Positions 1 through 64,000 of a stretch of DNA of 64,000 nucleotides are shown piece after piece (position 1 is the first letter of the stretch; each line of letters starts with the position of its first letter). The DNA lies in contig DATBHW010000047.1 in the NCBI GenBank assembly GCA_036557285.1, positions 37,001 through 101,000 of the forward strand, in the 5' to 3' direction. Made by a program: the position numbers and the translations under genes. This DNA is from Ktedonobacterales bacterium. Its GTDB lineage: Bacteria; Chloroflexota; Ktedonobacteria; Ktedonobacterales; DATBGS01. The notes under the pieces are model-generated. The model saw only the letters and a list, made by a program, of their open reading frames with translations. It was not told the DNA's origin and searched no databases.

Positions 1-196
1 GGCGGGGCGGCGGCCTGTACCGCCAGCCTCCGTGCTGGCCCAACGTTGGCCTGCTGGTCCGTTGCTCTGGGGGCGAGCGTCCGCGCTTTCGAGCGGCTCG
101 CCGCCAGGGACGGCGGCGGTACAGGCAGGAGGCCATCGCCTGTACCGCCAGCCTCCGTGCTGGCGCGGGCGGGGCGGGGTGTGGCGCGCCATCTCC
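1..196. repeat. Family-A GC-rich hairpin-module repeat cluster (truncated by window edge)
   Basis: CTGTACCGCC / GGCGGCGGTACAGG arms plus the CAACGTTGGCCTGCTGGTCCGT core. The same building blocks occur at more than 20 other intergenic loci here. Ends about 14 bp from the stop of 210..1217. Confidence 0.8.
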
Positions 197-209
197 TCAG
201 TATGGCTCG

Positions 210-1217
210 CTATTGCAGGCAGGGATCAGCGCCGCTCTCATCGCCGAAGCAGTGGCCGTTCTGGAGGAGAATCACCACCTTTTTGATGCCCGCAAACTGC
301 TTCAGGGTCGCTGTGATCTCCGCCTTCACCCGCGCATCCGCTCCAACACCAGGGCTGCTGGTTGGGCGGCAGAACTGCACCGTCGCCGTCCCCTGCTCCG
401 CGCTGTTCCCCTTCATATTAAGCTTCAACTGAAAGTCTGGCCCGCCTGTCGGGTTGGGGGCCGCGCAAGCCGCGCTCGATGGCCCCGTGAACAGGCTGTT
501 GAGTTCCGAGAAGTAGCCCTCGCTGCGCTCCTCCGGCGTCGGCCCCGCGATCAACAATTGGACGGAAAACGCCTCGATGTCTGTGGTTGATGCCGCGAAG
601 CGATCAACAGCATACACGGCATCCGGTGTCGTGAGCGGGAACTTCGAGAAATAGACCGTGACGGGTATCCCGCCCGCAGGGATACTCGCGGTCCCTGAAG
701 CCGTAGCGACCGGCGTCGTCGTCGTCCCGCCCGGCGTGGCGGTTTGCCCGTTGGACGAGTTATGTATGCGGCTTGCCAGCAGCGCGGCGCTCACCAGAGC
801 GATCACCAGCACGGCAGCCACAGTCGTCAACACTGGGATCAGACGGCGCGTTGAGCGGCGCGGCTCCGGGCGCTCCGGGAAAATAGGCGTTGGCTCGGTA
901 TCGGCGGTGTACGACGGGCGCATAGGTAGCTCCCTTCTAGGGAGGGGAACGGGCGCGGCCTCGTTCCGCCTCTGGCGGTCCTCGGCGGCCCACAGGGCCA
1001 GCAGTTTTGGCGGTAAACCCTCCAGCGGCGCAGGGCCGGGTAAACGCTCAACAGCGGCGTCCAGGCGCGCATAAGCGGCATAGACCGCCGCGCACGCCGC
1101 GCACGTAGCAAGATGCGCTTCAAGGGCAGCACGCTCAGTTGGCTCCAGGTCGGCTGGGTGCGTGGCAGCCAGCTTCAGTCGCCATTGCTGGCAAGGCTGG
1201 GGCAGGGGCGGCGTCAA
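210..1217 (-). CDS. Anti-sigma factor: zf-HC2-like N-terminus, one TM helix, GerMN-like C-terminal domain
   Basis: 335-aa ORF. N-terminal HLATCAACAAVYAAY motif, TM segment VLTTVAAVLVIALVSAALLA, C-terminal LLIAGPTPEERSEGYF segment. The TTG start overlaps the upstream sigma stop (TTGA), which suggests translational coupling. Confidence 0.75.
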   Translation of the reverse strand: MTPPLPQPCQQWRLKLAATHPADLEPTERAALEAHLATCAACAAVYAAYARLDAAVERLPGPAPLEGLPPKLLALWAAEDRQRRNEAAPVPLPRRELPMRPSYTADTEPTPIFPERPEPRRSTRRLIPVLTTVAAVLVIALVSAALLASRIHNSSNGQTATPGGTTTTPVATASGTASIPAGGIPVTVYFSKFPLTTPDAVYAVDRFAASTTDIEAFSVQLLIAGPTPEERSEGYFSELNSLFTGPSSAACAAPNPTGGPDFQLKLNMKGNSAEQGTATVQFCRPTSSPGVGADARVKAEITATLKQFAGIKKVVILLQNGHCFGDESGADPCLQ

Positions 1218-1843
1218 CGTGCGAACCCTCCTTTCATGGGGTGAGAGGATTCATCCTCCAATCGCTGATAGGCCCGACGAAACTCCTCGCGGCCCCGGCT
1301 CACATAGACGCTGACGCTCTTTTCGGTCAGGTGCAGCAGGCGCGCGATCTCGCGCTGGCTAAAGCCGCCCTCCAACTGCAAGAGCAAACACATCCGATAT
1401 TTCGGCGTTAGCTGCTCCAGGGCCGCCCTCACCTGCTGGGCCTCGCCCACCTGGGCCTCTGGTCCGGCAGTGGTCGGATAGTGGGCCGCCTGTGGATCGC
1501 CCGGTTCGGCCCAGGGCAGCCAGCGCGCCAGCCGTCCCTGGCGCAGATACGAGCGAGCCTGATTCGTGGCAATCCGATAGAGCCAGGGACCAAAACGACT
1601 GGGATCGCGGAGGTCTGGTAAGGAGCGCCAGGCTGCAAAGAACGTCTCCTGGGCCAGATCGCGCCCCGCTTCGTCGTTGCCCACCACATGCGCCAGATAG
1701 CGACAGATGGGAGCGTTATACAGATGAAAGAGCGCGGTAAAGGCAGCGCGATCTCCAACCCGCGCCCGCTCCACCATCGCCGTCACCGACGCATCAGGAT
1801 CAGGCAGCGGGGGCGGGATCGCGCTCAGCGCGAACGGAAACAT
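1214..1843 (-). CDS. ECF-type RNA polymerase sigma-70 family factor
   Basis: 209 aa. Region 2 (AQETFFAAW, WLYRIATNQARSYLR) and region 4 HTH (FSQREIARLLHLTEKSVSVYVSRGR). GGGAGGA RBS about 5 nt upstream of the ATG. Confidence 0.9.
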   Translation of the reverse strand: MFPFALSAIPPPLPDPDASVTAMVERARVGDRAAFTALFHLYNAPICRYLAHVVGNDEAGRDLAQETFFAAWRSLPDLRDPSRFGPWLYRIATNQARSYLRQGRLARWLPWAEPGDPQAAHYPTTAGPEAQVGEAQQVRAALEQLTPKYRMCLLLQLEGGFSQREIARLLHLTEKSVSVYVSRGREEFRRAYQRLEDESSHPMKGGFAR

Positions 1844-1937
1844 CTCGCTCCTCCCGCATCTATGCCTTCCGCATAGATGTCTTCTGGCTATTCTCCTTGA
1901 CGCAAGAAAGCAACGAAACCCTACAAACCAACTGATA

Positions 1938-2030
1938 CGCTACGTGCAGCGCCGCCGTCTCGGCGGCCAATCCGTAGCGCCGCCGTCTCGGCGGTGCTAC
2001 AAGTGGCAGCCGCCTATACCGCCGCGTCTA
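1938..2030. repeat. Family-A hairpin repeats (two GCCGCC-GTCTCG-GCGGC units)
   Basis: GCAGCGCCGCCGTCTCGGCGGC and GTAGCGCCGCCGTCTCGGCGGTGCTACAAGTGG, in the intergenic gap between the sigma gene and the hydrolase gene. Confidence 0.8.
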
Positions 2031-2065
2031 GCGGCATCGCCGGAGGAGCATAGTGGAGGGGGAAG

Positions 2066-2887
2066 TTAGCTCGCCAGGAAAGCCAGCACATCGCGGTTAT
2101 ACTCGTCGGCGCGCTCGATAATGGGGATATGCCCCGTATCGGGATAGAGGATGAGCCGCGCGCCGGGGATATGCTGCGCCAGATACTTCCCGTTCTCCAC
2201 CGGAACCAGCGGGTCCACTTCGCCATGCGCCACCAGCGTCGGGACGTGAATCTGGCCCAGCCGATCAGAGGCATTATGTGCCGTACACGCCTGTAACTGG
2301 CGCATATACGCCTCGGCGGGCTGCGGGCGATAGCGCGCGTTTTCGACAATGCGCTCCATGACCTCCGGGTGACTCTCGGCGTAGCCCGGAGCCATGATCA
2401 TAGTATAGCTCTGGCGGCTCACTTCGCCAGGGTCCATCCCCCGCCGATCCCGCCCCAACATCGCCAGCATCTCCGGCCCAGGCTGCACATGGGTTGGCCC
2501 ACCGGCAGAAGTAGCGGTCAGCACCAGCTTTTCCACCAGCGCCGGATGACGCAGCGTCAGTTCCAGCGAGATGAAGCCCCCCATCGAAATGCCCACGATA
2601 TGGGCGCGCTCCACGCCCAGCGCCTTCAGCACCGCCGCAGCGTCATCCGCCTGATCCGCAGTGCTGTATGGGCCGGACGCCAGATCGCTATCACCAGTAT
2701 CGCGGTGGTCCAGCGCAATCGTGCGGTACGTCTGCCCAAAGACCTTCAACTGCTTAAACCACCCCAGCCGCTTCGAGCCAAGGCCCGTCAGCAATAAGAC
2801 CGTCCCTTTGGGGTCAGGCGGGCTGACCTCATCATAGGCCATCGCGCGCCCAGCAAGCATCACTTTCGAGGGGGTTTGGACCTGCAT
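2066..2887 (-). CDS. Alpha/beta-fold hydrolase
   Basis: Nucleophile elbow GISMGG and a C-terminal GHIP motif. Start moved to the internal ATG (MQVQTPSK) preceded by AAGGAG at 6 nt. The track ORF extends to 2986. Confidence 0.85.
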   Translation of the reverse strand: MQVQTPSKVMLAGRAMAYDEVSPPDPKGTVLLLTGLGSKRLGWFKQLKVFGQTYRTIALDHRDTGDSDLASGPYSTADQADDAAAVLKALGVERAHIVGISMGGFISLELTLRHPALVEKLVLTATSAGGPTHVQPGPEMLAMLGRDRRGMDPGEVSRQSYTMIMAPGYAESHPEVMERIVENARYRPQPAEAYMRQLQACTAHNASDRLGQIHVPTLVAHGEVDPLVPVENGKYLAQHIPGARLILYPDTGHIPIIERADEYNRDVLAFLAS

Positions 2888-2915
2888 GGTTACTCCTTCT
2901 TGTGGAAACGCCCGG

Positions 2916-5414
2916 TCAACGTCCAGATTTTGGCGTCCGCGCGGGCAGCAGAGGACGCCGAATAAGGCTCGGAATGCTGGGAACATCTACATCGTCGGGA
3001 AGATTCCTGGCCTCTTCGGCGGCGCGCGCGCTCTCTTCGCCCGCCTGAATACATTGCTGCGCCAGTTCCAGCAAGCCGTTGGCAATCTCTTCCGCGCGGG
3101 ATGCGGCCATGCCCAGCCGACGCGCCACGCGCTCGTGCGCCTGACCATCCAGCGGGCCTGACGATAGGTTCCCCGTTCCCGCCCTGGTTGCATCCGCCGA
3201 TGCAGGCGCGGCGGCAGGCATCCTGGGCGTCGTATCGCCCGCGCGCAGCCCCGCGAGCCGCTCCAGCATCTGCAAGGCGCTCAGCCCCGTCTTCTGCTCC
3301 GCCGCTGGCTGAGGCGCAGCGGGCGGCTGGGGCGCAGCCGAAGCGGGCGCCTGGCCCGCGCCCTGGATTTCTGGCAGAGCAGCCGTCTCCTGAATGGTGC
3401 GCGCCAGGCGCTGAGCAACCTCAGCCGCCGTCTGGATCGTCGCCGCCGCTGTGTGCAGCCGCTCAGCCTGCCTGGTAAACTGGCTGATCAGCAGATCGCT
3501 GTGCTGGCGCACCTGGGCTAGCTGGGCCGGATCGGCCCTGGGCGCGCTGCGCAGCCGTTCCTCCAGCCCCTCGCGCTCGGCCTGCAAACGCTGCTCGTGC
3601 ATCTGGCGCTCGGTGAGCAACCGCTGTTCGACGGTATGCAGCGCAGCCTCAGCCGCCGCCACACGCGCCTCAGCGGCTTGCGCCTGCTCCTGCAATCGCT
3701 GGCGTTCGCGCTTCCATTGTTCCTCAGTCGCCTGCGCCACCTGGCGCTCCGAGTGCAGGTGCCCTTCCAGCGTCTGCGTCATCTCCTGCGCGGCCTGGCG
3801 CTGCAACTGCGCCTCTTGCTCCAGTTCCTGGCGGGCAGCCTCCAACTGCTGCTGCGCCTGGTAATGTTCTTCCTCATATTGTTGGACCGTCATTTGCAAA
3901 CCGATCAGCCGCGTGCGCACCTGCACGACGCTCATCATCAGCCCATCCAACGGAGAGCCGCCGGGCGTGGGCAGTTCCGGCAAATCGTGCATTTCGCCCA
4001 GCGCCAATCGCCCCAGCGCATCCGTCAAAACGCGAATCAGGCGCGTCTCGCGGCCACGATCACGGTCATTGAGTTGACGGTCCATTCCCTCCAGTAAGCC
4101 GTTCAGGCGATCAGCCAGCGGCGTCAGTTCGCGGTCCAAAGCGCCTACCCGCGCTTGATAGTCGCCGTAGCCAAAGCGCGCCAGCGTCTCCATCACGTAG
4201 TTCAGACTCTCCTGGCGCGCGCGCGCCTGAATAAGCTGACTGGAGCGCAGCTGATCGACTCGCTCCTCTGCCAGCGCCACATCGCGCTCCAGCGCGCGGC
4301 GCTGCTCTGCCACCTGGCGCGACTCAAAGAGGCTCACCAGATGGCGCGCGCCAATCAGCGCCACCAGCAGGCTGGCGCACACCAGCGCCACCAGCATCTC
4401 TGTGGGGCTGCTGGCCCTGGTCAGCGCGTGCGCCAGAATAACGCCCACCACCACAACGGTCAGCGCAAAAGGCAAGGCCATCCAGATGCCAGAGCCTTCC
4501 TCATCGAGCGCAGACTCCTCTTCATCGGCTGACTTGCGGCCCCCGCCGCGCAGACGCAGCAGCGCGCCCAGGCCAACAGCCAGGTAGCCAGCGTTCCAGA
4601 CAGCCTGAAGGGGCGAGTTGGAAGGCGCGAGTTGACCAGGCGTCTGGACTATGCTGACAAAATCAGCGCCGACCAGCAGCAGCATCGCCAGCCCCAGGAT
4701 ACCCAGCGCGCTAGAGAGGGGGCTGTGTCCCGCGCCCACCGAGCGCAGGGCAAAGGTCAGCCCGCCCAGCAGGAGCAGGTCACTGACACAGATAGCCAGC
4801 GTCGTCAACTGCCCGGCGCTCAGCGGGCCATCCGTCACCAGAGCGAGCGGAACCAGCACAAAGTAGATTACCGCCGCCATCCCCGTGCCAACCACCAGCA
4901 GGCCATCGAAGAACCGCCCCAGCCGCGTCAGCGCCTTCGTACCCTGCGTGGGCGGGGGAAAGAGCAGAAATGCCAGGAAAAATCCGATGCTCTGGACGAT
5001 CAGCGCCAGGCTCGCCACCGAAGGATAGCTTCCCGCCAGGCTTACGGGGAGATTGGTATTGGATGAAGCCGGAACAAAGCGGGTTCCTTGCGCCACCAGC
5101 ACCCCCAGGCAGGCCAGGCCCAGCAGCACCCACGCGCCGCGCTCACGCCCCTGCAACGCCACGCTGACCAGTAAGCAGCTTCCCAGCGCAAAAAGCCCGC
5201 TAATCATGGGAACGCCTAGCTCCACCAGCCCTAAATGCGTGCCGCTGGAGAGCGCCAGGGCCAGCGCCAGAAAGCCTTCGGCCACCACAGCGAGCAGCAC
5301 GCCTCCGGCCAGGGGCAGCCGACTGGCCGGAGAGGATACAGCGGAGGGCCGCGCATCATCGGGCGGTTCCCCTGTCTCAGCGAACATATCTGATCTACCA
5401 GGAAAAATAGACAT
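2916..5414 (-). CDS. Large polytopic membrane protein with HAMP-like segment and long Q/E/A-rich coiled coil
   Basis: 832 aa. About 8-10 hydrophobic helices at the N-terminus, then GDYQARVGALDRELTPLADRLNGLLEGM (HAMP-like), then about 300 aa of heptad-like Q/E/R/A sequence. No catalytic motif recognised. Confidence 0.7.
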   Translation of the reverse strand: MSIFPGRSDMFAETGEPPDDARPSAVSSPASRLPLAGGVLLAVVAEGFLALALALSSGTHLGLVELGVPMISGLFALGSCLLVSVALQGRERGAWVLLGLACLGVLVAQGTRFVPASSNTNLPVSLAGSYPSVASLALIVQSIGFFLAFLLFPPPTQGTKALTRLGRFFDGLLVVGTGMAAVIYFVLVPLALVTDGPLSAGQLTTLAICVSDLLLLGGLTFALRSVGAGHSPLSSALGILGLAMLLLVGADFVSIVQTPGQLAPSNSPLQAVWNAGYLAVGLGALLRLRGGGRKSADEEESALDEEGSGIWMALPFALTVVVVGVILAHALTRASSPTEMLVALVCASLLVALIGARHLVSLFESRQVAEQRRALERDVALAEERVDQLRSSQLIQARARQESLNYVMETLARFGYGDYQARVGALDRELTPLADRLNGLLEGMDRQLNDRDRGRETRLIRVLTDALGRLALGEMHDLPELPTPGGSPLDGLMMSVVQVRTRLIGLQMTVQQYEEEHYQAQQQLEAARQELEQEAQLQRQAAQEMTQTLEGHLHSERQVAQATEEQWKRERQRLQEQAQAAEARVAAAEAALHTVEQRLLTERQMHEQRLQAEREGLEERLRSAPRADPAQLAQVRQHSDLLISQFTRQAERLHTAAATIQTAAEVAQRLARTIQETAALPEIQGAGQAPASAAPQPPAAPQPAAEQKTGLSALQMLERLAGLRAGDTTPRMPAAAPASADATRAGTGNLSSGPLDGQAHERVARRLGMAASRAEEIANGLLELAQQCIQAGEESARAAEEARNLPDDVDVPSIPSLIRRPLLPARTPKSGR

Positions 5415-5506
5415 GAGGTCGCCTCTTCTGAGTGCGGTATTCCCTTTCCATCTGAGCGGTTGGCGCTATTCTAGCTACTCAGCCCTCTTCCGTCAAGCAT
5501 CTAGTA

Positions 5507-5685
5507 CCTATCGGGGATTGCCACTTGTACCGCCGCCTTCCAGGCGGCTCAACGCTGCGCCAGGGCGAGCGTGCGCCCTCCAGGCCACCGTACCAGCAAG
5601 CCAGCGTCCAGCCGCCAGGATGGCGGCTGTCACTTGTAGCGCCGCCATCCTGGCGGCTAGTCGCTTACCGCCTATACCGCCAGCC
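5507..5685. repeat. Family-A repeat cluster
   Basis: CCTATCGGGG terminus, then ACTTGTACCGCCGCCTTCCAGGCGGC ... GCCGCCAGGATGGCGGC units. Ends about 9 bp from the stop of 5694..6215. Confidence 0.85.
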
Positions 5686-5693
5686 CCCTGCGC

Positions 5694-6215
5694 TCAGGCG
5701 GCCCGTTCCGTCTGCACAGCCTGACGCCAGACCCGCGCCAGCGCCCCCTTGAAGCGCCGCTGCGCCGCCTCCACTCCCTCTCGCTGCTCCAGCGCGCCAT
5801 ACCCCTGCCCGATGCGCACCAGGCTCACCGCCAGCGCCCAGTAGCGCACCTCCCACGCCAGCCAGCCGGGCCGCCGCATTGCCGCCTCTGGCGCTGCGGT
5901 CAACTGCACCAGCCGCCGCAGTTCCCCCACCAGCAGCCACCCCAGCCAGGCGTCACTGCGCCACGCCTCCTGCCGCTCGAAGGGCTGCCTCCGCGTCTCG
6001 GCGGCGAACACCTCCGCCACTTCCTGCTCGTCCTCGGCGCTCAGCGCCGCCAGCCCGCGCCCCTGGCGCGCCGCCAGCAATGCCGCCAGCCAGGGGCCAA
6101 GCGCCTCTGCCACCTGCCGCGCCAGGGGCAGCATGGCCCACACCGGCCCCACCGTCCGCCGCACTTCCTCGGGCCGAATGCCCGACACGCCCGACCCCAG
6201 CCAGGCGACATACAC
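5694..6215 (-). CDS. Hypothetical protein (W/R/A-rich, no family recognised)
   Basis: 173-aa ORF with GTG start and GGGAG about 9 nt upstream. The sequence is non-repetitive and protein-like, but GC-rich shadow ORFs overlap it, so coding status is uncertain. Confidence 0.45.
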   Translation of the reverse strand: MYVAWLGSGVSGIRPEEVRRTVGPVWAMLPLARQVAEALGPWLAALLAARQGRGLAALSAEDEQEVAEVFAAETRRQPFERQEAWRSDAWLGWLLVGELRRLVQLTAAPEAAMRRPGWLAWEVRYWALAVSLVRIGQGYGALEQREGVEAAQRRFKGALARVWRQAVQTERAA

Positions 6216-6482
6216 CTGCCACCGCTCCCGAAAGGCTCCACGCCTGGGTCGTTCTCCTTCTGCCTTTGCCTACGCATCACCAACACACCGCCTCCCAGGC
6301 ACAAGCGGCCACCCCCACACAGGCCCACGCCCGGCCAGCGCGCGGAGGGAAAGCGCCGCGTGGGAGCTTTGCCCCCACACAGCGCAGGCGCTGTGTGGGA
6401 GCTTTGCCCCCACACAGCGCCTGCGCTCGCACACCCGGCACCGTGGCGTCCCAACCCGCCAGGAGATGGCCGCTCAGGAAGA

Positions 6483-6510
6483 TTGACCCATCATACCAGG
6501 ATGGTACAAT
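6483..6510 (+). promoter_or_regulatory. Sigma-70-like promoter, TTGACC-16 nt-TACAAT with a TG extended -10, no obvious downstream gene
   Basis: TTGACC at 6483-6488 and TGgTACAAT at 6502-6510. The downstream 170 nt contain several hairpins and then run into a repeat cluster. Confidence 0.4.
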
Positions 6511-6686
6511 CCCACACAGCCCCATCTCCTGGTCTTCCCAGGTCTGGGGTATGATGCGGCAGCGATATGACGCTGACCGCATCAGCCGTTCTCATGCTGG
6601 AAATGTGCTGCAACGCTCCCATCAGGGAGCGTCTGCTGCTATCCTACCGTACCGCGTTCGCGCCTGTCAAGCGTTTAGGACGTTTG

Positions 6687-7052
6687 GGTTTCCACCACCT
6701 ATCGGGGCCGCGCCTGTACCGCCGCCGTCCCGGCGGCCCACCGCTGCGCCAGGGCGAGCGTGCGCCCTCCAGGCCACCGTCACTTGTAGCGCCGCCGTCC
6801 CGGCGGCCACCGCTGCGCCAGGGCGAACGTGCGCCCTCCAGGCCACCGTCACTTGTACCGCCGCCATCCTGGCGGCTCAACGCTGCGCCAGGGCGAACAT
6901 GCGCCCTCCAGGCCACCGTACCAGCAAGCCAGCGTCCAGCCGCCAGGATGGCGGCGCTACCAGTGAAGGCCGCGCGCGCTGCGGGCGGGGAGTCCCTGAA
7001 GAGGGACTTGGTGGCGGCGTGCCGCCTCCAGGCGCGGTTTTAACCGCCAGCC
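6687..7052. repeat. Family-A repeat cluster with three tandem 69-bp modules
   Basis: GGTTTCCACCACCTATCGGGG terminus. Module starts at 6781 and 6850 are exactly 69 bp apart. The right part carries the GGGGAGTCC...GGCGCGGTTTTAACCGCC submotif also seen at 44705-44772. Confidence 0.9.
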
Positions 7053-7057
7053 TCTTA

Positions 7058-7912
7058 TCAGAGCAGCGTATCTAACCAGGCGGCAATGCCCGCGCCTACC
7101 TCCTGTTCATGCCCGCTGTACGGGTGATTCGCGCCCACGAACAGTCGGGTATCAACGCGGCTGGCAGCCGTCGCCTGGCTCCGAATGCGTTCTAGCTCTT
7201 GCGCGCCGCCAACATCTCCCCCGGTCCCATAGAACAGCAGCAGCGGGCAGCGAATCTGCCCAATCAGCGGCTCCGGTGTCGTCACGCCAAACATACCAAG
7301 CGCCGCGCGAGCTTCAGGGGTCCAATCGAGCAGCGTTCGGGCGCTGAGCGTGCCATCCGGGCCAAACGATCCCCAGGGCAGCAGTTCGCTGCCGCGCCCT
7401 TGCTCAACCAGCCGCTGCGCTGTCGCACGTACCTCAGCGGCGATAGGCGGGAATGTGATCGGCGCAGGTGAAGCGCAGACCAGCCCCGCAACCTGTGGAT
7501 GCTGGCGCTGCGCTTGATAGGCGACGATTTTCGCGCTGCCCAGGCTATGCCCCAGCAGCGCGACACCCCGAAACCCAAGGCCCAGCGCGAAATCTACCCA
7601 CGCCCCAATATCCAGCGGGCAATCTTGAAAGCGTTCCCAGCCAGCCCCAATGACCGTGTAGCCGCCGTGTTGCTCGACGATCTCGCCAAAGGCCCAGCCG
7701 CGATTATTGCCCGTCACAGACGCATAACCCTGACCAGCCAGCGCCCGGCTGACCAGCAGGTGCAGCGGATGCGCGAAACTGATGTCCCAGCCGGGGACAT
7801 GCACCACCACGACAGGCTTGCTGGGTCCGATGGGCCGGATAACCGCCCCGTTGAGCCGTATGCCATCTTCACTCTGAATCCAGACTAACTCTTCGCTATA
7901 GGTCTTCTCCAT
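7058..7912 (-). CDS. Alpha/beta-fold hydrolase
   Basis: GHSLGS nucleophile elbow. Start taken at the internal ATG (MEKTYSEE) with a GAAGGGG RBS. The track ORF starts at a GTG at 7936. Confidence 0.8.
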   Translation of the reverse strand: MEKTYSEELVWIQSEDGIRLNGAVIRPIGPSKPVVVVHVPGWDISFAHPLHLLVSRALAGQGYASVTGNNRGWAFGEIVEQHGGYTVIGAGWERFQDCPLDIGAWVDFALGLGFRGVALLGHSLGSAKIVAYQAQRQHPQVAGLVCASPAPITFPPIAAEVRATAQRLVEQGRGSELLPWGSFGPDGTLSARTLLDWTPEARAALGMFGVTTPEPLIGQIRCPLLLFYGTGGDVGGAQELERIRSQATAASRVDTRLFVGANHPYSGHEQEVGAGIAAWLDTLL

Positions 7913-7972
7913 AAATGGCCCCTTCTTATGGTACACTCTCTACTAGAGAGATAGAGGCGCAAACGCGCCAGC

Positions 7973-9298
7973 ATGTTTGCCCATCCCCTTGCCCGAAGAG
8001 AGGAAGCAGGCGCCGCAATGTTCAATCACGCTTCAATCAGCGCCGTCAACGGTTCGACCTTCTCTGAACGATTTGTCAAACCCCTCTACGACTCCTATTG
8101 CTTCTCCAACCTGCCCGCAGCCATTGCCCGGCTCCTCACCGGCCAGGGGCCATCTCCTCTGCCGCCCGATGTTTTCGGTGATCTGCCCACCCGCTATGAC
8201 ACGGTGATTTTTCTCTTTGCTGACGCCTTTGGCTGGCGCTTCTTCGAGCGTTACGCCGACCAGTACAGCATCCTCAAGACGATGATCACAGACGGCGTGG
8301 TTTCCAAACTCACCTCCCAATTCCCCTCCACCACCTCCGCGCATATGACCACCATTCATACCGGCCTGAACGTGGGGCAGAGCGGAGTCTATGAATGGTA
8401 CTATTACGAGCCGCTCGTTGATACGATCATTTCGCCGCTGCGCTTCGCCTATGGCAGCGATAGAAATACGCCCGACACCCTCCGGCGCTCTGCCGTCCCG
8501 CCGCCTGCTTTTTTCCCTGAGCAGACGCTGTACCAATCGCTCCAGGCGCAGGGGGTCGCCTCCCATGTCTTCCAATGGCATCACTACGCCCACTCGACCT
8601 ACAGCGAGATCGTTGGCCGGGGCGCGGCGCTCCACGCCTACACGTCGCTTCAAGAAGCGTTCTCCAGCCTGGCCGAACTCGTAACGGCCAGAGTCGCAGG
8701 CCCGACCTATTATTTTCTCTACTTTGACCGCATTGACAGCATCGGCCACGCTGCCGGACCAACCTCAAAGCGTTTCGACGAAACCGTCGAAAGCTATCTC
8801 ACCGCCCTTGACCAGTGCTTGTACCAGCGGGTGCGCGGCAAAGCGGGCAAAGCCCTGTTGATCCTGACCGCCGATCATGGGCAGGTGGATGTGGACCCGC
8901 TGGCAACCTGCTACCTCAATCTCCAGATCCCGGAACTGGCGCGCGCCTTCAGAACGAACGCGCAAGGCGCGCCAATCGTCCCGGCAGGCTCCCCACGCGA
9001 CATGTTTCTCTATATACAGGAAGAGCAGCTTGCAGAATCGCTTGCCCTGCTCCAGCAGCGCCTGGCAGGCAAGGCCGAAGTCTATCCGGTTCAGGAATTG
9101 CTCGCGCAGGGCTTCTTCGGGCCACAGGCACCATCGCCAGCGTTGTCAGGCCGCCTGGGCAACGTCGTCATTCTGCCCTACGCGGGGGAAACGGTCTGGT
9201 GGTTGGAGCCAGGCGTCTATGACATGACCTTCTTTGGGCATCATGGCGGGCTGACGCCCCACGAAATGGAGATACCGCTGCTGCTCTTGCCGCTCTGA
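7973..9298 (+). CDS. Alkaline-phosphatase-superfamily protein (type I phosphodiesterase / nucleotide pyrophosphatase-like)
   Basis: FLFADAFGW, QFPSTTSAHMTTIHTG and LILTADHGQ motifs typical of the AP/NPP metal-site core. Alternative start at 8018. Confidence 0.8.
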   Translation: MFAHPLARREEAGAAMFNHASISAVNGSTFSERFVKPLYDSYCFSNLPAAIARLLTGQGPSPLPPDVFGDLPTRYDTVIFLFADAFGWRFFERYADQYSILKTMITDGVVSKLTSQFPSTTSAHMTTIHTGLNVGQSGVYEWYYYEPLVDTIISPLRFAYGSDRNTPDTLRRSAVPPPAFFPEQTLYQSLQAQGVASHVFQWHHYAHSTYSEIVGRGAALHAYTSLQEAFSSLAELVTARVAGPTYYFLYFDRIDSIGHAAGPTSKRFDETVESYLTALDQCLYQRVRGKAGKALLILTADHGQVDVDPLATCYLNLQIPELARAFRTNAQGAPIVPAGSPRDMFLYIQEEQLAESLALLQQRLAGKAEVYPVQELLAQGFFGPQAPSPALSGRLGNVVILPYAGETVWWLEPGVYDMTFFGHHGGLTPHEMEIPLLLLPL

Positions 9299-9313
9299 CA
9301 CGCGAGCATACGC

Positions 9314-9668
9314 GTGTAGCGCCGCCGTCCCTGGCGGCGAACAGCTACGCTCTAGTTCCCCCAAACATGCGGTGTTGCCAGGCGAGGCGTGGTACTTGTA
9401 GCGCCGCCTCCCTTCGGGAAGGGCCGCTTGCCTCGGCTGGGCCTCGGCAGTCTCGCTCCCGGTGGTCGCTCGCGCGTCCCTCCTGGCGGCTCAACGCTGG
9501 CCTACTGGTGTGTTGGCCCGCAGGGCGAAAGCTCGCCCTGGCGCAGCGGTGGCCTGCTGGTCCGGTGGCCTGGAGGGCGAACGCTCGCCAGGCGCAGCGT
9601 TGGCCGCCAAGATGGCGGCGCTACAAGTACCATGCCTCGCTTGCCAACACCTCAGATTTGGTAGAACC
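9314..9668. repeat. Family-A repeat cluster with ~42-bp inverted termini
   Basis: Left AGTTCCCCCAAACATGCGGTGTTGCCAGGCGAGGCGTGGTAC (from about 9354) and right GTACCATGCCTCGCTTGCCAACACCTCAGATTTGGTAGAACC (to 9668) are inverted copies. The interior contains hairpin modules plus a CGAGCGACCA...CCCTTCGGGAAGGG insert variant. Confidence 0.85.
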
Positions 9669-9685
9669 CCCTTACTCCTGCCTAC

Positions 9686-9715
9686 TGGACAAGCACTCCC
9701 TGGCCCCCATATAAT
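9686..9715 (+). promoter_or_regulatory. Candidate promoter of the gcv operon (TGGACA-18 nt-TATAAT)
   Basis: TGGACA at 9686-9691 and TATAAT at 9710-9715, about 120 nt upstream of gcvT. Confidence 0.45.
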
Positions 9716-9837
9716 ACTCTAAACAACATCAGCATTACGCGCGCAAAAGACCCTATGCCTATGGCCCCCTGCCAGCAACGCTGCTGCTGAATCTTGGTGA
9801 ACTATGAAGACGCGACAAGCTACCCCAGGAGAATGTA

Positions 9838-10962
9838 ATGAGCAACGCAACGCAGCCTGCTCCCGCGCTGAAGCGTACACCACTCTACGACCTGCACCTG
9901 GAATCGGGCGGGCGCATGGTCGAGTTCGGCGGCTGGGAAATGCCGGTACAGTATCGCGGCATTATCGAAGAACACCAGGCCGTTCGCACCCGCGCCGGGT
10001 TGTTCGATGTCAGCCACATGGGCGAGTTCCGCATCGAAGGGCCGGGCGCGCTGGACTTCTTGCAGCATCTCGTGCCGAACAACGTCGCAAGGCTGGCAAT
10101 CAATCAGACGCTCTATACCCAGCTTTGCCTGCCCAGTGGTGGGACTATTGACGATTGCACCCTCTATCGCCTGGCTGAGCAGCGTTTTCTGCTCGTCGTC
10201 AACGCTTCCACCTGCGACAAAGACTGGGCCTGGGTCAACCAGCACGCCACCAGCTTTGATCTGACCACGCTGGAAAACGCCACCGACGAAATCGCCCTCT
10301 TTGCCTTCCAGGGACCGCAGGCCGAGGCCATCCTGCAACCTCTCGCAGACACCGACCTGGCTGCCATTCCGTATTATCATTGCCTCCCCGGAGCCATCGC
10401 TGGCATCCCCGCGCTGATCTCGCGCACCGGCTATACCGGCGAAGACGGCTTCGAGTTGTATCACCATGCCACAGATGCCCCGGAGCTATGGCGCGTCATT
10501 CTGGAGGCCGGACAGGCCAGCGGCGCGCTGCCGATTGGCCTGGGCGCGCGCGATACCCTGCGGCTGGAAGCGGGCTTTTGCCTTTATGGACACGAACTGA
10601 CCGAAGAGATCACCCCGCTGGAGGCCGCGCTGGGCTGGAGCGTGAAGCTGGACAAAGGCGTTGATTTTATCGGGTGCGAAGCACTGGCACGCCAGAAGCA
10701 GGAAGGGCTGAAGCGCAAGAGGATCGGTATCGAGATGACGGATCGCAGCGTGCCACGCGCAGGCTATGCCCTGCTGGCAGACGGCCAGCCGGTGGGCGAA
10801 CTGACCAGCGGCACACTTGGCCCCAGCCTGAATAAGACGATTGGCATGGGCTACGTCCCGCCTGACTATGCGAAAGCAGGAACGGCGCTGGAAGTCGAGA
10901 TTCGCGGCAAGAGGGTCGGCGCAGCGGTCGTCTCCCTGCCATTTTATAAACGCCCTCGATAA
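9838..10962 (+). CDS. gcvT: Glycine cleavage system T protein (aminomethyltransferase)
   Basis: 374 aa. Clear family resemblance (LKRTPLYDLH, GWEMPVQY, HQAVRTRAGLFDVSHMGEF, ISRTGYTGEDGFEL). AGGAG RBS. Followed by gcvH, gcvPA and gcvPB. Confidence 0.95.
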   Translation: MSNATQPAPALKRTPLYDLHLESGGRMVEFGGWEMPVQYRGIIEEHQAVRTRAGLFDVSHMGEFRIEGPGALDFLQHLVPNNVARLAINQTLYTQLCLPSGGTIDDCTLYRLAEQRFLLVVNASTCDKDWAWVNQHATSFDLTTLENATDEIALFAFQGPQAEAILQPLADTDLAAIPYYHCLPGAIAGIPALISRTGYTGEDGFELYHHATDAPELWRVILEAGQASGALPIGLGARDTLRLEAGFCLYGHELTEEITPLEAALGWSVKLDKGVDFIGCEALARQKQEGLKRKRIGIEMTDRSVPRAGYALLADGQPVGELTSGTLGPSLNKTIGMGYVPPDYAKAGTALEVEIRGKRVGAAVVSLPFYKRPR

Positions 10963-11014
10963 TCAGACCAAATGATACGCCTGTTTCTGACGGGCGAAAG
11001 GAGCGACAAGCAGC

Positions 11015-11413
11015 ATGGCAAAACTCATCCATCCCGCTACCCTGCGCTACGCCGACACCCACGAATGGGTGCGTGTCGAAGGCGATGAGGCGGTGATCGG
11101 CATCTCGGATTACGCCCAGGACTCGCTGGGCGATGTCGTCTATCTGGACTTGCAGAGCAAAGTCGGCCAGCAGGTGAAGCAGAGCGGGCATTTCGGCGAC
11201 ATCGAGTCGGTGAAAGCAACCTCTGAACTCTTCGCCCCCGTCGGCGGCGAGGTCGTGCGCGTCAACGACAAGCTCTCTGAACAGTCCGAACTGGTGAATA
11301 CGGACCCCTATGGCGACGGCTGGATGCTGGTCATCAAAATGAGCGATCCCGCCGAAGTGGACAGGCTCATGACCGCCGAGCAATACGAAGAATTTCTCAA
11401 GAGCGGGCATTAG
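11015..11413 (+). CDS. gcvH: Glycine cleavage system H protein (lipoyl carrier)
   Basis: 132 aa. Lipoyl-lysine context ESVKATSELFAPV and HEWVRVEGD. AAAGGAG RBS. Confidence 0.95.
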   Translation: MAKLIHPATLRYADTHEWVRVEGDEAVIGISDYAQDSLGDVVYLDLQSKVGQQVKQSGHFGDIESVKATSELFAPVGGEVVRVNDKLSEQSELVNTDPYGDGWMLVIKMSDPAEVDRLMTAEQYEEFLKSGH

Positions 11414-11444
11414 GCTGGCGTGGGTTTCCGACGGAGTAGATCAT

Positions 11445-12821
11445 ATGAACACCTATGTTCCCAACACCACTGCCGATCAGCAGGTCATGTTACGCAGCCT
11501 GGGCGCAGACAGCATCGAAGACCTGCTGCAAAGCATCCCCAAAAGCCTGCGGCTCAACCGCCCGCTGAACCTGCCGCCGGGCGCGAGCGAACTGGAACTG
11601 CGCCGCATTCTTGGCAGGATGGCCGCCAAAAACAGCGACCTGGACCGCGCGCCCGGCTTCCTGGGCGCGGGCATCTACGACCACTACATCCCGGCGGTCG
11701 TCCCCCATCTGGTCAAACGCTCCGAGTTTTACACCTCCTACACGCCCTACCAACCGGAAGTTAGCCAGGGTATCCTCCAGGCTATCTACGAGTTCCAGAC
11801 GTTGATGTGCCAGTTGACCGGCCTGGACATCGCCAACGCCTCCCTCTACGACGGCTCAACCGCCGTTGCCGAAGCTGCCCAGCTTGCTGTCGGCCCCACA
11901 GGCCGGGGTACGGTGGTTATCTCTCGCGCCGTTGATCCGCAGTATCGCGCCCTGGCGCACACCTACGCGCACGCGCGCGGCTACGAGATCAAAGAGGTTG
12001 GCTTCGATCAACAGACCGGCGCTACCGATCTGAAGGCGCTGGACGCTGCGGTCGAAAGAGACACCGCCGCCGTGATCATCCAGCAGCCCAACTTCTTTGG
12101 CGCGCTGGAAGACACACAGGCCATCGAAGCGATCACCCACAAAGGCAAGGCGCTCTTTGTCGTCGCCATCAGCGAGCCGTTCTCGCTGGGCGTGCTGGAA
12201 GCGCCGGGCCATTACGGCGCTGATCTGGCGGTGGGCGAAGGCATGGCGCTGGGCAATCCCGTCAGCTACGGCGGCCCCGGCGTGGGCTTCTTCGCCGCCA
12301 GGAACGAATATATGCGCCGCATGCCGGGCCGCCTGGCGGGCAAGACGGTTGATACTCACGGCCAGACCGGCTATGTCCTCACGCTTCAGACACGCGAGCA
12401 GCACATCCGCCGCGAGCGCGCCACATCGAATATCTGCACGAATCAGGCGCTGGTGGCGCTGGCCGCGACGGTCTATCTGGCCTCGGTGGGCAAAGCGGGC
12501 TTTCAGGACGCGGCCAGGCAATCGCTCCAGAAAGCGCACTACGCCTATCAGCGCATCAGCGAGGTTCCGGGGTTCCAACCGGCTTTTACCAGTCCTTTCT
12601 TCGATGAGTTTGCCATGCGCTGCCCGATGCCCGTCCGCGACCTGAATCGGCGGCTCATCGAGCAGGGCTTCATCGGCGGCTATGGGCTGGACAAAGCCTA
12701 TCCAGAACTGGAGAACGTAGCCCTCTTCTGCGTGACCGAGACACGCACCAGAGACGAGATCGATCAATTTGTGGATGCCCTGGCGAGGATCACGCAGACG
12801 GCGGGGGTTGCTGGCGGTTAA
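11445..12821 (+). CDS. gcvPA: Glycine dehydrogenase (decarboxylating) subunit 1
   Basis: 458 aa. YTPYQPEVSQGILQAIYEFQT and NASLYDGSTA motifs of the P-protein N-terminal subunit. Confidence 0.95.
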   Translation: MNTYVPNTTADQQVMLRSLGADSIEDLLQSIPKSLRLNRPLNLPPGASELELRRILGRMAAKNSDLDRAPGFLGAGIYDHYIPAVVPHLVKRSEFYTSYTPYQPEVSQGILQAIYEFQTLMCQLTGLDIANASLYDGSTAVAEAAQLAVGPTGRGTVVISRAVDPQYRALAHTYAHARGYEIKEVGFDQQTGATDLKALDAAVERDTAAVIIQQPNFFGALEDTQAIEAITHKGKALFVVAISEPFSLGVLEAPGHYGADLAVGEGMALGNPVSYGGPGVGFFAARNEYMRRMPGRLAGKTVDTHGQTGYVLTLQTREQHIRRERATSNICTNQALVALAATVYLASVGKAGFQDAARQSLQKAHYAYQRISEVPGFQPAFTSPFFDEFAMRCPMPVRDLNRRLIEQGFIGGYGLDKAYPELENVALFCVTETRTRDEIDQFVDALARITQTAGVAGG

Positions 12822-12824
12822 AAT

Positions 12825-12965
12825 CGCGCCTACGGGCGGCCAGCCACTTGTAGCGCCGCCTTCCAGGCGGCCAACGACTCGCCGCCAGGGACGGCGGCGG
12901 TACAGGCAGAGGTCGCCTGTACCGCCAGCCTCCGTGCTGGCGCGGGCGGGGGAGGGTGCGGCGCT
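12825..12965. repeat. Family-A repeat inserted between gcvPA and gcvPB
   Basis: CCACTTGTAGCGCCGCCTTCCAGGCGGC ... GGCGGCGGTACAGGCAG ... CCTGTACCGCCAGCCTCCGTGCTGGCGCGGGCGGGG. Occupies most of the 213-bp gap inside the operon. Confidence 0.85.
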
Positions 12966-13034
12966 GCACGCGAACGCCGCGCTCGCGCCTGTTATTGAGG
13001 GCTTGCTATTGCTTATTATCAAGGAGTCTCTCTC

Positions 13035-14501
13035 ATGAGTACCGAACCGCTCATTTTCGAGATCGGCGCGCTGGGTCGGCGCGGCGCAACCCTGCCCGCC
13101 CTGGACGTACCCGAACAGCCCATAGATGATCTCATTCCGGCGGCCCTCCAGCGCAAGACGCCCGCCCCACTGCCCGAAGTCAGCGAGATCGAACTGGTGC
13201 GCCACTACACCCACCTCTCGCAGCGCAACGTCGGCGTAGACTCGATCTTCTATCCCCTCGGCTCCTGCACCATGAAATACAACCCCAAGATCAACGAAGA
13301 GATGCAGGCGCTGCCCGGCTTTGCCCGCATCCATCCTGCCCAGGATGAATCTACAGCGCAGGGAGCCATCCAACTGCTCTACGAGCTAGAACAGTACCTC
13401 TGCGAGATCGCGGGCATGACGCGCTTCACGCTCCAGCCCGCTGCCGGCGCGCATGGCGAAATCACCGGCCTGATGGTCATCAAAGCCTATCACCAGAGTC
13501 GCGGCGACACCAGGCGCAATATCATCCTCATTCCCGACAACGCGCATGGCACCAATCCCGCCAGCGCCACCCTGGCAGACTACCTGACCGTCGAAGTCCC
13601 CTCTGACCGGCGCGGCAATATGGACATAGCCGCGCTCAAAGCCGTCCTGGCCGAGCGCGGCAGCGAAGTGGCCGGCATCATGATGACCAACCCGAACACC
13701 CTGGGCGTCTTCGACGAGAACATCGAGACGATTGCTCGCATGGTGCATGAAGCGGGCGGTCAGCTCTATTATGACGGCGCGAACGCGAACGCCATCCTGG
13801 GCATCACGCGCCCCGGCGACATGGGCTTCGATGTCGTCCACCTCAACCTGCACAAGACGTGCAGCGTGCCGCATGGCGGCGGCGGCCCTGGCGCTGGCCC
13901 CATCGGCGTCAAAGCGCATCTCGTCCCCTTCCTGCCCGGCCCGCTGCCCGCAAAGAACGAACAGGGCTATTATTGGGAAGAAGCTGGCGCGCCATCCATT
14001 GGCCGCGTGCGCGCCAACTACGGCAACTTCCTGGCGCTCGTGCGCGCCTACACCTATATTCGCTTTCATGGCCCCGACGGCCTGCGGCATGTCAGCGACA
14101 GCGCCGTCCTCAACGCCAACTACATCATGCACGCGCTCAAGGATGTCTACGAACTGCCCTATGATCGCGCCTGCATGCACGAATGCGTGCTGTCGTCCCG
14201 CCGCCAGCGCGAGGAGTACGATGTCCACGCGACAGACGTTGCCAAGCGGCTCATAGACTTCAACATCCATCCGCCGACCATCTACTTCCCCCTGATCGTT
14301 CCCGAAGCCCTGATGATCGAGCCGACGGAGACAGAGACCAAAGAAACGCTGGACAACTTTATCGCGGTCATGCGCCAGATCGCAGAGGAGGCACAGACCA
14401 ACCCCGCCATCCTCCGCGAAGCGCCGCACCACACCCCCGTTGGCCGTCTCGACCAAACGCAGGCCGCCCGCAAGCCCGACCTGTGCTGGCTAGGAGCCTG
14501 A
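13035..14501 (+). CDS. gcvPB: Glycine dehydrogenase (decarboxylating) subunit 2
   Basis: 488 aa. PLP-lysine context [18 protein letters not shown] and [18 protein letters not shown]. Confidence 0.95.
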
Positions 14502-14504
14502 CAT

Positions 14505-14705
14505 GCCACTGGTAGCGCCGCCTTCCAGGCGGCCTCTGCCTGTACCGCCGCCGTCCCTGGCGGCCAACCCGCTGCGCCAGGGCCAACGTTCGCCCTCCAG
14601 ACCACCTGACCAGCCGGCCAACGTTGCGCCAGCACGGAGGCTGGCGGTACAGGCGCTCCCCACCCCGCCTGTACCGCCGCCGTCCCTGGCGGCGCTGCCA
14701 GTAAA
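14505..14705. repeat. Family-A repeat cluster
   Basis: Starts 4 bp after the gcvPB stop. CCACTGGTAGCGCCGCCTTCCAGGCGGC, CTGTACCGCCGCCGTCCCTGGCGGC, GCACGGAGGCTGGCGGTACAGG units. Confidence 0.85.
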
Positions 14706-14900
14706 ACGCCCTTCTTCAAGGGGGTCCTGGATAACGGCCCTGAATCGGCACGAGAATTGCTGACGGACTCCCAGAGAAGCCATACTTCCAGGCAGGAGCC
14801 TGGAGGCATGCTGTACTGATGAGGCTGACCAGAAAAAAAGCTTCCGGGTTCTGGTCTTTGTCAACGCGCAGCGGAGACAGGACACCTCCGAGAGATTCTC

Positions 14901-17582
14901 ATGAACATCGTGCGCCAATCCGAATCGAACTCCCCGCCTCCCCTGGACAACAAAAAGGGCATGCCAGACAAACCCACGCGGCGCTTTTGGCTGGCAGTGG
15001 CGCGCTGGTTCCGCGTGAACACCTTTGCCCCGGCCTGGCTGGGCGAACGCTGGGGGCATCCCCTTTGGGGCATCCTGGCGGCTCTTCTCTTGCAAGGGGC
15101 TGCCATTACCCTCACGCTGCTGCTGGAGAAAGTCTTCCCCGCCTATGTTTTCCAGAGCGTCCTCTCCATGCTGGGCGTTGCAGTGATCGCGCTTTCCTGG
15201 GGCGCGGGTCCAAGCGTGGTAGCAACCATCATTGGCGCTCTCCTCATAGAGTTCGTCGTTTTGCCTCCGTCGCTCAACTGGATTCTCCATACTGGCAGCG
15301 AAGTGATTGGCGTCGCGCTTTACCTCCTGGCCGGTTCGGTCATCAGCGCCCTGGCGAGCCAGACCGAACGGGCGCGCCGGAACGCGCAAACCCTGGCCGC
15401 CTCGCTGGAGAAAGAACGCGCCCGACTGGAGACGGTTCTGGAAGCCATGCCCGATGGGGTCTCCCTCCACGATGCGCAGGGAAACATCGTCTGGCTCAAT
15501 CGCAAGGGGCGGCTGAATATTGGATCGGCGGACGAACAGCCTCCCATGGCGCACATGCCACAGGTCTACGCAGTACGTACCTCTTCAGGCGCCCCTTTAA
15601 CCGTTGAAGAACTGCCTCTCGCCAGGGCGCTCAAGGGCGAAACCATCGAAAGCGTGGAATTGTCTTATCGCGGCAAGGGCCAAGAGCATCCGTGTACGAT
15701 GAGCGCCGCGCCCTTATTCGACGACCAGGGCCGGGTGGAGAACGTCGTAATCGTTGTCCATGACATCTCTGCCCTGCGGCATGCCGAAAGCGAGGCGGCA
15801 AAACGGGCCAGCGAACTTGAAGCCATCTTCGAGGCTATTGCCGATGGCGTGATGGTTTACGACACCGAAGGGCGGATTCTGCGTATGAACCCGGCTGGAC
15901 AGGCCATGCTCGCCCGCATCACGCCGCTTGATACAGCTACCCTGACCCTGCCGGAACGCCTCGAAAGGGCAGGCGGGCTGCGCGATGAGCGCGGCGCTCC
16001 GCTGCCCCAGGCTGACTGGCCCCAGTTCCGCGCCTTGCGCAGCGAGGTTTTGACCGGCTCCAATGCGCCCGACATCCTCGTGCGGCTGCTCGATGGAAAT
16101 GAGATGGAACTCAATGTGAGTGGTGCGCCCATCCGCACGCAAAACGGGCAGGTGGCCGGAATCGTTTGCCTCTACAGCGACGTGACCGAGCGACGGCGGC
16201 TGGAACGACGGACACAAGAAGCATTGGAATCGCTGCTGCTCATGGCAGAGGCGCTGGCACAGGTTCCGCCTGCCTTCCTCCCTGGTGAACAAAACGCCAC
16301 GCCGCCGCCCAACGAGGCAGCCCAACGCCTGGTTGAACTCACCCGTCGCGTCCTGGGCTGCCAGCGCGTGGGCATCCTGGCGATTGAACCGGAGACCGAA
16401 CTCGAACGCCCTATTGCCGCTGTCGGGCTAAACCCGGAAGAGGAACTGCGCTTGTGGACCGAGCAGCAGAAAATACCGCTCAGCGCAGCCCGCGACCCAA
16501 CCCCCTCGTCGCGCCTGCATGCCGGAGAGATCGTCATCGTCAATAGGTCGGAGCCTCCCTACCAGGGCAAGCCCAATCCTTACAACACCCAAACGGTGCT
16601 GGTCGCGCCAATACGCATCGGCGAGCGATTAATCGGCATCCTGGGTCTGGATTACGGCAGCGTCCCGCATTCCTTTACCAGCGAAGAGATCGCTCTGGCG
16701 GGCGCTGTCAGCCAACTGGGCGCGCTGGTTCTGGAGCGCGAGCGGCTGATGCGCGAGCGGGGAGAGGCGCAGGTGAAAGTGCTGGCCTTGCAAGAAGCAA
16801 CCCAGCGGATGGACGAATTCCTCAGCGTCATCAGCCACGAACTCCGCACCCCCGTCACCTCCATTAAGATCGGCATCCAACTGCTGCTCAAGCGCATCGA
16901 GCGCCCGGCCTCCGACGACCAGATCAGCCCGGATCGCCTCCAGAGCCTCCTCCAGCGCCAGGAGCGCGGCCTCCAGGTCACTGATCAACAAATCCGGCGG
17001 CTGACTCACCTGCTCGATGACCTGATCGATCTGTCGCGCATTCGCACCGGCAAGCTGGAGATGCACGTCGAAGTGTGCAACCTGAGCGCGCTGGTGCGCG
17101 AGATGGTTGAGGAGGAGCAGCTAGCCCACCCGGACCGCATCATCAAGCTAGAGCTACCCCCGGACGCGCCTCTCCAGGCGCTGGCGGACCCGAACCGGAT
17201 TGCGCAAGTCCTCACCAACTACCTGACCAATGCCCTGAAATACTCTCAATCTGACCAACCTGTCGAGGTTGGGCTGCGTATCGAAGGGCGGCAGGCATGC
17301 GTCTGGGTGCGTGACCACGGGCAAGGCATCTCTCCGGCGGAACAGGCGCGTGTCTGGGAACTCTTTCATCGCGTCCCCGGCATCGAGGTGAAAAGCGGAT
17401 CGGGCATCGGGCTGGGGCTGGGGCTGTACATTAGTAAGATGATGATCGCGCGCCATCACGGAAAGGTGGGAGTCAAGAGCATCCCAGGCCAGGGGTCCAC
17501 CTTCTGGTTTACCCTGCCGCTGGCGCCTGTGCCAGCACAGGCGCTGGGAGACGCCCCAACAGCCGTGAATCAACAGCCGTGA
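14901..17582 (+). CDS. Sensor histidine kinase (multi-TM N-terminus, PAS x2-3, GAF-like, HisKA, HATPase_c)
   Basis: 893 aa. H-box SHELRTPVTSI and ATP-lid GSGIGLGLGLYISK. PAS-like blocks (DGVSLHDAQGNIVWLN, DGVMVYDTEGRILRMN). No response regulator is adjacent. Confidence 0.9.
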   Translation: MNIVRQSESNSPPPLDNKKGMPDKPTRRFWLAVARWFRVNTFAPAWLGERWGHPLWGILAALLLQGAAITLTLLLEKVFPAYVFQSVLSMLGVAVIALSWGAGPSVVATIIGALLIEFVVLPPSLNWILHTGSEVIGVALYLLAGSVISALASQTERARRNAQTLAASLEKERARLETVLEAMPDGVSLHDAQGNIVWLNRKGRLNIGSADEQPPMAHMPQVYAVRTSSGAPLTVEELPLARALKGETIESVELSYRGKGQEHPCTMSAAPLFDDQGRVENVVIVVHDISALRHAESEAAKRASELEAIFEAIADGVMVYDTEGRILRMNPAGQAMLARITPLDTATLTLPERLERAGGLRDERGAPLPQADWPQFRALRSEVLTGSNAPDILVRLLDGNEMELNVSGAPIRTQNGQVAGIVCLYSDVTERRRLERRTQEALESLLLMAEALAQVPPAFLPGEQNATPPPNEAAQRLVELTRRVLGCQRVGILAIEPETELERPIAAVGLNPEEELRLWTEQQKIPLSAARDPTPSSRLHAGEIVIVNRSEPPYQGKPNPYNTQTVLVAPIRIGERLIGILGLDYGSVPHSFTSEEIALAGAVSQLGALVLERERLMRERGEAQVKVLALQEATQRMDEFLSVISHELRTPVTSIKIGIQLLLKRIERPASDDQISPDRLQSLLQRQERGLQVTDQQIRRLTHLLDDLIDLSRIRTGKLEMHVEVCNLSALVREMVEEEQLAHPDRIIKLELPPDAPLQALADPNRIAQVLTNYLTNALKYSQSDQPVEVGLRIEGRQACVWVRDHGQGISPAEQARVWELFHRVPGIEVKSGSGIGLGLGLYISKMMIARHHGKVGVKSIPGQGSTFWFTLPLAPVPAQALGDAPTAVNQQP

Positions 17583-18784
17583 ATATGATAAGCAATCTGC
17601 GCCGTTCCGTCTTTTCCAGAGGCGTTCGTCGTAATCGTGATCGTGCCATCAATATTGCCCACACTTGCCGTCACCTTGACAGTCACCTCATCTGTTCCGC
17701 TGTTCGGTGGCCCAAAGAGGCTGCCGTTGGAGTGGTCCAGCGACACTGGTTTCGCAGAATTGCCCACCGGATTCACCCTGGCCGACCAGGCAAGCGTCTT
17801 CCCGCCAACATTTTTGAGGATAAAGCCGCTGCTCCCCTTACCGGGGCAGGGAACGATGAGCGGGTTCCCTGTTACTCGTAATTGAGGAGGGTCGGCGCTG
17901 AGCGTCGCTGTGGGCTGCGGCGTGATCGTTGGCAGCGTAAGCGAAAACGTGGGAATAGCCGATGGCTCGATGCCAGAGCTTTCCTGTGGGCTGGAACTCA
18001 GCCCCAGATAAATGACCCCCCCCGCCATAATCCCCAGGATCACAAACACCATCACAAAGCTCACAACTACTCGTGGCCGAGGTGCTTCACCGTCCGACAT
18101 CCGGCCCGGTCCATTGAGGCTGCCCAGGCCCAACTCGTCCAACAGCCGGTCCGCTACCCTCTGGCGCGCGGGCGGCGCTGATGGGCGTTCAACCGGCGCT
18201 CGCCCGCGCCCTGGCGGGTCCACAGCCATCTCCTGCTTTGGAGGCGGCAAACCCATCTCATCAAAAAAGTCGTTCCTCTCTGGCCTGGCCGCTTCCCTCC
18301 TTGGGGGCATCGCAACAGGGGTAGAAGCTACGGCGGGAGCAGCCTTAGCAGGAGCAGGCTGGCTTGGCGCTGAAGAGGCGATCTCCTGCCACTGGCGGCG
18401 AATGCTGGCGAGCGCGCTGTGCAGCCGGAAAAGACCGGCAACCGGGCTATCTGGTTCCGGTTTACTGGGCGGAGGCGCTCCACCCAGCAGCGCCCCGGCC
18501 AGCCCCTCTATCTGCCCAATATGATCGCCGCTGCTCAGCAGGTGGCTGAAGAACCGTTCCAGAAGCTCAGAACGCGGACCCTCCTCACGGTCAAACTCAG
18601 CCTCCAGTCCCGTCAAGTCTGACCAGACGACGCTCCGCAGGCTCTCCACCTCTTCCTGGCCCGCCGGATCGACTGCCTTTGCCGTATCGAGCGTGCGCAG
18701 CGCCTCTGTGACCGCCATCTGGACCTGTCGAGAAAGCTGCTGAACAGACACCTCTGACGCCCTGCCTGGCTGATTAGATCCCAT
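17570..18784 (-). CDS. Hypothetical single-pass membrane protein with beta-rich extracytoplasmic domain
   Basis: 404 aa. Soluble N-terminal region, P/A-rich linker, TM VVVSFVMVFVILGIMAGGVIYLGL, C-terminal domain of about 130 aa. AAAGGA RBS. The 3' end overlaps the kinase 3' end by 13 nt (convergent). Confidence 0.6.
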   Translation of the reverse strand: MGSNQPGRASEVSVQQLSRQVQMAVTEALRTLDTAKAVDPAGQEEVESLRSVVWSDLTGLEAEFDREEGPRSELLERFFSHLLSSGDHIGQIEGLAGALLGGAPPPSKPEPDSPVAGLFRLHSALASIRRQWQEIASSAPSQPAPAKAAPAVASTPVAMPPRREAARPERNDFFDEMGLPPPKQEMAVDPPGRGRAPVERPSAPPARQRVADRLLDELGLGSLNGPGRMSDGEAPRPRVVVSFVMVFVILGIMAGGVIYLGLSSSPQESSGIEPSAIPTFSLTLPTITPQPTATLSADPPQLRVTGNPLIVPCPGKGSSGFILKNVGGKTLAWSARVNPVGNSAKPVSLDHSNGSLFGPPNSGTDEVTVKVTASVGNIDGTITITTNASGKDGTAQIAYHIHGC

Positions 18785-18898
18785 CGCCCGATGTTCCTTT
18801 CCGCATCAGGGGTCTTTGCCAGACCTCTGATCTCCCCTGAAGAATGCTGCCCTATTTTATAACGACTGAGCAAAACAGGCAAGTCCGGCGGCGAACCT

Positions 18899-19177
18899 GA
18901 TTCCACCAACTATCGGAGGGCGCCACTGGTAGCGCCGCCATCTTGGCGGCTCGCCACTGGTAGCGCCGCCGTCCCGGCGGCTCGCCACTGGCTTGCCTGT
19001 ACATGGCGCTGGAGGGCAGACGCCACTTGTAGCGCCGCCATCCTGGCAGCTCAACGCTGGCCTGCTGGCACGTTGGCCTGAAAGGCGAGCGCTCGCCCTG
19101 GCGCAGCGGGGGCCGCCTGGAAGGCGGCGCTACAAGTACCATGCCTCGCTTGCCAACATCTCCTGTGTGGTGGAACC
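18899..19177. mobile_element. Family-A MITE-like element with flanking 9-bp direct repeats (8/9 identical)
   Basis: Termini GATTCCACCAACTATCGG... and ...GTGTGGTGGAACC. Flanks GGCGAACCT (18890-18898) and GGCGAAACT (19178-19186). Confidence 0.75.
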
Positions 19178-19264
19178 GGCGAAACTCTGCCCATTGCCCC
19201 ACGTAGACAATATTGGTATGATGGGTTCAGGTCGTAGCACAACAGGAAGAGGCAGGTCAAACCT

Positions 19265-20215
19265 ATGTCGCTCTTTAACAAAGAGACGCCGGAACAGCAA
19301 GCCGCACGCGAGGCTGCCGAAGCGCGCGACGCCGCCAGTGTCGCCTCGCTGGAACGCGGCGGGCTGCCCATCCGGGCGCAGGAACGGCTGAGGCAAGAGC
19401 GCGGGCCGGATGGTCGCCCTAAAATCTGGACCAGCGACCTGTCCGTCAGCGAATTGCTCGCCAGCCGCTCGGTCAACTTCGAGCCGATCAGCCAGGTCTT
19501 CGGCTCCTCCATCTACCGCATGGCTTATCAGGTCGGCTCGTGGTCCTATAACAGCACCGGCGAAATCACCTCCTTCTCGCAGGCGCTGTACCACGCCCGC
19601 AGCCTGGCGTTGGGGCGGCTCTTGCAGGAGGCCAGCGCCCTGGGCGCGCATGGCGTCATCGGCGTCCGGCTGGAACACAAAGAATACGAGTGGGGCGCGA
19701 ACCTGCTGGAGTTTAGCGCGCTCGGCACAGCGGTGCGCCTGCGCAACTGGCAGGGCGAACTGCCCCTCCCCTTTACCAGCGACCTTTCCGGCCAGGAGTT
19801 CCTCAAGGTGCTGCACGCGGGCTATGTCCCGGTTACGCTGGCGATGGGCTGTGTCGCCTATTACATCGCCACCACCTGGAACGATGAATATGCCAAACGC
19901 AGTTGGACAAACCAGGAGATGGGAGCCTACACCCAGGGCGTCTATCGCGCCCGCCACCTGGCTTTTTCGCGCATGGCCGACGACGCGCGCCGGGTTCACG
20001 CCGATGGCGTCATCGGCTCCGATATTCACATGAAAGTGAAAGAAGTAACCGCCTATCGCAGAAGACCCTATAGCAACGAATCTGAGGCCATTGAAGATTA
20101 CATTATCGAGTTCTTTGCCTTCGGCACCACTGTCGCCGCCATCAGCGAGCGCCACGAAGTCCCCAGGCCACGTCTGGTCGTTGATCTCGAAGATTATCCC
20201 CCAAGCATCGAATAA
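19265..20215 (+). CDS. Tandem-YbjQ (UPF0145 / putative heavy-metal-binding) domain protein
   Basis: 316 aa. Two internal repeats of the TSDLS..E(F/L)L...G(F/Y).P...V.G....... pattern, each ending in G(V/I)IG(V/S) and F.A(L/F)GTAV, typical of YbjQ_1 domains. Confidence 0.8.
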   Translation: MSLFNKETPEQQAAREAAEARDAASVASLERGGLPIRAQERLRQERGPDGRPKIWTSDLSVSELLASRSVNFEPISQVFGSSIYRMAYQVGSWSYNSTGEITSFSQALYHARSLALGRLLQEASALGAHGVIGVRLEHKEYEWGANLLEFSALGTAVRLRNWQGELPLPFTSDLSGQEFLKVLHAGYVPVTLAMGCVAYYIATTWNDEYAKRSWTNQEMGAYTQGVYRARHLAFSRMADDARRVHADGVIGSDIHMKVKEVTAYRRRPYSNESEAIEDYIIEFFAFGTTVAAISERHEVPRPRLVVDLEDYPPSIE

Positions 20216-20246
20216 GGTACGGGATACGTAACGAAGGAGCAGCACT

Positions 20247-21092
20247 ATGGCAGATGAGGTAGAAATACAGGCAGCGCAGCCCGGCGGTCCAATGGAGGGA
20301 TTGCCCAAGCACGCGCTGGAACGCTTGCAGCGCATGCGCAGCGCCCCTGGTAAGGGCGGCCTCTTTACCAGCGACCTTTCGATCAACGAGTTTCTGCTGG
20401 TCAAGGCAGCGGGCTTCGATCCAGTGGGGCTGGTCGTCGGCTCCAGCATCTATCATATCGGCTATCAATTCGCCAACATGATGCGCAACCAGGAGATGAC
20501 CGTGTTGTCGCAGGCCATGTACCACGCCCGCGAACTGGCGATGACGCGCATGGAGGAAGAGGCCAACACCCTGGGCGCGGATGGCATCGTGGGGGTGCGC
20601 CTGGAAGTGGGCCGCTACGAGTGGGGCCAGCACCTGGCCGAGTTCCTCGCCATTGGCACCGCGGTGCGCAGCCACGACGGCAAAAATCACCGCACCATCA
20701 AGGGCATGCCCTTCACCAGCGACCTGTCCGGCCAGGACTTTTACACGCTCATCCAGGCTGGCTATATGCCCGTCGGCCTCGTGATGGGATCATGCGTCTA
20801 TCACGTCGCGCATCAGGGGCTGGGCCAGTGGTTCAAGACGGTGGGCAACAACGTCGAGATGACCAACTACACCCAGGCGCTCTACGACGCCCGCGAACTG
20901 GCAATGGAGCGCATGCAGGCCGAGGCCACCGCGCTGCGCGCCGAAGGCATCGTGGGCGCGCAGATTCACGAAAAGTCACACGGCTGGGGTAGCCATGTCA
21001 TTGAATACTTCGCCGTCGGTACCGGCGTCATCCAGACCCGCGCCGATCACATCATCGCGCCACCGCAGCTCGTCCTCAGCCTGGACGATTAA
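20247..21092 (+). CDS. Tandem-YbjQ (UPF0145) domain protein, paralog of the upstream gene
   Basis: 281 aa. Same two-domain layout (FTSDLSINEFLL..., FTSDLSGQDFYTL...). GAAGGAG RBS. 31-bp gap to the upstream paralog. Confidence 0.8.
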   Translation: MADEVEIQAAQPGGPMEGLPKHALERLQRMRSAPGKGGLFTSDLSINEFLLVKAAGFDPVGLVVGSSIYHIGYQFANMMRNQEMTVLSQAMYHARELAMTRMEEEANTLGADGIVGVRLEVGRYEWGQHLAEFLAIGTAVRSHDGKNHRTIKGMPFTSDLSGQDFYTLIQAGYMPVGLVMGSCVYHVAHQGLGQWFKTVGNNVEMTNYTQALYDARELAMERMQAEATALRAEGIVGAQIHEKSHGWGSHVIEYFAVGTGVIQTRADHIIAPPQLVLSLDD

Positions 21093-21133
21093 CGAAGGCG
21101 GACCCCTGGCATACACCCTGAAGGGAGCAACAA

Positions 21134-21808
21134 ATGACCGCATCTACCGCTCCTGATCTGAAAGATCAGCTTGTTCAGGCAGCACGCCTGCTCTTCCAAA
21201 CGGGGGTCATGTCGCACAGCGGGCATGGCAACATGAGCGCGCGCTTGCCAGGAACCGAGCAGATGCTGCTCACCTCGGGAGGCACGATTGCCCAGTTGAC
21301 AGCGGAAGAGTTGGCGGTTGTCTCCTTCGATGGCGACGTGGTGGAAGGCGCGCTGCTTCCGGTCACGCGCGAGATCGTTGCCATGCACGCTGGCATTTAC
21401 CGCGAGCGCCCCGATGCGCTCGCGGTCATCCACACCCATTCGCCCCATGTCACCAGCTTTGCTCTGGCGGCCAAACCGCTGCCCTGCGCCTACGAAGCGA
21501 TGCTGCGCTTCGGCATTACCGAAGATATTCCGGTGGCCGACTGGGCGCCCAGGGGATCGCCTGAATCCGTCGCCAACATTGCCGAGCAGCTTCGGCGCCA
21601 CCCAACCGTCTCAGCAGTGCTGCTCGCCAATCATGGCCTGCTGGCATTCAGCCGCGATCCCCTCGCGGCGGCGCAGCTCGTGGTGGTCATGGAAGAGGCG
21701 GCAGAAATGACCCTGCGCGCCCGCGCGCTTGGCGGCGAACATCCCTTTCCTGCCGACGCGCTGGATCAGGAACGGCAGCACATGCAGCGTTTCGGCTCGG
21801 CGCGCTAA
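21134..21808 (+). CDS. Class II aldolase/adducin family protein
   Basis: 224 aa. GHGNMSAR, IHTHSPH, and LLANHGLLAF motifs of the class II aldolase fold. GAAGGGAG RBS. Confidence 0.85.
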   Translation: MTASTAPDLKDQLVQAARLLFQTGVMSHSGHGNMSARLPGTEQMLLTSGGTIAQLTAEELAVVSFDGDVVEGALLPVTREIVAMHAGIYRERPDALAVIHTHSPHVTSFALAAKPLPCAYEAMLRFGITEDIPVADWAPRGSPESVANIAEQLRRHPTVSAVLLANHGLLAFSRDPLAAAQLVVVMEEAAEMTLRARALGGEHPFPADALDQERQHMQRFGSAR

Positions 21809-21964
21809 TAAATCAGCCCCCCTGCTGCCTGACGCCTCGTTTGGTCTCAGTATTGCTGACGAACAAAGCTGGCAAATGAGAAGCAATTCCGGCATCCTGT
21901 CAGGTTTTTGCCTTTTTGGTGGTCATAGCTTCAGAGAAGCTTCTTAACGGAGAGTGGTGAGCCG

Positions 21965-22582
21965 ATGCCGTCTTACCGGACATGGGAGACCTCTTCATCT
22001 ACATCAGGCGTCTCATCTGAAGAGAGCCGCCTTGTGGCGCGCGCCCAGGGTGGAAATCAGGCTGCCTTTGAGGCCCTCTATGAACACTATAATAACCAGA
22101 TTTGTCGCTACTTAATCCGCATGGTCGGCAACGACGGCGTTGGCTGCGAACTGGCGCAGGAAACCTTCTTGAAGGCATGGGAAGCCCTGCCCGGCTTGCG
22201 CGAGCCAGCCCGTTTTGCAAGCTGGCTCTATCGTATCGCCACCAACTGCGCCTATACCTATCAACACCGCGCCGGGCGGCTGCACCTTGTCTCCTGGGAT
22301 GTGTACGAAAGCGGCGGCGAAGAATTGAGTGTCGCCGGGCCAGAGAAACGAGTTGAGGAAACGGAACTGCTCAAACTCGCCCTGGCGCGCGTCTCGCCAA
22401 CCTATCGCCCATGCCTCATCTTATACGTCGTCGAAGACCTGCCACAACGCAAGATCGCTGACCTGCTGAAGATAAAGGAATCATCCGTGAGCAAATATGT
22501 CAGCCGGGGAAAAGAGGAACTGCGCCAGATCTATCATCGCCTGCTGAGAGAGCAGCTTACCCCCGCGAAAGGAGGGCGGTAA
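21965..22582 (+). CDS. ECF-type RNA polymerase sigma factor
   Basis: 205 aa. Region 2 (AQETFLKAWEAL, WLYRIATNCAYTY) and region 4 (LPQRKIADLLKIKESSVSKYVSRGK). Confidence 0.9.
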   Translation: MPSYRTWETSSSTSGVSSEESRLVARAQGGNQAAFEALYEHYNNQICRYLIRMVGNDGVGCELAQETFLKAWEALPGLREPARFASWLYRIATNCAYTYQHRAGRLHLVSWDVYESGGEELSVAGPEKRVEETELLKLALARVSPTYRPCLILYVVEDLPQRKIADLLKIKESSVSKYVSRGKEELRQIYHRLLREQLTPAKGGR

Positions 22583-22587
22583 GCGCC

Positions 22588-23913
22588 ATGCTCCACCAGC
22601 CTCCCTGCATAGACTGGGCAGAAAAACTGACCCTCAGATACGAAGACCTGACGCCCGACGATCAAGTCGCCCTGGATGCCCATATCAAAAGCTGTTCCGT
22701 ATGCCAGGCAGCCCAGGCCGACTATCATTTTCTTGACGCGCGCCTGCGCGCCTTACCACCCCCTGGCATCAAGCCGTTTCCGCGCCTTTCCTTTCCCGCC
22801 TCTCTGAAACAGGAAGCGAACGAAGCGGGCAGCCGCGTATTGCCTGCGCGCCAATCTTCCAGCGCCCGACAACACGCCCTGCACACCGGCCCGTTTATCG
22901 CCTTCATCAAAAGAGCCGGAACAGGCGCTTTGATCGCCAGCCTCGTGCTGACCCTGCTGATCCTGTTCAGCGGGCGCGGCGTCTTCAACCCCGCCGACGC
23001 CTATCCGCTGGGAGCTACGCTCTTCAGCTATCAACGACATACCTTTTTTGTCACTGCCGTCGCCTGGTCGCCTGATGGCCGCTATCTCGCCTCCGGCAGT
23101 TGGGACCACAGCGTCCAGGTCTGGAACGCCCGGACCGGCGCGCTCGTCTTTTCCTACCAGCAGAATGACAACGTGGATGCCCTTGCCTGGTCGCCCGATA
23201 GCCGCTATCTCGCCTCTGGCAGTTGGGATTTCAGCATCGAGGTGTGGAACATCGCAGAGCAGCGTCTCACCCAGGTGTATCAGGGGCATAACGGCATCGT
23301 CTCCGCCCTGGCCTGGTCGCCTGATGGTCGCTATCTCGCCTCTGGTAGTTGGGATGACACCATGCAGGTCTGGGATGCCAGAACGGGCGCCACCCTTTTT
23401 ACCTATCAGTATAACGAGATCGTGGATACGGTGGCCTGGTCGCCCGATGGCCGCTATCTGGCTGTCGGCGGGAGAGATGATTACGTCCATATCTTGAGCG
23501 CCCAAAGACCCTGGCCCCAACTTTACGTCTACGCAGGCTATCCCTACCAATGCGCTGAATGCGTGGTAAATGCCGTGGCCTGGTCGCCAGACAGCCGCTA
23601 TATCGCCTCTGGAGATAGGGCTGGCATCGTGCAGGTCTGGGACACGACAACCGGACGGCCTGTTATCACCTATAAAGGCCATACCGCTGACGTGTACGCG
23701 TTGGCCTGGTCGCCTGATGGCCGCTATATCGCTTCCGGCAGTGTAGACCGCACAGTCCAGGTCTGGCAGGCCATGACGGGCCTCTTGCTCGTCACCCACA
23801 CCGGCCACAGCCAGACTGTCGCTGCCGTCGCCTGGTCGCCTGATGGCCGCTATATCGCTTCTGGCAGTTGGGACAACACCGTACAGGTATGGCAGGCAAC
23901 CTACGATGGGTGA
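22588..23913 (+). CDS. Anti-sigma factor (zf-HC2) fused to an extracytoplasmic WD40 beta-propeller
   Basis: 441 aa. HIKSCSVCQAAQADYHFL zinc-finger motif, TM ALIASLVLTLLILFSG, then about 7 repeats of AWSPDGRY(L/I)ASGSWD...VQVW. Starts 6 nt after the sigma gene stop. Confidence 0.85.
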   Translation: MLHQPPCIDWAEKLTLRYEDLTPDDQVALDAHIKSCSVCQAAQADYHFLDARLRALPPPGIKPFPRLSFPASLKQEANEAGSRVLPARQSSSARQHALHTGPFIAFIKRAGTGALIASLVLTLLILFSGRGVFNPADAYPLGATLFSYQRHTFFVTAVAWSPDGRYLASGSWDHSVQVWNARTGALVFSYQQNDNVDALAWSPDSRYLASGSWDFSIEVWNIAEQRLTQVYQGHNGIVSALAWSPDGRYLASGSWDDTMQVWDARTGATLFTYQYNEIVDTVAWSPDGRYLAVGGRDDYVHILSAQRPWPQLYVYAGYPYQCAECVVNAVAWSPDSRYIASGDRAGIVQVWDTTTGRPVITYKGHTADVYALAWSPDGRYIASGSVDRTVQVWQAMTGLLLVTHTGHSQTVAAVAWSPDGRYIASGSWDNTVQVWQATYDG

Positions 23914-23984
23914 GCATGAAGCAAGAAAGGAGGGGTGAGATAGCTGTTATTTTTGTAGGCAAACCCCATCTTCTGTGTGTAGCG

Positions 23985-24258
23985 TGAACACATTCAGGAA
24001 GGTAGCGCACTCCTGAACGAGTCGGCTGACTGGGCAGCCGGAACCAAAGCCGCGAGACCCTTAAAACGCTGGCTGAAAGAGCCGCAACAGGGGTTCGCCC
24101 CTGCGGGTGCGTTCACACCCGATGAATCCATCTTTGGGACTCTGATTCGGAACCGTCCGGTCCCTTGCCCGGCTAGGGCCACACACTCAGGTGTGCTGAG
24201 TGCGGTGTGTTGCAGGAGGCTGTCTGGTCGTAAGACCACTGAGGTCTATCAGGCAGGC
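23985..24258 (+). ncRNA. Candidate structured RNA of unknown class (independent sRNA or 5' leader)
   Basis: Non-coding gap with at least 9 local hairpins. Examples: TTCAGGA/TCCTGAA (23993-24017), CGGCTG/CAGCCG (24023-24040), CAGGGG-UUCG-CCCCUG (24088-24103) directly stacked on CGGGTG/CACCCG (24104-24121), and TGGTC-GUAA-GACCA (24225-24238). The tetraloop identities fit the + strand. Confidence 0.45.
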
Positions 24259-24305
24259 AAGTGCAAGAATCAACATGTATAATACATTTTGAAAGGCAGG
24301 GTATT

Positions 24306-25685
24306 ATGCCAATCTATGAGCGCCAGCAGCGCGAAGAGCTGGATCAGTTAGTGGAGGGCTACACCAACGGCAGCCTCAGCCGCCGCGCCTTCTTGCAGCG
24401 GGCTACCGCGCTGGGCCTCTCGCTGAGCTTTGCTGGCTCGATCCTGGCCGCCTGCGGCCCCAGCTCCAGTCCTTCCAATCCCACATCGGTGGATGTCCTC
24501 AACGTCTGGAGCGGCCCGGAGCAGGAGTCATTCAAGGCGGTGGTCAAGCCCTTTACCGATCAATCTGGCATTACCGTCAAACTTGAGTCCACGCGCGACC
24601 TGAACGCCACGCTGACTACCCGCATTCAGGGCCGCAACCCGCCCGACATTGCCATCCTGCCCAACCCCGGCAAGATGCAGCAGTTAGCGGCTCAGGGCCA
24701 TCTCATCTCCCTGGACAACTTCCTGGACATGGGCCAGATTCAGAGCCAGTATTCCCAAGGCTGGATTGACCTGGGCAGCTACAACAACAAGCTCTACGCC
24801 CTGTTCTACAAGGCCGCGAACAAAGGCACCGTCTGGTACAGCCCCAAGCAGTTCCAGGCCAACAATTATCAGATTCCCAAGACCTGGGACGAGATGATCG
24901 CTCTCTCCGATTCGATTGCCACCAGCGGTAAGTTCCCCTGGGCAATGGGCGTCTCCAGCGGCTCGGCCAGCGGCTGGCCCGCCACCGACTGGATCGCGGA
25001 GATTTATCTGAACACCAGCGGCCCGGACCTGTACGACCAGTGGGTCGCCCACAAGATTAGCTGGACCGACGACTCCATCAAGAACGCCTGGAAGATGTTC
25101 GGGCAGATCGCCGGCGGCAAGCACTACATCAACGGCGCGCCGCAGTCCATTCTGGCGACTGGCTTCCAGGAGGCCAGCTATAAGCCGTTCGATACGCCGC
25201 CCACCGCCTACATGTATTACCTGGGCGACTTCACCGAAACCTTCATCAAAGACCAGTTCAAGGACAAGGTAGTGGCCGGAACGGATTTCGACTTCTTCCC
25301 CTTCCCCACCATCAACCAGCAGTTTGCCAACTCGCTGACCGGCGGCGCCGATGTCGTCACGGCGCTGACCAATAACAGCGCCGTCAAACAACTGGTCCAG
25401 TACATGGCAACCCCCGCCGCCCAGGCCATCTGGGTCAAGCGCGGCGGCTTCACCGCCACCAACAAATCGGTGGACGCCAGTTCCTATCCCGATCAGGTAG
25501 CCGCGAAGTCGGCAAGCTCGCTGGCCTCGGCGGCCCACTTCCGCTTTGGCGCGGGCGATCTGATGCCATCTCAGGTACAGAACGCCTTCTGGGCGGGCGT
25601 TCTCAAGTTCATCGGCGACCAGAGCCAGCTTGACAGCGTCCTGGGCGAGATTGAAGGCATTGCGCAACAGGCGTATACTGGCTAG
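24306..25685 (+). CDS. ABC transporter substrate-binding lipoprotein (sugar/family-1 type)
   Basis: Twin-arginine-like signal SRRAFLQRATALGLSL followed by lipobox LAAC. Length and composition fit family-1 sugar-binding proteins. Start at the internal ATG with a GAAAGG RBS; the track ORF starts at 24261. Confidence 0.85.
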   Translation: MPIYERQQREELDQLVEGYTNGSLSRRAFLQRATALGLSLSFAGSILAACGPSSSPSNPTSVDVLNVWSGPEQESFKAVVKPFTDQSGITVKLESTRDLNATLTTRIQGRNPPDIAILPNPGKMQQLAAQGHLISLDNFLDMGQIQSQYSQGWIDLGSYNNKLYALFYKAANKGTVWYSPKQFQANNYQIPKTWDEMIALSDSIATSGKFPWAMGVSSGSASGWPATDWIAEIYLNTSGPDLYDQWVAHKISWTDDSIKNAWKMFGQIAGGKHYINGAPQSILATGFQEASYKPFDTPPTAYMYYLGDFTETFIKDQFKDKVVAGTDFDFFPFPTINQQFANSLTGGADVVTALTNNSAVKQLVQYMATPAAQAIWVKRGGFTATNKSVDASSYPDQVAAKSASSLASAAHFRFGAGDLMPSQVQNAFWAGVLKFIGDQSQLDSVLGEIEGIAQQAYTG

Positions 25686-25724
25686 TAATCCATAGTTTCC
25701 CAGACAAGTGGTTTGGATGTGTCT

Positions 25725-25766
25725 CCAGGAGCCGGAGGCGTCGCGCAGACGCCCTCCGGCTCCTGG
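25725..25766 (+). promoter_or_regulatory. Long GC-rich intercistronic stem-loop between the binding-protein and permease genes
   Basis: CCAGGAGCCGGAGGCGTC-GCGCA-GACGCCCTCCGGCTCCTGG, an about 18-bp near-perfect stem with no U tract after it. Confidence 0.6.
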
Positions 25767-25789
25767 CTGGCTCACAAAAGGAGCAAGCT

Positions 25790-26728
25790 ATGGCCGTAGC
25801 AGTCCCTCAGCCCGCCGCGCCGCCTGCGCAGAAAAGCGGCAGAAAACCCATCGCCAGGCAGGATAAGTTCATCGCCTGGTTTTGGATCGCCCCGGCGGTC
25901 GTGTTTGCCGCTATCTTTCTGGTCTACCCGGTGATCAACACCATCATAACCAGCTTCCAGGACGCCAACTCTATTAATTACGTCGGCTTCCAAAACTACC
26001 AACGCATCTTCACCAATTCCGTCCTGCTGAGCGTGGTACGCAATAACCTGCTGTGGCTGGTGCTGGCGACGGCAGGCACCGTGTTCCTGGGGCTGATCAT
26101 CGCGGTGCTGGTGGATCGAGTGCGCATCGAAAGCTTTGCCAAATCCACCATCTTCATCCCTATGGCGCTCTCCATGACCGCCGCCGCTGTCATCTGGCGC
26201 TTCGTCTACGCCTATGCCGCGCCTGGGGAAAAGCAGATTGGTCTGCTCAACGCCATCTGGACCTCCTTTGGCGCGCAGCCCCAGGCATGGACAAATGACC
26301 CCAAGAACCTCTTGCTCAACAACGTCCTGCTCATCGTCGCCTACGTCTGGATGTGGACCGGCTTCTGCATGGTCATCCTCTCGGCAGCCCTCAAGGGCAT
26401 CCCCACCGAAATCTTAGAGGCTGCCCGCGTTGATGGAGCCAGCGAACTCTCCATCTTCTTTCGCATCACCATGCCAATGATCAGCCCCACCATCGCTGTC
26501 GTGGCGACCACCATGCTCATCAACGTCCTCAAAATCTTCGACATCGTATACGTCATGACAGGCGGAACCGCTGGCACCAACGTCGTTGCCGTCAGCTACT
26601 ACCAGCAGTTCTTCGACTTCAGCAACTTTGGCGTCGGCAGCGCGCTCGCCGTCGTGCTGCTCGTTGCGATCATTCCCATCATGATCTTCAACATTCGGCG
26701 CTTCCGCATTCAGGAGGCCCAGCGATGA
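25790..26728 (+). CDS. ABC sugar transporter permease (MalF/UgpA-like)
   Basis: 312 aa, 6 predicted TM helices. EAA-loop region LEAARVDGASELSIFFRITMPMISP. AAAGGAG RBS. Confidence 0.9.
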   Translation: MAVAVPQPAAPPAQKSGRKPIARQDKFIAWFWIAPAVVFAAIFLVYPVINTIITSFQDANSINYVGFQNYQRIFTNSVLLSVVRNNLLWLVLATAGTVFLGLIIAVLVDRVRIESFAKSTIFIPMALSMTAAAVIWRFVYAYAAPGEKQIGLLNAIWTSFGAQPQAWTNDPKNLLLNNVLLIVAYVWMWTGFCMVILSAALKGIPTEILEAARVDGASELSIFFRITMPMISPTIAVVATTMLINVLKIFDIVYVMTGGTAGTNVVAVSYYQQFFDFSNFGVGSALAVVLLVAIIPIMIFNIRRFRIQEAQR

Positions 26729-27693
26729 GAACAACACCACAGACATCCTCTGGCGCCGACTCCAGCGCCGAACTGGCTTTACGGCCCTCTGGCGCAGCCC
26801 TGGCCGTTGGGCAGCGCCGCTCCCTGGGCGGCCACCTGGCCCATGCCTTCAGCGGCAGCGCCCTGACCATCATCGTCGTCCTGATCGCGCTGCTCTGGTC
26901 GGTGCCGACCATCGGCCTGCTCATCAGTTCGTTCCGCCCCCCAGCAGATATTCACAGCAGCGGCTGGTGGACTGGCCTGTTCCCCCCCTGGCACTTCACC
27001 ATCGAAAACTATCAAAACGTGCTGCAATCGCAGGGCCTGGGAACCGCCTTTGTCAACAGCCTGTTTATCGCCATCCCTGGCACGATCCTGCCCGTCTTGA
27101 TCGCTGCCTTCGCGGCCTACGCCTTCGCCTGGATGAAGTTTCCGGGGCGCGATTGGATCTTTCTCATCATCGTCGCTCTGCTGATCGTACCGGCTCAGAC
27201 TATCCTGATCCCCATCCTCAATCTGCTCGCCAGCCTCACCGATTCTACGGGCGTGAAACTGACAGGCAACTATATAAGCGTCTGGCTGGTGCATACCGCG
27301 CTGGGGCTGCCGTTCGCCATCTATCTGCTGCGCAGCTTTTTCAGCGCCTTGCCCGGCGATCTGTTTGAGTCTGCCGCCATAGATGGCGCGTCACACATAC
27401 GCGTCTTCTTCTCGATTCTCATGCCACTCTCAGTCCCATCGCTGGCGTCGCTGGTCATCTTCCAGTTCATGTGGGTCTGGAACGACCTGCTCGTCGCGCA
27501 GATTTTCCTGGGCGGCAACCCGGACAGAGCGCCAATGACCGTGACTATTTCCAATCTGGTCAACAGCTTCGGCACCAACTACGAAGTGTTGACCTCCGCC
27601 GCCTTCCTCTCGATGGCCTTGCCCCTGGCGATCTTCTTTGGCTTGCAACGCTATTTCGTGCGCGGTATTCTGGCCGGTTCGGTCAAGGGATAA
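26725..27693 (+). CDS. ABC sugar transporter permease (MalG/UgpE-like)
   Basis: 322 aa. EAA-loop FESAAIDGASHIRVFFSILMPLSVP. ATGA overlap with the upstream permease. Confidence 0.9.
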   Translation: MRTTPQTSSGADSSAELALRPSGAALAVGQRRSLGGHLAHAFSGSALTIIVVLIALLWSVPTIGLLISSFRPPADIHSSGWWTGLFPPWHFTIENYQNVLQSQGLGTAFVNSLFIAIPGTILPVLIAAFAAYAFAWMKFPGRDWIFLIIVALLIVPAQTILIPILNLLASLTDSTGVKLTGNYISVWLVHTALGLPFAIYLLRSFFSALPGDLFESAAIDGASHIRVFFSILMPLSVPSLASLVIFQFMWVWNDLLVAQIFLGGNPDRAPMTVTISNLVNSFGTNYEVLTSAAFLSMALPLAIFFGLQRYFVRGILAGSVKG

Positions 27694-27734
27694 AGGTCAA
27701 GGGATCAAGTCAAGGGACTTAATAAGGAGGACTC

Positions 27735-29003
<1,269 letters not shown>

Positions 29004-29009
29004 AGCGCG

Positions 29010-29270
29010 CTGAATACCACTTGCAGCGCCGCCACTTGTAGCGCCGCCATCTTGGCGGCTCAACGCTGGCCTGCTGGTCCGTCGGCCTGGAGGGCGCACG
29101 CCACTTGTAGCGCCGCCATCTTGGCGGCTCAACGCTGGCCTGCTGGTCCGTCGGCCTGGAGGGCGAGCGTTCGCCCTGGCGAACTGCTGGCCGCCAGGGA
29201 CGGCGGCGGTACAGGCCCCGCAGCCCCCTGCCGCCAAGATGGCGGCGCTACAAGTGGTAGCCGCAACCAT
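29010..29270. repeat. Family-A repeat cluster with tandem 69-bp modules
   Basis: Module starts CCACTTGTAGCGCC at 29032 and 29101, exactly 69 bp apart. The cluster closes with GCCGCCAGGGACGGCGGCGGTACAGG and GCCGCCAAGATGGCGGCGCTACAAGTGG. Confidence 0.9.
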
Positions 29271-29330
29271 GCGAGCGGCGCAGCCCCTAGCCGCGATTGT
29301 AATCGCCAGGGCGGGGCGCGCCGCGCCGCC

Positions 29331-29681
29331 CTACTTCTTGAGCAGCGGCAGCCCGTTGCTGTCTGTGAAACTGCCGGTAATGATCGTCACCAGATCAATG
29401 ATCGTCCAGACACCGCAGCCGCCGATGGTCAGCAGCATAGCGACACCTGTGCCGGTCTTCCCCACGTAGAAACGGTGAACACCAAAAGAACCGACAAACA
29501 GGCAGAGCAGCAGGGTGGTCAACCAATCCTTCTGCATTCCCGCGTACTGCATCGGCACACCCGGCTGCTGATAGCCTGCCTGGGGCGGATAGGGCTGCTG
29601 GTAGGGTTGCGACGGCTGCTGGTAGGGCTGCGATGGCTGCTGATAAGGCCCCGACGGCTGTTGGTAGGGCGGTTGCTGCAT
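29331..29681 (-). CDS. TM2 domain-containing membrane protein with P/Q/Y-rich N-terminus
   Basis: 116 aa. [36 protein letters not shown] matches the TM2 domain pattern. AAGGAG RBS. Confidence 0.85.
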
Positions 29682-29845
29682 TGGCTCTCTCCTTTATTTT
29701 TCAGGGCTAGCTTGGTGTGTCTGGCCGGCGCGTCTCGGCGCCAAATCTCGATACCAAAACCTCAATCTCACAAACAACCCCTGAGCCGGATACATCACTC
29801 ACAAGCAGCCGGGCCTGTATGAAGATTGAGCCAGAGCTAGCTCCT

Positions 29846-29874
29846 ATACTACGGGCAAAACCTCAGCTTGTCAA
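29846..29874 (-). promoter_or_regulatory. Candidate promoter for the TM2 gene (TTGACA-17 nt-TAGTAT on the minus strand)
   Basis: Minus-strand TTGACA (plus 29869-29874) and TAGTAT (plus 29846-29851). Lies immediately beside the left flank of the MITE at 29891. Confidence 0.45.
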
Positions 29875-29890
29875 GCCCCCTACCAGCTTT

Positions 29891-30067
29891 GGTTCTAGCA
29901 AAAATGAGGTGTTGGCAAGCGAGGCATGGTACTGGTAGCGCCGCCTTCCAGGCGGCCAACGCTGCGCCAGGGCGAGCGTTCGCCCTACGGACCAGCACAC
30001 CAGCAGGCCAGCGTCCAGCCGCCAAGATGGCGGCGCTACAAGTGGCAACCCCGATAGGTGGTGGAAC
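29891..30067. mobile_element. Family-A MITE-like element with perfect 10-bp flanking direct repeat
   Basis: Termini GGTTCTAGCAAAAATGAGGTGTTGGCAAGCGAGGCATGGTAC... and ...CCCCGATAGGTGGTGGAAC. TACCAGCTTT is present at 29881-29890 and at 30068-30077. Confidence 0.85.
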
Positions 30068-30135
30068 TACCAGCTTTGACACAGACAGCAGAGCAGGCAG
30101 AAAAGCTTTTCTGCCTGCTCTGCTGTCTGTGTCCC

Positions 30136-30579
30136 TTACTTTTTGACGAGCGGGAAGCCATTGGCATCCCTATAGTTGTCGGTGACAATCATAATCAAAT
30201 CAACAATCGTCCAGATGCCACAGCCGCCAAACGTCAGTAGCTGAATTACCCCGATGAGCATATGCCCCGTATAGAAGCGGTGGATGCCAAGCACACCCAC
30301 GAACAGGCACAACAGCAGCGTCGTCAGCCAGTCTTTCCGCCCGGCCATTGGATACGCCCCCGCGTAGCCCGGAGGATACGCGGGCGCATAGGGCTGTTGA
30401 TAGCCCGGCTGCGCTGGCTGGTATGGATAGGGCTGCTGATAGCCCGGCTGCGCTTGTTGGGGTGGCTGGTACGTCCCTTCTGGTGGCTGATACCCTCTGC
30501 CAGCCTGCTCTTGTGGCGCTTGAGATGGCCCCTGCGGTTGGTCCTGTGACCGCTGCTGAGACTCTGGATAGGACTGCAT
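30136..30579 (-). CDS. TM2 domain-containing membrane protein with P/Q/Y-rich N-terminus (paralog)
   Basis: FVGVLGIHRFYTGHMLIGVIQLLTFGGCGIWTIVDL. Start set at the internal ATG (MQSYPESQQ) with an AAAGGA RBS. The upstream part of the track ORF lies in repeat DNA. Confidence 0.8.
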   Translation of the reverse strand: MQSYPESQQRSQDQPQGPSQAPQEQAGRGYQPPEGTYQPPQQAQPGYQQPYPYQPAQPGYQQPYAPAYPPGYAGAYPMAGRKDWLTTLLLCLFVGVLGIHRFYTGHMLIGVIQLLTFGGCGIWTIVDLIMIVTDNYRDANGFPLVKK

Positions 30580-30689
30580 GGCTGCTATTCCTTTCATCGC
30601 TTGCGTTTCGGTGGTGGCGTCTACCCCGCCTGTTTCTGCACAAGCAATGCCAGCGCATCCGCTGATCTCGCCTGAGCGCCCTCTAGCCA

Positions 30690-30868
30690 CGTTCCACCCA
30701 AAAAAATGAGTCTGGCAAGCGAGGCATGGTACTTGTAGCGCCGCCATCCTGGCGGCTCAACGCTGACCTGCTGGTCCGTCGGCCTGGAGGGCGCACGCTC
30801 GCCCTGGCGAAGCGTTGGCCGCCAGGATGGCGGCGCTACAAGTGACGCCCTCGATAGGTGGTGGAACC
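30690..30868. mobile_element. Family-A MITE-like element with 9-bp flanking direct repeat (8/9 identical)
   Basis: Termini (C)GTTCCACCCAAAAAAATGAG...GGCATGGTAC and ...CTCGATAGGTGGTGGAACC. Flanks CTCTAGCCA (30681-30689) and TTCTAGCCA (30869-30877). Confidence 0.8.
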
Positions 30869-30933
30869 TTCTAGCCAGCAGGCATTGCCGCTGCAAGAGC
30901 AGGTATGATATGCTTGGAAGAGGAGGTAGCATA

Positions 30934-31866
30934 ATGTCTTCAGCAGATGAACCACACACCCGCGAAGCGCCCGACACCCCTCTGGACGGGCGCTTCGCCT
31001 TTGCCGTCGGCACGATTGGCACAACCATCCTCAGCGATGGCAGCGCCCATATGGATGGCGGGGCCATCTTCGGGCGCGTCCCCCGCGTCCTCTGGGAGCG
31101 CCTGCTGCCACCCGATCACCTCAACCGCGTCCCCCTCTCGCTCAATTCCGTCCTGCTGGAGACCGAGGCCGGATTGATGCTCATCGAAACCGGCTATGGC
31201 AACAAGCTCAGCGAAAAAATGACGCGCAATGTCGCGCTGGAGCGCCCCAGCGGATCGCTGCTGGACCAACTGGCAGCACTGGGCATCGCGCCCGAAGACA
31301 TCAAGATCGTCGTCAACACCCATCTGCACGCCGACCACTGCGGCTGGAACACGCGCCGCCTGGAGGATGGCCGCCACGCGCCCACCTTCCCCAACGCGCG
31401 CTACATCCTCCAGAAAACCGAGTGGGAAGCCGCCGTTCATCCCAACGAACTGGTCGCCGCGACCTACCTGGAGGAGAATATCCAGCCGCTCAAAGACGCG
31501 GGCGTGCTTGACTTGATTGATGGCGACCTGACCATCACCCCTCACGTGCGCGTCGTGCTGACGCCAGGCCACACTGCCGCGCACCAGAGCGTCTGGATTG
31601 AGTCCGGGCCGTCGGGGCGCGAAAGCGCCGCCCTCTTCAGCGGCGACGCCATCGTACACGGCATCCATCTGGAGCGCCTGGCCTGGATACCGGCGGTAGA
31701 TGACCTGCCGCTCGTCTCGCTGCAAACCAAGAAGCAGATCATCGAAGAAAGCCTGCGCCGCCAGGCTGCCCTGATCGTCACCCATCATCCCTTCCCTGGC
31801 CTGGGCATTCTGGCCCGCGACGACCAGGGCAAGCTGCACTTTCACCCGCATCACGAGCATCAGTAA
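30934..31866 (+). CDS. MBL-fold metallo-hydrolase
   Basis: THLHADHCGW (HxHxDH) motif and a later TPGHTAAH. GGAGG RBS before the internal ATG (MSSADEPH). Confidence 0.85.
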   Translation: MSSADEPHTREAPDTPLDGRFAFAVGTIGTTILSDGSAHMDGGAIFGRVPRVLWERLLPPDHLNRVPLSLNSVLLETEAGLMLIETGYGNKLSEKMTRNVALERPSGSLLDQLAALGIAPEDIKIVVNTHLHADHCGWNTRRLEDGRHAPTFPNARYILQKTEWEAAVHPNELVAATYLEENIQPLKDAGVLDLIDGDLTITPHVRVVLTPGHTAAHQSVWIESGPSGRESAALFSGDAIVHGIHLERLAWIPAVDDLPLVSLQTKKQIIEESLRRQAALIVTHHPFPGLGILARDDQGKLHFHPHHEHQ

Positions 31867-32016
31867 GGCCGTCCACGTAGCTGCATCAGCAGGCGAGCGC
31901 GCTCAAGCGCCTGGCCCCTGGCTGGCATGGTTCCTGCATCCTCTGGAATACTAGAGCCAGGCGTGGGCGTCAAGATCGCTCGCCAGACACCGCGCCGACC
32001 CGTCATGGAGGAGCTG

Positions 32017-33198
32017 ATGTCGCTCTCACAACCGCGATCAAATCAACCTGGGCCGTCACGCTGGCAGAAGCGCCCCAGGGCCAGCCCCCAGGGCCAGAAG
32101 CCGGACCAGCAGACCAGGCCCCGCAAATGGGCGCCTGGGTTCAGGCAGGCGTTCAGAAAAATGTTCGCGGGTCTGCGCGCCTTCTGGACCAAACTCAACA
32201 ACGATTGGGTGTTTAATCTGGCGGCCATGCTCGCCTATAACCTGCTGATGTCCATTGTCCCCATTCTGGCGATGCTGCTCAGCTTCCTGGGCCTCTTCCT
32301 GAGCGGGTTGGCCCCCGGAGCGGAACAGCGTTTCATCGATCAGATCACCAGCGCGCTCCCTGGAGCCAGGGATTTCATCGATCCAGCGTTGAAACGGCTG
32401 GCAGCCAGTTCAGGCGTGTTTGTCGTCCTCACCATCCTCCTGAGTATCTGGTTTGGTTCGCGGCTCTTCGTTGCCATCGAGCAATGTTTTGGCATCATCT
32501 ACCGCCTGCCCTCGCGTGGCTTTCTGCTCCAGAACAGCATCGCCCTGCTCATGATGCTCATCTTCGCCGCCCTCATGCCTGTGCTGCTGGCCGTTTCGGC
32601 AGTGCCATCGTTTCTCACCACCACCATTGTTGATAAGTTTCTCGGCAATTCCCCAGCCACCCGTCTCTTGCTGACGATTGGAACGATCATCGCGGGCTTT
32701 CTTATCGCCACCATCCTCTTCCTGGTGATCTACATGGTCATCCCCAACCGGCCACTCCGCATAAAAGACGCGTGGAGGGGCGCGCTGATCGCCGGGGCGC
32801 TGCTGGAAGTCTACGTGATCGCCTTCCCTTTCTACGCAACGCTCCTGCTGAAACCCAGCAGCTACGGCTCAACCGCAGGCTTTGCCATACTGACGCTGGT
32901 CTTCTTCTACTACTTCGGCATCATCTTGCTCCTGGGGGCCGAATTCAACTCGTTTTGGGCAGGCCAGCGCCAGACGGCTGCCGGTCTGTCGGGCATCCTC
33001 TATCAACTTCAGGCGCGTAAAAGCGTGGAAGGCGCGGCTGGCCCCACCGCCGGGGAACGTCAGGAAGACTTGCAGGCGAATCGCGCCGGCCTGGGTATCA
33101 CCATGACCCCGGCTTCAGCCACCATCAATCCGCCCTCAAACGAAGAAGAGTCGCCGCACACCCAACAGCGCGACGAGCAGGCGCCCGATGGCTCCTGA
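32017..33198 (+). CDS. YihY/BrkB (virulence factor BrkB) family membrane protein
   Basis: Polytopic. LAAMLAYNLLMSIVPILAMLLSF and FYYFGIILLLGAEFN are typical of YihY. The start is uncertain (ATGs at 31927, 32005 and 32017); 32017 has GGAGGA 5 nt upstream. Confidence 0.8.
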   Translation: MSLSQPRSNQPGPSRWQKRPRASPQGQKPDQQTRPRKWAPGFRQAFRKMFAGLRAFWTKLNNDWVFNLAAMLAYNLLMSIVPILAMLLSFLGLFLSGLAPGAEQRFIDQITSALPGARDFIDPALKRLAASSGVFVVLTILLSIWFGSRLFVAIEQCFGIIYRLPSRGFLLQNSIALLMMLIFAALMPVLLAVSAVPSFLTTTIVDKFLGNSPATRLLLTIGTIIAGFLIATILFLVIYMVIPNRPLRIKDAWRGALIAGALLEVYVIAFPFYATLLLKPSSYGSTAGFAILTLVFFYYFGIILLLGAEFNSFWAGQRQTAAGLSGILYQLQARKSVEGAAGPTAGERQEDLQANRAGLGITMTPASATINPPSNEEESPHTQQRDEQAPDGS

Positions 33199-33245
33199 AC
33201 GCAGCAAAAGCAGAGGGCGGCAGGCTGCGCTGCCGCCCTCCGTAC

Positions 33246-34661
33246 TTACCGCTCCCTCCACCGATCTGCCGATGGCCTGTGCCGCTGTGAGCGGCGCGGC
33301 GGCATGAACGGCGTCGGAGCGCCAGGAGCCGCGCCGCTCTGTGGATACCCCGGCCCGCCCGGCCCCTGTTCTGGAGCGATCTCCTCATCCGGCTCTGGCT
33401 CCGGGGGAGCAGGCGGAACAACCCGTTCGTCCCAGGGGTAATCGTCGGCGCTGCTCAGTTTGGCCGACTGTCGCCCGCTGAGCGCAGGCAGCGGCTCCGC
33501 GCCTACTGGCCCCTCTTTGCCCTGATGGCCCTTTGGAAGCGTCAGCATCCCCTGCTGCGGGCGAGCGCCAGGGGCAGCAGCGCGCAGCGCGTACTGCCCT
33601 GCTCGCCCACTCTCTCCTGGTCGAGTGTCGGCTGGCTCGCCCTCTTTTCTCGCCCTGGCGGTGGTTGGCGCCTCCGCCCCATGTGAGCGCCCGATAAAGA
33701 ACGCCAGACCGCCAACCAGCGCGAGCAGCGCCACCACCCCCAATACCGCCGCCAGCACGGCATCTTTGAGAGTGGATTTGGTCGCACCAAGCGAGGGAGT
33801 ATTCGTCGTTGACGAATCACCCGAACCCTGCGTCGTGCGTGTGGCCGTCGTCGTCGGGCTAATGCCCGGCACAGGTGTCCCTGAAGACGCTGCCTGGGCG
33901 GTCACTGGGATCGGCCCGGCAGTGGCAGAAAGGGTGGTTGTAGAGTTCACCGCCTGGGCATAATAGTTCCCGCTTGCCGCCCCTCCTGAAATAGTCAACG
34001 TCTGGCGAAACGACCCATCCTTCTCCGTGACAACATCCGTCTGCGCTACCGGCGGCGCGTTGCAGACGGCGCTGCAAGGCACGATCACCAGATTCAGCGT
34101 CTGCGGTCCAGGCACCCAATTCGTGCCGATAATCGTCAAGGTCTCACCGGCAACGATAGTGTCCGGCGAAAAAGCCAGCGCAGCCGGTTGGCTGGTAAGC
34201 AGCGAAAAGCTGTTCGCCGAAAGAGCCGTTCCAAAGCCCGGCTGAACCACGCAGGCATAATACTTTCCAACCTTGTTCACTTCCAACGGCCACAAAAAAC
34301 CGGCGACAAAATCGCCATACTGATCTGTCTGATAGGAGCCGAGCGTCTTTGCTCCACCGCAGCTCGTACTGGAGAGGCCCAGGCTCAACGTTACAGAAGA
34401 ATAGGGCCGCCAGGAGGCGCCCTGGATACTCACCTGCGCGCCAGGCGGCCCGGCAATCACCCCCCGGTAATTCGGCGTCTTAAAACCGACAGACCCGCCG
34501 CTTGCAAACGCAGGAGCCGCTTCCCACGCCTGCGCGACACCTCCGGCCAGGCACAGCGCCAGCGCCAGCAGCAGCGCCCCAGCCGCCCGTCGCTGCCAGC
34601 CAGCCAGCCTCGCCGTCCGGCGCGGGCCGGTCCTTTTCCAGACAACCCTGAAGGTTCTCAT
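33246..34661 (-). CDS. Hypothetical secreted/membrane-anchored protein (signal peptide, beta-rich repeats, S/T linker, TM, Pro-rich tail)
   Basis: Signal-like AAGALLLALALCLAGGVAQAWEA, second TM VLAAVLGVVALLALVGGLAFFIG. Start taken as the internal ATG (MRTFRVVWK) in the ORF-track frame. My hand indexing near 34621-34680 disagreed by 1 nt, so I followed the track frame. Confidence 0.6.
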   Translation of the reverse strand: MRTFRVVWKRTGPRRTARLAGWQRRAAGALLLALALCLAGGVAQAWEAAPAFASGGSVGFKTPNYRGVIAGPPGAQVSIQGASWRPYSSVTLSLGLSSTSCGGAKTLGSYQTDQYGDFVAGFLWPLEVNKVGKYYACVVQPGFGTALSANSFSLLTSQPAALAFSPDTIVAGETLTIIGTNWVPGPQTLNLVIVPCSAVCNAPPVAQTDVVTEKDGSFRQTLTISGGAASGNYYAQAVNSTTTLSATAGPIPVTAQAASSGTPVPGISPTTTATRTTQGSGDSSTTNTPSLGATKSTLKDAVLAAVLGVVALLALVGGLAFFIGRSHGAEAPTTARARKEGEPADTRPGESGRAGQYALRAAAPGARPQQGMLTLPKGHQGKEGPVGAEPLPALSGRQSAKLSSADDYPWDERVVPPAPPEPEPDEEIAPEQGPGGPGYPQSGAAPGAPTPFMPPRRSQRHRPSADRWRER

Positions 34662-34972
34662 CAACAACGCTCCAATTCTGGCCGCCAGGCACACGCGCCC
34701 AACCAGCGCAGCCAGCGTATCCGTTGCAAGATCAGCAGGCAATCCTTCTCAAAAAGAGCAGAGACTCACTCTATAATAACGCGCCAGCTATCCCCTCTAT
34801 AACCCGAATTGCGCCGCCAGCTATTCTATCAAATCTTCTTGAATGCTTGCGGATGCTACTGGCAGTATCCCTCTTCCTTTCTGGCCCCCTTGCCAGCTTC
34901 CCCGCAAGCGGCTATAATTACGAAAAGGCGAGGAGGCAGCAAGCCCGATTCGCAAGGAGGCTTCGTCACACC

Positions 34973-36697
34973 ATGCGCGTAACACCTGCCCGGCGATCTC
35001 TGCTCTTTGCGCTTGCCAGGCGCCTGAGCCTGGCTTTTGTGTTTGGGGCACTCATCAGCCTCCTCGGCGGGCTATGGCAAAGTTCTCTCAGCTATGCCGT
35101 CCTGGCGGATGCGCTGCTGCTGCGCTTCCTGCTGGACCGCCGAGAATGGGCGACCAAATCCTTTTGGGATCAAGCGCCCTGCCTCCTGTTTCTTCCTTTG
35201 TACGCCATTGTAGCCACATATAATCTGAATTTTGGCCTGAACAAAACGCTGGGGCTGACAGCCCCCTGCTTTAGCATCGCGCTGATCGCCGCGATGATCT
35301 TCTGGGCGAAAACGCCTTTGCCGCGCGCCTTTCCACTGTCGCCAGCCTATGGGCTGGCGGCTGCATCCGGCGCGCTCGTCATGTTCCAGATCGTCTTTCA
35401 CTTTCGCGCGCTAGACAGCGGCATCGTCCTCCTCGCACTCCTTCTGGCCGTCATAGGGAGCCTGCTTGGCGGACTCTTACACGTCTTCGCCGCATTTATT
35501 CGCACACTTCCCAGGCACTACATCTGGAAATATCACTTCTGGAAATATTACTCCTGGGTGAGAAGTGTAAGAGGCGTTGCGACTCCAGCCCTGGAGAAGC
35601 CGACCCGGGAGGAGCCACCACCGCCCGCCAGAAGCACCCTATCGCGGCGCACCGTCCTGGCGGGCCTGGTCGGTGCAGGTGGATTACTCGCCACCGGAGC
35701 CGGAGTAGCCTGGCTGACGCGCTACGTTGCTCCTCATTCTCTTGCGCTCGTCACCTACAAGGGGCATGAAGATGGCGTCTTCATACTTGCCTGGTCGCCC
35801 GATGGCTCACGCATCGCCACCGCAGGCGGGGACATAGATAAAACCATCCAAATCTGGGAAGCCACCTCTGGCAAAACACTGCTGACGTATCGCGGGCATG
35901 CCGACGGCCTTCTTATATCAAGCCTCGCCTGGTCGCCGGATGGCCGTCAGATCGCCTCAGCAGATTTTAAGGAAAACCTCCATATCTGGGACACCGCTAC
36001 TGGTGGTCATATGGTCACATATACCAAGCGCGGCTTCATTGCGCAGTGGTCGCCCGATGGCAGGCGCATCGCTTCGTCGGACTTCCACAGTATTCAGATT
36101 CGGGATGCCCTCACCGATACCCTGCTGCTTACCTATCAACCACAGCAGTTTGCGCCATGCGCTCTGGCCTGGTCCCCTGGTGGCACGCGCATTGTCGCTG
36201 GAAGTTCTGCTGGTGACGAGTTCCCGCCAGGCGTGCATGTTTTCAATGCTGTCACCGGCGAAACAATTGCTCTCTATAACAGCCATATCAGCAGCGTGAG
36301 AACAGCAATCTGGTCGCCCGATGGCAAGCGTATCGCCTCAGCCAGCATCGATCTTGTCATAGACACACCCCCGAACCAGATAGTCCAAAAAGACCCAACA
36401 GTCCACATCTGGGATGCCAGCACTGGCAAGCAGTTCTTCAGATACCGGGGACATACTGATACCGTCAATGGCGCGGCCTGGTCGCCTGATGGCAGGCGCA
36501 TCGCCTCAGCCAGCGACGATGAAACTGTGCAGGTCTGGGACGCTGATACCGGCAGCCATGTCTTCACCTATCACAACAGTTTTCTGCCGGATATTCATCC
36601 GTCACAGGTCGCCTGGTCGCCCGATGGGCGATTGATCGCTTCGGCCAGCTACGACTTTGGTGGGGACGCGCAAGTCTGGGTACCAGAAAAGACATGA
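34973..36697 (+). CDS. Polytopic membrane domain plus internal Tat-like motif plus WD40 beta-propeller protein
   Basis: WD40 repeats (AWSPDGSRIAT, AWSPDGRQIAS, WSPDGKRIASAS, AWSPDGRRIASASDD). Preceded by SRRTVLAGLVGAGGLLATGAG and about 6 hydrophobic helices. The start is uncertain; the track ORF begins at 34724. Confidence 0.75.
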   Translation: MRVTPARRSLLFALARRLSLAFVFGALISLLGGLWQSSLSYAVLADALLLRFLLDRREWATKSFWDQAPCLLFLPLYAIVATYNLNFGLNKTLGLTAPCFSIALIAAMIFWAKTPLPRAFPLSPAYGLAAASGALVMFQIVFHFRALDSGIVLLALLLAVIGSLLGGLLHVFAAFIRTLPRHYIWKYHFWKYYSWVRSVRGVATPALEKPTREEPPPPARSTLSRRTVLAGLVGAGGLLATGAGVAWLTRYVAPHSLALVTYKGHEDGVFILAWSPDGSRIATAGGDIDKTIQIWEATSGKTLLTYRGHADGLLISSLAWSPDGRQIASADFKENLHIWDTATGGHMVTYTKRGFIAQWSPDGRRIASSDFHSIQIRDALTDTLLLTYQPQQFAPCALAWSPGGTRIVAGSSAGDEFPPGVHVFNAVTGETIALYNSHISSVRTAIWSPDGKRIASASIDLVIDTPPNQIVQKDPTVHIWDASTGKQFFRYRGHTDTVNGAAWSPDGRRIASASDDETVQVWDADTGSHVFTYHNSFLPDIHPSQVAWSPDGRLIASASYDFGGDAQVWVPEKT

Positions 36698-36771
36698 ACC
36701 AGGCGAACCTATTCGCCCGGCTCATATCAAACGAGATTCGCCTGGAGCGCCGCCTCCCTGGCGGCGAATCG

Positions 36772-37374
36772 TCACACCTGAAGCACGTTGAACCACAGCC
36801 CCACACCAACCAGAATCACCAGAATCCAGACCACAACCGGCTCGGCCCAGCTTCCCGCGCGGAAGCGAAGCTGACGTATCGGCGGAAAACCCAGGTGAAA
36901 ATGCAGCGGCCAGAAAATAGGAATGCCTTCTTCAGTCAGCGAATCGCCAAAGAGATGCAGGATATAGCCCAGCACGAGCGCCAGCCAGAGCGTCTCAGAG
37001 CCGTTGATAAAGTTGAGTTGCTGGCCGCCCATATGCCCCGCCAGCAAATGCACCGCCAGTTGCTGCGCCCCATAGCCCAGCGCCGCCCAGATACCAACCC
37101 CAAGCAAACTGTGCATAACCGTGCGGTGGCCGAAATGATGATTGATCTCGAAACTGAGAAAAGGAAACCACTGACCCATCGTGCTGGCCGTATTATCAAT
37201 ATCGGGGGCCAGTCCACCGATGGCAACCCCACCATAAAAGATACCTTTCACAGCCAGCATACTCAGGGTTGGCTCCTGGCTCCCCAGGATCAACGGCGGC
37301 CCGGAAAGATGCAGAAAACTATCAACAGCTACCGCGCCCGCCAGCGCAACAATAACGTGTGAATGACCTTCCAA
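36772..37374 (-). CDS. Membrane-bound metal-dependent hydrolase (YdjM/DUF457 family)
   Basis: 200 aa. N-terminal GHSH, HRTVMHSLL, and LHLFGDSLTEEGIPIFWP motifs. TTG start with GAAGGAGGG RBS. Confidence 0.8.
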   Translation of the reverse strand: MEGHSHVIVALAGAVAVDSFLHLSGPPLILGSQEPTLSMLAVKGIFYGGVAIGGLAPDIDNTASTMGQWFPFLSFEINHHFGHRTVMHSLLGVGIWAALGYGAQQLAVHLLAGHMGGQQLNFINGSETLWLALVLGYILHLFGDSLTEEGIPIFWPLHFHLGFPPIRQLRFRAGSWAEPVVVWILVILVGVGLWFNVLQV

Positions 37375-37486
37375 AAAACGAACCCTCCTTCAGCGTCGGG
37401 TAGGCGCGCTCTACACCCCCGGCATGGCGCTTCCACTGCCCATTGTAGAGGCGGATGCCCCCGTCGTCAAGTCGGATAACGCTCAG

Positions 37487-37665
37487 AGTTCCACCCCCTA
37501 TCGGGGGTTGCCACTTGTAGCGCCGCCATCTTGGCGGCTCAACGCTGGCCTGCCGGTCCGTTGGCCTGGTGGGCGAACGCTCGCCCTGGCGCAGCGTTGG
37601 CCGCCTGGAAGGCGGCGCTACAAGTACCATGCCTCGCTTGCCAACACCTCATGTTTGCTAGAACC
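37487..37665. mobile_element. Family-A MITE-like element with perfect 9-bp flanking direct repeat
   Basis: Termini AGTTCCACCCCCTATCGGGGG... and ...CCAACACCTCATGTTTGCTAGAACC. AACGCTCAG is present at 37478-37486 and at 37666-37674. Confidence 0.85.
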
Positions 37666-37670
37666 AACGC

Positions 37671-38054
37671 TCAGGTCAGGGCTTCTCCTTCTGAGCAGGG
37701 ATGCAGGCGGTCTTTCAGACGCTGACAGATACGTCGTATGAAGCGCGGCTTGATGGCTCTGCTGGACAACGGGCGGGGAGGTATGTGGCTCACCTGGGAA
37801 CCTGTAGCGGGCTGAAACAACCAGGCTTCAGGCATCAAGGTTTTCACCAGGCCATGCTTGACGAGAAAGCACAGCACGCTGCGTATCTCAGGGTGGGTAT
37901 ACAGGGTCGCATCGGCCAGGTCGGCAATCGTGACCGTCCCGTCACAGCGATACAGCACATGTTGCTGCAAGAGCGAGAGGGGGCGCACATGGTACTTCGC
38001 ACAGGGCGTGCGCTGATAGCGCAAAGTGACATCAAACGTGACAGCGGTCTGCAT
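37671..38054 (-). CDS. Small winged-helix-like protein, module copy A (partner of the XRE gene)
   Basis: The N-terminal ~75 aa are highly similar to 50812..51177 (TLRYQRTP.A.YHVRPLSLLQQ..LYRCDG.VTIADL.DAT.YTHPEIR). Start at the ATG 8 nt after the conserved AAAGGAG. Confidence 0.7.
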   Translation of the reverse strand: MQTAVTFDVTLRYQRTPCAKYHVRPLSLLQQHVLYRCDGTVTIADLADATLYTHPEIRSVLCFLVKHGLVKTLMPEAWLFQPATGSQVSHIPPRPLSSRAIKPRFIRRICQRLKDRLHPCSEGEALT

Positions 38055-38083
38055 AGACATGGCTCCTTTCATCACTTGCCATG

Positions 38084-38124
38084 CCCACGCGCCAGCGAGT
38101 ACAATAGCCTTACCGGCGCGTGGG
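38084..38124. promoter_or_regulatory. Conserved 10-bp inverted repeat / stem-loop in the XRE-wHTH spacer (copy A), with embedded plus-strand TTGCCA-18-TACAAT
   Basis: CCCACGCGCC (38084-38093) pairs with GGCGCGTGGG (38115-38124). TTGCCA at 38076-38081 and TACAAT at 38100-38105, antisense to the module genes. Confidence 0.6.
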
Positions 38125-38173
38125 TTCTTAATGGGGGCTTGCGAGTTGGTACTGCTGCCGTTGTAGGAATTGA

Positions 38174-38401
38174 CTACGCGGCAGCCCGTTCTTTTTCTTC
38201 CTCTGCCGTTGCTTTGATAGCCGCTATAATTTCTTCTGGCTCCTTCTTGTAGATTTCAACGAGCTTACGACGGTACACTGGGCGTGGCCGGGCATGCGCA
38301 TGTTCCCAATCTGATACTGTTTGTCGGCTCACCTGAAGCATAGCTGCCAATTCTTGTTGTGACAGCAGAGCTGCTTCTCGTAAATCTCTCAATGTCGGCA
38401 T
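38174..38401 (-). CDS. XRE-family helix-turn-helix transcriptional regulator, module copy A
   Basis: 75 aa. MPTLRDLREAALLSQQELAAMLQVSRQTVSDWE is a classic HTH_3/XRE pattern. Paralog at 50451..50684. Confidence 0.85.
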   Translation of the reverse strand: MPTLRDLREAALLSQQELAAMLQVSRQTVSDWEHAHARPRPVYRRKLVEIYKKEPEEIIAAIKATAEEEKERAAA

Positions 38402-38443
38402 GTCCAGACGACTCCTTTATAGAACCTGATACCTCCATAGTGG

Positions 38444-38472
38444 ATTGTAAACAATTGGCAGAAAAATGTCAA
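38444..38472 (-). promoter_or_regulatory. Promoter of XRE copy A (TTGACA-17 nt-TACAAT on the minus strand)
   Basis: Minus-strand TTGACA (plus 38467-38472) and TACAAT (plus 38444-38449). The ATTGT-TT-ACAAT palindrome overlaps the -10. Confidence 0.6.
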
Positions 38473-38488
38473 GTCTATGGCGTACCTA

Positions 38489-38662
38489 GGTCCACCAATG
38501 ATCGGGGGTCACTTGTAGCGCCGCCATCTTGGCGGCCAACGCTGCGCCTTGGCGAGCGTTCGCCCTCCAGGCCAGCGGACCAGCAGGCCAACGCTGGCCG
38601 CCTGGAAGGCGGCGCTACAAGTAACAGGTCTCGCTTGCTAACACCTCATGTTTGGTGGAACC
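38489..38662. repeat. Family-A element (GGTCCACCAATGATCGGGGG ... TTTGGTGGAACC termini)
   Basis: Both terminus types are present. No flanking duplication was found. The right side abuts another repeat fragment (ATCCTGTTGAATGCCCACAGTTTCGGCTTGTACCGCC). Confidence 0.8.
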
Positions 38663-38721
38663 CACATCCTGTTGAATGCCCACAGTTTCGGCTTGTACCG
38701 CCTGCGGGGTGGGGCGACTTT

Positions 38722-38935
38722 TGCATAGCTCTGCATGGCTCCTTTCATCACTTGCCATGCCCACGCGCCAGCGAGTACAATAGCCTTACCGGCGCGTGGG
38801 TTCTTAACGGGGTTCACGGGTTGGTGTTTCTGAGTCCGCCGTCCTAGTGAGCATCTAGGCGGCGGGCCGTTCTATTTCTGTACTCCTTTCTTTTGTCTCC
38901 TTGATAGCCGCGAGAAGTTCATCTTGCTATAGTGC
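38722..38935 (-). pseudogene. Decayed third copy of the XRE-wHTH module
   Basis: Keeps the wHTH start region and RBS, the full inverted repeat (38760-38769 / 38791-38800) with TTGCCA-18-TACAAT, and only the last ~20 codons of an XRE gene (...ELLAAIKETKERSTEIERPAA*). Both coding bodies are replaced by repeat DNA. Confidence 0.65.
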
Positions 38936-38944
38936 GCAAGCCCT

Positions 38945-39065
38945 CTATGCCTTTTGGTTTAGAGCGCCTCACACAACCTCCGCACGAGCAGGGGCGGGGT
39001 TGTAGCGCCGTCCTTCCAGGCGGCAGGGGTGGGGCCAACCGTCGGTTGTGTGAGGCATTCTTAGG
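38945..39065. repeat. Family-B ~110-bp palindromic element (copy 1 of 3)
   Basis: TAGAGCGCCTCACACAACCTCCGCACGAGCAGGGGCGGGGTTGTAGCGCCGTCCTTCCAGGCGGCAGGGGTGGGGCCAACCGTCGGTTGTGTGAGGCATTCTTAG. Near-identical copies at 55340-55450 and, inverted, at 61735-61850. Confidence 0.85.
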
Positions 39066-39145
39066 AGAGAACCTTTTTGTCTTCATTCTGAGCCAGCGCG
39101 GCTAAGCCTGCCTGTAATAGCGCATCCTGTTGAATGCCCACGGTT

Positions 39146-41152
39146 TCAACTGGTACCGTCGCCCCCGCCAGGCTCCGCGCCCTCCGCGACTTTTCCCCGC
39201 AGGCTCACGACCACCACCAGCAGACCGCAGATCAGTTCCAGCGCCAGCAGGGGCGCCCACGCGCGCGGCAGCAAGCCCACGCCGCCGCTGGCGCGATACG
39301 CCACGATAAAGGCCGCCGGTCCCAGCAGCCCCAGCGCCAGACCATAGATCGCCTGAAGCGCGCGGAAGAACTTTTGCAGCGCCGGACCCGCGAGCAGCGC
39401 GAAATAGCTCAGGCCAATAATCGCCAGCGGCAGCAGCGGCTCGGCCAGCGTATTGCCCAGCCATTGCAGCGCGACGGCGCTGGCGCTGCTGAGCGCCGCC
39501 AGATTGATGTCTTCCAGCACCCGCGCCACCCCCAGCCCCAGCAGCCCCAGGGCAACCACCAGTTCGGCGCTGTGCGGGCGGGCGCGCGGCCCGGCCCCCA
39601 CATGCTGATGAGCCGCCGCGCGTACACCGGGGCGTCCGCTGCCCTCCAGCCCCAGCGCCACCCCCCCCACGATCAGCAGCAGGCCAGCCAGCGCCTCCAG
39701 AAAGAAAAACGGCGCGCTCGGCGCAGCCCGAAAAGCATGGGGCCAATCGCGCAGGAAAGCGATCTCCCCATAGGCCACATTGAGCGCGCCCGCCAACCCC
39801 AGCAAGAACGCGCCGCCCACAAAAAGACGCCCGCGTTTCGGCCAGCGTATGCCCGCCAGCAGCAGGCCCAGCCCCAGCGTCAGCACGCAGAGCGCCGCCA
39901 GATCGAGTACCCCGCTGATCGCAAGGGGCTGGCGTCTGAACAAGGTGATGCCCACCTGCGCCACGATCAGCGCGGGCGTCAGTGGCAAAGCGGCCCAGGC
40001 CGCGACATCCACGCGCCGCGCCCCTGGCTCTGGTCCCTGGGCAGGCGCGGACGTATTCAGCAGCACCGCGCCCCCCGAACGGGGCAGCGGCAGCAGCCCG
40101 CGCTGCGCCCGCAAGAGCGACGCAGCCCACAGGCCCAGCAGCACCCGATGCAGCGAGATGGCTGGCTGCGCCGGTTTGGGAGTTCGCCTGCGCGGCGCTG
40201 TCTCCCCCGCGCTCAGGGGGAGAGAAGCGGCGTCCGGCCTGTCGGCTGCCGTCTCGAACCAGCCAGTTTCTAGCCGAAAGCAAGCCGAACCCTGGCGGCG
40301 CGTAAAAGGGGCCAGGCTGAACAGCCAGCTATAGCCCCTGTCGGGAAGGCGCGCGTAGCACGTAACGCGCAGCCGCAAGCGCGGCCCCGCCGCCCGCGCG
40401 CGCGCCTGGAACGGCGAACGAACCAACGGCCTGGCTTCAGACGATTGGGACAGCCCGCGACCATGCACGAACATCCGGCGCAAGCGCGCCCACCGTCGCC
40501 AGGCCACTGTGCGCAGACGCGCGCGTCTGCCGGTGCGCGGGCCGACAGTCACATCCGTAACCGCCGCGATATGCCCCCAGGGCAGCAAGAACCAGCGGCC
40601 CATCTGCCCCGGCAGAAAAAAGAGCAGCCCCTGGCGTCCAATTGCCAGGTGCAGATGGTTCTGGCGGCGCAGCCAGGTCGCCCGCCACAGCAGCGCGGGC
40701 AGCGCGATCAGCCCAAGCGCCAGCGCCAGCAGCGGCCCGCCAATGCCAAGCGCCAGCGCCACGCCCGCCCAGGCAGGCCGCTGCGGGACAGCTTGATGGC
40801 TCACAGCAGGCAATGGACGCGCGATGATAGCCGGAGGCGAAGTCAGCGACTGATGTACCGTCGGGATCAAGAGCAGAAAGCCCAGCGCCACACCCACCGC
40901 CAGCGCCCACAACACAACCCGCGCGCGCCGCCAGTTGAGGTCTTGCAGGACGGCCAGACGCTCCTGATCGATCCGAAAAATCGAAGCCGATCCGCTTCCC
41001 GCTTGCGCCGACTGGCGCGCCTCCGGCTCAGGCGCGGCTTCCGCCGCTGGCAGCGTCTGGGACACTGCGGGCGGCGCGAGGGACGGCATCGGCCCCGTAC
41101 TCACCACCGACACATCCTGTCCCTGCGCCTGTGCGTCTGAGGATCGCTCCAT
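39146..41152 (-). CDS. Hypothetical large polytopic membrane protein
   Basis: Longest of three overlapping GC-rich ORFs. It has many L/A/G-rich hydrophobic helices and a plausible GGGAGG RBS before the internal ATG (MERSSDAQ); the track ORF extends to 41215. No family recognised. Confidence 0.55.
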   Translation of the reverse strand: MERSSDAQAQGQDVSVVSTGPMPSLAPPAVSQTLPAAEAAPEPEARQSAQAGSGSASIFRIDQERLAVLQDLNWRRARVVLWALAVGVALGFLLLIPTVHQSLTSPPAIIARPLPAVSHQAVPQRPAWAGVALALGIGGPLLALALGLIALPALLWRATWLRRQNHLHLAIGRQGLLFFLPGQMGRWFLLPWGHIAAVTDVTVGPRTGRRARLRTVAWRRWARLRRMFVHGRGLSQSSEARPLVRSPFQARARAAGPRLRLRVTCYARLPDRGYSWLFSLAPFTRRQGSACFRLETGWFETAADRPDAASLPLSAGETAPRRRTPKPAQPAISLHRVLLGLWAASLLRAQRGLLPLPRSGGAVLLNTSAPAQGPEPGARRVDVAAWAALPLTPALIVAQVGITLFRRQPLAISGVLDLAALCVLTLGLGLLLAGIRWPKRGRLFVGGAFLLGLAGALNVAYGEIAFLRDWPHAFRAAPSAPFFFLEALAGLLLIVGGVALGLEGSGRPGVRAAAHQHVGAGPRARPHSAELVVALGLLGLGVARVLEDINLAALSSASAVALQWLGNTLAEPLLPLAIIGLSYFALLAGPALQKFFRALQAIYGLALGLLGPAAFIVAYRASGGVGLLPRAWAPLLALELICGLLVVVVSLRGKVAEGAEPGGGDGTS

Positions 41153-41239
41153 AAAGCCTCCCTGGTGGGAACCGGCAAAGTCCATACGCGCCTCCCAGCG
41201 AACACCTGCGTTCAATCAGCTATCTCACCGATTCTAGCA

Positions 41240-41325
41240 CAGATGAAATCCACTTGTAGCGCCGCCTTCCAGGCGGCTGATCGTTCGCCGCCAGGGACGG
41301 CGGCGCTACACGCAACAGACGCTGC
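41240..41325. repeat. Family-A hairpin repeat (short copy)
   Basis: CCACTTGTAGCGCCGCCTTCCAGGCGGC...GCCGCCAGGGACGGCGGCGCTACACGC. Followed through about 41480 by the GGGGAGTCCGTGCAGACA / CGAGCGACCAACGGGA submotifs. Confidence 0.8.
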
Positions 41326-41490
41326 GCCTGCGAAGGGTGGGGAGTCCGTGCAGACACGGGTGCGCGAGCGACCAACGGGAACGAGCATGCCGAGGCATAG
41401 CAGCGGCCCGCCGCTCCCCACAGGGGAAGGCAAGCGCCCGTCGCCGGAGGCGGACTTGGCGGCGCAGCCTCCAGGCACAGCTTTCAACCG

Positions 41491-43092
41491 TCATACCCCC
41501 GCCTCTTCTGGTGGTTCGGTATGAATCAAGACCGCGCCAAGGGGCGGCAGTTCTGCCCGCAGCGCCCGCTCAATCTCTTCCGCCTGCACATGCACCTGCT
41601 GAATGGGCGCGGCCCCCGAAAAAGTGCAGTGCAGCACCAGATCATAGAGCGGCGCTTCCGGCGTCGGCGGCTGCTCCTCCGCGTGATTCATCACCCGATA
41701 GACATGGACCTCGTGGCAGCTTCCCCGTCCGGCCACCTCATCGGCAATCCGGCGCACCCGCGACACCAGGGCTGGCTGCTCCGCCGAAACATCGCGCCGA
41801 TGCTCCACACTCACATCTGGCGCTTCCAGGTGCGTCGTCACGCGGCGCACCGCCGGATACGCCCGATAGATCGCGCGCTCCAGACGAGTTGCCGCATCAT
41901 GCGCCGCCCGCAGGTCCAGATCGGGGTCCACCTCCAGATGCAAATCCGCTTCCAGCGCGTCAGTCCCACGCTCTTCTTCCAGAACGCGCACGCGCACATC
42001 ATGCGCCCGCAAGTCCAACTCCAGCGCCAGATAGTGAATACCCTGGGCCGTCGTTTCCGCCGCCGTTTCCGCCGGTTCCACATGCACCACCACATCCACA
42101 TCCGCCTGGGGCGCATCGGCGCACACAGCCTCGCGCGCCGCGCGCTCCACCGCCTCCGTTACCGCGTGGGCATGCTCGAACGTCGCTGTGCGCGGCGCGC
42201 CCACGACCAGATCGGCAAAAAGCTTGTTGCCTGCCCGGCGCGTTCGCACCCGCCGCACATCCACCACGCCTTCTACGCCCTGCGCGGCGTGTTCCAGCGC
42301 CGAAGGGAGCGTATCTGGCGCTCGGTCCAGCAGGGCATCCAGCGTCTGGCGCACCAGCCGAAAGCTGACCCAGATCACAATCAGCGAAACGCCCAGCGCC
42401 GCCACCGCGTCGGCCTGTCCCAGCCAGGGCACAGCAACCGCCTGACCGATGCGCACCGCCACCAGCCCTAGAATCACCACCACCGAACTCCAGATGTCGG
42501 TGCGAAAATGCAGCGCGTCAGCCTCCAGCGCCTGGCTTCCCTGCTCCTTTGCCACGCGCATCAGCGCCCGCGAGCGCGTAGCGTCCACCGCAATGGAAAC
42601 GGCCATCACCAGAAACGTCCAGATACTGGGGTCCACCTGACCTTCATGCAAGAGCAAACGCCGCAGCGCCTCATAGATGATCCAGCCCGCCGTCAGCAGC
42701 AGCAGCCCGGCCTCCAGAAACGCCGAAAGGTTCTCGAACTTGCCATGCCCATAGTTATGCGTCTCATCTGGCGGGCGATCCGCCACGCGCACCGCCACCA
42801 GCGTCATCAGCGCGGCCACCAGATCAAGCCCCGAATGCGCCGCCTCGGCCAGAACGCCCAGGCTGCCGCTGAGCAGGCCCACAATCAGCTTCAGGCTGGT
42901 CAGCCCGACAGCCGCCAGCACCGACGAAAAGGCCACCAGCCGCTTCTCTTGCGCCCCCGTTCGACCAGTTCGGCCTGCTGCTCTGGCGCTGGCGGAGCTT
43001 GCGGCCCCTGGCGTCCAGTTCCGACGCCGTTTTGAGTTTTCAGAAGGGTCAGTCGCTGGCGTCCTCTGCCTCGCTGGCGGGGCAGATGGCAT
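41491..43092 (-). CDS. Cation diffusion facilitator (CDF) family transporter with extended C-terminus
   Basis: 533 aa. SLKLIVGLLSGSLGVLAEAAHSGLDL, HNYGHGKFE, and ADALHFRTD motifs. AAGGAGG RBS. About 200 aa lie beyond a normal CDF length. Confidence 0.85.
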   Translation of the reverse strand: MPSAPPARQRTPATDPSENSKRRRNWTPGAASSASARAAGRTGRTGAQEKRLVAFSSVLAAVGLTSLKLIVGLLSGSLGVLAEAAHSGLDLVAALMTLVAVRVADRPPDETHNYGHGKFENLSAFLEAGLLLLTAGWIIYEALRRLLLHEGQVDPSIWTFLVMAVSIAVDATRSRALMRVAKEQGSQALEADALHFRTDIWSSVVVILGLVAVRIGQAVAVPWLGQADAVAALGVSLIVIWVSFRLVRQTLDALLDRAPDTLPSALEHAAQGVEGVVDVRRVRTRRAGNKLFADLVVGAPRTATFEHAHAVTEAVERAAREAVCADAPQADVDVVVHVEPAETAAETTAQGIHYLALELDLRAHDVRVRVLEEERGTDALEADLHLEVDPDLDLRAAHDAATRLERAIYRAYPAVRRVTTHLEAPDVSVEHRRDVSAEQPALVSRVRRIADEVAGRGSCHEVHVYRVMNHAEEQPPTPEAPLYDLVLHCTFSGAAPIQQVHVQAEEIERALRAELPPLGAVLIHTEPPEEAGV

Positions 43093-43189
43093 AACAACCT
43101 GCCTCCTTTACCCATAGCTCATAGCTTATCCGACACCTATTCCATCATCCATTGTAAGCCATCAGGAAAAGAAGCGCAAAGCGCGGCAC

Positions 43190-43555
43190 GTGGATGAGGT
43201 TCTACCACCTGGCGGGGCGCCACCCGTACCGCCGCCATCCTGGCGGCTCACCGCTGGCCCGCCGCTCCGCTGGATTGGAGGGCGCACGCCACTGGTACCG
43301 CCGCCATCCTGGCGGCTCACCGCTGGCCCGCCACTACGCTGACCTGGAGGGCGCACGCCACTGGTAGCGCCGCCTTCCAGGCGGCTCACCGCTGGCCCGC
43401 CACTCCGCTGACCTGGAGGGCGCACGCCACTGGTAGCGCCGCCATCCTGGCGGCTCAACGTTGGCCCGCCACTACGCTGACCTGGAGGGCCACCGCTCGC
43501 CCTGGCGCAGCGTTGGCCGCCGGGGACGGCGGCGCTACACGCGGCTGACGCCCGC
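43190..43555. repeat. Family-A cluster with four tandem 69-bp modules
   Basis: CCACTGGTA(C/G)CGCCGCC starts at 43289, 43358 and 43427, each 69 bp apart, preceded by a more diverged unit. Closes with GCCGCCGGGGACGGCGGCGCTACACGC. Confidence 0.9.
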
Positions 43556-43599
43556 TTCCCCCAAAAAGTCCTATTGCCGCAAAAATACGCGCCCGATGC

Positions 43600-43628
43600 T
43601 TGACATAGGCGCATCAAGCAGGTATACT
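43600..43628 (+). promoter_or_regulatory. Near-consensus sigma-70 promoter (TTGACA-17 nt-TATACT)
   Basis: TTGACA at 43600-43605 and TATACT at 43623-43628. The first RBS-supported start codon downstream is at 43910. Confidence 0.6.
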
Positions 43629-43909
43629 TCCTGCATCTTCACTTGCAGGAGGTTCCCCCGCACTACAGATCAGCAACCCGTGATCATCAACTGAAGTATG
43701 GCTAGTACGGCCAGTGTTAGACCGCTGACCGTACCAATAACCCCAGTCCTGGAGGGTATTCAGGAATGAGGCTAGAGGGTATTGTACCATCGCCACCCTC
43801 CAGCGGCTCCTCCTGGACCCTGCTCGCCAGCCACGCTGGCGCCAGTCCACTGGGGGAGCCGCTTTGCTGCGTCGCTCGCAGGCGGCGCAGCAGAAGGAGG
43901 GTAGCTTCG

Positions 43910-44350
43910 ATGGCCTTACCGTTTCGTCGTCACCTGCGTCCCTGCCCCTGGAACCCTGCTGCTTTCGCTGGTCCCAGCCCTTCCCTCACCCTGCGCGAAT
44001 GGCAGGTCGGTGTCCTGCTCTCGCGGCTCTCCCCCGTCGTGCGCGCGGCGCTCTGTGCCTGGCTGCTCGCTCCCACCGACCTGAACCGCTGGCCGCCACC
44101 AGAGCATTTTCACCACCAGCGCCTGCCTTTGCGTCCCGAAGAGCAGCGCGGTCAGCCGCGCTCCACCGCCTGCTACCTGCTCTACCAGGAACTGAAAGTG
44201 ATTCGCCAGACGCTGGATATGCCGCCGCAGGTCTTGAGCGTCATGACGCACAACGAGCTGCTGGCGGTGCATGCCATCCGGCTCCAGCAGTTGGAGCGGT
44301 GGCTCTGGCCGCCCGACGCCGCCCGACAGATCCACCGCCTGATCGCCTGA
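43910..44350 (+). CDS. Hypothetical protein (146 aa)
   Basis: AAGGAGGG RBS 9 nt before the ATG (MALPFRRH). The C-terminal half is protein-like (YLLYQELKVIRQTLDMPPQVLSVMTHNELLAVHAIRLQQLERWLW). No family recognised. The track ORF begins at 43766. Confidence 0.5.
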   Translation: MALPFRRHLRPCPWNPAAFAGPSPSLTLREWQVGVLLSRLSPVVRAALCAWLLAPTDLNRWPPPEHFHHQRLPLRPEEQRGQPRSTACYLLYQELKVIRQTLDMPPQVLSVMTHNELLAVHAIRLQQLERWLWPPDAARQIHRLIA

Positions 44351-44351
44351 C

Positions 44352-44772
44352 GCCTGCCCTCCAGCGCCGCCTTCCAGGCAGCCACTGGTAGCGCCGCCTT
44401 CCAGGCGGCCACCGCTGCGCCAGGGCGAGCGGTCGCCCACCAGGCCACCGTACCAACAGGCCAACGTTGAGCCGCCAGGATGGCGGCGCTACAAGTGGCG
44501 TGCGCCCTCCAGACCACCTTACCGGCGGCCCACCCGTACCGCCGCCGTCTCGGCGGCTCAACGTTGGCCCGCCACTCCGATGGATCGGAGGGCGACCGCT
44601 CGCCCTGGCGCAGCGGTGGCCGCCTGGAAGGCGGCGCTACAAGTGACGTGTGCCCTTCAGGTCAGCGTACCGGCAGGCCAGCGTTGCGCCGCCCAGGCGC
44701 GCCAGGGGTGGGGAGCCTGTGCAGACAGGCTTGGCGGCGCAGCCTCCAGGCGCGGTTTTAACCGCCAGCCCC
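44352..44772. repeat. Family-A repeat cluster (multiple modules in both orientations)
   Basis: Begins 2 bp after the 43910..44350 stop and ends at the stop of 44773..45348. Contains the GGGGAGCCTGTGCAGACAGG...GGCGCGGTTTTAACCGCC terminal submotif. Confidence 0.9.
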
Positions 44773-45348
44773 CTAGCGCGGCACAAACGTCAGCAAATAA
44801 TGCCACTCGTGCAGCGAGCGTTGCTCATCCAGCGCCAGCCCCGCAGCGGCAGCGTCGGCAATAATCTCTTCCGCCGTAATGCGCACATCAACAGGCGGCC
44901 CCACCGGCGTCTCTCTCTTCTCCCATTCCAGCACCGCAACGCGCCCATCCTCGCGCAGCAGACGTTTGGCCGCCAGCAAAAACGACGAACGCTGATCAAC
45001 TTCGTGCAGCACAAACGCCACCAGCGCCAGGTCCACCGAGCGCGGCGGAATCGAAGGCTCCAGTTCGCTGGAGCGCCGCACCGCCACATTCGTAATCCCC
45101 TGCTGCGCCAGGCGCGCCCGCAGATCATCCACCATCTCCTGCTGCACATCCACCGCGTACACCTTGCCCGTAGGGCCAACCAGTTCCGACGCTGGCAGCG
45201 TAAAAAACCCTGGCCCACAGCCCAGATCAGCCACCATTTTGCCCTCGCCAACCCTCAGCGAGCGCAGAAACTCATAGCGGTCAATCCGCTCCAGGCGATC
45301 TTCCGCCAATAACAAATGCTTCATAGCCGGGTCAAACTTGCGGCCCAT
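44773..45348 (-). CDS. Class I SAM-dependent methyltransferase
   Basis: Motif I VADLGCGPGFFT. Start at the internal ATG (MGRKFDP) with a GAAGGAG RBS. The track ORF extends to 45639. Confidence 0.85.
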   Translation of the reverse strand: MGRKFDPAMKHLLLAEDRLERIDRYEFLRSLRVGEGKMVADLGCGPGFFTLPASELVGPTGKVYAVDVQQEMVDDLRARLAQQGITNVAVRRSSELEPSIPPRSVDLALVAFVLHEVDQRSSFLLAAKRLLREDGRVAVLEWEKRETPVGPPVDVRITAEEIIADAAAAGLALDEQRSLHEWHYLLTFVPR

Positions 45349-45508
45349 ACACACTCCTTCTACAACCAGCGGGCGCGCGCCAAATTGACACGCTGCTCCT
45401 GGCTCACGCCCCACGAAGATGCAGCAATGAATCACTGCCGCATCCCTCCCAAAAGATACCTTCCATAATGGTATCACAGGAGTGGCACTGTTTGCCGAGA
45501 TCATATCC

Positions 45509-45537
45509 TTGACAAAAGCAAATAAATGGTTCACAAT
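45509..45537 (+). promoter_or_regulatory. Candidate promoter of the MarR-GNAT gene (TTGACA-17 nt-CACAAT)
   Basis: TTGACA at 45509-45514 and CACAAT at 45532-45537. AGCAAATAAA direct repeats flank the -10. Inverted repeat GATACC-N9-GGTATC at 45455-45475. Confidence 0.5.
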
Positions 45538-45577
45538 AGCAAATAAAAAGCAGCCCTTCCCGAATGGGAGAACACGC

Positions 45578-46507
45578 ATGCTCACTGAAACCATCGAAGC
45601 CAGAATTAGCGCCGTCCGACACTTCAACCGCTCCTTCACCCGGCAAATCGGCGTGCTGCGCGAAGGACTCTTGCACAGCCCCTATCCATTGACCGAAGCC
45701 CGCATCATCTTCGAGCTTGCCCAGCGCCAGGGACTCACCGCCTCTGACCTGGGCCGCGAACTGGGGCTGGACGCGGGCTACCTCAGCCGTCTCCTCTCCC
45801 GGCTCGAACAACAGGGGCTGCTGGAAAAAGTTCGCTCGGAAACCGACGGACGCCAGCGCCTGCTCAGCCTCACCACCCAGGGCCAGCAAGCCTTCGCCCT
45901 CCTTGACCAGCGTTCGCGCGACGAAATCGCCGAAATGCTCAACGACCTCAGCGAAGAGGACCAGCAGCAGTTGCTCAAAGCTATGGACACCATCGAGCGC
46001 GTCTTCAGCAAGAGCTTCAAATATGCCCAGCCGTTCATCCTGCGCTCCCACGAGCCAGGCGACATGGGCTGGGTCACGCACCGACACGGCGTCCTCTATG
46101 CCCAGGAATACGGCTGGGACGAGCATTTTGAGGCGCTGGTCGCTCAGATCGTCTCCGACTTCATCACCCACTACAACCCCGAACGCGAACGCTGCTGGAT
46201 CGCCGAAATGAACGGCGAAATCGTCGGCTCCGTCTTTTGCGTGCAGGCCAGCGACACCGTTGCCAAACTGCGGCTGCTGCTCGTCGAACCCAGGGCGCGC
46301 GGCCTGGGGCTGGGCAATCGCCTCGTCGAAGAGTGCCTCCGCTTTGCGCGGCGGCGTGGCTACCAGAAAATGGTTCTCTGGACCAACAGCGTCCTGGTCG
46401 CTGCCCGCCACATCTACGAGCAAAAGGGATTCACCCTCGTCGCCCAGGAAGCCCACCACAGCTACGGCCACGACCTCATCGGCGAAACCTGGGAACTGAC
46501 CTTGTAG
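45578..46507 (+). CDS. MarR-type wHTH fused to a GNAT N-acetyltransferase
   Basis: N-terminus LTEARIIFELAQRQGLTASDLGRELGLDAGYLSRLLSRLEQQGLL (MarR). C-terminus LLLVEPRARGLGLGNRLVEE (GNAT motif A). Confidence 0.85.
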   Translation: MLTETIEARISAVRHFNRSFTRQIGVLREGLLHSPYPLTEARIIFELAQRQGLTASDLGRELGLDAGYLSRLLSRLEQQGLLEKVRSETDGRQRLLSLTTQGQQAFALLDQRSRDEIAEMLNDLSEEDQQQLLKAMDTIERVFSKSFKYAQPFILRSHEPGDMGWVTHRHGVLYAQEYGWDEHFEALVAQIVSDFITHYNPERERCWIAEMNGEIVGSVFCVQASDTVAKLRLLLVEPRARGLGLGNRLVEECLRFARRRGYQKMVLWTNSVLVAARHIYEQKGFTLVAQEAHHSYGHDLIGETWELTL

Positions 46508-46524
46508 TGTCGCTGAGTCGGCAG

Positions 46525-46705
46525 CCCAACTTGCAGCGCCGCCTTCCAGGCGGCTGGGGGCTGTGGGGACGTGGTACTGGTAGCGCCGCCGTCCCGGCGG
46601 CTGGGGGCTGGCCTGCTGGGACAGTGGCCTGGAGAGCGCACGCTCGCCCTGGCGCAGCGGTGAGCCGCCTGGAAGGCGGCGCTACAAGTGGCCTCCCCCC
46701 GATAG
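46525..46705. repeat. Family-A repeat cluster
   Basis: CTTGCAGCGCCGCCTTCCAGGCGGC, CTGGTAGCGCCGCCGTCCCGGCGGC ... GCCGCCTGGAAGGCGGCGCTACAAGTGG. Confidence 0.85.
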
Positions 46706-46833
46706 TCAGGTGGACCCAACCGTCAGCTTCTCTGGCATAAAAATTGGTAATATGATAAAGAAGAGCGAGGGTTTGCCCGCATCTCATCCATTTGGAGGCG
46801 AAAGACGGAAAGACAGTAATGGAACGGACTACT

Positions 46834-47850
46834 ATGAAAATCGCCTTGCTCGGGCCGGTCTGCTGGCGCACGCCGCCCGTCCACTATGGCCCCTGGGAGC
46901 AGGTCGTCAGCAACATCGCAGAAGGACTCGTCGCGCGCGGCGTCAATGTCACCCTCTTCGCCAGCGGCGATTCCGAAACGGCGGGCAGGCTCGACGCCAT
47001 CTGCCCCGGCTCCATCTACGAGCATCCCGAACTGGACGGCAAAGTCTACGAATACCTGCACATCGCCCACTGCTACGAGCGCGCCCGCGAGTTCGACCTG
47101 ATCCACAACAATTATGACTATATGGGCCATGCCTGGGCGCGGCTGGTCCCCACGCCCGTACTCACCACCATTCACGGCTTCAGTTCGCCGCGCATCCATC
47201 CGGCCTACCGCGCGTACAATGGCTATGTGAAATACGTCAGCATCAGCGACGCAGATCGGCTCGATGGCCTGGACTACCTCGCCACCGTCTACAACGGCAT
47301 TGACACCACCCGCTTCACCTTCAGCGAACGCCCCGGCGACTCTCTCCTCTTCCTGGGGCGCATCTCCCCCGAAAAGGGGACGCACCTCGCCATCGAGATC
47401 GCCCGGCAGAGCGGCATGCGGCTCATCATCGCCGGAATCATCCAAGACCAGGAATATTTTGACACCCTGGTGCAGCCCTTCGTGGACGGTCGGCAGATTG
47501 ACTATATCGGCCCTGTCGGCCCCCAGGACCGCAACAAACTGCTCAGCAGCGCCTATGCCCTGCTGCACCTCGTCACCTTCCGCGAACCCTTTGGCCTCAC
47601 CATGATCGAAGCGGGCGCGTGCGGCCTGCCGGTCATTGCCACGCCGCTGGGGTCCGTCCCCGAAATCATCAAGGATGACCTCAACGGCCTCATCGTTCCC
47701 GACGCCGAAACCGCCGTCGCCAGGCTGCCCGACATCCTGAAGATTGATCGCGCCACCTGTCGCCGCCACGTCGAGCAGCACTTCAGTCTGGACGCCATGA
47801 TAGACGGCTATCTGAGCGTCTACGAGCGGATGCTCTCTGAGCGGGGGTAG
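46834..47850 (+). CDS. Glycosyltransferase family 4 (GT-B fold)
   Basis: MKIALLGP... N-terminus and the EPFGLTMIEAGACGLPVIAT (E-x7-E region) motif. The start is uncertain (ATGs at 46792, 46819 and 46834). Confidence 0.85.
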   Translation: MKIALLGPVCWRTPPVHYGPWEQVVSNIAEGLVARGVNVTLFASGDSETAGRLDAICPGSIYEHPELDGKVYEYLHIAHCYERAREFDLIHNNYDYMGHAWARLVPTPVLTTIHGFSSPRIHPAYRAYNGYVKYVSISDADRLDGLDYLATVYNGIDTTRFTFSERPGDSLLFLGRISPEKGTHLAIEIARQSGMRLIIAGIIQDQEYFDTLVQPFVDGRQIDYIGPVGPQDRNKLLSSAYALLHLVTFREPFGLTMIEAGACGLPVIATPLGSVPEIIKDDLNGLIVPDAETAVARLPDILKIDRATCRRHVEQHFSLDAMIDGYLSVYERMLSERG

Positions 47851-47856
47851 CAGCCA

Positions 47857-48447
47857 TTATCGGAACAAACGCGCCACCGGATACGTAAAGCCAGGCACAA
47901 CATCCAACCCATCCAGCATATCGTTCACGCCCAGCGTCTGCACCGGCTTTTCCGCGCCGGGCCGCCAGACTTCAACCTGCTTCGATTTCGGCCAGATCAG
48001 CCAGACCAACGGCACCCCAACCGCCAGCCACTGGCGCGCCCGCGCCTCCATCTTTGGCCGCGACTCGCTGGGGGAAACCACCTCAACCACCAGATCAGGC
48101 GCAAGCTGCCAGAACTCATCCCAGGCCGCCGTTCCCGGCTGGGGCAGGCGATCCGTCCGCACAAACGCCAGATCAGGCGCAAGCACCGTGTCGCGCTTGC
48201 CAGGCGGGTTCACCTTGTAACCTGCCTGAGAAAGTGTACATTCACCCAGGTTATGCGCCTCTACAAAAGCCCCAAGCCCTACATGCAGCCGCGAGGCAAT
48301 CGTATCATGGCCGCCTCCAGTCGGTGGCATCTTCGCCAATCTCCCTTCGACCAGCTCATATTTCCACCCGTCATTGGGCAGGCGTGCCAGATCCTCCGCT
48401 GTCATAAAGACCCCGGTTTCCGCGATAGTCTCTGAGTCTTGCGCCAT
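47857..48447 (-). CDS. Uma2-family (DUF820) endonuclease-fold protein
   Basis: 196 aa. YELVEGRL..MPPTGGGH, APDLAFV, and APDLVVEVVSPS motifs typical of Uma2. Confidence 0.85.
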   Translation of the reverse strand: MAQDSETIAETGVFMTAEDLARLPNDGWKYELVEGRLAKMPPTGGGHDTIASRLHVGLGAFVEAHNLGECTLSQAGYKVNPPGKRDTVLAPDLAFVRTDRLPQPGTAAWDEFWQLAPDLVVEVVSPSESRPKMEARARQWLAVGVPLVWLIWPKSKQVEVWRPGAEKPVQTLGVNDMLDGLDVVPGFTYPVARLFR

Positions 48448-48565
48448 AGGGAGCGCCTCCCTTCAGCCTTGCGTGCAGAGCAGACAGTACAGTCTACCAC
48501 CAGCATATCACAACGTCCGCCGCGAGCGAAGCGCATCAACTAAAGAAGCGTCCTGGCAAGTTGCC

Positions 48566-50038
48566 TCAACAGTGCCGCCGGGAGGGCAGATCGCGCTTAT
48601 CAGGCACATCATCAATGAAGGTCTGGGCAAACTCCATAAAGCGATAGACATCTGCAAACGTTGTCGCCAGCCCCAGCGAGACCCGCACCGCTCCACCGCT
48701 TTGCAGCCCCATCGCCGTCAGGAAATCATCATACGGTGGCCGCTCCTGGCGCGCGAAGTTTTGCACCACCGCATCTTTTGAGACGCCAAAGGCCATTTCC
48801 CCCGCCCCCGGATTACAGAAACAGCCGGTACGCAACGACAGGTGATAGCTGTTGGCCCGCCGATCCACCACGCGCTCATCCACCACCTTGCCGCTGGGGT
48901 CGAAGAAGTTCAGCGCAATCGTGCCGCCGCGCATCTGGCAATCACGCGGCCCGTAGACCTGCGCCAGCGGCGCGCCGTTGCTGTGGCGCAGCGCAAGCAG
49001 ATGCTCGATCAGCCAGCCCGTCAGGCACAGCACGCGGGCATGAATCGTCTCGACGCCGATAGACTGAATGTGCTTCAGCCCGATCTCGATAGCCGGAAGA
49101 CTGAGATAATTGATCGTACCATCCTCAAAAGCCGCCTCGTCATCCGCCATGAACAGCCGCTCGCTCTCCACCGAAACCGCCCAGATGCTGCCACCGGCAA
49201 ACCAGGGGCGTTGCAGTTTCGCCACCGCCGCCTTGCGCGCAATCAAACAGCCAATGCCGGTAGGATAGCCAAAGATTTTATAGAAAGAGAGCGGCACAAA
49301 ATCAGGATGGCGCCTGCTCAAATCAAACGTATTGGTCGGGACGAAAGCCGCGCCATCCACCAGTACATCCCAGCCGCGCTCATGCGCCCGCTCAATCCAT
49401 TCCAGCGGATGCTGGACGCCAGAGAAATTGGACTGAGCCGGATACGCAAAGAGGCGCGGACCGCCGCCTGCGGGCTGGTCGAGCGCCGCAAAGAGTTCAG
49501 CCTCATCCACCCGCAGTTCCGGCGGCACAACCGACACATAGGTGACAGCCGCGCCGCGCGCCCGCGCAAACTCCCGAATGCCATTGACCGAATTATGGTT
49601 GTCGTAGGTGAGCAGGTACTGGCTCTCAGCCGTAAACGGGTAGGACTCGCCCACCAGCTTGAGCGCCCCGCTGGCGTTGGAAGTAAAGGCTACCAGATAT
49701 TCTTCCGGCGAAGCGTGGAAATACTCCAGCACACAGGCGCGCGCCTGTTCGGCCAGTTCAGTCGCCGCGCGCGAGGTTGGATTATCCGAATGCGGGTTGC
49801 CAAAGACATGCTGGCTCAGCAACTCCAGATGCGCCCGCAGTTGGCGCTCAGCGTACAACCCACCGCCCGTATAGTCGAGGTAAATCTGCCCCTCTTTGTC
49901 CAGCCGGGCATACTCCGTCGCCCGCAGGTCATCCAGCAAGCGCGTGCTGTCATACGCCGGGTAGCGCCGACGGAACGCCTCCAGCGCAGCATCCATCTGC
50001 ACCCTATTGGAGCGAAGTGAAGTCACGTTGCGAGCCAT
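48566..50038 (-). CDS. Aminotransferase class V-fold PLP-dependent enzyme (cysteine desulfurase / MOSC-N-terminal-like)
   Basis: YLDYTGGGLY, FTSNASGALKLV, and LSFYKIFGYPTGIGCL (PLP-Lys context). Start at the internal ATG (MARNVTSL) with a GGGAGGA RBS. Confidence 0.8.
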   Translation of the reverse strand: MARNVTSLRSNRVQMDAALEAFRRRYPAYDSTRLLDDLRATEYARLDKEGQIYLDYTGGGLYAERQLRAHLELLSQHVFGNPHSDNPTSRAATELAEQARACVLEYFHASPEEYLVAFTSNASGALKLVGESYPFTAESQYLLTYDNHNSVNGIREFARARGAAVTYVSVVPPELRVDEAELFAALDQPAGGGPRLFAYPAQSNFSGVQHPLEWIERAHERGWDVLVDGAAFVPTNTFDLSRRHPDFVPLSFYKIFGYPTGIGCLIARKAAVAKLQRPWFAGGSIWAVSVESERLFMADDEAAFEDGTINYLSLPAIEIGLKHIQSIGVETIHARVLCLTGWLIEHLLALRHSNGAPLAQVYGPRDCQMRGGTIALNFFDPSGKVVDERVVDRRANSYHLSLRTGCFCNPGAGEMAFGVSKDAVVQNFARQERPPYDDFLTAMGLQSGGAVRVSLGLATTFADVYRFMEFAQTFIDDVPDKRDLPSRRHC

Positions 50039-50134
50039 AGGCATCCTCCCATTCATCAAAAGTAGCTCTTTCCTCTAGTATGCCTGATAGCCGCCGTTTT
50101 GGCTAGGGGCAAGATGAGATGGAAGCTAAACTTA

Positions 50135-50376
50135 GGTTCTACCAAATCTGAGGTGTTGGCAAGCGAGGAGTGTTACTTGTAGCGCCGCCGTCCCTGGCGG
50201 CCACTTGTAGCGCCGCCATCTTGGCGGCCAGCGTTAGCCCGCCGGAACGCTGGCCCCAAGGGCGAACGCTCGCCCTGGCGCAGCGGTGGGCCGCCTGGAA
50301 GGCGGCGCTACAAGTGGGCGCTCGCCAGGGCGCAGCGGTGGCCGCCTGGAAGGCGGCGCTACAAGTGGCCCCGAAC
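50135..50376. repeat. Family-A repeat cluster
   Basis: Left terminus GGTTCTACCAAATCTGAGGTGTTGGCAAGCGAGGAGTGTTAC. The right end is truncated (…CTACAAGTGGCCCCGAAC). The flanks share only AACTTA. Confidence 0.8.
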
Positions 50377-50380
50377 TTAT

Positions 50381-50415
50381 AGATACTTGACGAAGTATCT
50401 GGTGAATGTTATAAT
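50381..50415 (+). promoter_or_regulatory. Promoter of XRE copy B (TTGACG-17 nt-TATAAT) with overlapping palindromic operator
   Basis: TTGACG at 50387-50392 and TATAAT at 50410-50415. Perfect palindrome AGATACTT-GACG-AAGTATCT at 50381-50400 spans the -35. Confidence 0.65.
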
Positions 50416-50450
50416 CTCTCGTAGAATCATCCTAGCGAGGAGCCTTTCCG

Positions 50451-50684
50451 ATGCCCACCTTACGAGACTTGCGTGAAGAAGCGTTTATGACGCAAGTAGA
50501 CCTTGCGAAAGCGTGCGGCGTAAGCAGTGCCAGCATTAGCGACTGGGAAAATGCGAAGTCTGCCCCGTCCATGAAAAATCGTCGCAAGCTCATGGAGGCG
50601 CTGGGGAAGACGCCGCACGAGATTATGGAGGCAATCCGTGAAACCCAGAGAAAGGGGAGCCAAAGAGAAAGGCCCGCCGCCTAA
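50451..50684 (+). CDS. XRE-family helix-turn-helix transcriptional regulator, module copy B
   Basis: 77 aa. MPTLRDLREEAFMTQVDLAKACGVSSASISDWE. Shares its N-terminus and the C-terminal ...ERPAA* with copy A and the remnant. Confidence 0.85.
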   Translation: MPTLRDLREEAFMTQVDLAKACGVSSASISDWENAKSAPSMKNRRKLMEALGKTPHEIMEAIRETQRKGSQRERPAA

Positions 50685-50741
50685 CTGAATCTTAGACGGC
50701 AGGCAAAAGTACCAGCCCGTAGGAAACCCGTTGAAAGGAAC

Positions 50742-50782
50742 CCCATACGCCGGTAGGACCATTGTACTCGCTGGCGTATGGG
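50742..50782. promoter_or_regulatory. Conserved inverted repeat / stem-loop in the XRE-wHTH spacer (copy B), with embedded minus-strand TTGCCA-18-TACAAT
   Basis: CCCATACGCC (50742-50751) pairs with GGCGTATGGG (50773-50782). Two base pairs differ from copy A in a compensatory way. Minus-strand TTGCCA (plus 50785-50790) and TACAAT (plus 50761-50766). Confidence 0.6.
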
Positions 50783-50811
50783 CATGGCAAGTCACGAAAG
50801 GAGCCATGCTC

Positions 50812-51177
50812 ATGTCGTCAACCACGCCCTTTGATGGCAGCCTCTTCGATTTCACCCTGCGCTATCAGCGCACCCCTGGCGCGCAATATCATGTACGCCC
50901 CCTCTCGCTCTTGCAGCAAGAAATGCTTTATCGCTGTGATGGGCGCGTCACCATCGCCGATTTGTCCGACGCGACGAAATACACCCACCCAGAAATCCGT
51001 AATATCCTCAGCTTTCTCAGCGCACACGGCCTCGTGCAAACCATCTTTGTGAAGCAGGATGCTTCACTCAAACCGGAAGCCTGGCTGTTCAAGCCGCCTG
51101 CTCAGCAGCAGATCGGTAACACGCCAACGCAGCCTCTCCCCCAACAACAGCCGCCTGCTCGCATCCGCGCTTCCTGA
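50812..51177 (+). CDS. Small winged-helix-like protein, module copy B
   Basis: MSSTTPFDGSLFDFTLRYQRTPGAQYHVRPLSLLQQEMLYRCDGRVTIADLSDATKYTHPEIRNILSFLSAHGLVQT. The C-terminus is Q/P-rich and unrelated to copy A. Conserved AAAGGAG RBS. Confidence 0.7.
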   Translation: MSSTTPFDGSLFDFTLRYQRTPGAQYHVRPLSLLQQEMLYRCDGRVTIADLSDATKYTHPEIRNILSFLSAHGLVQTIFVKQDASLKPEAWLFKPPAQQQIGNTPTQPLPQQQPPARIRAS

Positions 51178-51326
51178 ACAGCCTGAATTGGCAGCGCAAG
51201 CGCATACAGTAGCACAGGGCAAGATGGGTAATCTTGCGCATGACCACGCCGCGCCGATCAAGTATCATTGCTGCTGTGCGGCGACCACCACGGGCCGCGA
51301 GAGAGAAAGATAGGAAAGGAATACCT

Positions 51327-52163
51327 GTGCAGGAACAGCAACCACCAACCCAGACCTACGCCCTGGGACACGCCCCCAAAGAGATTCAGCGGTTACTCGT
51401 ACAAGGTCAGATGATCAACCCATTCACACAGCACATGCTGAAAGAAGCTGGCATTACTACAGGGATGAACGTGCTGGACCTGGGCTGCGGCCCTGGCGAG
51501 GTCAGCCTGATCGCCGCTGAACTGGTAGGCGCAACCGGCAGCGTCCTGGGCATTGATACGAACCCTGACGTGCTGCAACTGGCACACGCCCGCGCTCAGG
51601 ACGCTGGCTTCAAGCACGCCTCCTTCCTGGCCTCAGACATCCGCGAACTGGCCCTGGACCAGGAATATGATGCCATCGTGGGTCGGCTCATCTTGTTGTA
51701 TCTGCCGGAACGTCTCGCCATCTTGCGCCGCCTCACGCAGCACCTGCGGCCCGGCGGAGTTGTCGCCTTCCAGGAATACGATATGGCTGGCGCCGCCGAT
51801 ACCACCCTGCCACACTCCCCCTTCTTTGAGCAAGTCTGGACCTGGATGACGCAAGCCTTCCAACGGGCTGGAGTAGAGATACGGATGGGGATGAAACTCC
51901 ACAGCACATTCCTGGAGGCCGACTTACCTGCCCCACACCTGCGCCACGAGGCCGACATTGGCGCTGGACCAGACTGGCTGGGCTACGAGGTGCTCGCCAA
52001 CGTGGTGCGCGCGCTCCTGCCGCTGATCGTGAAGTTTGGGATAGCGACCGCCGAGGAAGTGGACATCGAAACCCTGGCTGACCGCCTACGCGAGGAGATC
52101 GTCAGCCACAACGGCGTTGCCCGTTCCCCAGCCCTCATCTCGGCCTGGGTCCGCAAGAGCTAG
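51327..52163 (+). CDS. Class I SAM-dependent methyltransferase
   Basis: Motif I VLDLGCGPGEVS and post-I GIDTNPDVL. GTG start after an AAAGGA RBS. The track ORF begins at 51234. Confidence 0.8.
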   Translation: MQEQQPPTQTYALGHAPKEIQRLLVQGQMINPFTQHMLKEAGITTGMNVLDLGCGPGEVSLIAAELVGATGSVLGIDTNPDVLQLAHARAQDAGFKHASFLASDIRELALDQEYDAIVGRLILLYLPERLAILRRLTQHLRPGGVVAFQEYDMAGAADTTLPHSPFFEQVWTWMTQAFQRAGVEIRMGMKLHSTFLEADLPAPHLRHEADIGAGPDWLGYEVLANVVRALLPLIVKFGIATAEEVDIETLADRLREEIVSHNGVARSPALISAWVRKS

Positions 52164-52169
52164 CATGCC

Positions 52170-52325
52170 GCGCAACACCACTTGCCGCACCGCCTTCCTG
52201 GCGGCCACTTGTAGCGCCGCCATCCTGGCGGCTCAACGTTGGCCCGCCGGGACGCTGGCCTGGAGGGCGAACGCTCGCCAGGGCGCAGCGTTGGCCGCCA
52301 GGATGGCGGCGCTACAGGTGGGGTT
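52170..52325. repeat. Family-A repeat filling the gap between two convergent genes
   Basis: CCACTTGCCGCACCGCCTTCCTGGCGGCCACTTGTAGCGCCGCCATCCTGGCGGC ... GCCGCCAGGATGGCGGCGCTACAGGTGG. Confidence 0.85.
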
Positions 52326-53120
52326 TCAGTGTCTCCAAGTCGTCGCCTCAATCGCCGACATCTTGCCCTTATTCGCCAGCGCCAGCTTCAGCGCCGCCGC
52401 GTGCGCCGCCTCTTCGGCCTTGTTGTCCAGCGCGGACAGCGCGATTGGCCCGCCATAGCGATGCTCCAGCCCGACCTTGATCAGATAATCAGTAAACCAG
52501 GGGTTCTTCGGCAGCACCGGCCCATGCAGATACGTCCCATAAACGTGCTTATAGATCGCGCCCTCGTAGCCATCTCTGCCGTTATTCCCCCAGCCCGCCA
52601 CCACCTTGCCCAGCGGCTTTGCGTCCGGCCCCAGGTACGTGCGCCCGCTGTGGTTCTCGAAGCCCACCATCACCTGCTGCTGCCCGCTGAAGTCGCACTC
52701 CATCGCCAGATGCGTCATAAATCGCTCGGAGCCGCCTTCCGTCTTCAGGTCCAGCAGACCAATCCCCGGCAGCGGATCGCCCCTGAACGGCCTGTACTCG
52801 TGGCCCAGCAATTGATAGGCGGCGCACACCGCCAGGAACACACTGCCAGCCTCAACTGCATCCTTCAGCGCCGCGCCCTTCTTCAGCAGATCGCGCGCAG
52901 CAAGCTGCATCTCGCGGTCAGCGCCGCCGTGTGACAGAATCAGATCATACTGGCTAAAATCGCTCATCTCACCCACCTCCACCTCGCGCACCTCCGTCTT
53001 GATGCCGCGCCAGTCGCAGCGCCGCTGAATCGAAAAGAGATTGCCGCGATCCCCCGCCACGCTCAGCAGCGACGGGTACAGATGGCAGATACGCAGCGTC
53101 ATATCCTTGAGGTCGGCCAT
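52326..53120 (-). CDS. gatD: Glutamine amidotransferase subunit of lipid II isoglutaminyl synthase (GatD/CobQ-type)
   Basis: 264 aa. Nucleophile context FLAVCAAYQLLG and a C-terminal YLHGP motif. Sits 2 bp downstream of murT, the canonical murT-gatD arrangement. Confidence 0.8.
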   Translation of the reverse strand: MADLKDMTLRICHLYPSLLSVAGDRGNLFSIQRRCDWRGIKTEVREVEVGEMSDFSQYDLILSHGGADREMQLAARDLLKKGAALKDAVEAGSVFLAVCAAYQLLGHEYRPFRGDPLPGIGLLDLKTEGGSERFMTHLAMECDFSGQQQVMVGFENHSGRTYLGPDAKPLGKVVAGWGNNGRDGYEGAIYKHVYGTYLHGPVLPKNPWFTDYLIKVGLEHRYGGPIALSALDNKAEEAAHAAALKLALANKGKMSAIEATTWRH

Positions 53121-53122
53121 TC

Positions 53123-54541
53123 TTATTCCTTCCAGACGTGCGACACCCAGCCGCGCTCGGTCATCGCCCGTCGCAGTTCCAGCGTCGGCGTATAGCCAGC
53201 GAAGATAAAGAGCGAGCCTTGCGGCCCCGCCTTGCGCAAACCGGCCTTCAGCGCCGCCGGGCGATCATGAACCACCTCGATCTTCTCCTCCGGCACGCCC
53301 GCATACTTGAAGCGCATCGCCAGTTCCTCGCCCTTCGTGCCGCCGCATGTCACGCTCAGCAGATCGCGCGCGATCTCCTCAACCTCCACATCCCAGAACC
53401 AGGCAAAGTCCTCGCCATCCACCACTGTATTGCTCGCCGCCACCAGCACATGCTTCTGGCCCGGCCAGCCCTCAATCGTGCGCAGAATCGTATTATACGA
53501 AGTCGGATTCTTGACGAACGAAAGATAGACCGTCTGATCGCCCGCCTGAATCGGCTCCAGCCGCCCAAAGGCAGGCTTCACCTTTGCCAGCCCCAGCGCG
53601 GCCTTATTCAAATCCAGACTCAGCGCGTAGGCCCCGCCAATCGCGCCGGTCACGTTATAGACATTATGAATGCCCACCAGCGGCATCGTCAGCGCCGCCT
53701 CGCCCCCAGGCGTGCGAATGGTTACGGTCGTCGGCCCCTGCGGCCTCATCTCTGCCGCCGTCAGCGCCACATCCAGCCTGGGCCGCGCGTAGCCGCAGTT
53801 GGGGCAGCGATACGCCCCAAGGTGCGAAATATACACCGCCTCATACTCGAAATACTGCTGGCACTTCACACAGCGCACCGTATCCGCCGCGTGTTCGGGG
53901 ACCGTCCCGCCCAGGCCACGCGCCTCCAGCCCAAAGTACAGACGCCGCGCTCGCATATCCGGGGCAAAGTTCGCCACCAGCGGATCATCTCCGTTCAGCA
54001 AGACTGTCGCGGCGGCGGGCAGTTCCCGAATGACGCGCTCCAGCCCGTTTGCCACCTTATACAGTTCACCATAGCGATCCAGTTGATCGCGGAAGATATT
54101 CGTGACCATGACCACATCCGGCTGAAGCTCCGGGATTGCCAGCGGGAATGTTCCCTCGTCCACCTCGAAGACCAGCAGATCGTCGTCCAGTTCGCCGCGC
54201 AGATTCGCCGCGTTGACTGCCACCGTCGTCACGCCTTGCAGCATATTCGCGCCTGTGCGATTCTGCGAGACGCGCAGCCCGTTCGCCAGGCCAGCAGCCC
54301 CGATCATCTGCGAAGTCGTCGTCTTGCCGTTGCTGCCCGTAATGGCAATCTTCTTCGCCTTGCTGGCCCCAATGACCTTGCGCAGCACATCGGGATCGAT
54401 AGCGCGCGCAAGCATACCGGGCAGGCTGGTACCGCCGCCCACCTTCAGCAGACGCCCGGTTGAACCAGCCAGCTTACCCGCGCCCAGCGCCAGCGTCAGG
54501 CGCGGGCGCGGCCCGTTCCTCTTTTTTCCTGTTTCCCGCAT
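53123..54541 (-). CDS. murT: Mur-ligase-family subunit of lipid II isoglutaminyl synthase (MurT)
   Basis: 472 aa. P-loop ITGSNGKTTT, C4 zinc ribbon CVKCQQYF...YRCPNCGY, C-terminal DUF1727-like region. Confidence 0.85.
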   Translation of the reverse strand: MRETGKKRNGPRPRLTLALGAGKLAGSTGRLLKVGGGTSLPGMLARAIDPDVLRKVIGASKAKKIAITGSNGKTTTSQMIGAAGLANGLRVSQNRTGANMLQGVTTVAVNAANLRGELDDDLLVFEVDEGTFPLAIPELQPDVVMVTNIFRDQLDRYGELYKVANGLERVIRELPAAATVLLNGDDPLVANFAPDMRARRLYFGLEARGLGGTVPEHAADTVRCVKCQQYFEYEAVYISHLGAYRCPNCGYARPRLDVALTAAEMRPQGPTTVTIRTPGGEAALTMPLVGIHNVYNVTGAIGGAYALSLDLNKAALGLAKVKPAFGRLEPIQAGDQTVYLSFVKNPTSYNTILRTIEGWPGQKHVLVAASNTVVDGEDFAWFWDVEVEEIARDLLSVTCGGTKGEELAMRFKYAGVPEEKIEVVHDRPAALKAGLRKAGPQGSLFIFAGYTPTLELRRAMTERGWVSHVWKE

Positions 54542-54594
54542 CGTGTCTGGCCCTCATCTCTCTGCCAGGCGGGGATGAGTCGTTTCATCCCAAA

Positions 54595-54915
54595 TCTGCA
54601 TGTGGCGGAGCGTCTTACCTGTAGCGCCGCCATCTTGGCGGCCAACGCTGCGCCCTGGCGAGCGTGCGCCCTCCAGGCCAGCGGACCAGCAGGCCAACGC
54701 TGGCCGCCAAGAAGGGACGCGCGAGCGACCAACGGGAGCGAGGACCTCTCGCTCGACGAGGCATAGCCGAGGCAAGCGGCAGAGACGCGCGAGCGAGGCG
54801 CAGCCGAGCGAGAATGGCCGCGCCCAGCGCGGTCAAGCGGCTCTGGCGAAGCCCTTCCCGAAGGGGGCGGCGCTACAAGTCGAAACCCCAGGCATTCAAC
54901 AGGATTTGGTATCAT
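54595..54915. repeat. Family-A repeat cluster with CGAGCGACCAACGGGAGCGAG...CCCTTCCCGAAGGGG insert variant
   Basis: CTTACCTGTAGCGCCGCCATCTTGGCGGC ... GGGGCGGCGCTACAAGTCGAAACCCCAGGCATTCAACAGGAT. The same insert variant occurs at 9405-9470 and 61530-61610. Confidence 0.85.
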
Positions 54916-55021
54916 CCCCCGCCAAATTGGCAAGGTGAAGATAGCAAGAGCCAGACCAGAGATATACGGAAATCGTGAACGGCTCGATCCCCTCCGGCGA
55001 TGAAAGCCTCCAGGGCAGAAC

Positions 55022-55267
55022 TCAGGTATAGGCGGGCAGCACCCGATTGCGTCTCTGCCCCAGCAGCAGATAGAGCAGCGGGCCAACCACCGGTACCACC
55101 CAGACCAGCACCAGCCAGAGCGTCTTCTCACCACAATTCATTTCATCGCCCAGAATCATAAACGTCAGGACAATCGAGCCAATCACCGGCAAGAGCAGCA
55201 CCAGCAGAAATAAACTGGTGATCGCGCAGCCGCCTGGGCCTTCTCGTGAGGTCGCCATTGCCTCCAC
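55022..55267 (-). CDS. PLD-nuclease N-terminal (PLDc_N) domain small membrane protein
   Basis: 81 aa. Two TM helices and the LWLVLVWVVPVVGPLLYLLLGQRR motif typical of PLDc_N. Confidence 0.7.
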   Translation of the reverse strand: MEAMATSREGPGGCAITSLFLLVLLLPVIGSIVLTFMILGDEMNCGEKTLWLVLVWVVPVVGPLLYLLLGQRRNRVLPAYT

Positions 55268-55339
55268 TCCTTCTCTTCTCTAAGCGCACGCAAACCTGAT
55301 GCACCCTGCGGGCAAGGACCATGCCAGGGGGACGACCAG

Positions 55340-55450
55340 GCTAAGAGCGCCTCACAAAACCTCCGCACGAGCAGGGGCGGGGTTGTAGCGCCGTCCTTCC
55401 AGGCGGCAGGGGTGGGGCCAACCGTCGGTTTGTGAGGCATTCTAAGAGCG
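55340..55450. repeat. Family-B palindromic element (copy 2 of 3)
   Basis: CTAAGAGCGCCTCACAAAACCTCCGCACGAGCAGGGGCGGGGTTGTAGCGCCGTCCTTCCAGGCGGCAGGGGTGGGGCCAACCGTCGGTTTGTGAGGCATTCTAAGAG. Confidence 0.85.
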
Positions 55451-55766
55451 ATGGCAGGGCAGCGCGCGGGCCAGCAAAACAAAAGACGCAATTTGTTCCG
55501 GTACCATTGAGACAACAGTCCTATTTTTGCCCCAAATCCTACACAAGAAACCTGATTTATGGTATGTAATCACTCGGAGCAAATGGACGGACAAGCGCGT
55601 CTTCAATAGAGGGCTGGTCAAATTGGCATTAGAAATGCTTCACCCATGAACTGAAAGCCAGAAAGTCTGGTACATCAGCCTGATACGAAGACTACACGGA
55701 CCCTGTACGGAGCAAGAACACCTGGCCGAACGCCCCACGTTGTTGCCAACTTGAAAGGAAAAAACC

Positions 55767-56090
55767 GTGAGCTATAAAGATGTGCCTCATGCTGCCGTCA
55801 ACGAACTCATGAAGTGGGTGCGAAAACAAGGAAAACAGGTCGCCAGCCTGCAAACCTGGCCCCATCTGACGGGTTGGTCCTCGCTCCCTGACTGGTTTGC
55901 GCACATCAACGTACACCGTACAGCGCCGCTCCATGTTCGCATCAAGCGCAACGGCTACAGGTTTACCATCATCCACGAACCCGATGACACCCTCTGCCCA
56001 ACCTGCTGCGCCAGCGCAGCCGTCACCGTTGTCTCCCAGGACGCCCCGACGCACGCCCCTGAGCGTGCGCTCGTCACCCAGCAAGGATAA
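55767..56090 (+). CDS. Hypothetical protein in a lower-GC islet
   Basis: 107-aa ORF, GTG start after an AAAGGA RBS. No recognisable family. The overlapping ORFs in other frames are less protein-like. Confidence 0.4.
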   Translation: MSYKDVPHAAVNELMKWVRKQGKQVASLQTWPHLTGWSSLPDWFAHINVHRTAPLHVRIKRNGYRFTIIHEPDDTLCPTCCASAAVTVVSQDAPTHAPERALVTQQG

Positions 56091-56244
56091 CAGCCTGCCT
56101 CTCTCAATGGCCGATTCGTCCGCTTCCACAAAATGCTCTCCTCACGCGCCGCAGCGGAATGCTGCGGCGCGTGGTATGCTGTATCCAGGGATGGCATTAT
56201 CGTGCGTAATACGCATTTGGCACGCAGAAACGGAGCAGCAGGCA

Positions 56245-56484
56245 ATGGCAACCGCAGTACATATCAAGACAACCGTTCTGCCAGGTGGCAAAATTGAAAT
56301 CAGCGCCCCAGAACTCCCCCCAGGGAAGCAAGCCAATGTCTTCGTGGTCATCGAAGATGAGGAACCCAAAGAGAAGCGGCACGTACTCGATATTCTCTCA
56401 ACAGTTCCTGGGCATCGTGTATTCCAAACGGCTGAAGAAGTGGATGCCTACATTCGGGAGGAACGTGACTCGTGGGAGCGCTAG
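56245..56484 (+). CDS. Type II antitoxin (AbrB/SpoVT-like N-terminus), VapB-like
   Basis: 79 aa (MATAVHIKTTVLPGGKIEISAPELPPG...). The 3' end overlaps the PIN toxin start by 13 nt. It lies inside a longer track ORF (55897..56484). Confidence 0.7.
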   Translation: MATAVHIKTTVLPGGKIEISAPELPPGKQANVFVVIEDEEPKEKRHVLDILSTVPGHRVFQTAEEVDAYIREERDSWER

Positions 56485-56918
56485 CCCTTCCTAAACAAGG
56501 CTTGGTCTACCTGGATGCAAACAGCATCATCTATGCAGTTGAACTTATAGAACCATACCAAACCATACTTCGGCCCCTTTGGGAGGGAGCACGTACAGGA
56601 GTTCTCAGTGTCGCTACAAGCGATCTCACACTTCTGGAGATTCTGGTCAAGCCTCTAAAAATTGGGAATAAAGGTCTTGAAGCAGACTGTCGCGCGCTGC
56701 TAGATTCCCCAGATGTGCGGCTTATATCTATCTCCCATGCGGTGCTGGAGCATGCGGCTAGTCTCAGAGCAACCACAAGCGTCAAAACGCCTGACGCAAT
56801 CCATGCAGCGACAGCCTTGATAGCTGGTTGTGAGTTATTTGTGACGAACGACAGTGCATTTAAGAAAATCCCCGGCTTGCCGGTGGCCTTGCTTAGTGAA
56901 ATAATCTTGTCTCCATAG
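56472..56918 (+). CDS. vapC: PIN-domain ribonuclease toxin (VapC-like)
   Basis: 148 aa. Acidic PIN residues in context VYLDANSIIYAVE, ...LLEILV..., TPDAIHAATA, and FVTNDSAFKKI. Confidence 0.85.
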   Translation: MGALALPKQGLVYLDANSIIYAVELIEPYQTILRPLWEGARTGVLSVATSDLTLLEILVKPLKIGNKGLEADCRALLDSPDVRLISISHAVLEHAASLRATTSVKTPDAIHAATALIAGCELFVTNDSAFKKIPGLPVALLSEIILSP

Positions 56919-57038
56919 GCCATATAACATATAGCTGAAATCCGCCTGATAGCGCCTGGTAATGGCTCCGTAACAAACGCCAGCCACAAAAGACATATAA
57001 AAAGATAGAGAGATCAGCAGAAAGGAACAGCGATCACC

Positions 57039-57527
57039 ATGTCAGAAACACTCTTGCAAAAGGCCACCTTTGGAGCCGGATGCTTCTGGGGCGTCGAAGC
57101 CGCGTACCGTCAGGTCAAAGGCGTCGTCTCTACCGAAGTCGGCTACGAAGGCGGCACATTCGATACACCCACCTATCGGGATGTCTGCACCGATCAAACC
57201 GGCCATGCTGAAGTCGTCGAAGTCACCTACGACCCCGCGCGGGTCTCCTATGAGGAGCTGCTTAACGTCTTTTGGGACAACCACAACCCCACCCAACTCA
57301 ACCGCCAGGGGCCAGACACTGGCACACAATACCGCTCGGTCATCTTCTTCCACACCCCGGAGCAGCAGGCAGCGGCCACCGCCTCCAAAGAGGCGCTGGC
57401 GCGATCTGAACGCTACAAAAAGCCCATCGTCACCGAGATCACCCCGGCAGGCGCCTTCTACAAAGCCGAAGACTATCACCAGCAGTACCTGGAAAAGCGC
57501 GGCCTCTCAAGCTGCCACCTCGGCTGA
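57039..57527 (+). CDS. msrA: Peptide-methionine (S)-S-oxide reductase
   Basis: 162 aa. Catalytic [10 protein letters not shown] motif, [12 protein letters not shown], and QYRSVIFF. Confidence 0.95.
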
Positions 57528-57529
57528 TA

Positions 57530-57849
57530 CCACATCCCGCCGTCCCGGCGGCCAACTCGGCCAACTCGTAGCGCCGCCGTCCCGGCGGCCACTGCCGCGC
57601 CAGGGCGCGCGTGCGCCCTCCAGCGCGAACGTATCAGCAGGCCAACGGTGAGCCGCCAAGAGGGCGGCGCTACGGGTTGGCAGAAGCCAGGCGGGTTACT
57701 TGTAGCGCCGCCTTCCAGGCGGCCAACGCTGCGCCAGAGCGAGCGTGCGCCCTCCAGCGCGAACGTATCAGCAGGCCAACGCTGGCCGCCAAGATGGCGG
57801 CGCTACAAGTAACAGACCTCGCTTGCCAACACCTCAGATTTGGTGGAAC
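57530..57849. repeat. Family-A repeat cluster
   Basis: Starts 3 bp after the msrA stop and ends with the terminus ...CTCGCTTGCCAACACCTCAGATTTGGTGGAAC. Confidence 0.85.
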
Positions 57850-57868
57850 TGCCAGGCGGCATATCCAG

Positions 57869-57897
57869 TTGCAGAAATCCGCGCCAGGGTGTAGAAT
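57869..57897 (+). promoter_or_regulatory. Candidate promoter of the rpmH operon (TTGCAG-17 nt-TAGAAT)
   Basis: TTGCAG at 57869-57874 and TAGAAT at 57892-57897, about 115 nt upstream of rpmH. Confidence 0.45.
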
Positions 57898-58015
57898 TGG
57901 GTGAAAGCTTTATCGCAATCACCTGCCAGACGCAAGCGCACACCCGTTCGATCAATCCGCGCTCTGGCGGTTGGGTGTAATGCTGAGCGTATATGCAGTG
58001 TGAGGAAGAAATGAT

Positions 58016-58153
58016 ATGAAACGCACCTGGCAACCCAAACGTATACCTCGTAAAAGGGAACATGGTTTTCTCAAGCGCATGTCCACACGCGGAGGCCGCA
58101 AAGTGCTGCGCGCCCGGCGGCTCAAGGGCCGCTGGCGGCTGACCGTCGTGTAG
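58016..58153 (+). CDS. rpmH: 50S ribosomal protein L34
   Basis: My own translation: [45 protein letters not shown] (45 aa), an unmistakable L34. GAGGAAG RBS. Too short for the ORF track. Confidence 0.95.
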
Positions 58154-58203
58154 CAGCGCGGGCGCGCAGCCCAGGCGCGGGCGCCAAGGCGGGAGGCGCG
58201 CGA

Positions 58204-58650
58204 GTGATCTGCGAGACGAGAAGGAGAGGCATGCAGGCGGAAACGCAGGAGATGCTCCGACCCAGGATTCTACAGAATGCGCACAAACCGGCTCGCTTGA
58301 AAAAAGCGCGCCAGTTTCAGCATGTCCGCCAGCAGGGGCGCTCAGTGGGCAGCGCCTTGCTGACACTGGGTTGGGCGCCCAACGCCCTCGCCTTTTGCCG
58401 CTGCGGCTATACGGTGGGCAAGCGCGTCGGCGGGGCCGTCACCCGCAATCGCGTCAAGCGCCGCCTGCGTGAAATCATCCGCCTGGCAATCAAGGCAGGC
58501 CATGTTGCCCCCGGCTACGATCTCGTCTTGATTGCGCGGACCGGCGCCGCGCAGGCAACCTACGAACAACTTGCCACCGATGTCACTCATCTGCTGCAAC
58601 GCGCCCATCTCTGGCAGGCTGACTCGCCGGAAGGACTCGTTCTATCATGA
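58204..58650 (+). CDS. rnpA: Ribonuclease P protein component
   Basis: RNR motif [16 protein letters not shown] and synteny after rpmH. The true start may be an internal ATG at 58231 or 58252. Confidence 0.9.
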
Positions 58651-58859
58651 AATATGTCGCGCTCGGCCTCATTCGTTTCTATCAAAAGTTCATCTCGCCC
58701 ATGACACCGCCGAGTTGCCGGTTTGAGCCTACCTGCTCGCACTACGGCTACGAAGCCATCCAGAAACACGGCTTCTTTCGTGGTGGCTGGCTGACTATCA
58801 AACGCATCGGGCGCTGCCACCCATTTTATAACGGCAATTTGTATGATCCCGTACCCTGA
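58647..58859 (+). CDS. yidD: Membrane protein insertion efficiency factor YidD
   Basis: 70 aa. YQKFISP...[19 protein letters not shown]...[12 protein letters not shown] overlap with rnpA. Confidence 0.95.
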
Positions 58860-59007
58860 GAAGGGTACGCCGATGGCGCAGCAAGGAGTTTGGGGTGAGC
58901 TATCAATCGCTCATAGTGTGGTATCATCAGCTAGCATTTATCCATCATCGTCCCGCTAGTGGCGCAGCGCCTCGGAAGCGCTCGGCCAGCGCAGGGGAGG
59001 GCTTCGC

Positions 59008-60321
59008 GTGGACTTGTTAACGATACTCAGAGATATTTTCTACTTACCTATCTTCAACGTTCTGATGTTCCTGTTCTGGCTGGTCCGCGACTTCGGGCTG
59101 TCCATCGTCTTGCTCACCATCATGGTCCGTATGGCCCTGGTGCCGCTGACCTTCAAGCAACTGCGCTCCCAGCGCAGGATGATGGAGCTTCAGCCGCAGT
59201 TGAACGCCCTGAAGGCCCAGTATGGCGACGACAAGCAGGGCTTTGCCAGGGCGCAAATGCAGTTCATGAAGGAAAATAACGTCAGCATGCTTGGCGGCTG
59301 CCTGCCCTTGCTCGTCCAGCTTCCTTTCCTGTATGGCCTGTTCTACGCCCTCAGCAGCGGCGTGAGATCAAACCCAGGGGAAACGATTGCGCAGCATGTC
59401 CAGCGCATGAATGGCGATCTCTATCCCTTCATGCACTTTGCCAGCGTCACCCTGCCGGGCGGCTTGCATCCGCTGAATACCCTGCTGGAGTGGTTTAGCT
59501 GGCTGCCGGGGCATCCGGTGCTTGATCTCAGCCTCGCCGACCCCACCCATATACTGCCGATTTTGGCCGCGCTCTTCACCTTCATTCAGGTGCGCATGAT
59601 CCAGGGCGTGCGCAAGCCGCCGCAGCTTGAACCAGGGGCCGACCCCAAGAAAGTCGCTCAGGCAAACGTCCAGCAGCAGACGATGAGCCTGATGACCTAC
59701 ATCACCCCGTTCTTCACACTCTTCATCGCCTGGCAGTATGCCGCTGGCCTCTCGCTCTACTGGGTCGTTGGCACGTTGTTTGCCGTGGGACAGCAGTACG
59801 TCATCTACGGCTGGGGCAGCCTCTTCAAGGGCATTCCCCGCCTGGATGAATGGGCAGCGAAAAAGAACGCCGAACGCGAGGCGCGCCGCGAGGCAAAGCT
59901 CATCGCCAAAGGCGTCATCTCCGCGCCCACCGTCGTTGAAAGCAGCCTGGTGTCGAAAAACGGCGCGGCAAAGAACGCCGGGGGCGGCGGACGCCGCAAG
60001 GACTGGATTGACCAGGCCAAAGGAGAGACAGAACAGGCGTCCAGGGGAAAAGAGCGCGCCCAAAGCGCGCGCCCATTCCCCTCGCTGATGAAACCGAAAG
60101 AAAGTCCCGCAACGGCCAACCCGCCAAAGGCCGCGCCCCCGGCCCCCAATGGGGCAGCCAATGGCAGCAAAACCGATACAAAAACCAGCGCGGGTGTCGG
60201 AACAGCGCCCAAGGGCGGCGGCCCGACCACTCCCCCCAGGGCGGGCGGAGCGCCGCACAACCAGCGGAGGGGCCAGTCGCGCAGTGGCAATATACCCAGG
60301 CCAAAGGGAGGCAAAAAATAG
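59008..60321 (+). CDS. yidC: Membrane protein insertase YidC/Oxa1 family with long basic C-terminal tail
   Basis: 437 aa. PLTFKQLRSQRRMMELQPQ, GCLPLLVQLPFLYGLFYAL motifs. The C-terminal ~130 aa are K/R/G/P-rich. Confidence 0.9.
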   Translation: MDLLTILRDIFYLPIFNVLMFLFWLVRDFGLSIVLLTIMVRMALVPLTFKQLRSQRRMMELQPQLNALKAQYGDDKQGFARAQMQFMKENNVSMLGGCLPLLVQLPFLYGLFYALSSGVRSNPGETIAQHVQRMNGDLYPFMHFASVTLPGGLHPLNTLLEWFSWLPGHPVLDLSLADPTHILPILAALFTFIQVRMIQGVRKPPQLEPGADPKKVAQANVQQQTMSLMTYITPFFTLFIAWQYAAGLSLYWVVGTLFAVGQQYVIYGWGSLFKGIPRLDEWAAKKNAEREARREAKLIAKGVISAPTVVESSLVSKNGAAKNAGGGGRRKDWIDQAKGETEQASRGKERAQSARPFPSLMKPKESPATANPPKAAPPAPNGAANGSKTDTKTSAGVGTAPKGGGPTTPPRAGGAPHNQRRGQSRSGNIPRPKGGKK

Positions 60322-61326
60322 GTGGACAGTGTCGAAGCCAGCGGCAAAACCATTGATGACGCCGTACTCCAGGCATTAGCGCGCCTGGGCAGACGCCGCG
60401 ATGAGGTCAATATCGAAGTCCTGCAAGAACCCAGCCGAGGCTCGTTCGGCCTGGGCATCCGTGATGCGCGCGTTCGGGTCACGCTCAAACAGCGACGGCC
60501 ATCATCCGGCGCGATCATCACCCCCGAAATGGCCGACGCGCTGCTTGGCTTCAGCGAACCCGCTCCTCCTCCGGCTGCGCCAGGACGCGCCCAGCAAACG
60601 CCAAAGCAGAGCCAGCCACGCCCGCCCATCGGCCCCCAGCCTGACGAAGAAGAAGAGGACGAGGAGGAAGAGTATCTGGAGGACGAGGAGGAAGAAGAGG
60701 AGTATCTGGAAGAAGGCGAAGAATATCTAGAGGACGAGGAGGAAGAAGAGGAAGAAGAGGAAGAAGTGTTCCCCGGCCTGCGCAGCCGCGCGGCTGTCGC
60801 TTCAGACCTCGAAACCTTCGAGGAAGAAGAAGAACTCCTCGAAGGCGAGACTGGCCCGGTCAGCCGCGAAGTCGTCTCCACCTCGGTAGAAGTGCTGCAA
60901 ACCATCCTGCATCACATGGGCATTCGCGGGCAGGTCGAAGTGCGCAGCCGCGACCCGCTCACCCTCAACGTGCGCATGGAAGACGGCCTCGGCCTGCTCA
61001 TCGGGCGGCGCGGCGAAACGCTCGCCTCGCTCCAGTTGCTCGTCAACCTTATCGTCAGCCACCAGATCAAACACCGCCAGCGCGTCATCGTAGACGTAGA
61101 AGACTACCGGCTGCGCCGCGAAGAAAACCTGCGCCAGCTTGCCTTCCGTATCGCCCAGCAGGTGCGCCAGTCGCGGCGGGCCATCCCCCTGGAAGCCATG
61201 CCCGCCAACGAGCGCCGCATCATCCACATGGCCCTTTCCGACAGCAACGACGTGATGACCCACAGCGAAGGCGAAGGCGACCAGCGCCGCGTCATCATCT
61301 CCCTGCGCCGCACCACCGGCAGATAA
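60322..61326 (+). CDS. jag: Jag/SpoIIIJ-associated KH + R3H RNA-binding protein with acidic insert
   Basis: N-terminal Jag_N (GKTIDDAVLQALARLG), KH (GLLIGRRGETLASLQ), R3H (ERRIIHMAL). GTG start adjacent to the yidC stop. E/D/Y-rich insert at about aa 105-150. Confidence 0.9.
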   Translation: MDSVEASGKTIDDAVLQALARLGRRRDEVNIEVLQEPSRGSFGLGIRDARVRVTLKQRRPSSGAIITPEMADALLGFSEPAPPPAAPGRAQQTPKQSQPRPPIGPQPDEEEEDEEEEYLEDEEEEEEYLEEGEEYLEDEEEEEEEEEEVFPGLRSRAAVASDLETFEEEEELLEGETGPVSREVVSTSVEVLQTILHHMGIRGQVEVRSRDPLTLNVRMEDGLGLLIGRRGETLASLQLLVNLIVSHQIKHRQRVIVDVEDYRLRREENLRQLAFRIAQQVRQSRRAIPLEAMPANERRIIHMALSDSNDVMTHSEGEGDQRRVIISLRRTTGR

Positions 61327-61350
61327 GCCGACCACATCACGCTACACAAA

Positions 61351-61383
61351 GCGGCGACCCGTTGGGGGTCGCCGCCTTCTCTT
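61351..61383 (+). terminator. Rho-independent-like terminator after jag
   Basis: GCGGCGACCC-GTTGG-GGGTCGCCGC (10-bp stem) followed by CTTCTCTT. Begins 25 nt after the jag stop. Confidence 0.6.
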
Positions 61384-61424
61384 GCCCCTTGATGCACGCA
61401 CCACACCCAAATCCTGCTGCGTGC

Positions 61425-61650
61425 TTGCGGCTACCACTTGTAGCGCCGCCTTCCAGGCGGCCAACGCTTCGCCAGCGCGAACGCTGCCCTCCAGGCCAAC
61501 GTACCAGCAGGCCAGCGTTGAGCCGCCGGGAGGGACACGCGAGCGACCAACGGGAGCGAGACTGCCGAGGCCCAGCTGAGGCAAGCGGCCCTTCCCGAAG
61601 GGGAGCGGCGCTACGGCTGGCCGCCGGGACGGCGGCGCTACAGGTTCGCG
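61425..61650. repeat. Family-A repeat cluster (with CGAGCGACCAACGGGAGCGAG insert variant)
   Basis: CCACTTGTAGCGCCGCCTTCCAGGCGGC ... GGGGAGCGGCGCTACGG ... GCCGCCGGGACGGCGGCGCTACAGG. Confidence 0.85.
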
Positions 61651-61734
61651 CCTGGGCCAGGCACGCATCTTGCTGCGAAGCACCCGCTACTCCTGCCATC
61701 CGACGTTGATGCGCCGGGACCGCTGGAACCATCT

Positions 61735-61850
61735 CTAAGAATGCCTCACACAACCGACGGTTGGTCCCACCCCTGCCGCCTGGAAGGACGGCGCTACAAC
61801 CCCGCCCCTGCTCGTGTGGAGGTTTTGTGAGGCGCTCTCAGCCGCCTCAA
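61735..61850. repeat. Family-B palindromic element (copy 3 of 3, inverted)
   Basis: CTCTAAGAATGCCTCACACAACCGACGGTTGGTCCCACCCCTGCCGCCTGGAAGGACGGCGCTACAACCCCGCCCCTGCTCGTGTGGAGGTTTTGTGAGGCGCTCTCAG. Confidence 0.85.
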
Positions 61851-61885
61851 CGACAAAAGAAGAAAGAAGAAAGAAGGGACACGCG

Positions 61886-62689
61886 ATGCGGTACCGACCA
61901 CTGCGTTCCACCAGGAAGGCGCAAACCTTCACGCGCCGATTGCGTCTTTCGGGCAGCGTCATCGTGCTGGTGATGCTAGCCCTGCTGACCGCCTCGTCCA
62001 GCGCCCAGGCAGGCGGCGCAGCCGCTTTTATCGGCAATGCGGCTGGCGTGAACGGCAACGTCAACGGCCAGGAGATTCTGGCCGCTTCTGTCACCCTGCC
62101 ACCCGACGGCGCTCCTCAACAAGCCTCACAGGCAACCTTCAGTGTCGAAAACCTGCTCAGCTCGGCTGCGCTCAAGGCAAGCACCGCTCTGGAAGGGGGT
62201 ACGGTGCGTGCTGACGCCTCCCTGGAGGACATCCAGGTCACGATTGCCGGGAATACGATCACCGCAGACGCGGGAAAGGCGGAGGCCACCGGAACCTGCG
62301 TGAATGGCAACGCCGACCTGAAAAACAGCTCCACCGTCACCAATCTGATCGTGAACGGGGTGTCAAATCCCTCCTCACCCGTCAACTTGCCCGGCTTTGG
62401 AACGCTGACGAAAGACTTTTCCTTCCAGGAAGGGACCGGAGCATCAGCCGGTATCCAGGCCAGCGCCTTACACATCGCTTCCACCGACAATACGCAGTTT
62501 CTCGATTTCGCCTTCACAAGCGTTCATGCCGACTGCGGCCTGGTCCCTGGCGCCCCTACCACCGGCGGCGGCCCCATCCCCCCAACCGGCGAAAGACCTC
62601 CCTGGATGCTCTGGGGGGCGCTGCTCACCACGCTCGCGCTGATTGGGCTGGTCTGCACGCTGGTCGAGCGCAAACGCTGGCTGCGCTAG
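61886..62689 (+). CDS. Secreted protein with C-terminal cell-wall sorting-signal-like tail (IPPTG + hydrophobic + basic)
   Basis: Signal peptide LRLSGSVIVLVMLALLTASSSAQA. The C-terminus is GGGPIPPTGERPPWMLWGALLTTLALIGLVCTLVERKRWLR. Directly upstream of a sortase gene. Start at an internal ATG; the track ORF starts at 61814. Confidence 0.75.
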   Translation: MRYRPLRSTRKAQTFTRRLRLSGSVIVLVMLALLTASSSAQAGGAAAFIGNAAGVNGNVNGQEILAASVTLPPDGAPQQASQATFSVENLLSSAALKASTALEGGTVRADASLEDIQVTIAGNTITADAGKAEATGTCVNGNADLKNSSTVTNLIVNGVSNPSSPVNLPGFGTLTKDFSFQEGTGASAGIQASALHIASTDNTQFLDFAFTSVHADCGLVPGAPTTGGGPIPPTGERPPWMLWGALLTTLALIGLVCTLVERKRWLR

Positions 62690-62710
62690 CCTGGCAGCCA
62701 GGAGAGACCT

Positions 62711-63412
62711 ATGCAAACGCGCATCCCACCACGAAGACCCCTACGGGTTCACTTGCTGAGCATCCTGGCTGGACTCTGGGCAGTGATCGCGCTGGCCGGT
62801 GTCCTGTTCATGGTCGAGCCGCTGGTATCACCCCCCACCAGCGCGCCGCCCGCGCAGGCGCGGCCTGCGGGCGCCACTCCTGCGGGCGCAGCGACCCTTC
62901 CCGAGCGTGGCGCGCAGCAGGGTACGGGATCGCCTCAGAAACCCGTACCCGTCTGGATCAACGCGCCCAAAGCCAATATCAACAGCAGCGTCGTTCCGGT
63001 GGGCATAGATGCTCAGGGCGCTATGGCAGCCCCGGAGGGAGCGAACAGCAGCCCGGTCTGGTTTCAGACCTTCTGGTGGCGCTATGGCGCGATGCCTGGG
63101 CAGATCGGCAATGCCGTCATTGCCGGGCATCTCGACCGCAAGGATGGCTCGCCTGCCATCTTCTGGAACCTGAGCAAGCTGGCTCCCGGTGATTCGGTGT
63201 TTGTTCGGACCGCGCTGGGCGTCACGCTCCATTTTGTGGTCACTGCCGTGACCACATTCGCAAACCCGACTGGCGGCGTCGCTGACCCGACGCTGCAACG
63301 CATCTTTGGCCCCGCACAGACCGCCAACCTGAATCTGATTACCTGCGCTGGCGACTGGACCGGCAGCGAGTACACCAAAAAGCTGGTGGTCTTCACCACC
63401 CTGGCCCCCTGA
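62711..63412 (+). CDS. Sortase (class F-like)
   Basis: N-terminal TM anchor, NAVIAGHLD (catalytic His context), LITCAG (TLxTC-type Cys), C-terminal Arg region. Confidence 0.85.
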   Translation: MQTRIPPRRPLRVHLLSILAGLWAVIALAGVLFMVEPLVSPPTSAPPAQARPAGATPAGAATLPERGAQQGTGSPQKPVPVWINAPKANINSSVVPVGIDAQGAMAAPEGANSSPVWFQTFWWRYGAMPGQIGNAVIAGHLDRKDGSPAIFWNLSKLAPGDSVFVRTALGVTLHFVVTAVTTFANPTGGVADPTLQRIFGPAQTANLNLITCAGDWTGSEYTKKLVVFTTLAP

Positions 63413-63437
63413 ACCTCGCGCGCAAGCGCGGCCTGTT

Positions 63438-63658
63438 CCTTGTAGCGCCGCCGTCCCTGGCGGCCACTTGTAGCGCCGCCTTCCAGGAGGCAGGAGGGGC
63501 TGAGGGGGCGTGTACCGCCGCCTTCCAGGCGGCCAACGCTTCGCCAGCACGAGCGCCTGCCCTTCAGCGCAACGTTCCGGCAGGCCAGCGTTGAGCCGCC
63601 TGGAAGGCGGCGCTACAAGTGTACCCCCCGATAGGTGGTGGAACGCTTTCACGTCGAA
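63438..63658. repeat. Family-A repeat cluster flanked by a 10-bp direct repeat
   Basis: GCGGCCTGTT at about 63428-63437 and again at about 63659-63668. The interior ends ...CCCCCCGATAGGTGGTGGAAC followed by the small hairpin GCTTTC-ACGTC-GAAAGC. Confidence 0.75.
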
Positions 63659-63698
63659 AGCGGCCTGTTTTCAGGCGAATGTGCTATACTCGTCCATT

Positions 63699-64000
63699 AT
63701 GACGAACGCACACATCGCCCACCAGCGACTCTTTCATCAACACCTTGCCCTGCCGAACTTCCAGAAGCCAGGCGATGTCGTCGCCTGGTTCGGCGCTGTC
63801 CAGGCCCAGGACTATCTGGGCGCGCTGTGGGCAGTCGGACTCCGCATGCCAGACGCCAGCGAAGCAGCGATAGAACAGGCCATCGCGGCTGGCGTCATCG
63901 TGCGCACGCATCCCATGCGCGGTACCTGGCATTTTGTCGCCGCCGCCGATATTCACTGGCTGCTTGCATTGATGGCCCCGCGCAATATCGCCAGGAATGC
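63699..64000 (+). CDS. Winged-helix DNA-binding domain protein (YcaQ/AlkZ-like, DUF1006); 3' end outside the window
   Basis: My own translation: MTNAHIAHQRLFHQHLALPNFQKPGDVVAWFGAVQAQDYLGALWAVGLRMPDASEAAIEQAIAAGVIVRTHPMRGTWHFVAAADIHWLL..., the typical N-terminus of this family. Open to the window end, so it is absent from the ORF track. Confidence 0.8.
   Translation, partial: MTNAHIAHQRLFHQHLALPNFQKPGDVVAWFGAVQAQDYLGALWAVGLRMPDASEAAIEQAIAAGVIVRTHPMRGTWHFVAAADIHWLLALMAPRNIARN

Follow-up and report, generated by a model that had tools for sequence, protein, structure and literature searches.

In the present study, the spacer between the two regulator genes of a Ktedonobacterales module was found to carry what is very probably the gene of a structured antisense RNA. 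Taken together, the comparative data point to a cis-encoded antisense sRNA which, with a structural switch in the mRNA, probably controls translation of the downstream winged-helix-like gene. The 10-bp inverted repeat in the same spacer would then be the mRNA hairpin of this antisense-controlled translational switch, a role that is suggested by the folding models and that we hold with modest confidence. The preliminary description of this DNA had left two readings of the repeat side by side, an RNA stem-loop just upstream of the ribosome-binding site (RBS) of the wHTH gene, and an operator flanking an antisense promoter whose transcript would run back into the XRE gene. According to the models, these may be two faces of one device, linked by the fact that the 5' arm of the repeat would be the target of the 5' end of the antisense RNA. 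Three elements were added here to the earlier picture, namely the terminator that spans the stop codon of the XRE gene, the stem-loop at the 5' end of the sRNA and the targeting of the 5' arm.

Results

The window, i.e. the whole stretch of 64,000 nucleotides analysed here, contains two complete XRE-wHTH modules (copies A and B) and one remnant (Table 1). A module consists of an XRE/HTH_3 gene of 75-77 aa, a spacer of about 125 nt and then an orphan gene of about 120 aa. Between copies A and B, identity is about 95% in the 3' half of the spacer but only about 50% (XRE) and about 65% (downstream) in the proteins, and therefore selection acts on the nucleotides. In the remnant, both reading frames are lost and there is no protein match, while the antisense promoter and the whole sRNA are kept; positions 38734-38807 of the remnant are identical to 38058-38131 of copy A over 74 nt. 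The downstream protein gave no domain in Pfam, where winged-helix matches were sub-threshold only, no matches in PHROGs, a best hit of only E = 0.027 in PADLOC and E > 0.7 in a profile search of the PDB, and its AlphaFold2 model was poor (pLDDT 58.6). The XRE promoters and the palindromes at them differ in sequence between paralogues. In copy B, a perfect 8-bp palindrome, AGATACTT-GACG-AAGTATCT (50381-50400), overlaps the -35 element of the XRE promoter and is likely to be an autoregulatory operator.

A palindromic REP/MITE-like intergenic repeat of about 110 bp, with the termini CTTGTAGCGCCGCC...GGCGGCGCTACAAG, flanks the modules and is also present at the related loci L001, L002, L010 and L013. 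The repeat is genome-wide, and its terminus motif occurs 54 times per 64 kb against 0.07 expected. A tie between these repeats and the module was rejected, as the 54 occurrences lie across the window.

Table 1. Coordinates of the module features and of the intergenic repeat in the window
Feature	Position	Strand	Details
Copy B, sense promoter of the module	50387..50415	+	TTGACG-17-TATAAT; 11/12 matches (promoter scan)
Copy B, XRE (HTH_3) gene	50451..50684	+	stop codon 50682-50684
Copy B, predicted antisense sRNA, ~93 nt	50662..50754	-	covariance-model match 50658-50754, 63.9 bits
Copy B, inverted repeat (H1)	50742..50782	+	arms 50742-50751 and 50773-50782, gap 21 nt
Copy B, antisense promoter	50761..50790	-	-35 TTGCCA 50790-50785, 18 nt, -10 TACAAT 50766-50761
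Copy B, predicted alternative extended hairpin	50773..50819	+	c + H2 5' arm pairs GCCAUG + CUCAUGUCGUC, burying the start codon
Copy B, hairpin H2	50783..50808	+	CAUGGC-N14-GCCAUG, 6 bp, directly after H1
Copy B, downstream orphan gene, 121 aa	50812..51177	+	start codon 50812-50814; winged-helix matches sub-threshold
Copy A, downstream wHTH-like gene	37671..38054	-	
Copy A, antisense promoter	38076..38105	+	TTGCCA-18-TACAAT (promoter scan)
Copy A, inverted repeat (H1)	38084..38124	-	arms 38084-38093 and 38115-38124, perfect 10 bp, gap 21 nt
Copy A, predicted antisense sRNA, 89 nt	38112..38200	+	covariance-model match, 78.7 bits
Copy A, XRE gene	38174..38401	-	
Remnant of module	about 38640-38900		XRE mostly gone, wHTH gene gone
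Remnant, antisense promoter	38752-38781	+	intact (promoter scan)
Remnant, inverted repeat	38760..38800	-	arms 38760-38769 and 38791-38800; sequence as copy A
Remnant, predicted antisense sRNA, complete	38788-38881	+	covariance-model match, 77.6 bits; whole unit 38752..38881
REP/MITE-like repeat	50176-50365, 37514-37624, 38512-38621, 52208-52318		about 20 further sites

For the comparison, 23 loci were collected. They yielded 18 different spacers, all from loci of Ktedonobacterales type and with those of the three window copies among them (alignment A3). Scans of genomes and metagenomes with the downstream protein contributed one and six loci, respectively, and most of the homologous DNA came from exact-protein look-ups, 2 of 12 of which found nothing. 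The family of the downstream protein comprises about 50 clusters, and every named source is a metagenome-assembled genome of the Ktedonobacterales. At least six paralogues of this protein are encoded in the genome of the window (VH599_14485, _14420, _14200, _15100, _01375 and _17420). Among the collected loci, the modules lie in unrelated chromosomal contexts with nothing to suggest a phage or plasmid. Copy B is syntenic with L009, both being located between an aminotransferase gene and MurT/GatD-like genes.

The inverted repeat had been described as a perfect 10-bp repeat in all three copies, and this was confirmed. In copy B the arms CCCATACGCC/GGCGTATGGG (also read as CCCAUACGCC/GGCGUAUGGG) are 100% complementary over 10 bp, and in copy A they read CCCACGCGCC/GGCGCGTGGG (also CCCACGCGCC/GGCGCGUGGG). 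The exchange of two adjacent pairs that had been called compensatory was also found, with CG/CG against TA/TA on the two sides (C-G/G-C against U-A/A-U). The alignment of further copies, which had been proposed as a check for covariation, was run on the 18 distinct spacers; standard pairs are formed in 98.3% of the repeat cells, double changes are seen at two pairs, U·G intermediates are present in the arms of L009, L015 and L005, and the pairing is broken by an A·C mismatch in one homologue (L001/L002). The L009 repeat is the intermediate expected on the way from C-G through U·G to U-A. Since every TA-type repeat has one common loop type, the double change may represent one or a few events. 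The arm sequences are near-invariant beyond what pairing alone requires, and a bound protein could contribute to this. Arm-like 10-mers are found seven times in the window (the six arms and one at 5129-5138) against a chance expectation of 2.1, and 3 of 100 shuffles reach seven. The lone CCCACGCGCC at 5129-5138 stands without an inverted partner and away from any module, and is probably there by chance.

On the strand opposite the genes, the preliminary description had pointed to a TTGCCA-18-TACAAT motif with its -10 element between the arms. A promoter scan found this motif independently in 3/3 copies of the window as a consensus match (10 of 12 positions), and promoter-like sites numbered 3 per region against 0.3-0.7 expected from shuffles. 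The -10 element thus sits in the loop of H1, and the 3' arm of the repeat is placed within the promoter spacer. In all 18 spacers the -35 element is invariant, and so are the bases from A-11 to T-7 of the -10 element. The distance between the two elements is 18 nt in 17 spacers and 17 nt in L004. The -10 element reads TACAAT in 13 spacers and GACAAT in five, and an extended -10 element (TGn, with TGC directly upstream) accompanies 5/5 of the GACAAT variants and 0/13 of the TACAAT ones. The predicted +1, which is 7 nt downstream of the -10 element, is A in 16 cases and G in 2 and coincides with the first base of the 5' stem. The starts so predicted are 38112 (plus strand) and about 50754 (minus strand), in agreement with those guessed earlier at 38112 (+) and 50755 (-).

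Folding of the sRNA, taken from the predicted +1 purine to the U-run, gave the same two-hairpin prediction in all 18 sequences, namely a stem-loop at the 5' end, a short linker (ACUUUU) and a terminator. The consensus of the 5' stem-loop is ACCGGC-G-YRUGGG ... CCYRYG-G-GCUGGU. In copy B, the segment termed b is the 5' arm of the repeat (50742-50751) plus GGT to 50754, and segment c is the 3' arm (50773-50782). In the 5' stem-loop of the copy B sRNA (50754-50711), the complement of segment b pairs with the complement of segment a (50711-50723), and it is followed by the ACUUUU linker, the terminator hairpin at 50704-50672 and the U-run at 50671-50662. In the copy A sRNA, the 5' stem-loop is followed by the terminator hairpin GCUGCCG...CGGCAGC and then by the tail CCGUUCUUUUUCUUC.

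For copy B, a terminator scan reported a stem of 13 bp together with CTTTCTCTTT on the antisense strand. The hairpin of copy A narrowly fails the terminator rule of the scan, its T-run beginning 4 nt after the stem; a T-rich tail follows the hairpin in all homologues. This GC-rich hairpin spans the XRE stop codon (GCCGCCGCCUAG-N6/7-CUAGG-A-CGGCGGC) and is preceded by an A-run on the sense strand, and the antisense reading is therefore a hairpin and then a U-run. The predicted RNA covers the 3' end of the XRE gene, in line with the earlier idea of a transcript running back into it. Departures from standard pairing in the stop-codon hairpin comprise 19 antisense G·U (C·A in sense) against 0 sense G·U, and the hairpin is stabler on the antisense strand in 17/18 sequences, by a mean of 4.9 kcal/mol.

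RNAalifold recovered the two-hairpin antisense fold. In this fold 96.7% of the cells are paired and 4 pairs have double changes, a value reached by 0/500 shuffles, while slid controls were 33-51% paired and the sense reading of the same helices about 77%. The basal stem is paired in 108/108 cells on the antisense strand against 80/108 on the sense strand. Over the whole RNA, 79 cells are G·U in the antisense reading against 2 in the sense reading, although the sequences are related (effective number 2.34 in the covariance model) and such cell counts overstate the independent events. This asymmetry is the strongest single argument in the alignment that the functional RNA would be the antisense one. 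On the strength of it, we rejected the idea that the stop-codon hairpin and the a:b helix belong to the sense strand, and likewise a purely sense-strand account of all the conservation.

The covariance model (R1) was run on the window and on the flanks of the loci, where it found no convincing copy beyond the known ones, with the strands as expected. Two weak matches, in L007 (13.6 bits) and at 42645-42727 of the window (12.5 bits), were dismissed. With Rfam 15, the whole window gave 0 matches at the gathering thresholds, and a sub-threshold search of 50380-50860 (E up to 10) returned best E-values of 0.19-8 with scores far below gathering. By its sequence, the predicted RNA has the marks of a cis-antisense sRNA, i.e. 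a promoter of its own on the opposite strand, a terminator as its 3' end and a structure specific to the antisense strand. The reading of the motif as an antisense promoter is strongly reinforced by the conserved, strand-specific and terminator-ended RNA structure predicted downstream of it. The remnant may be an orphan copy of the sRNA that acts in trans on copy A, 600 bp away.

The AAA or PAA terminus of the XRE proteins is due to their last codons (50670-50684 in the window), which form the GCCGCCGCC stem of the antisense terminator. Thus the conserved C-terminus is probably dictated by the RNA terminator of the other strand. In L022 the stem over the XRE stop is kept though the reading frame is shifted. 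In L006 the XRE stop is changed from TAG to TGG, with a compensatory change from CTA to CCA in the other arm.

As the start of the antisense RNA falls within the loop of the repeat, this RNA contains only the complement of the 5' arm; therefore, the complementarity of the repeat must matter in the sense mRNA or in the DNA. The 41-nt H1 element is stabler on the sense strand in 15/18 spacers and on the antisense strand in 0/18 (mean 4.2 kcal/mol), and the wobbles in its arms are three in sense (U·G; L009, L015 and L005) against one in antisense (A·C in sense; L001/L002). The 21-nt loop occurs in three sequence types which all extend the stem, types 1 and 3 by G·U pairs available only in sense, and type 2 by Watson-Crick pairs that extend the palindrome equally on both strands. 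One hybrid loop, that of L020, gives no stem extension. Loop pairing exceeds that of shuffled loops (mean z -1.8), and the six bases matching the -10 element remain at the apex of H1. These findings indicate, at a moderate level, that H1 acts as RNA. A role of H1 as a sense terminator or attenuator was rejected, since CAUGGCAAGU follows and there is no U-run; the terminator scan found no sense-strand terminator in the spacer.

Next to H1, the Shine-Dalgarno sequence AAAGGAG (50797-50803 in copy B) lies in the loop of H2, and the 5' arm of H2 overlaps the antisense -35 element. The 3' arm of H2 is kept where the AUG is out of frame (L015), is GUG (GTG; L022) or is displaced by an insertion (L002 and L021). 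When segment b was removed from the folding, arm c together with the 5' arm of H2 was predicted to pair with GCCAUG and the next 10-12 nt, over the start AUG, in the intact homologues. This pairing of arm c with the start region beats that of shuffled tails (mean z -2.1), the extended H2 being a thermodynamic prediction in which a G-rich arm pairs readily with C/U-rich sequence. In both variants of the arm (CG and TA), the partner of its YR dinucleotide is the UG of AUG. Over its first 13 nt, the antisense RNA has essentially the sequence of arm c, and when mRNA and antisense RNA were cofolded for copies A and B, the rearrangement from H1 to the extended H2 was predicted. Overall, the earlier reading of an RNA stem-loop upstream of the wHTH RBS is moderately supported by the stability on the sense strand, by the 3:1 sense excess of the wobbles and by this alternative pairing over the start codon.

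A decaying copy of the module in L007 (2385-2735) was left out of the alignment. Its XRE gene, segment a and terminator are gone and its -10 element reads TACATT, whereas H1 and H2 are intact; its downstream gene matches in two frames, which is a frameshift.

Discussion

In the mechanism that we propose, a sigma-70-type antisense promoter would produce an RNA of about 90 nt from the XRE-wHTH intercistronic spacer. By default, the sense mRNA would form H1 (b:c) just upstream of H2, which would show the Shine-Dalgarno sequence, and the start codon would be free. The first 13 nt of the sRNA would mimic arm c and so compete for arm b. On pairing of the antisense RNA with the spacer, arm c would be displaced, and the freed arm could then zip over the start-codon region of the wHTH gene as the extended H2 and block downstream translation. 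By analogy with known systems, RNase III may plausibly also cut the long duplex over the XRE 3' end. It is likewise plausible that strong sense transcription through the antisense promoter dampens the sRNA, and the sRNA would therefore act as a threshold filter on leaky expression of the module. Tentatively, this can be extended to a wider picture of multi-copy two-regulator modules, each with a private antisense RNA, in which arm c is an internal mimic competing for arm b and the loser decides whether the start codon is buried. In that picture, the variable sRNA loop and the CG/TA dinucleotide of the arms would insulate the paralogues from each other, and orphan sRNAs, the remnant among them, would work in trans on a module next to them.

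As the complementarity of the repeat could also serve in the DNA, we considered that the repeat is an operator, with the wHTH-like or the XRE protein (as a tetramer or two dimers) on both arms, flanking the antisense -10 element and start, and repressing or activating the sRNA. Such an operator is compatible with the antisense RNA gene and competes only with the role of the repeat as an mRNA hairpin. The arms are near-invariant in sequence and not merely complementary, the centre of symmetry falls on the -10 element, and two proteins of DNA-binding type are encoded alongside. In addition, the Watson-Crick pairs of the type-2 loops, which extend the palindrome equally on both strands, suit an operator, and symmetric double changes are also expected of a palindromic one. 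However, the centres of the two half-sites lie 31 bp apart, an unusual distance for HTH dimers, for which about one helical turn is expected, and no similar motif is found at the XRE promoters, which differ between paralogues. The asymmetric variants are mostly wobbles of the sense strand, loop types 1 and 3 extend the stem on that strand only, and for the downstream protein the winged-helix matches stay below threshold and the model is poor (pLDDT 58.6). We therefore regard an operator as rather unlikely, and an mRNA hairpin under antisense control as the preferred role of the repeat.

Intercistronic hairpins commonly serve as processing or stabilising elements, and H1 might be such a sense hairpin independent of the antisense RNA, i.e. 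an RNase III or RNase E site, a stabiliser that uncouples the cistrons, or a fixed holder of arm c that makes translation constitutive. H1 is stable and sense-favouring, and it lies directly 5' of the ribosome-binding hairpin. We consider this explanation improbable, since it leaves unexplained both the start of an sRNA whose first 13 nt match c and target b and the complementarity of the region after the start codon to arm c. It is very improbable that there is no antisense transcript, with the conservation due to sense mRNA structure or coding and the promoter and terminator motifs coincidental, for although the motif scans give consensus matches only and the K/E-rich C-terminus of XRE with its AAA end is also encoded by the A-rich tract and GCCGCCGCC, such a view is opposed by the G·U excess, pairing level and terminator stability on the antisense strand, by a helix that begins at the predicted +1, by the co-occurrence of the -10 variant with the TG extension, and by the remnant, which keeps the whole antisense unit with both frames gone.

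By analogy, the closest system in architecture would be GadY, with OOP and sar also close, and the closest in logic pT181/pIP501, a class that the element would resemble without belonging to it. GadY is cis-encoded and induces cleavage and stabilisation of the gadX mRNA (PMC5415839). As with GadY at gadX-gadW of Escherichia coli, the sRNA predicted here lies opposite the spacer of two co-transcribed regulator genes and is fully complementary to it. However, there is no sequence or Rfam relationship with GadY, the sRNA of the module extends over the stop codon and the final codons of the upstream gene as well, and it is predicted to act by refolding a hairpin so that the start codon of the downstream gene becomes buried. 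In P22, the promoter of sar is located between arc and ant, where it faces a strong sense promoter and is occluded by it. For lambda OOP, an overlap with the 3' end of cII and the triggering of RNase III cleavage have been reported, and for P22 sar RNA an inhibition of antirepressor synthesis (PMC5415839). OOP/cII and sar/arc-ant resemble the present case as short, terminator-ended antisense RNAs in small repressor modules. In contrast to both, the module described here is chromosomal, is present in several copies per genome without phage context and has no homology to them; unlike sar, the predicted RNA leaves the ribosome-binding site of the downstream gene uncovered.

Attenuation in pT181/pIP501 (RNAIII/repR) is a riboswitch-like induction of premature termination (PMC5415839). 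The logic that the models would have in common with it is that of mutually exclusive helices, in which the antisense RNA takes one strand of the pre-emptor (here b:c) and the freed strand is inhibitory. In contrast to these plasmids, the inhibitory helix modelled here has no U-run, is not a terminator and would bury the start codon, and the module does not belong to replication control. From the sequence comparison, the RNA would represent a new family within the cis-encoded antisense sRNAs that act with refolding of the mRNA.

Ktedonobacter are mycelial, spore-forming Chloroflexota with large genomes. Our literature search for antisense RNA in Ktedonobacter found nothing relevant, and the RNA described here would be a comparatively supported antisense sRNA family in this group, tied to a lineage-specific pair of regulators that is found at least six times in one genome. 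The codes that would overlap within 130 bp are the stop and C-terminal codons of the XRE gene, the terminator, the sRNA stem-loop, a promoter inside an mRNA hairpin and the ribosome-binding hairpin. Annotators should beware of reading the AAA/PAA C-terminus of the XRE proteins as driven by the protein. In one subfamily (L001, L013-L015 and L021), the module is always followed by genes for a DtxR-type iron/manganese repressor and an Nramp transporter, which hints at a stable chromosomal association of this one paralogue.
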